Shown piece after piece: positions 1 to 20,000 of a stretch of 20,000 nt of DNA. How positions within the stretch are numbered: position 1 is the first letter of the stretch; each line of letters opens with the position of its first letter. The notes beneath the pieces are model-generated. The model was not told the DNA's origin. It saw nothing but the letters and a program-made list of their open reading frames with translations, and did no database searches. The stretch is from Malassezia furfur (lineage: Eukaryota), in the NCBI GenBank assembly GCA_052055015.1, contig JBQJIT010000007.1; one strand, given 5' to 3'. The translations under genes and the position numbers were made by a program.

Positions 1-1297
1 ATGCGGAAGTCGCCCATGTAACTCAGCGATGCCATTTTGGTGTACAGCTCTCGCTCACTGAAGCGCTCGGGCAGCAGCAGAAACGACACACGCAGAGCAG
101 ACGCCAAGTTGGCCTGTTCCGCGAGCGGCACACGACCTTCTGTGGAGTCAAACAGAGTCGCGACCGGTTTCTGCATACGCCCGCTCAGGTACAGGCTGTC
201 CCACTGGAGGAGATCCTTGCACATCCGATCCACAGACACGACACCGTACTTAACAATCTGCGTGAGGCCTTGCAACATACCTTGTCTTCCACCTTCACAT
301 AGGGGATGTACCACACACCGGCCCCCATGTTTTGCACCCGCCGAAGCACCCACCACGGCGCCACACGTACCCACCATGGATAGTGCGAGGGGTTGTTGAT
401 TATATTCCGGCTGTGCCAATGCACAGGATTCTGCACAGAAATGACCATGTCGATCATGGGCGGCGTTCCGTTCGGCTGACGCTTGGCCGTCGCGGTCTGG
501 CTGAACACACCCGAACCATAGGCAAATGCATGCAAAAATTGCGGTAGATTCATCAAGTTGAGCAAGTGCAAAAGCTTTTGGCGGTGGTGTGCCTCGGATT
601 TGGTGAGGCGATCAATGTGAGGCACCGTCGTCGGCAGAACAAACGATGCGGGGTATCGATTGAAGCCCCGCCTCCGAGCTGCAGCATCATTCTCTTGGTC
701 TGCTTCGCGCTCCGCCAGCGCATCCTCGCGGAAATCGTCGCGCATTTTGTCTTGGTCACTTTCGCCGCTCTTCTCGTAGTCGGCAGGGTTGTATCCACGC
801 TTCTCAGCTGCGGCCAGGTCTTTTGCATCGGCTTCGTATTCAGCGGCTGCATCCTGTTGAAAGTCTTTGCGAACAGCCTCCTCACTGGGACGCTTCTTGT
901 AGTCATCTGGTTTGTACCCTCGTCGTTCCGCGGCGTCGACGTTCTGTGCATCGGCCACGCGCTCCGCCGAAGCTTCCTCACGGAAGGTTAGTCGCTCGTT
1001 GAGCTCGTCGCCGTCCTGAGAATTGTACTTGGAGGGATCAAACCCCCGTTTCTCGGCCTCCTTTTCGTCCTTGGCATCGGCCTCACGCTCGGCCAAGCCG
1101 TCCTCGCGGAACTGCTGCCGAGCGTGTCCGGACTTATTCGGCAGCACGGATGAGGAGGTCAGCAGTCGGTGCGCCGCCCAGCAAGAAGGTGCTAGGACTC
1201 GCGCATGACTTCCATGGATCCCAGGTGCTCGTGCCCAAGCATGGCTACGGGTTGCGGAGCTGACCGCCCGCATGCATTGCACTGTTGCCCACGTCAT
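1..1297 (-). CDS. TAM41: Mitochondrial phosphatidate cytidylyltransferase Tam41/Mmp37; exons 1297-281 and 257-<1; 3' end off-window
   Basis: Motifs AFAYGSGVFSQ, MIDM..V.NP..WHS.N...NPSHY and GAGVWY. After removing intron 258-280 the frame reads IVKYGVVS..DLLQWDSLYLSGRMQKPV..ANLASALR..LSYMGDFRM. The start is probably ACC-ATG at 1297 (or ATG 1273); ATG 1354 lies only about 15 nt from the upstream gene's stop. Confidence 0.93.
258..280 (-). other. 23-nt GT-AG intron (TAM41)
   Basis: GTATGTtgcaaggcCTCACgCAG. Removal joins VKVEDK to IVKYGVV, the conserved Tam41 KYGV motif. Confidence 0.9.
650..1111 (-). repeat. Four ~41-43-aa protein-level tandem repeats within the Tam41 N-terminal extension
   Basis: FREDGLAEREADAKDEKEAEKRGFDPSKY / FREEASAERVADAQNVDAAERRGYKPDDY / FQQDAAAEYEADAKDLAAAEKRGYNPADY / FREDALAEREADQENDAAARRRGFNRY, starting at 1111, 985, 862 and 733. 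Confidence 0.9.
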
Positions 1298-1368
1298 GGT
1301 ATTCCCGGTACAGTTCGGTCCGCTAAGTGGAGGTGGGGACTTCCGGGTATGCACTATGTGGAGAAAAA

Positions 1369-3034
1369 TTACGCGGTCTTGGCACCGCGGCTCGCCAGGC
1401 GTTCGTCGAGCACGCCCTGGTTTTGCAGATGGGCCATGAACCCGCCCACTAGGTGCAGACTGCCTGCCACAAAGACGTTTGGAGTATTGTGCAAATCTTT
1501 GACGGCGCGCATGACATGCTCAATGCTCGGCATCACTTGCAAAACCGACGACTCACCGATGCTCACCGACAATTGACCAGCTGCCGGCTCAGGAAGCTGC
1601 AACAATGAGCACCAGGCGCGAAGTAGCTCCTGCTGTAGCTTCATGCTTTCCAAGTCTTTGCTGTCCACGGCGCGCGATACCAAGTCTGGGTCAGTTTCCT
1701 TACGTACCGCTTGCAGAGCCACCGTCCGCAAAAGTATTGTTGGTGCAGAAGTAGACACGCGAAAAGAAGGTAGCGGTGTCGACTTTGGCAACTCTGTGCT
1801 CCAGTTCCTTGATCAGTGCACCCAACAACGTGGCGCCGGACCGCATATTGGTGCAGTTAAACACAAGCACGCGCTTCTCCGGCGCGTCGAGCACCTGATC
1901 GAGGTACCATCGCACACAGAACTGAATACTTTCGATCGTATGCGCACCGTCGAGAAAGTATGTCGCACCGGCGGTTTCGGACGCTGGTACCACTTGACAG
2001 CGGCCGGGCCAGAAGGCCGTCTCAAGTGCCTTGATCGCCTTGTTCGACAGCTGGCTGTCGTTGGTCTGCAACGCTTCGACTGCGCCCGGCACCACAGTTT
2101 TCCCAGCCTCCGATTCGGCAAAGGCACGGACTAATGCGAGGGCAAGGCTTGCATTGGTGCGCTGGTGTATGCCAGGCAGACCAAGCGCGACCGACTTTAA
2201 GCACGCAAGTTCGGGGACAACCTCAAATTTCGACACACACACTTTCTCGGCATACGCACGCATGGCAGCCAACGCATTCTCCGGTTGTTCGGTGGTCAGG
2301 GCCGGCACACCGCTTTTGAAAATACCGGCCTTTTGTACGGCGATCTCTTCGATGGTATTACCGAGAATGGCGGTATGATCCAGTCCCAAAGGCGTCACAC
2401 CCGTCACTACAGGGTGGCGCACGATATTGGTGGAGTCGTACATTCCGCCAATCCCCACCTCGAGCAGTGTCGCAGCAACACGCTCGGTAATGAAGACGTG
2501 GAATGCCAGCAGGGTCATGAAACGAAAGTAGACAGGCCGGAGTGGGGTCACCTCAAGCTTGCGCTTGGAGTTGCTCTCCAAGCGGTCCCAGACCTCCCAG
2601 AAATAACGAGCAAAGTCGTCTTCTGACAGTGGCACACCATCGATGCGGATGCGCTCGCGCGCGGCGACCATGTGAGGCGAGGTATACAGGCCGATCTTGT
2701 GTTTCTCGTTTGTGCGGAACTCGCGAAGGAGCGAATCACAAAAGGAACCAGTGGATCCTTTTCCCTTCGTGCCGGTGATGTGCACGACGTTGATCTGGTC
2801 GAGCTCATTGCGGTGGTGGCCGATGCGCTCCAAGTACTCGGTCATCTCTGGCTCATTGAGCTCATTTACCGTCTTTCCGCTCTTGCGTATCGCTTCAATT
2901 GTTGCTGCATTCGACTGAAGCGAGTTGAGCGCGTCAACTGCTTCTGCATAGCCACGGCGTGCGCTGCTCATGGATGCGTATCCCCTGCGAAGCCACAGCA
3001 CTCCACACCTGGCCCAAGCTGCGCCGATGCGCAT
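1369..3034 (-). CDS. MET7: Folylpolyglutamate synthase (Met7/FPGS-like); exons 3034-1708 and 1685-1369; possible second start at 2971
   Basis: LNSLQSN, HITGTKGKGST P-loop, GLYTSPH, RERIRIDG, LEVGIGGMYDSTN, LGLDH, WPGRCQ, DGAHT and C-terminal GSLHLVGG. The spliced junction reads FCTNNTFADGGSASDLVS. Confidence 0.93.
1686..1707 (-). other. 22-nt GT-AG intron (FPGS)
   Basis: GTACGTaaggaaaCTGACcCAG. Removal joins the 1700-3034 frame to the 1369-1791 frame (G|AC = Asp). Confidence 0.9.
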
Positions 3035-3071
3035 GGCACGCCGGCGGTGGACCCTGCGTTTGGACCAAATG

Positions 3072-3130
3072 ATGACTCATCCCACGTGGTCTCGGCCGGG
3101 TCACTATCTAGTTTTACACAGTGCACGTGA
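3072..3130. promoter_or_regulatory. Candidate Gcn4/CpcA-type site (ATGACTCAT, 3072-3080) and two CACGTG E-boxes (3083-3088, 3124-3129) in the divergent FPGS/RPL6 promoter
   Basis: Exact consensus matches in intergenic DNA; function not demonstrated. Confidence 0.45.
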
Positions 3131-3245
3131 TATCATGGATGGGGGTCGCCGCCAGTTCTTCGGACGCGCTCAGGGAAAGCAGTGGAGCCGCTGCGGCCGA
3201 TTTCTGCTCTTAACCATCAAGGCCAACTGAGTGGATTCACTTTTG

Positions 3246-3375
3246 GTACGTGTGCAATTGCGCGAAGGCGCGCGCGATACATCCTTTGCGTGGGAACATC
3301 ATTGTTCTACGTGCTGGCTGTTTCAAAGCCCGCTTTTCGTCGCGACCTGAGAGCCCAGATACTAACACTGAACAG
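3246..3375 (+). other. Probable 130-nt 5'-UTR intron of RPL6
   Basis: Donor GTACGT at 3246, branch TACTAAC at 3360-3366, acceptor CAG ending at 3375, then CCAACC-ATG. Confidence 0.7.
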
Positions 3376-3381
3376 CCAACC

Positions 3382-4095
3382 ATGGCCCGCAACAGCACGA
3401 TTAGCCCCTACGTTGGCCGTCTCGGTCGCAGCAAGCTCTACTCGAAGAAGGGTGGTTACAAGCACGCCGAGCGCAAGCCCGTTGCCAAGGCTGCTGAGGA
3501 GCCCGCTGCCACCAAGGAGAAGACGGTTGGCGGTGCCAAGAACGCTGGCAAGCGTGTGGTGCCGACCAGCAAGGCGCAGCGCTTCTACCCGGCCGATGAC
3601 GTGCGTGCCAAGAAGGTGAACCGCAAGACGCCCAAGCCTACCAAGCTGCGCGAGAGCATCACCCCCGGTACGGTGCTGATCCTCCTTGCCGGCCGCTTCC
3701 GTGGCAAGCGCGTGGTGTTCCTGAAGCAGCTCGAGAGCGGTCTGCTGCTGGTTACGGGCCCCTTCAAGCTGAACGGTGTTCCTCTCCGCCGTGTCAACCA
3801 GGCGTACGTGATCGCCACCAGCACCAAGGTCGACCTGAGCAACGTCCAGGTTGATGCCAAGCTTGACGACGCATACTTCCGCCGCGAGAAGGCTGCGAAG
3901 ACCAAGGCGGAGGCCTCGTTCTTCGCTGACCCCGCCAACAAGGCCCCGCTGCCGGAGAACAAGGTGGCGGACCAGAAGGCGATCGACAAGGAGGTCGTTG
4001 CTTCGGTCAAGAAGCAGGGCCCGATCCTTGCCAAATACCTGGCTGCTACCTTCTCCCTCTCCAAGGGCGACAAGCCGCACGCCCTCCGCTTCTAA
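3382..4095 (+). CDS. RPL6: 60S ribosomal protein L6 (eL6)
   Basis: [63 protein letters not shown] and C-terminal [19 protein letters not shown]. Strong codon bias; ACCATGG start context. Confidence 0.97.
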
Positions 4096-4307
4096 GCGAG
4101 TATGCTGCAAGTGATGTCCACCTCGCGATTTGTATTTGAATCGCACGGTACGGTGCTGCACCCGCTCGGTCTGGATGCACCGCGTATGTAGTGGCGCACA
4201 CTGAGTTGCGTGAGCTGTATCTGTTTTCAAAATAGACCGGAATCGAACTGCGCTCTTTGCGCGTTTGCCCATCGCGTCTTGTAGGCTATGTTACACTGTA
4301 TGCGAGG

Positions 4308-6566
4308 CTACTGCTTGCCATGTGCTTTGTACTCTTCCGCACCCTGTCGGCTCAGCTCGCGCAGCTTGCGGGTGGTGGCGTCCGGGATACGTTGCCACTT
4401 GATGTCAGGCTGGTCGGGGAGCTGCTCCGGCTTCGGCACCGTCTTGACCAATGCCATCCCTTTGCGTTCCATAATCTCGCGCGTGCTCAGCTGTCCGGGG
4501 GCACGGGGCATACCGATTGCGGTGCCGTTTTCGCGCTCTTCCAGGAACCGAGCCAAAGCACGAGGGCGCTCGGAAAGCACATCGATGCGGTGCTCTTCAC
4601 GTTCATTGAGTTTCTCGACGTTAGGCAGCACCATGGATTGCAACGCCTGCTGTCGCTGCCGGATGTCTTGCAGGTTGCTCCGCATATGCACGGGACTCAG
4701 GTCGTGGCGAGGCGTGATGCAGTAGTCGACATGCCAAGTCAGGTCCGACAGATTGGTTTGCGGGGACCGTCCCGTTCGTACCTCCTCCAACTGTGCATCG
4801 CTCAGCGTCCCGTTAATCCCAGCAGGGTCGACAGGGCCACGCACGAGCGCATTGTTCAGATAACGGTCCATAGTCACGTCAAACTGCATGATGCGAGAGC
4901 CATCTTCGCTCTGCACCAATACATTCATCGCGCTCGCACCCGCGCGCGTCTCAAGTGTGACACCCAATGACTCGTCGGGGAAATGCTCCACGGCGGTCTC
5001 CAGGATCTTTTCAAGGAGACCCAGCGACAGTCGGTAGGCCAACTCACCCATCTGCGCACTGCCAAACAGGCGCTCACTCATCTCCTCCAGCGTGATGTAC
5101 TGGAAGCCAAACAACTGCGATGTGTTGTGGTACGCCACAAAAATGCCATCCATGTTGCCGATGCGCACCTGGAAGTTGTACTTGAGGAAGGCAGCTCGTA
5201 CCATATCCCAGTACTCACGCTCGAACGACTCCCAGAGGCCATTGGACTGCTGAATTTGGTAGCCGCTGCTCTCCGCATAGTTCGCGCGGTCATGCCGAAT
5301 GGAGACACATGCCCGCGTCTTCAAATCAAACGTGCGGTTCGGGAGTCGCTCGTCAGAACAATCGAGCTGCGACCGCATGAGGAACTGAGAGGTCTGCGCG
5401 TAATGATATGCCTCCTTCGCCTCTCGAGCGCTCTTTGGCAGCTTATGGCTGTTGATGCGCTCGTACATGGCATACTCTTTGAGCGGCACTGTCAGGTACT
5501 TCTCTAGGCTCTTGCCCAAGGACGTCAACACGTAGTTGGAATTGTCGATTTCGCCATCCGAGCCTTTGTCGGCATCGATCGCATAAAACCCGTCGGGCTG
5601 GCGCTGGAGTCGGACGGACACAGGCAGCTTGGCACCCTCGCTGAATCCCGTTGGCATGTCACAGAAACTCGGGCTAAAACCGTGCAGCTCGGGCTCTTTC
5701 CAACGGCTCAGAAGATAGTAACAGTGGCTCAACAAACCCGTCATGCTGCTGGTGCTGCCACAGAAACGCTTGCCATATTTCTTGGTGATGGCGAGCAGCT
5801 CAGGGTCTTTGCTCGATGTAAGGTAGGGAGGAAGAGCGCCGTAGTCAAACAGATCCACGTCGAGCACCTTTTGGAGCTGGCGGTCGTAATTGTAAATACC
5901 CGAATGCCGGTCACGGAGCCAATGTACACCAGGGCTGCGTTAGTTATAGACTTACTTGAACAGTACTCTGTCCAGTCCATGGGCTAGTGTAGCGACCTGC
6001 ATCTTTCGCAGCGGTGGTACGGCTGGGTCAGTCGAAAGGCACGTACTGTTGACTGACACATCGGTAGCGGCCAAACGACCTACGCGTTCGCCGTCTCTCC
6101 CTTTGCCATCTTTATACTCTTCCAGACGCACAGTTCGCGCACGATCCGCTTCTTCTCCGCGAAGAAAACTGGTAGGGCGAGGTATACGACGCGCGGACGG
6201 GCGTGGGAAGGATACCACTTTCGGTGGGGGCGGAGCCGCAGGTGCGGAGGTCGCGGAGGACGCTGGAACCACTGCCGGCGTAGGTGCGCTCTCCGCTTTC
6301 TCGTCCGACTTTGCCATCTTTTCAGACACAGCCTTCTCCTTTTTTGTCTTTTTGCTTGCTTTCGTAGCTGGCTCGGGTCTGGGCGCTTTTGATGCACGCT
6401 CACTACTCCGCTTGTTTCGCGCATTGAGCATCATATATTTGGTGTATTTTGACGCCGCTTTTTTAGGAACACAAGGGGTGCTATGAATCATCCTTGAAGA
6501 TGCATACAGCGCTCGAGGCTCGCTCGCAACTGCACGTCCGAGCCACCTGCCCCATGCTGTCGACAT
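4308..6566 (-). CDS. PET127: Mitochondrial RNA 5'-end processing exonuclease Pet127; introns 5935-5955 and probably 6023-6046
   Basis: LAHGLDRVLFN|PGVHWL, YLTSSKD, GSTSSMTGLLSHCYYLLS, FLMRSQLDC, FDLKTRAC, FEREYWDMVRAAFLKYNFQVRIGNMDGIFVAYHN. Presequence-like N-terminus from ATG 6566 (the ORF track's 6605 start is TTG). Confidence 0.93.
5935..5955 (-). other. 21-nt GT-AG intron (PET127)
   Basis: GTAAGTctataaCTAACgCAG, containing an in-frame TAA. Removal restores the conserved VLFNPGV. Confidence 0.92.
6023..6046 (-). other. Probable 24-nt in-frame, stop-free intron (PET127)
   Basis: GTACGTgcctttcgaCTGACcCAG matches the consensus of the other introns but is not required to keep the frame open. 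Confidence 0.72.
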
Positions 6567-6699
6567 TCTTCGACACCGGCGTGCAATCGGAACCAAAAAA
6601 TACAAATTAGTCAGCTGCCAGCCGTCGCACTACTGGACGAGGGTATGATGGAGGCCGAGGTAGGGTGCCTGGATTCCAGCAGCGATGGCTGAATGCATT

Positions 6700-7384
6700 T
6701 TAGAAGTCCCATAACCGCCGCCTGTATAAGCGATTGGGTTCGCGACATACCATAGGAGTGGCGGTTCCAGGAACTTGTAGCCATTGGATTCGTATTCGTT
6801 CGGCCAAATGTCGGTCAAAAAGAACACTGGGTCAGCAATTCATACGTGCCTAGCTGCCCCACAAACATGGATGCCACATCATGCAGGAACTCGGCGCTGT
6901 TACCTTGCAGTGCCCAGTTGACGGCAGTGATGATATACGGCTGGTAGGGGGCCGAAAATACGATCAGGCCAAAAAGGCCCATGCGGACGTGTCGGTTTTT
7001 GCGGCTCCAGATGTACATGAGCACATACGAGAGTCCGTCTCCGAGAAATGGCATCGAGAGGAGTGAGCTAAGGCTCAAGAGAATGAGAGAGGAAATGAGT
7101 AGCAGCCATGCATAGTCTGCGCGTCTAGACATCCCAAACGTCTCCACTTCTAGCATGTAGGAGTACCGCATGGTTACAAGCAGATTGAACAAATAGTAGC
7201 TGCTGAAAGAGCCGAAGTACATGAAGGAGGTTAGCAGCCGCCAGTATTGTCCCGCATGGAAAACCAAATGGGAGGAATAAAACAATTGGTATCGAGACAC
7301 AAATTCCAGCTTCTCAAGAGCAGAAAGTGCCAAGGCACTCACCACCCACACAGTTGTGAACGGTGGCAAGCTCTCGACATTCAT
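6700..7384 (-). CDS. DER1: Derlin (Der1-like ERAD membrane protein); exons 7384-6850, 6826-6751, 6721-6700
   Basis: LPPFT, QYWRLLTSFMYFG, RYSYMLE, ADYAWLL, YIWSRKN, APYQPY. The spliced C-terminus reads VGQLVFFLTDIWP..LEPPLLWRRLWDF*. Confidence 0.88.
6722..6750 (-). other. Probable 29-nt GT-AG intron (derlin)
   Basis: GTATGTcgcgaacccaatcgCTTATaCAG. Removal gives a derlin-like end (PLLWRRLWDF*); retention would read on to a stop at 6630. Confidence 0.7.
6827..6849 (-). other. 23-nt GC-AG intron (derlin)
   Basis: GCACGTatgaattgCTGACcCAG. Only the GC donor restores frame and gives GQLVFFLTDIWP, aligning with the derlin GHxYYFLxDVxP motif. Confidence 0.8.
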
Positions 7385-7476
7385 CGTGCACCGTGCGCCG
7401 TGGTGGCCGCAACCAAGTGTTTCCACGTGTCGCACCCCGCGGCACCACCCCTCCACATTGGTCGCTTGTCACCACG

Positions 7477-8694
7477 ATGAGTGAGGGGAAGAGCAACACG
7501 GTCGAACAGTGCCTTCCGCTTCTGCTCCAGACACCCCCAGGGCAGCTCAAGCATGTGCTGCATGACCTACAGGGAATAGTGTCTGGTGGCTCGGCCAAGT
7601 CGTCAAGCCCGAACGACTTCTTGCTAACACATGCCCAGCCGTACCTGGAGCAGCACAATCACGAGCAGCTCATGGTAGCTCCCATCGAGGTGGATGGCAA
7701 GAAGCACGATGCTATCGTGTGTCCCGAGGCAAAAGTCGATACAGGGAGGGGGGCGCGCTATTTACACCCCAAGTCGAAACACGCGTTCACCTACGATCAT
7801 GCACAGGAAACCGCAACTAATATCGAGCCGTATACGGGTGTTAGCGCACTCGAAACGCTTCGTAACGAGATCGATGAGCGCCTTGGCAAATACGTGTACA
7901 ATCACTTCCACACGGGCGTCTCGTCAGTGTTTACCCCCACGCCTTTTGCGGAAGCGGAACATCTTCCCGAGCCTCAAGAGGAGGGGCTGTCGACCATGGA
8001 GACCGAAACTGTCCAGATTGAGCCAGAGGAGAGCACTGAAGCAACAGTGCAGCCACTAGAGTCTATGGAAATACCAGAAGCTGCCAAAGAGGCTCCTAAA
8101 ATGGAGGCACCCTCGGCTGTGCCTACCGAAGAGGGAACCGAAGATGCCAAATCTGGCACTGAAACTATTACCCAGGCTACGGAGCCCCAGAGTGAAGTGA
8201 AGCCAGATGCATCGGCGAACAGTGAGCATACAGATGCTCCGGCTGCCTCTGCGCCCTCTGCTGTGACCCCCGTCGAGGATCCTGTTCATCTCACTATTCA
8301 CATTGTGGGCAACAAATACAATCTCCGCAATTTCTGGTCGGGCCGTTGGAGATCTACGTATGTTTTCGATCCACACACTGCTGCATTCGTGTCTGCCTCG
8401 ATTCGCGTCAATGCCCACTACTTTGAGAATGGAAATGTGCAGCTGAACACGGAAAACAATGACCTTCCGGTGGTGGATGTTGAAGGCGGCTCGCCGGAGA
8501 CGGTCGCGAAGGCCATCGTGGCAGCGATTGAGAAACACGAGCAAGAATATCAAACGACTTTGTTTGCCACAACGGACATGTTGCGCGATCGGGCATTCAA
8601 AGCGCTGCGTCGCACCTTACCCATTACACGGCAAAAGATCGATTGGGACAAAGCCGTGAGCTACAAACTCGGTGCCGAGCTGGCCAATCAGTAG
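7477..8694 (+). CDS. CAP1: F-actin capping protein alpha subunit with a long acidic insertion
   Basis: LLQTPPGQL..V..DL, IVGNKYNLRNFWSGRWRS, VNAHYFENGNVQL, FKALRRTLPITRQKIDWDK..SYKLG. Confidence 0.95.
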   Translation: MSEGKSNTVEQCLPLLLQTPPGQLKHVLHDLQGIVSGGSAKSSSPNDFLLTHAQPYLEQHNHEQLMVAPIEVDGKKHDAIVCPEAKVDTGRGARYLHPKSKHAFTYDHAQETATNIEPYTGVSALETLRNEIDERLGKYVYNHFHTGVSSVFTPTPFAEAEHLPEPQEEGLSTMETETVQIEPEESTEATVQPLESMEIPEAAKEAPKMEAPSAVPTEEGTEDAKSGTETITQATEPQSEVKPDASANSEHTDAPAASAPSAVTPVEDPVHLTIHIVGNKYNLRNFWSGRWRSTYVFDPHTAAFVSASIRVNAHYFENGNVQLNTENNDLPVVDVEGGSPETVAKAIVAAIEKHEQEYQTTLFATTDMLRDRAFKALRRTLPITRQKIDWDKAVSYKLGAELANQ

Positions 8695-8934
8695 CACGTG
8701 GAGCTTCTTTGTTCTAGGTGGTCCGTGCACCAACAATGAAGAGACAAGGATGATCATACGAACATATAAAACCTGCCAGCGCGGAGGGGTGCATGCATGC
8801 CGCGCGCATGCAATGTCCGAGAGCAAAGCGTGTACCAATTCTGTGGTGCCAGACATATCGCGCGCGAGCCAAGCCACGCCCACGCGGGCCAGCAGCGGCG
8901 ACCTCGGGCGTGGCCGGTGCGGTTTTTGCCGCCC

Positions 8935-9654
8935 ATGGCAGGGTCCGGACGCGAATACGTAGTGGTGCATGACGAAGAGCCGCTTGCATTCCATACCACC
9001 CTGTATGCACTCAAGAAAGGCCACGCGTCGACTGTGGCACAACTCGAGCTGCATGCGCGGAGCCAAATCGACCTGTGGGCCGAGGACACCAGCGAGGGAC
9101 ACGTGTGCTTCCTTTCTCTCACTGGATTTGAGCAGGAGCGAACGCCTGAGGTGCAATGGGTCATCCAGCTGCGTGGCACAGAAGAAGAAGCGAATGCATG
9201 CCTGCACAAGGTCCGCGGACTCGTGCGTCGCCTTTCACGGTTGGACCGCGAATTCCGGCTGGGGGGGAGCGTCAAGTTGTACACGGACCCCGATCACCCC
9301 AACCAGCCTGAGTACAAGAGCAAGCTCGAGTGGCTGCTGGGCACTGCCTCACCGCTGGCTGAGCCCCTATCACAGAACGATCTGCACTGCTACGGCATTG
9401 TACCGCGGCGAGCTGAGCTGACGAGTCCTCTGATCGACGCGTGTTTCAACGAGTTGCTGGCGAGTCTTGAATCGTATTCGCTGTCCAAGTCGCTCCCGCC
9501 GACGTCGGGTACGTGCATGAGCGAAGCTTCCGACGTGTCTCCGCTGCGGAAACGCGTGCGGTACGGCATGGCGGCGGTACAAGAGCATACTGTGCCGCCT
9601 GCGGCACATCGGCGCGGATCGTGGATGGCATCCATGCCGTTCGCATCTACATAG
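8935..9654 (+). CDS. Hypothetical protein (~239 aa; alternative upstream ATG at 8797)
   Basis: Open frame filling the gap between CAP1 and exportin-T, with globular-looking composition, CCCATGG start and a stop 7 bp from the convergent gene's stop. No family recognised. Confidence 0.7.
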   Translation: MAGSGREYVVVHDEEPLAFHTTLYALKKGHASTVAQLELHARSQIDLWAEDTSEGHVCFLSLTGFEQERTPEVQWVIQLRGTEEEANACLHKVRGLVRRLSRLDREFRLGGSVKLYTDPDHPNQPEYKSKLEWLLGTASPLAEPLSQNDLHCYGIVPRRAELTSPLIDACFNELLASLESYSLSKSLPPTSGTCMSEASDVSPLRKRVRYGMAAVQEHTVPPAAHRRGSWMASMPFAST

Positions 9655-9661
9655 CGAGCCT

Positions 9662-12600
9662 CTACGCGGCGCCACGCGACTTGGCGATGAAGGTTTCGAG
9701 GTAGCGTTTCAGCGGTTTTGCCTCGAGGGTCTGGATGTTTTGGGCGAGCTCCATGCCCATGTCCGGCGGGCATTGGACGCTCGGTAGGTACACGGCGGTG
9801 AGGTACTGGATCAACTCGTCGCCGCGCGCCTGATGGATGGTTTTGAGCAGCACGCTGAGCTCGGTGAGCACCTGCTGCGCTTGCGCATCGCTGGCATCGA
9901 ACGACGGCTTGCTCGGGATCTGGAACACAAGCGGGAGGATGGCATCGTAGAGGAATTGCTCAAAGCCCGGCAAGACACTCGTGTCGTTGCTGGCGCGCGT
10001 GCCCCACAGCGTCACAAGGCGCACCAAGACGCCGATCGCTGAGCGCTGCGTGAGCGGCTCGCCATTTTCAGCGTAGAACACGAGGCTTTGCAGCACCGAC
10101 TGGAGCTGCTGCTGGTTCTTTTCCGAGACCAGTACGCCATCGAGGCCCGCCGAGAGCAGCGCGTTAATGAGCCCAAAGTAGGCGCGCTCCATGTCGGCAC
10201 GGCGCACGTAGTCGTCGGTGCCCTGGACGCTCTGGTTCAGGAAGGAGAAGATGCGGTTGACCAGCACCATGAACAAGTCGTCCATCACGTCGCGCACATC
10301 CTTTTTGTACTTGTGCGTGATCAGACCAAAGAAGTTGAGCAGGTCGACGAGTTCGCCTTCGCTCACTTCGTTCACGAGCGCATGGATCAGTGTGGGTATG
10401 TAGGGCAGCACCGCGGGGCCTGCGGACGTGACAACTCGCGCAAATGCACCGCGTGCCGCCTCGCGGATAATCATAAATTGGTTCAGCGCGGTGAGCGCAA
10501 GCAGAATCTGCTCCGTAACGGGCTTGAACTCGGGGATCCACGCGGGCTCCGTCGTGCGGCTCGCATCGTAGTCCGGGAAGCCCTTGGCGAGCGTGCTGAG
10601 CGCCAGGATCAGATGGTGTGCCTGCAACACAGACTGCAAGTTGGTGCTGTCGGCGCCAAATGCCTGCACGGCCTGCTGTAGCTGCTCGGAGAGCGGCTGC
10701 GTGATGGCCTTGAACAGCATCACCTGCGTGTCCGGCGATGGACCGAGTTGCGCAATGAGCAGGCCAGCCGTGTCAAACAGGTACAGCTGGCTGTCAAAGG
10801 CACTCGCGCGCTCCGTTGCCTTTTGCAGCGGGTCCTCCTCGGGCGTCACCTCAGGGAGCTTGGCCTGCACGTAGAACGACTCCTGCATGCCCTCGAGCAG
10901 CCGCGGCACAAACTCTGCGGGGATCGCCGAGCGGGTATCGCGCACAAAGCGGTAGAACAGGTAGTTGATGCGCCGCCGCATTCCCACGCGCGGGTTGCGC
11001 AGACCGCGCCCGTCCAGGAACGCGGACAGCGCACCAGGCAGAAACTCTGGCCAGAGCAAGAAGCTGGACGCATAGCGCACCACGCACTCGAAGTACTGCA
11101 GCTGGACGACCGGGTGCAGATGCTCCGAGAGTCGTGAGCGGAATACGAGTTGGAGCATCTCGCCGAGCTGGTTCAGCGGCAGACTCTGGTATACCGAGAC
11201 GGACTGGCGCACATTACGCGCCTTGCCGGGCTCATCGGGGAGCTGCACGTAGGAGTGCGGGCCAAGGCCCACCTTGTTGCCACGGATCGAGCTGAGCACC
11301 TCGCCGCACGAGTAAATCGCATAGAGGCACAGCTCCGCCTGCTCCCACGGCAGCTCCTGCTGCTCATTGAGCGCCAGCGTCGAGGAGACGAGCGAGTGGA
11401 TCGTGTTGGAGACGAGCGACTCGTCAATCGCCGCAATGGCGCCCATGATCATCTGCAGCTGCTTACGCAGCTCGTAAAACTTGAGCAACTGCTCGTCATC
11501 CTCCTCGGCATCCTCCGCGTCGGTGTCGGCGGGGCCGCCAACCAGCGACGAGTCTTCCCAGTCCACTTCACTGTCGAACCGGAACTTGGCCAGGACGAGT
11601 TGGATGAGCCGTGCAATAAATTCACCCTGTGCGCCGTTCAGGCCGGCACCCACCGCATCGCCTTGCCGCTTGTTTTTCTTGTAAAGCGAGAGTACGAGGT
11701 GGATGCTCGGCAGCACCTGCTCGACCGGCTCGTCGTACTCGTCCTGTAGAAATGCCAGCACTAGCTGCAAAAAGTCGAGCAGCTTGGCCTGCGCCACTTC
11801 GCGCGTCTCGGCTTCGGCGCCCGCCTGATCCTCGGCAATTTTGCACAGCTCGATGCTGACCACATTGACGAGCTTGGCAAGGTGCTCACGCAGCTCGCTT
11901 GCCGCATCCTCACTGCCGGTACCACCACCTTGTGCAGCACTGCGCGTGGACGACTCGAGCGAGGCGACCACCTCGTCAAGCTTAAGTCCCTGGATGAGCG
12001 CCAGCTTATCCGCCGGCTTCATGCCCTTGGACACAATCTCACACAGGGTATCCGCTGTGACGCAGCGCAGCTGAGGGTGCTGTGAATGCAGCGCATTAAA
12101 CAGGATCGGCACCGTGTCCATGTTGATCACCAGGCCAATGTCGATCCACGTCGCAAAGTCGCCGACGACCGCCATTGCAACCTGCGCCAGGCTACCGGCC
12201 GCACCGCCGTACAGGCTGTGGGGCGACGGGTTCGCGACGGGCGCTTCGGACGTCATGGCACTCAGCGCATCGCGGATCACCTTCCACAACAGCTCGGCAA
12301 TGTTGGCCGCATGGTGCGCGCGAATCTCGTCACGGACGACGGCGTCGCGCTGCAGGCGCTCCTTGGAGCGCACCGAGCGCAGTGTCACGTCGGAGCCAAG
12401 GCTAAGCGACAGGTCGTGCAGCACACGCAGCACGAGGTCCGTGGTGAGCGCATTCAGCGAGCCATCCTGAGCCTTGGTCGTCGTGCACAGAGTGAGCAAC
12501 GCAATGAGAAAGGAGTACGAGTTGGTCAAACTGTACGTTTGCAGCACGAGCAGCGAGAGCGTCTGTGCGAGCTTGTTTTTCATAAACACCACGCCCTGCT

Positions 12601-12963
12601 CACCTTCGCCTGCGACAAACTCGGTTTGCAGGTAGGCGAGCGCCGACTCTTGCAGGAAGGCCAATGCTTCCTCGGGGCTGCCCACGGCATGTACGCTGCG
12701 TGAGTGATGGGCGCCACGTACCGTCGCTCGAGAAAGTCGTCGACCAGATTCAGGCCAAACAGGCGCACAGCGTGCGCATACTTGGCACGCCCGTCGTCGC
12801 GTGCGACCCACACGGCCCACCCGGTGCTCCAGGATTCGTCGGTGGCCTGTTTGAGCTGCTCCAGGTACGCGAGCGCCTGCGACACCAGGTTCGTGTCGGT
12901 CACTGCCGCTGCATTGGACGCAATTTCCACAGCTTGTGCCAGCTGAACCTCGTTGGAATCCAT
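9662..12963 (-). CDS. LOS1: Exportin-T (tRNA export receptor, importin-beta family); exons 12963-12722 and 12695-9662
   Basis: About 1090 aa, helical-repeat composition. Motifs [53 protein letters not shown] and YLFYRFV resemble XPOT/Los1. Confidence 0.9.
12696..12721 (-). other. 26-nt GT-AG intron (exportin-T)
   Basis: GTACGTggcgcccatcaCTCACgCAG. Joins the 12580-12963 frame to the 9662-13504 frame (CG|C = Arg). Confidence 0.88.
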
Positions 12964-13163
12964 CTAGCACACCAATCAAAGCATGCGTCCGCGCCGACAA
13001 AATCGATCCGTCTTCTACGCAACACTGAAAGGAACGCGGCGCATGTTGCACGCACGTGACCTTCACCAGGCAGGGGCGCCGGGGCAGGTGCCCGGTGGCC
13101 TGGGCGGCGCACGCTGGAGCCAGTGGAGGCGCGGGGATTTCCAACCTCTTCGCCTCTTGCAGC

Positions 13164-14342
13164 ATGTCGTGGCGCACGACCGGTCTGCGCGTTTCTGCGC
13201 GCCTGCTCTCGACGCAGGCCGCCGCAAAGCCTCCGACAGCGGTGGTCATGATGAACATGGGCGGGCCGCGCGACCTCGATGAGGTCAATCCGTTCTTGAC
13301 GCGCCTCTTCTTGGACCGCGACCTGATGCGCCTGCCGTTCCAGTCGCGCCTCGCCCCCATGATTGCGCGGCGGCGCACACCCAAGATCCGGCAGCAGTAC
13401 GACGATATCGGCGGCGGCTCGCCCATCCTGCAGTGGACGCGCCTCCAGGGCGAAAAAATGGCCGAGATGCTCGACGAGCTTAGCCCCAGCACCGCTCCGC
13501 ACAAGGCGTACGTCGCATTTCGCTACGCCCGCCCGCTCACGGAGGACTGTCTTGAAGATCTGGCACGCGACGGCGTCACCCGTGCCGTTGCGTTCACACA
13601 GTACCCGCAGTACTCGTGCAGCACCACCGGCAGCTCGCTGAACCAACTGTATCGTGAAATTGCTGCGCGCAAGGCGCAAGGCGCACCCGAAGGCAACATC
13701 CAGTGGTCCGTGATCGACCGCTGGCCGACGCACCCGGGGCTTGTGCAGGCGTTTGCGAACCGCGTGCGCGAGGGACTGTCGCGCTTCCCCGCCGAAATCC
13801 GTGACCAGGTGCCGATCATGTTCAGTGCGCACTCGCTGCCGATGCAAGTCGTTTCGGGCCGTGGTGACCCGTACCCTGCCGAGGTGGCTGCGACCGTCGC
13901 GGGCGTGATGCAGAACCTTGGGTGGCAAAACCCGTACCGCCTCACCTGGCAAAGCCAGGTGGGGCCTTCGGCGTGGCTCGGGCCGCAGACCTCGGACACG
14001 GTCGAGGGCTGGGCCAAGCAGGGGCACAAGCACGTCCTGGCTGTTCCAATCGCGTTCACGAGTGACCACATCGAGACGCTCTACGAGCTCGACATTGAGC
14101 TTAAGGAGGACGCCGAGAAGCACGGCATCCACCTTGAGCGCGCACCGTCGCTGAACGATGAGCCCGTGTTCCTCCGAGCGCTCGCTGACATTGTCGCCGA
14201 GCACCTGGCGTCGAGCGGGGCGTCTCCGAGCGCCGTGCCATGGGCACAGGGCAAGGGCAGCCACCAGATGGCGCTCCGGTGCCCGGGGTGCGTCAACGAG
14301 GCGTGTGCGCACCAAAAGGCCTTTTTCCTACAGCAGTCGTAG
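13164..14342 (+). CDS. HEM15: Mitochondrial ferrochelatase
   Basis: [75 protein letters not shown]. Presequence starts at ATG 13164. Confidence 0.97.
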
Positions 14343-16576
14343 CTATCCCCACAGTGCATTCCACGCACGCTGCATGAGGCCAGGCGCGGGTGCCGACTCG
14401 GCGGGCGTCTCAGCAGGCTGCTCGGGTTCGTCCGCCGCCGCCGCCGCCGGTGCCTCGTCGTCGTCCGGCCCGTCGAGCGGCTCCTCCTCCGTCTCAAAGC
14501 CGTCGTCCTCCTCGACGTCTCCTACATCGCCCAGCTCGCCCGCCTCGCGCGCGCCATGCGCCTGCAGCAGCAGGTCGCGCGTCTCGGGGTCGACAAAGTC
14601 CATAAGCTGCTGCAGCTCGTCGGCGCCCAGGTTCTGCAGGTGTCGCAAAATCTCCCACGCACCACGCTGACTGCCCGCGGGCCGCTGCTGCCGCAGCTGG
14701 TCGCCGACCACGGCGAAGTACGCGTCGTCGTACCGCGAGCCGTGCGCGGGCGGCAGCGGATCAAACGTCTCCATCCCACCCGGTGGATTGCGTACCGCCG
14801 GGGGGAAGTAACGCATGAGCTGCTGCTGCAGCGCCTCGGGTAGGTCGGCGACAACCACGTGGCGGTACACACCCATGCGCGTTGCCTCGTCGGCGACGCC
14901 CGGCGTGGCGCGCGCGTGCTCGAGCTGCGGGCGCACCTCGTCCCAGATGGTGCGGAACCAAGCGGCAATGGGCGCCTCTTTCCAGAGCGAGATGGAGCGG
15001 TGCACATACAGGTGCGCAAGCAACTCGTCAAACGCCGCGTCCTTGGCGCTCCACTGCCCCCGCATCTGCACAAACGAAGGGGCAGGCAGGTCAAGCTTTT
15101 CACAGAGCAGCGCGGTCGCACACGGGTGGCGCGCAAGCGCAAGACGCAGCGCGGCGTCGCTACGCGTGTGTGTCTTGTCGCCCTCATCTTTCTCCACGGC
15201 GCGCAGCGCCAGCGCCCGTGCAAACGATGCGCCAACGCTCCAGTCGAGCGCGCCGCCCCACGTCTCGTGCGCGGCCTCCTTTTGGGCATCGAGTGGCGTA
15301 CGCGCCGCGACGTTGTCGAGATGACCATGTGCCGCGATCGCTTCGCGGCGCTCCCCCTCGAGTGCGTCGAGGAACGTCAGCAGCCACGCGTGCTGCTTGC
15401 TCTTGATCGCCAAAAAGTCGATCCACAGCAGCATGCCATGCGGGTCGCTCGTGTCCAGGCCGAGGAGCAGCTTGCACCACTCGAGGGCCGTACGCCACGT
15501 GCCGCGCCGGCCAAACAAATCGACGTTGCGGTGCCCGGCGAGCCAGAACGCGCGGTTTTCGGCGCGGAAAAAGTCAACCTGCGGGGGGCCACTCGAGGCG
15601 GTGAGGCCCGCCGTGAACGGCGGCGCGGCCGAGCGCTCCATCGCGAACAGCGCACGATCGATAAAGTCGGCCGCTTGCCCGAGGTCGCCCTGGTAGCGCG
15701 ACACATCGGAGAGCTGGAGCAGCGTATCGATGTGCCAGGGAAAGACGCGCATCAGCGCCATGAGCGCGCCCGTGTCGTGCGAGTTGACCGCCTGCGCGAA
15801 CTGGAACTGTGCCTGGCGGTACGCACGACTGTGCACCCAGTTGCACACGCGGCCTGCGGCGCTCTCGTCCGTGGTCATGCTCAGGCCCACAAACGTCCGC
15901 GCAATGTCCGGCCAGGTGGCCTTGGGCGTACACAGCAGCGTGCGCGCGCGCGTATTCGAGTTGAACATAGCGCCACGGTTCTCACGGCTGCGTGCACCCG
16001 CGCGCGTCGGCATTCCCGCCGCATTCTTCTCGCGCTCGTACGCCTTGATCGCAGCTGCGCCAAACTGGCGACGCAGCTCCAGCGCCGGATCGAGCTGCGG
16101 CGCGTCGAGCGCGAGCGCGCCACGGAGCACGGCGTGCGGAGACACTGGCTCACTCTTCGCCTTGGACTCGGACTTTGGCGCGTCGCGCGGCTGCTGCGTC
16201 TGGAGGAAGGCGGTCATCTCTTCGATCGACATCTCGTTGATGTCCTTTGCCGGCACCGCTTCACGCTTGGGCGGCGTATCGGCGGCCGGCGGGCTTTTGG
16301 TGGTATCTTTGCGCTTGTTCTTCTTCTTGTTCTTCTTCTTCTTCGTGGGCGCCGGCTCGGGCTCGGGCTCCGCCTCTTCCGCCGGTTCGTCGTCGTCGGC
16401 GACTTGGAGCTGGATTAGTAGGCACTACGTACCGCCGCAAAGCCTAGCGTCGGCGCACTCGGTTCCGGGGCTGCACGAGCGGGCGCAGGCTCTTCGTCGA
16501 CATCCGCTTTGATCGCATCGAGCTCCTTGAGCTCCTCGAGCTCGCGCTGCTGACGTCGATTCAGCCGGCGGCTCAT
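14343..16576 (-). CDS. RQC1: Ribosome quality control protein Rqc1 / TCF25 family; exons 16576-16433 and 16409-14343
   Basis: N-terminal MSRRLNRRQQ, polybasic tract, LDPALELRRQFG, HSRAYRQAQFQF, PWHIDTLLQLS, DFIDRALF, ENRAFW, RRGTWRTALEWCKLLLGLD..DP. Confidence 0.9.
16410..16432 (-). other. 23-nt GT-AG intron (RQC1)
   Basis: GTACGTagtgcctaCTAATcCAG. Joins GFAA to LQVADDDE, in frame with the 14343-16256 ORF. Confidence 0.9.
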
Positions 16577-16634
16577 TCGCGTCGTGGCGTCTTCGGCCGA
16601 AGCACGGTCTTCGCAGCGCACCGACCACCCACCG

Positions 16635-17698
16635 ATGCTCTGGGCACGAAGAATGACGAGCGGCGCTGCGGCGCTCCGTGTATCCCCTTTTGCTAAGGCA
16701 CGAGGGTATGCACGGGTGCCGTACGCATCCCGCGCCTACTCTACGGATGGCAAAGGGCAGGAGAAACCGTCACTAACGGAAAAGATGAAGTCGGCCACCG
16801 AGCGGCTCGAAAACGAGGCAGCGTCTGGGCAGCCCAGGCGTACGGCTGCCTCTAGCAAGCAGATGATGGGCGTACGTATACAACGCGTCTCACACAGCCT
16901 TTCAATGTACCCGCAGCTGTCCTGTTCATCGCGACAGGGGTCGGCCTCTACTACTACTTCCAGCGCGAGAAGCGCAGGATGGACGAGCGGCGCCTGCAGC
17001 AGATGCAGGAGCAGTCGGTCGGTCGTCCGATGATCGGTGGCCCCTTCTCGCTGGTGTCTTCTACGGGTCATCCTGTGACGGACGAGGACCTGCTCGGGAG
17101 CTTTAGCCTGATCTACTTTGGCTTCACCAACTGTCCTGACATCTGCCCCGAGGAGCTTGACAAGATGTCTCAGGTGGTGGATGCCGTGGATCAGGAGTCG
17201 GGCCCGCTGATCAACCCTGTGTTCATTACATGTGACCCTGCGCGCGACCGCGTGCCTCTCGTGGCCGAGTACATTGCGGACTTCCACCCCCGCATGCTTG
17301 GCCTCACGGGCTCGTACGACGACGTGAAGAAGGCGTGCAAGGCGTACCGCGTGTACTTTAGCACGCCGCCGGGCGCAGACCCCACGCAGGATTACCTCGT
17401 GGACCACTCCATCTTCTTCTACCTGATGGACCCTGAGGGCAAGTTCGTGGATGCGTTTGGTAAGAGCACAACGAAGGAGGAGGTGCTGGCCAAGGTGCGC
17501 GACTACATCAAGCGGTGGAAGGCCGAGGGGCTACCGCTGCGCGAGGCAGACGCTAAGCAGCGCGCCGCCTCCGATGGACGGTCGATCACGAGCAACACGG
17601 AATTGTTCTCGGCCCCAGAAGCAAACCCGTCCAAGCCGCCGGCAGTGGTCGAGTCGGGCGCTGCGCCTGCGCAGCCGGCGCCCCAGCGGATTATTTAG
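16635..17698 (+). CDS. SCO1: Cytochrome c oxidase copper chaperone Sco1/Sco2; exons 16635-16871 and 16898-17698
   Basis: Presequence, transmembrane segment (GPFNVPAAVLFIATGVGLYYYF), IGGPFSL, YFGFTNCPDICPEEL (CxxxC), DPARD and DYLVDHSIFFYLMDP. Confidence 0.96.
16872..16897 (+). other. 26-nt GT-AG intron (SCO1)
   Basis: GTACGTatacaacgcgtCTCACaCAG. Joins MMG to PFN and brings the transmembrane helix into frame. Confidence 0.9.
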
Positions 17699-18394
17699 AT
17701 GTGCACGCATCGCTGTGATGTACGATCCCTGCTCGCCACCCCCACTCCTGTTGGACGAATAGCCAGGTAGACTGGATCCTGCCGTCTGGTACTGTGTAGA
17801 AGTAGGAAGACTATTGTGGCTACGTACTCCTGTGCGTGACATCTCGGCACGGCGGTGGTGCGCTTGTTGCGCCCTCGCGCCCGGGTACCTGCTCAGGGCC
17901 GTAGGTCGCGGGGCCACGCCAAATAAATTAGTGGGGCTGCGCTTTGGCCACCTGCGATTTCGGGCAACGCCGTGGGAGGGCGCGCGGCCACGCGCCCCCA
18001 GGGTCGAGCCACGCGCGTCCGGTGTGGCAATCGCGCCACTGGCGAGGCTGCCGGGGCGCGTGGCCCGCATGGGCGCTGATAGGAGCACGACAAGCTTGCA
18101 GCGTGTGTGATTGGCACTCTGGGAGATAAGTGGCGCAATTCTCTCCAGGCTGCATCTGCGCGCAGGAGATGCAACCACAGGCTAATTGTGGGTGTCCGTG
18201 CGCCAGTCGTCCAATGAGCGTGCGCCCTTCGCAACAAATGGCACCACGCGCTTCGATACGCCCCGCAATGGGGAGGTGAGGCACGCAGTGTGGCGATATT
18301 CACGGACGCAGGTCCTAGAGATATCACCCGACCCAATCTTCCGGTTTTCGTGCCCGTTTACGATACGCATGCTCCCCCCCGCGTACAGTGTAAG

Positions 18395-20000
18395 ATGACG
18401 AACCTGGTCGCCTCGCACTCCCCCCCGCTGGGGTTCGGTGCGGATGTGCCGGACTCGGAGCTGCATGCCTCCCATTCGCCCGTGGAGATCCCAACGCCCC
18501 CCGACGAGATGATGCTCGGCGCGGGCGTATCAAGCGATCGCGCTCATGTGGCGCCCGCGAAAGAAGCGCCACGACTCTTCCCCCCTCTGTATTCCCGGTC
18601 CGCGGACGAGAAGCCCGTGGCGTCGCCGCTCGCGGCCCTGTACCGTGCTTCGCAGTTTGATGCGCCGTCGCGCTCGGCATTTCGGTACGCCGGCTTCCGC
18701 CCGTTCGGCGTATCTCCCTTCCAGATGTCTGCCGAGCGGCAGAGCCGCGTGGGCGATGACGAGGCGATGGACGACGCGGACATGTCCGTTGACGACGTGT
18801 TCTCCGTCGCCTCGCAGCGCGACGCGCGCCGTGAGCGCGTAACGAGCGCCGACGTCGACGTGCTCGATGCGCCAGAGATGAGCCCGCGTTTTGCGCCACG
18901 CTCGTATGAGAACGACGACGTGCCCCCCGCGCTCGAGTCGTCGCTGTCGAGCAGCGGGCGTGCGCCTGTGCCTGTGCCGAACCGCGCGAGCTCCTCGGCG
19001 TCGTCGCGCCGGCTGTCGATGCGCAGTGTCGGCTCGCCCGTCGAGGCCAACGCGCTGTCCATGACACCCGGCACGAGTGCACGGCGGTCGCCGTACAGCG
19101 TGCCGAGCCGCTCGCCTGGCACGATGGGCCCGCTGAGCCAGGCCTACGCAATGGGCATGACGCCGTCGCACGGCGTGCCGCGGGTGCCGCCGCGCCTGCC
19201 ACACTGGGCGGGCCAGCCGCGTGCATGGGTGCGGCGCTCGGTGGGCCCGAGTACCTCGGCGCCCGCGCACGCCTCCGTATTTGCGCTCGACGACGACGAG
19301 ACCGACGACGAGCCTGGTCTGCCCGATGACGACGCAACCGAAGACGAGGGTGAGACGGTCCGTGTGCGTGGTGTTGCACCGAGCTTCAGCCGCTCACCGT
19401 CGCCCGCGTACGACGACGACGACCTGTCGACGCGGCACCGGCGCAGTCGTACGCGCGACGAGCGGTACGTGTACGCCGGCGTGCGCGGCGCCAGTGCTGC
19501 GCGGGTGCGTGGCGCACCGGCGGCGCGCGTAGCCCCCGGCGGCGTGCCGTATGCGTCGTCGGTGCCGTCGCGGCGCACGTACACGCCGTGGTCTGTGGAC
19601 GATACGCAGCAGCGGGCGCAGGTGCACATGGCCGCTGCGGCGCTCGACCGGCTGTCGATGGCCGGCGAGTACGACGAAGCGCCGCGGCGCGACGGAGTGC
19701 CGCGCGTCGTTGACGAGAACGACGAGGTGGCGGCGATCCGCGACCGCTTGGGCGGCGCGGCCAACTGCTCTGCGTTCATTTCGAAACTGTGGCATTTGAT
19801 GATCAACCCCGATCTGTACGGCAAGTACATCCGCTGGAACGAGGCGGGCGACACCATTATTCTGAGCAACGATCCCGGCGTCGCGGCCGAGTTCGCGTCG
19901 GACGTGCTGCCGAAGCTGTTCAAACACGGAAACAATGCAAGCTTTGTGCGCCAGCTGAACCTGTACGGCTTCCAGCGCGTCTCGTCGTCGCGCCTGCTCG
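18395..20000 (+). CDS. HSF-type DNA-binding-domain transcription factor; 3' end off-window (absent from the ORF track because it has no stop)
   Basis: The frame from ATG 18395 reaches SAFISKLWHLMINP..YIRWNEAGDT..FASDVLPKLFKHGNNASFVRQLNLYGFQRV at about 19769-19983, preceded by ~458 aa of S/P/D/R-rich low-complexity sequence. Start codon inferred. Confidence 0.88.
   Translation, partial: MTNLVASHSPPLGFGADVPDSELHASHSPVEIPTPPDEMMLGAGVSSDRAHVAPAKEAPRLFPPLYSRSADEKPVASPLAALYRASQFDAPSRSAFRYAGFRPFGVSPFQMSAERQSRVGDDEAMDDADMSVDDVFSVASQRDARRERVTSADVDVLDAPEMSPRFAPRSYENDDVPPALESSLSSSGRAPVPVPNRASSSASSRRLSMRSVGSPVEANALSMTPGTSARRSPYSVPSRSPGTMGPLSQAYAMGMTPSHGVPRVPPRLPHWAGQPRAWVRRSVGPSTSAPAHASVFALDDDETDDEPGLPDDDATEDEGETVRVRGVAPSFSRSPSPAYDDDDLSTRHRRSRTRDERYVYAGVRGASAARVRGAPAARVAPGGVPYASSVPSRRTYTPWSVDDTQQRAQVHMAAAALDRLSMAGEYDEAPRRDGVPRVVDENDEVAAIRDRLGGAANCSAFISKLWHLMINPDLYGKYIRWNEAGDTIILSNDPGVAAEFASDVLPKLFKHGNNASFVRQLNLYGFQRVSSSRLL

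Follow-up and report, generated by a model that had tools for sequence, protein, structure and literature searches.

The short introns of this genome are very probably ordinary introns of the major (U2-type) class which, in the furfur clade of Malassezia, have been squeezed against the physical lower limit of intron length. The window, that is, the whole 20,000-nt stretch of DNA analysed here, comes from a furfur-clade genome, probably that of a hybrid. Nine short candidate introns had been described in the window, and all of them were present with the positions, lengths and ends claimed. They are listed here with a tenth, long candidate.

258..280, minus strand: TAM41 intron, 23 nt; the Pfam Tam41 match (positions 9-95) stops at the donor, and positions 94-177 restart past the acceptor in a different frame
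1686..1707, minus strand: intron of the folylpolyglutamate synthase (FPGS) gene (1369-2971, minus strand), 22 nt; 526 aa spliced versus 423 aa unspliced
3246..3375, plus strand: candidate intron in the RPL6 5' UTR, 130 nt, TACTAAC branch, branch-to-G distance 10; suggested by positional conservation
5935..5955, minus strand: PET127 intron (gene 4308-6566, minus strand), 21 nt, with an in-frame stop within it and the putative branch A at nt 16
6023..6046, minus strand: in-frame PET127 intron, 24 nt; if retained, it gives an 8-residue insertion relative to 14/14 Pet127 homologues
6722..6750, minus strand: DER1 intron close to the gene end (gene 6700-7384, minus strand), 29 nt; suggested by orthologous introns
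6827..6849, minus strand: DER1 GC-AG intron, 23 nt; a conserved C-terminal stretch is regained on removal
12696..12721, minus strand: exportin-T gene intron (gene 9662-12963, minus strand), 26 nt; links 80 open codons with 1011
16410..16432, minus strand: TCF25/RQC1 gene intron (gene 14343-16576, minus strand), 23 nt; 736 aa spliced versus 53 aa unspliced
16872..16897, plus strand: SCO1 gene intron (gene 16653-17698, plus strand), 26 nt; 339 aa spliced versus 126 aa unspliced

In the window, the pattern GYAHGT-N3-20-CTNAY-N-YAG had 9 matches; 300 dinucleotide shuffles, done in blocks of 500 nt, gave 0.18 on average (sd 0.43, max 2). Because, in addition, 2694 motif matches of 18-24 nt were found genome-wide against 24 in the control, chance is excluded as the source of these segments. 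The nine introns have GT/GC..AG ends and a U1/U6-type donor, as U2-type spliceosomal introns do, and seven of them have a length that is not a multiple of 3. Their removal restores a conserved reading frame, as judged from homologue alignment or a profile in five of the nine, from introns at the orthologous position in the case of the second DER1 intron, and from ORF length together with the homeolog in the other three. Homologues or a second gene copy in the genome thus back each of the nine, and the view that these segments act as real introns was supported. For all introns here, we infer splicing, the identity of the branch A and efficiency from the sequence.

As for the individual introns, the FPGS junction aligns with 12/12 homologues, without a gap in 11. 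The PET127 protein is 737 aa long once both introns are removed, and it ends at 196-204 aa when 5935..5955 is left in place; the junction at this intron aligns gap-free to 13/14 homologues. At the site equivalent to the other PET127 intron, the related locus L119 has an intron of 43 nt. The DER1 intron 6722..6750 has the weakest branch of the nine, CTTAT, and the same codon position holds introns in L113 (49 nt), L115 (30 nt), L119 (41 nt) and L122 (25 nt). The other DER1 intron has orthologous introns in L113 (46 nt), L119 (38 nt) and L122 (31 nt), and none in L115 or L118. The second gene copy, L018, keeps the length and signals of the exportin-T intron, of which exon 1 alone found no match among solved structures. 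The homeologous copy in L018 also has an intron of equal length in TCF25/RQC1 (26 nt in the relative L122) and of identical length in SCO1.

Each of the nine introns was thus correctly described, but they do not cover the full range, since the 130-nt RPL6 candidate lies in the same interval and had been missed. Its donor and acceptor positions are kept in 8/8 related RPL6-bearing loci, with lengths of 115-137 nt. A search of this intron for a snoRNA gave no Rfam match.

The near-minimal size of the introns held genome-wide. A length of exactly 21 nt was seen in 785 matches (control 1), and only 22 were of 15-20 nt (control 17); the median length is 23-24 nt and the floor is 21 nt. A branch A before nt 16 is essentially never seen. 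The 21-nt PET127 intron, in which the branch A had been placed at nucleotide 16, shows a position that is also the genome-wide lower limit. That is, the rigid measure is at the donor end, the putative branch A lying at nt 16 or later, and the floor of 21 nt follows because the acceptor G lies at least 5 nt past that A (16 + 5).

When 800 kb were scanned with coding-frame breaks and GT/GC..AG ends alone, the same motif and a peak at 21-29 nt were regained. Just 37% of its 496 calls were of 30 nt or less, and many long calls without the motif were treated as noise. The noise component of this unsupervised EM did not fit, so we relied on the short peak with the motif alone and checked it again against a decoy donor. 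The same 800 kb contain 373 motif-defined introns, and the density is 0.47 per kb when GTAYGT donors only are counted. In 70 homeologous intron pairs, the flanks were 90% identical and the intron middles 62%. The lengths of the two copies differed by a number not divisible by 3 in 14 of these pairs, and none was below 21 nt.

The donor consensus, GTRYGY, is strong, and the commonest donor carries C at +4. The putative branch motif CTNAY, which can pair with GUAGUA of U2, was found in 161/194 frame-defined short introns; CTGAC, CTCAC, CTAAC and CTTAC are all common. The short introns have no polypyrimidine tract, as had been stated. With branch positions assigned from the motif, the branch-to-AG distance was 5 nt in 103 and 6-9 nt in 50 of the 161 introns. 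It was also 5 nt in 93/138 frame-confirmed introns and in 238/373 motif-defined introns, the latter set being limited to distances of 10 or less by construction. In other words, about two-thirds of introns have the A as the sixth base from the end, and the rest have it 1-5 nt further upstream. A distance of 5-7 nt accounted for 128/138 frame-confirmed introns, so that more than 80% lie near one distance, and 5-8 nt for 226/269 unfiltered donor+CTRAC sites. We also applied a simple rule, namely the first CTNAY with its A at nt 16 or later, followed by the first AG at least 5 nt on. Of 178 donors examined, 32 had no such branch motif in range; among the 146 testable ones the rule gave a frame-consistent end in 138 and failed in 8. 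An AG upstream of the branch is skipped in 25 of the 138 conforming introns.

The genome-wide tally of distances is thus narrow and not broad. Judged by the motif, the distance is strongly modal and, as Irimia and Roy use the term, constrained, and it is not invariant. The original description of a fused branch point and acceptor at a fixed distance fits the nine short introns of the window, in all of which the A is sixth from the intron end (a branch-to-G distance of 5), but it was not supported for the genome. A truly fused element, one fixed 9-nt motif as in Trichomonas and Giardia, would account for these nine, for the large share at 5 nt in the motif-defined and frame-confirmed sets, and for a spacing equal to the mode in Yarrowia (PMC2483917). 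We consider it improbable, however, because a third of the introns have 6-10 nt, both homeologs retain such longer distances in 18/70 pairs, and the RPL6 distance is 10. Moreover, NCAG follows only about half of the donor+CTRAC sites genome-wide (1390/3201; controls 11 and 488; NTAG left uncounted). Less probable still, and already largely refuted, is an origin from recently spread mobile introns (introners) or from assembly indels that mimic introns. Related loci that cover the sites do lack one PET127 intron and the FPGS intron, but DER1, TCF25, one PET127 intron and RPL6 share their intron positions with other Malassezia, homeologs keep signals and lengths, and a comparison for exact identity among 772 candidates found 0 identical sequences at unrelated sites.

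It might also be supposed that changes in the catalytic core or in U1 of the furfur clade (an altered U1 snRNA, the Isy1 N-terminus or loss of RED) permit a lariat loop of 16 nt. Such a rebuilt spliceosome is unlikely, if less so than the fused element. In its favour, Isy1 starts with MPPS, where N occupies position 4 in solved homologues, the only ones compared. Despite the presence of METTL16 and SNRNP27K, C is seen at +4 in the commonest donor; loss of these two proteins was therefore rejected as the cause of C or T at that position. Rfam RF00003 found no U1 snRNA (41/173 candidates scored), and a pattern of the U1 5' end plus loop gave 19 matches versus 15 in the control, none of them U1-like by eye or by Rfam. 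The RED_N profile also found no match. The U1 and RED searches, however, had no positive control and used an assembly in 1856 pieces, and we do not take the non-detection of U1 snRNA as loss. Against a rebuilt machinery, U1-70K, U1C, Luc7, SF1, U2AF1, U2AF2, Slu7, Prp18, Isy1, Cwc25 and Dbr1 were all found, and Stentor, which has all the snRNAs, is reported to splice introns of 15 nt (PMC9505925). The spliceosome is thus largely complete. The U2, U5 and U6 snRNAs were found, with canonical recognition sequences in U2 (which has GTAGTA) and U6. Losses of U2AF, SF1 or U1/U2 snRNP proteins were not supported: of the components looked for, RED and the U1 snRNA were the only ones that gave no match. 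Loss of second-step factors owing to the close AG was rejected, as Slu7 and Prp18 are present. As to a Stentor-like change of branching factors, the Cwc25 N-terminus looks normal, and Isy1 differs from the solved homologues in its first residues.

A change was seen in U2AF2. Of the columns conserved in 101 other fungi, 19 Malassezia-clade proteins kept 56% in RRM1 and 63% in RRM2, versus 94% in the UHM and 95% in the ULM; the RRM2 aromatic equivalent to human F304 was kept in 19/19. The two RNA-binding RRMs have thus decayed across Malassezia while the protein-binding UHM and ULM were kept, and this lends the proposed reduced reliance on pyrimidine recognition some support. Since the decay is genus-wide and orthologous introns of other Malassezia are 25-49 nt long, it cannot alone explain the 21-nt floor.

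We therefore return to ordinary U2-type introns at their lower limit, for which we propose the following. The intron would be defined across its own length, the branch motif being recognised by SF1 and U2. The limit at nt 16 may be set by the space that the U6/donor and U2/branch helices take up when both form at once. The 3' site would be the first AG able to reach the active site past the branch; for this reason deletions may have brought most introns down to the minimum of 5 nt by drift, with 6-10 nt remaining workable. U2AF2 would keep its protein-bridging modules, the UHM for SF1/SF3b1 and the ULM for U2AF1, and because there is no room for a pyrimidine tract, its RNA-binding RRM surfaces may have been let go. 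Such a change would be a milder form of budding-yeast Mud2.

That Malassezia introns are short is already known: those of M. sympodialis have a mean of 30 bp (5350 introns, 99% with RNA-seq support; Zhu et al. 2017, PMC5389616), and many were missed by automatic annotation, as here. The main text of that paper has 0 occurrences of "branch", and we found in it neither a minimum length nor a branch motif or branch-AG distance. For M. globosa, a mode of about 36 nt was fitted to an older annotation (PMC6157073 supplement). The lack of a 3' pyrimidine tract and a branch near the AG recall Yarrowia lipolytica, Trichomonas vaginalis and Giardia (Irimia and Roy 2008, PMC2483917), and the modal spacing equals the 2 nt between CTAAC and AG in Yarrowia. 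Those genomes, however, are described as intron-poor, with long introns (median 204 nt in Yarrowia) and a near-invariant ACTAAC, whereas this one has many tiny introns (373 in 800 kb) and a looser CTNAY with four common forms; neither the scarcity of introns nor the single strong branch hexamer is shared. Lineages with short introns, according to the same paper, show weak signals and lack a branch signature; here short introns go with strong signals.

The 15-16-nt introns of Stentor coeruleus (PMC9505925) are likewise tiny and U2-type, with a largely complete spliceosome and the branch A sixth from the end, but that A is at nt 10-11 and the signals are AT-rich and weak. Myxobolid and dicyemid introns (PMC13644364) are also tiny, U2-type and served by a largely complete spliceosome; there U2AF1/2 are reported as conserved, and the branch position is untied from the AG. 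In Mud2, the U2AF large subunit of Saccharomyces cerevisiae (PMC8624252), the UHM is similarly the best-kept part and pyrimidine tracts have little weight. Budding yeast, however, has no U2AF1, whereas Malassezia has it and its U2AF2 keeps a recognisable RRM1, RRM2 and ULM. The 21-nt floor, the branch-AG spacing and the U2AF2 decay were not found described in the literature searched. We tentatively suggest that, among free-growing and genetically tractable fungi, common introns are shortest in the furfur clade, with an absolute steric floor of 21 nt (branch A at nt 16 + 5). In this suggestion, which may well prove too strong, Malassezia U2AF2 would have become a scaffold and ceased to read pyrimidine tracts; the change from U2AF65 to Mud2 would have been repeated here independently and half-way, with U2AF1 still present, and the U1 snRNA would possibly be divergent.

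The expectation that automatic annotation mishandles these introns was borne out: the M. psittaci Pet127 record omits the small exon between two introns, and several Der1 records stop at introns or read through them. In this medically relevant genus, gene models thus often go wrong at such introns, most of which a simple rule can predict. Where the lower size limit for removal by the major spliceosome lies, and what sets it, is an open question that has been studied chiefly in ciliates, nucleomorphs, microsporidia and parasites not easily manipulated. Malassezia is a culturable skin yeast for which gene-editing tools have been published (10.1101/638429), and with thousands of introns at a floor sharp to one base, the limits from donor to branch and from branch to AG are directly testable, aided by strong readable signals and two diverged copies per locus. 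The U2AF2 decay ties the missing pyrimidine tract to a change in one particular protein, and the fungus could be useful for finding out how short an intron can be and still be removed by the normal splicing machinery.

The nine segments that the original prediction had read as introns of 21-29 nt (window 258-16897) are all found in the window sequence at the predicted places and with the predicted lengths and ends. The intron pattern occurs 9 times in the window, as compared to 0.18 expected from 300 shuffles. The segments and the evidence for each are as follows.

TAM41, one intron: a frame change in the Pfam profile match coincides exactly with the segment.
FPGS, one intron (we take the gene to be FPGS from a weak Mur-ligase match plus family knowledge): splicing lengthens the product from 423 to 526 aa, and 12 homologues, chosen from 150, align across the junction.
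PET127, two introns: the 21-nt segment contains a stop codon, and the 24-nt segment would be an 8-residue insertion relative to 14/14 homologues (picked from 120 listed).
DER1, two introns: removal of the first regains the conserved protein tail, and four related loci have introns at the same codon position as the second.
Exportin-T, TCF25 and SCO1, one intron each: the ORFs join over the segment at junctions without homologue support, and the homeologs have introns of equal length with diverged middles.

From these comparisons, we infer that the nine segments are excised from RNA as introns. The expectation that such genes would be mis-annotated was borne out in public protein records (P0006, P0011 and P0121-P0126): the M. 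psittaci Pet127 record skips a small exon, one record fuses Der1 to Pet127, and Der1 records stop at the introns or read through them.

Three further features were observed in the window.

188-1053 (-): 5' part of TAM41; the N-terminal extension that it encodes before the Tam41 domain is long and charged, with imperfect repeats.
7360-8694 (+): gene for F-actin capping protein alpha, whose domain contains a long insertion rich in acidic residues and proline (profile 4-263 stretched across residues 54-440).
8935-9654 (+): ORF of ~240 aa, flanked by the genes for the capping protein and exportin-T, without a Pfam family.

The assembly (13.7 Mb, 1856 contigs) contains two copies of most genes, ~90% alike, which fits an allodiploid M. 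furfur-type hybrid as described in PMC13405305 and PMC4634964. The closest named Pet127 proteins are those of M. psittaci and M. yamatoensis (75%), and the closest named U2AF2 is that of M. obtusa (89%).

Near-minimal introns extend far beyond the window. When the whole assembly was searched with the motif GTAYGT..CTNAYNYAG, the 18-24 nt range gave 2694 matches, as compared to 24 in the control. At exactly 21 nt there were 785 (control, 1), and at 15-20 nt there were 22 (control, 17). The 21-nt length floor is sharp to one base. In an 800-kb sample (80 stretches drawn from the larger contigs, 6% of the assembly), a scan on coding-frame breaks and GT/GC..AG ends alone recovered the same motif unprompted, together with many long calls lacking the motif, which were treated as noise. 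A donor-only filter on this sample gave 194 frame-defined introns of at most 45 nt, among which lengths divisible by 3 are under-represented; 161 had the branch motif, and the median length of these was 23 nt. With a decoy donor, no peak appeared. The motif-defined set comprised 373 introns (control, 16) with a median of 24 nt. Matches of 81-320 nt numbered 144 (control, 59), some surely being a donor joined to the next tiny intron; longer introns are a minority.

The distance between the branch A and the final G of the intron, which had been proposed to be fixed, proved to vary. It was 5 nt in 103 of the 161 frame-defined introns, and 6, 7, 8 and 9 nt in 28, 14, 5 and 3, respectively (other, 8). 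In the 373 motif introns, whose distance is limited to 10 by definition, the numbers for 5-10 nt were 238, 61, 36, 25, 9 and 4. Genome-wide, NCAG followed directly in 1390/3201 donor+CTRAC sites (controls, 11 and 488). Distances of 6-10 nt were retained by both copies in 18 of 70 homeologous pairs, which include one probably spurious pair and two nested duplicates, and whose signal identity is high by construction because they were picked by motif. An AG only 3 or 4 nt after the branch A was found in 5/269 donor+CTRAC sites. The rigid features are two minima: the branch A lies at nt 16 or later, and the AG at least 5 nt further. A rule that takes the first CTNAY with its A at nt 16 or beyond, and then the first AG no closer than 5 nt to it, was frame-consistent in 138 of 146 testable donors. 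The absence of a polypyrimidine tract was upheld, six consecutive pyrimidines occurring anywhere in only 35/373 introns; the spacer is C/G-rich.

In the PET127 intron of a related Malassezia (L119:7727-7769), an AG lying 4 nt past the branch A appears, by homology, to be skipped and one at 9 nt used instead, a choice in line with the 5-nt minimum. Window GC rises from ~55% (5-9 kb) to 66-70% (13-20 kb), and among sampled introns distance 5 was rarer where surrounding GC was lower (49% vs ~70%).

The candidate RPL6 5' UTR intron in the window is 130 nt long with a distance of 10, and its position is kept in 8 related loci. Just upstream of its donor, the UTR exon (window 3209-3245, +) carries a 12-nt motif, ACCATCAAGGCC. 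This motif does not vary between the window and 8 related Malassezia loci, although the UTR around it diverges. The motif had no Rfam match and is possibly a regulatory element of RPL6.

Short introns are known in M. sympodialis, with a mean of 30 bp and RNA-seq support for 99% of them (PMC5389616). The modal spacing here is that of Yarrowia (PMC2483917), and the branch A sixth from the end is shared with Stentor (PMC9505925). Irimia and Roy (PMC2483917) distinguished lineages in which introns are few and signals strong from those in which introns are short and signals weak; unlike either class, this genome has introns that are short, many and strong-signalled. Among the top 13-30 matches per search, mostly in non-subscription literature, no report was found on Malassezia branch spacing, the 21-nt floor or Malassezia U2AF2, nor did the accessible parts of PMC8476143 and PMC3560662 mention the floor. 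Fig. S8 of PMC5389616 and other Malassezia genome supplements may show the length floor.

Among the U1/U2 snRNP proteins, U2AF and SF1, for which the original prediction had proposed a survey, no loss was seen in those tested. U2, U5 and U6 snRNAs were detected, with U2 GUAGUA and U6 ACAGAGA intact, as were U2AF2, U2AF1, SF1, U1-70K, U1C, Luc7, Slu7, Prp18, Isy1, Cwc25, SNRNP27K, METTL16 and Dbr1. U1 snRNA and RED were not found in the assembly by searches without a positive control. Since most components are present, there has been no wholesale spliceosome loss. The ISY1 start (L148, G000:C133) reads MPPS. The Isy1 N-terminus, which is reported to be altered in Stentor, is unlike that of solved homologues in a comparison without a fungal relative as control. 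Two copies of a SNORA9-like H/ACA snoRNA candidate (L126:480-589 and L133:483-592; E ~0.003, below gathering score) adjoin an apparent ribosomal protein gene.

The U2AF2 protein is altered. Among 120 homologues listed, 19 form one Malassezia clade (6 named Malassezia), which has a support of 1.0 in a tree built from 35 of the homologues, and were compared with the other 101 fungi. On average, the 19 keep 56% of fungal-conserved columns in RRM1 (37 columns) and 63% in RRM2 (50). The UHM keeps 94% of its 40 columns, and the ULM 95% of 8 columns chosen at a looser threshold. In RRMs in general, the aromatic residues of the RNP motifs stack on RNA. At RRM1 RNP1 position 5, F is present in 2/19 and any aromatic in 8/19 (F/Y in 100/101 other fungi); at RRM1 RNP2 position 3, Y in 3/19 (99/101); and at RRM2 RNP1 position 3, an aromatic in 4/19 (101/101). 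Against human RRM1-2, this genome's U2AF2 scores 119 bits and that of Ustilago hordei 252. The N-terminal basic region has 83-96 residues in 9 Malassezia-clade proteins and 187-206 in 5 Ustilaginales. The predicted lessening of reliance on polypyrimidine recognition is favored by the low RRM conservation. One observation speaks against this reading: human F304 is a uracil-stacking residue (PMC4786784), and its equivalent remains F/Y in 19/19.

Most likely, in our view, the introns are recognized by intron definition, and the major spliceosome is normal in other respects. The branch would be recognized first, by SF1/U2; the minimum observed between donor and branch would have a steric cause; the first AG reachable after the branch would become the 3' site; and U2AF2 may act as a scaffold. 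The RRM decay of U2AF2 is genus-wide, while the orthologous introns at loci of other Malassezia are for the most part longer, with lengths of 25-49 nt and distances of 6-14. The decay therefore probably preceded the extreme intron shortening, and permitted rather than caused it.
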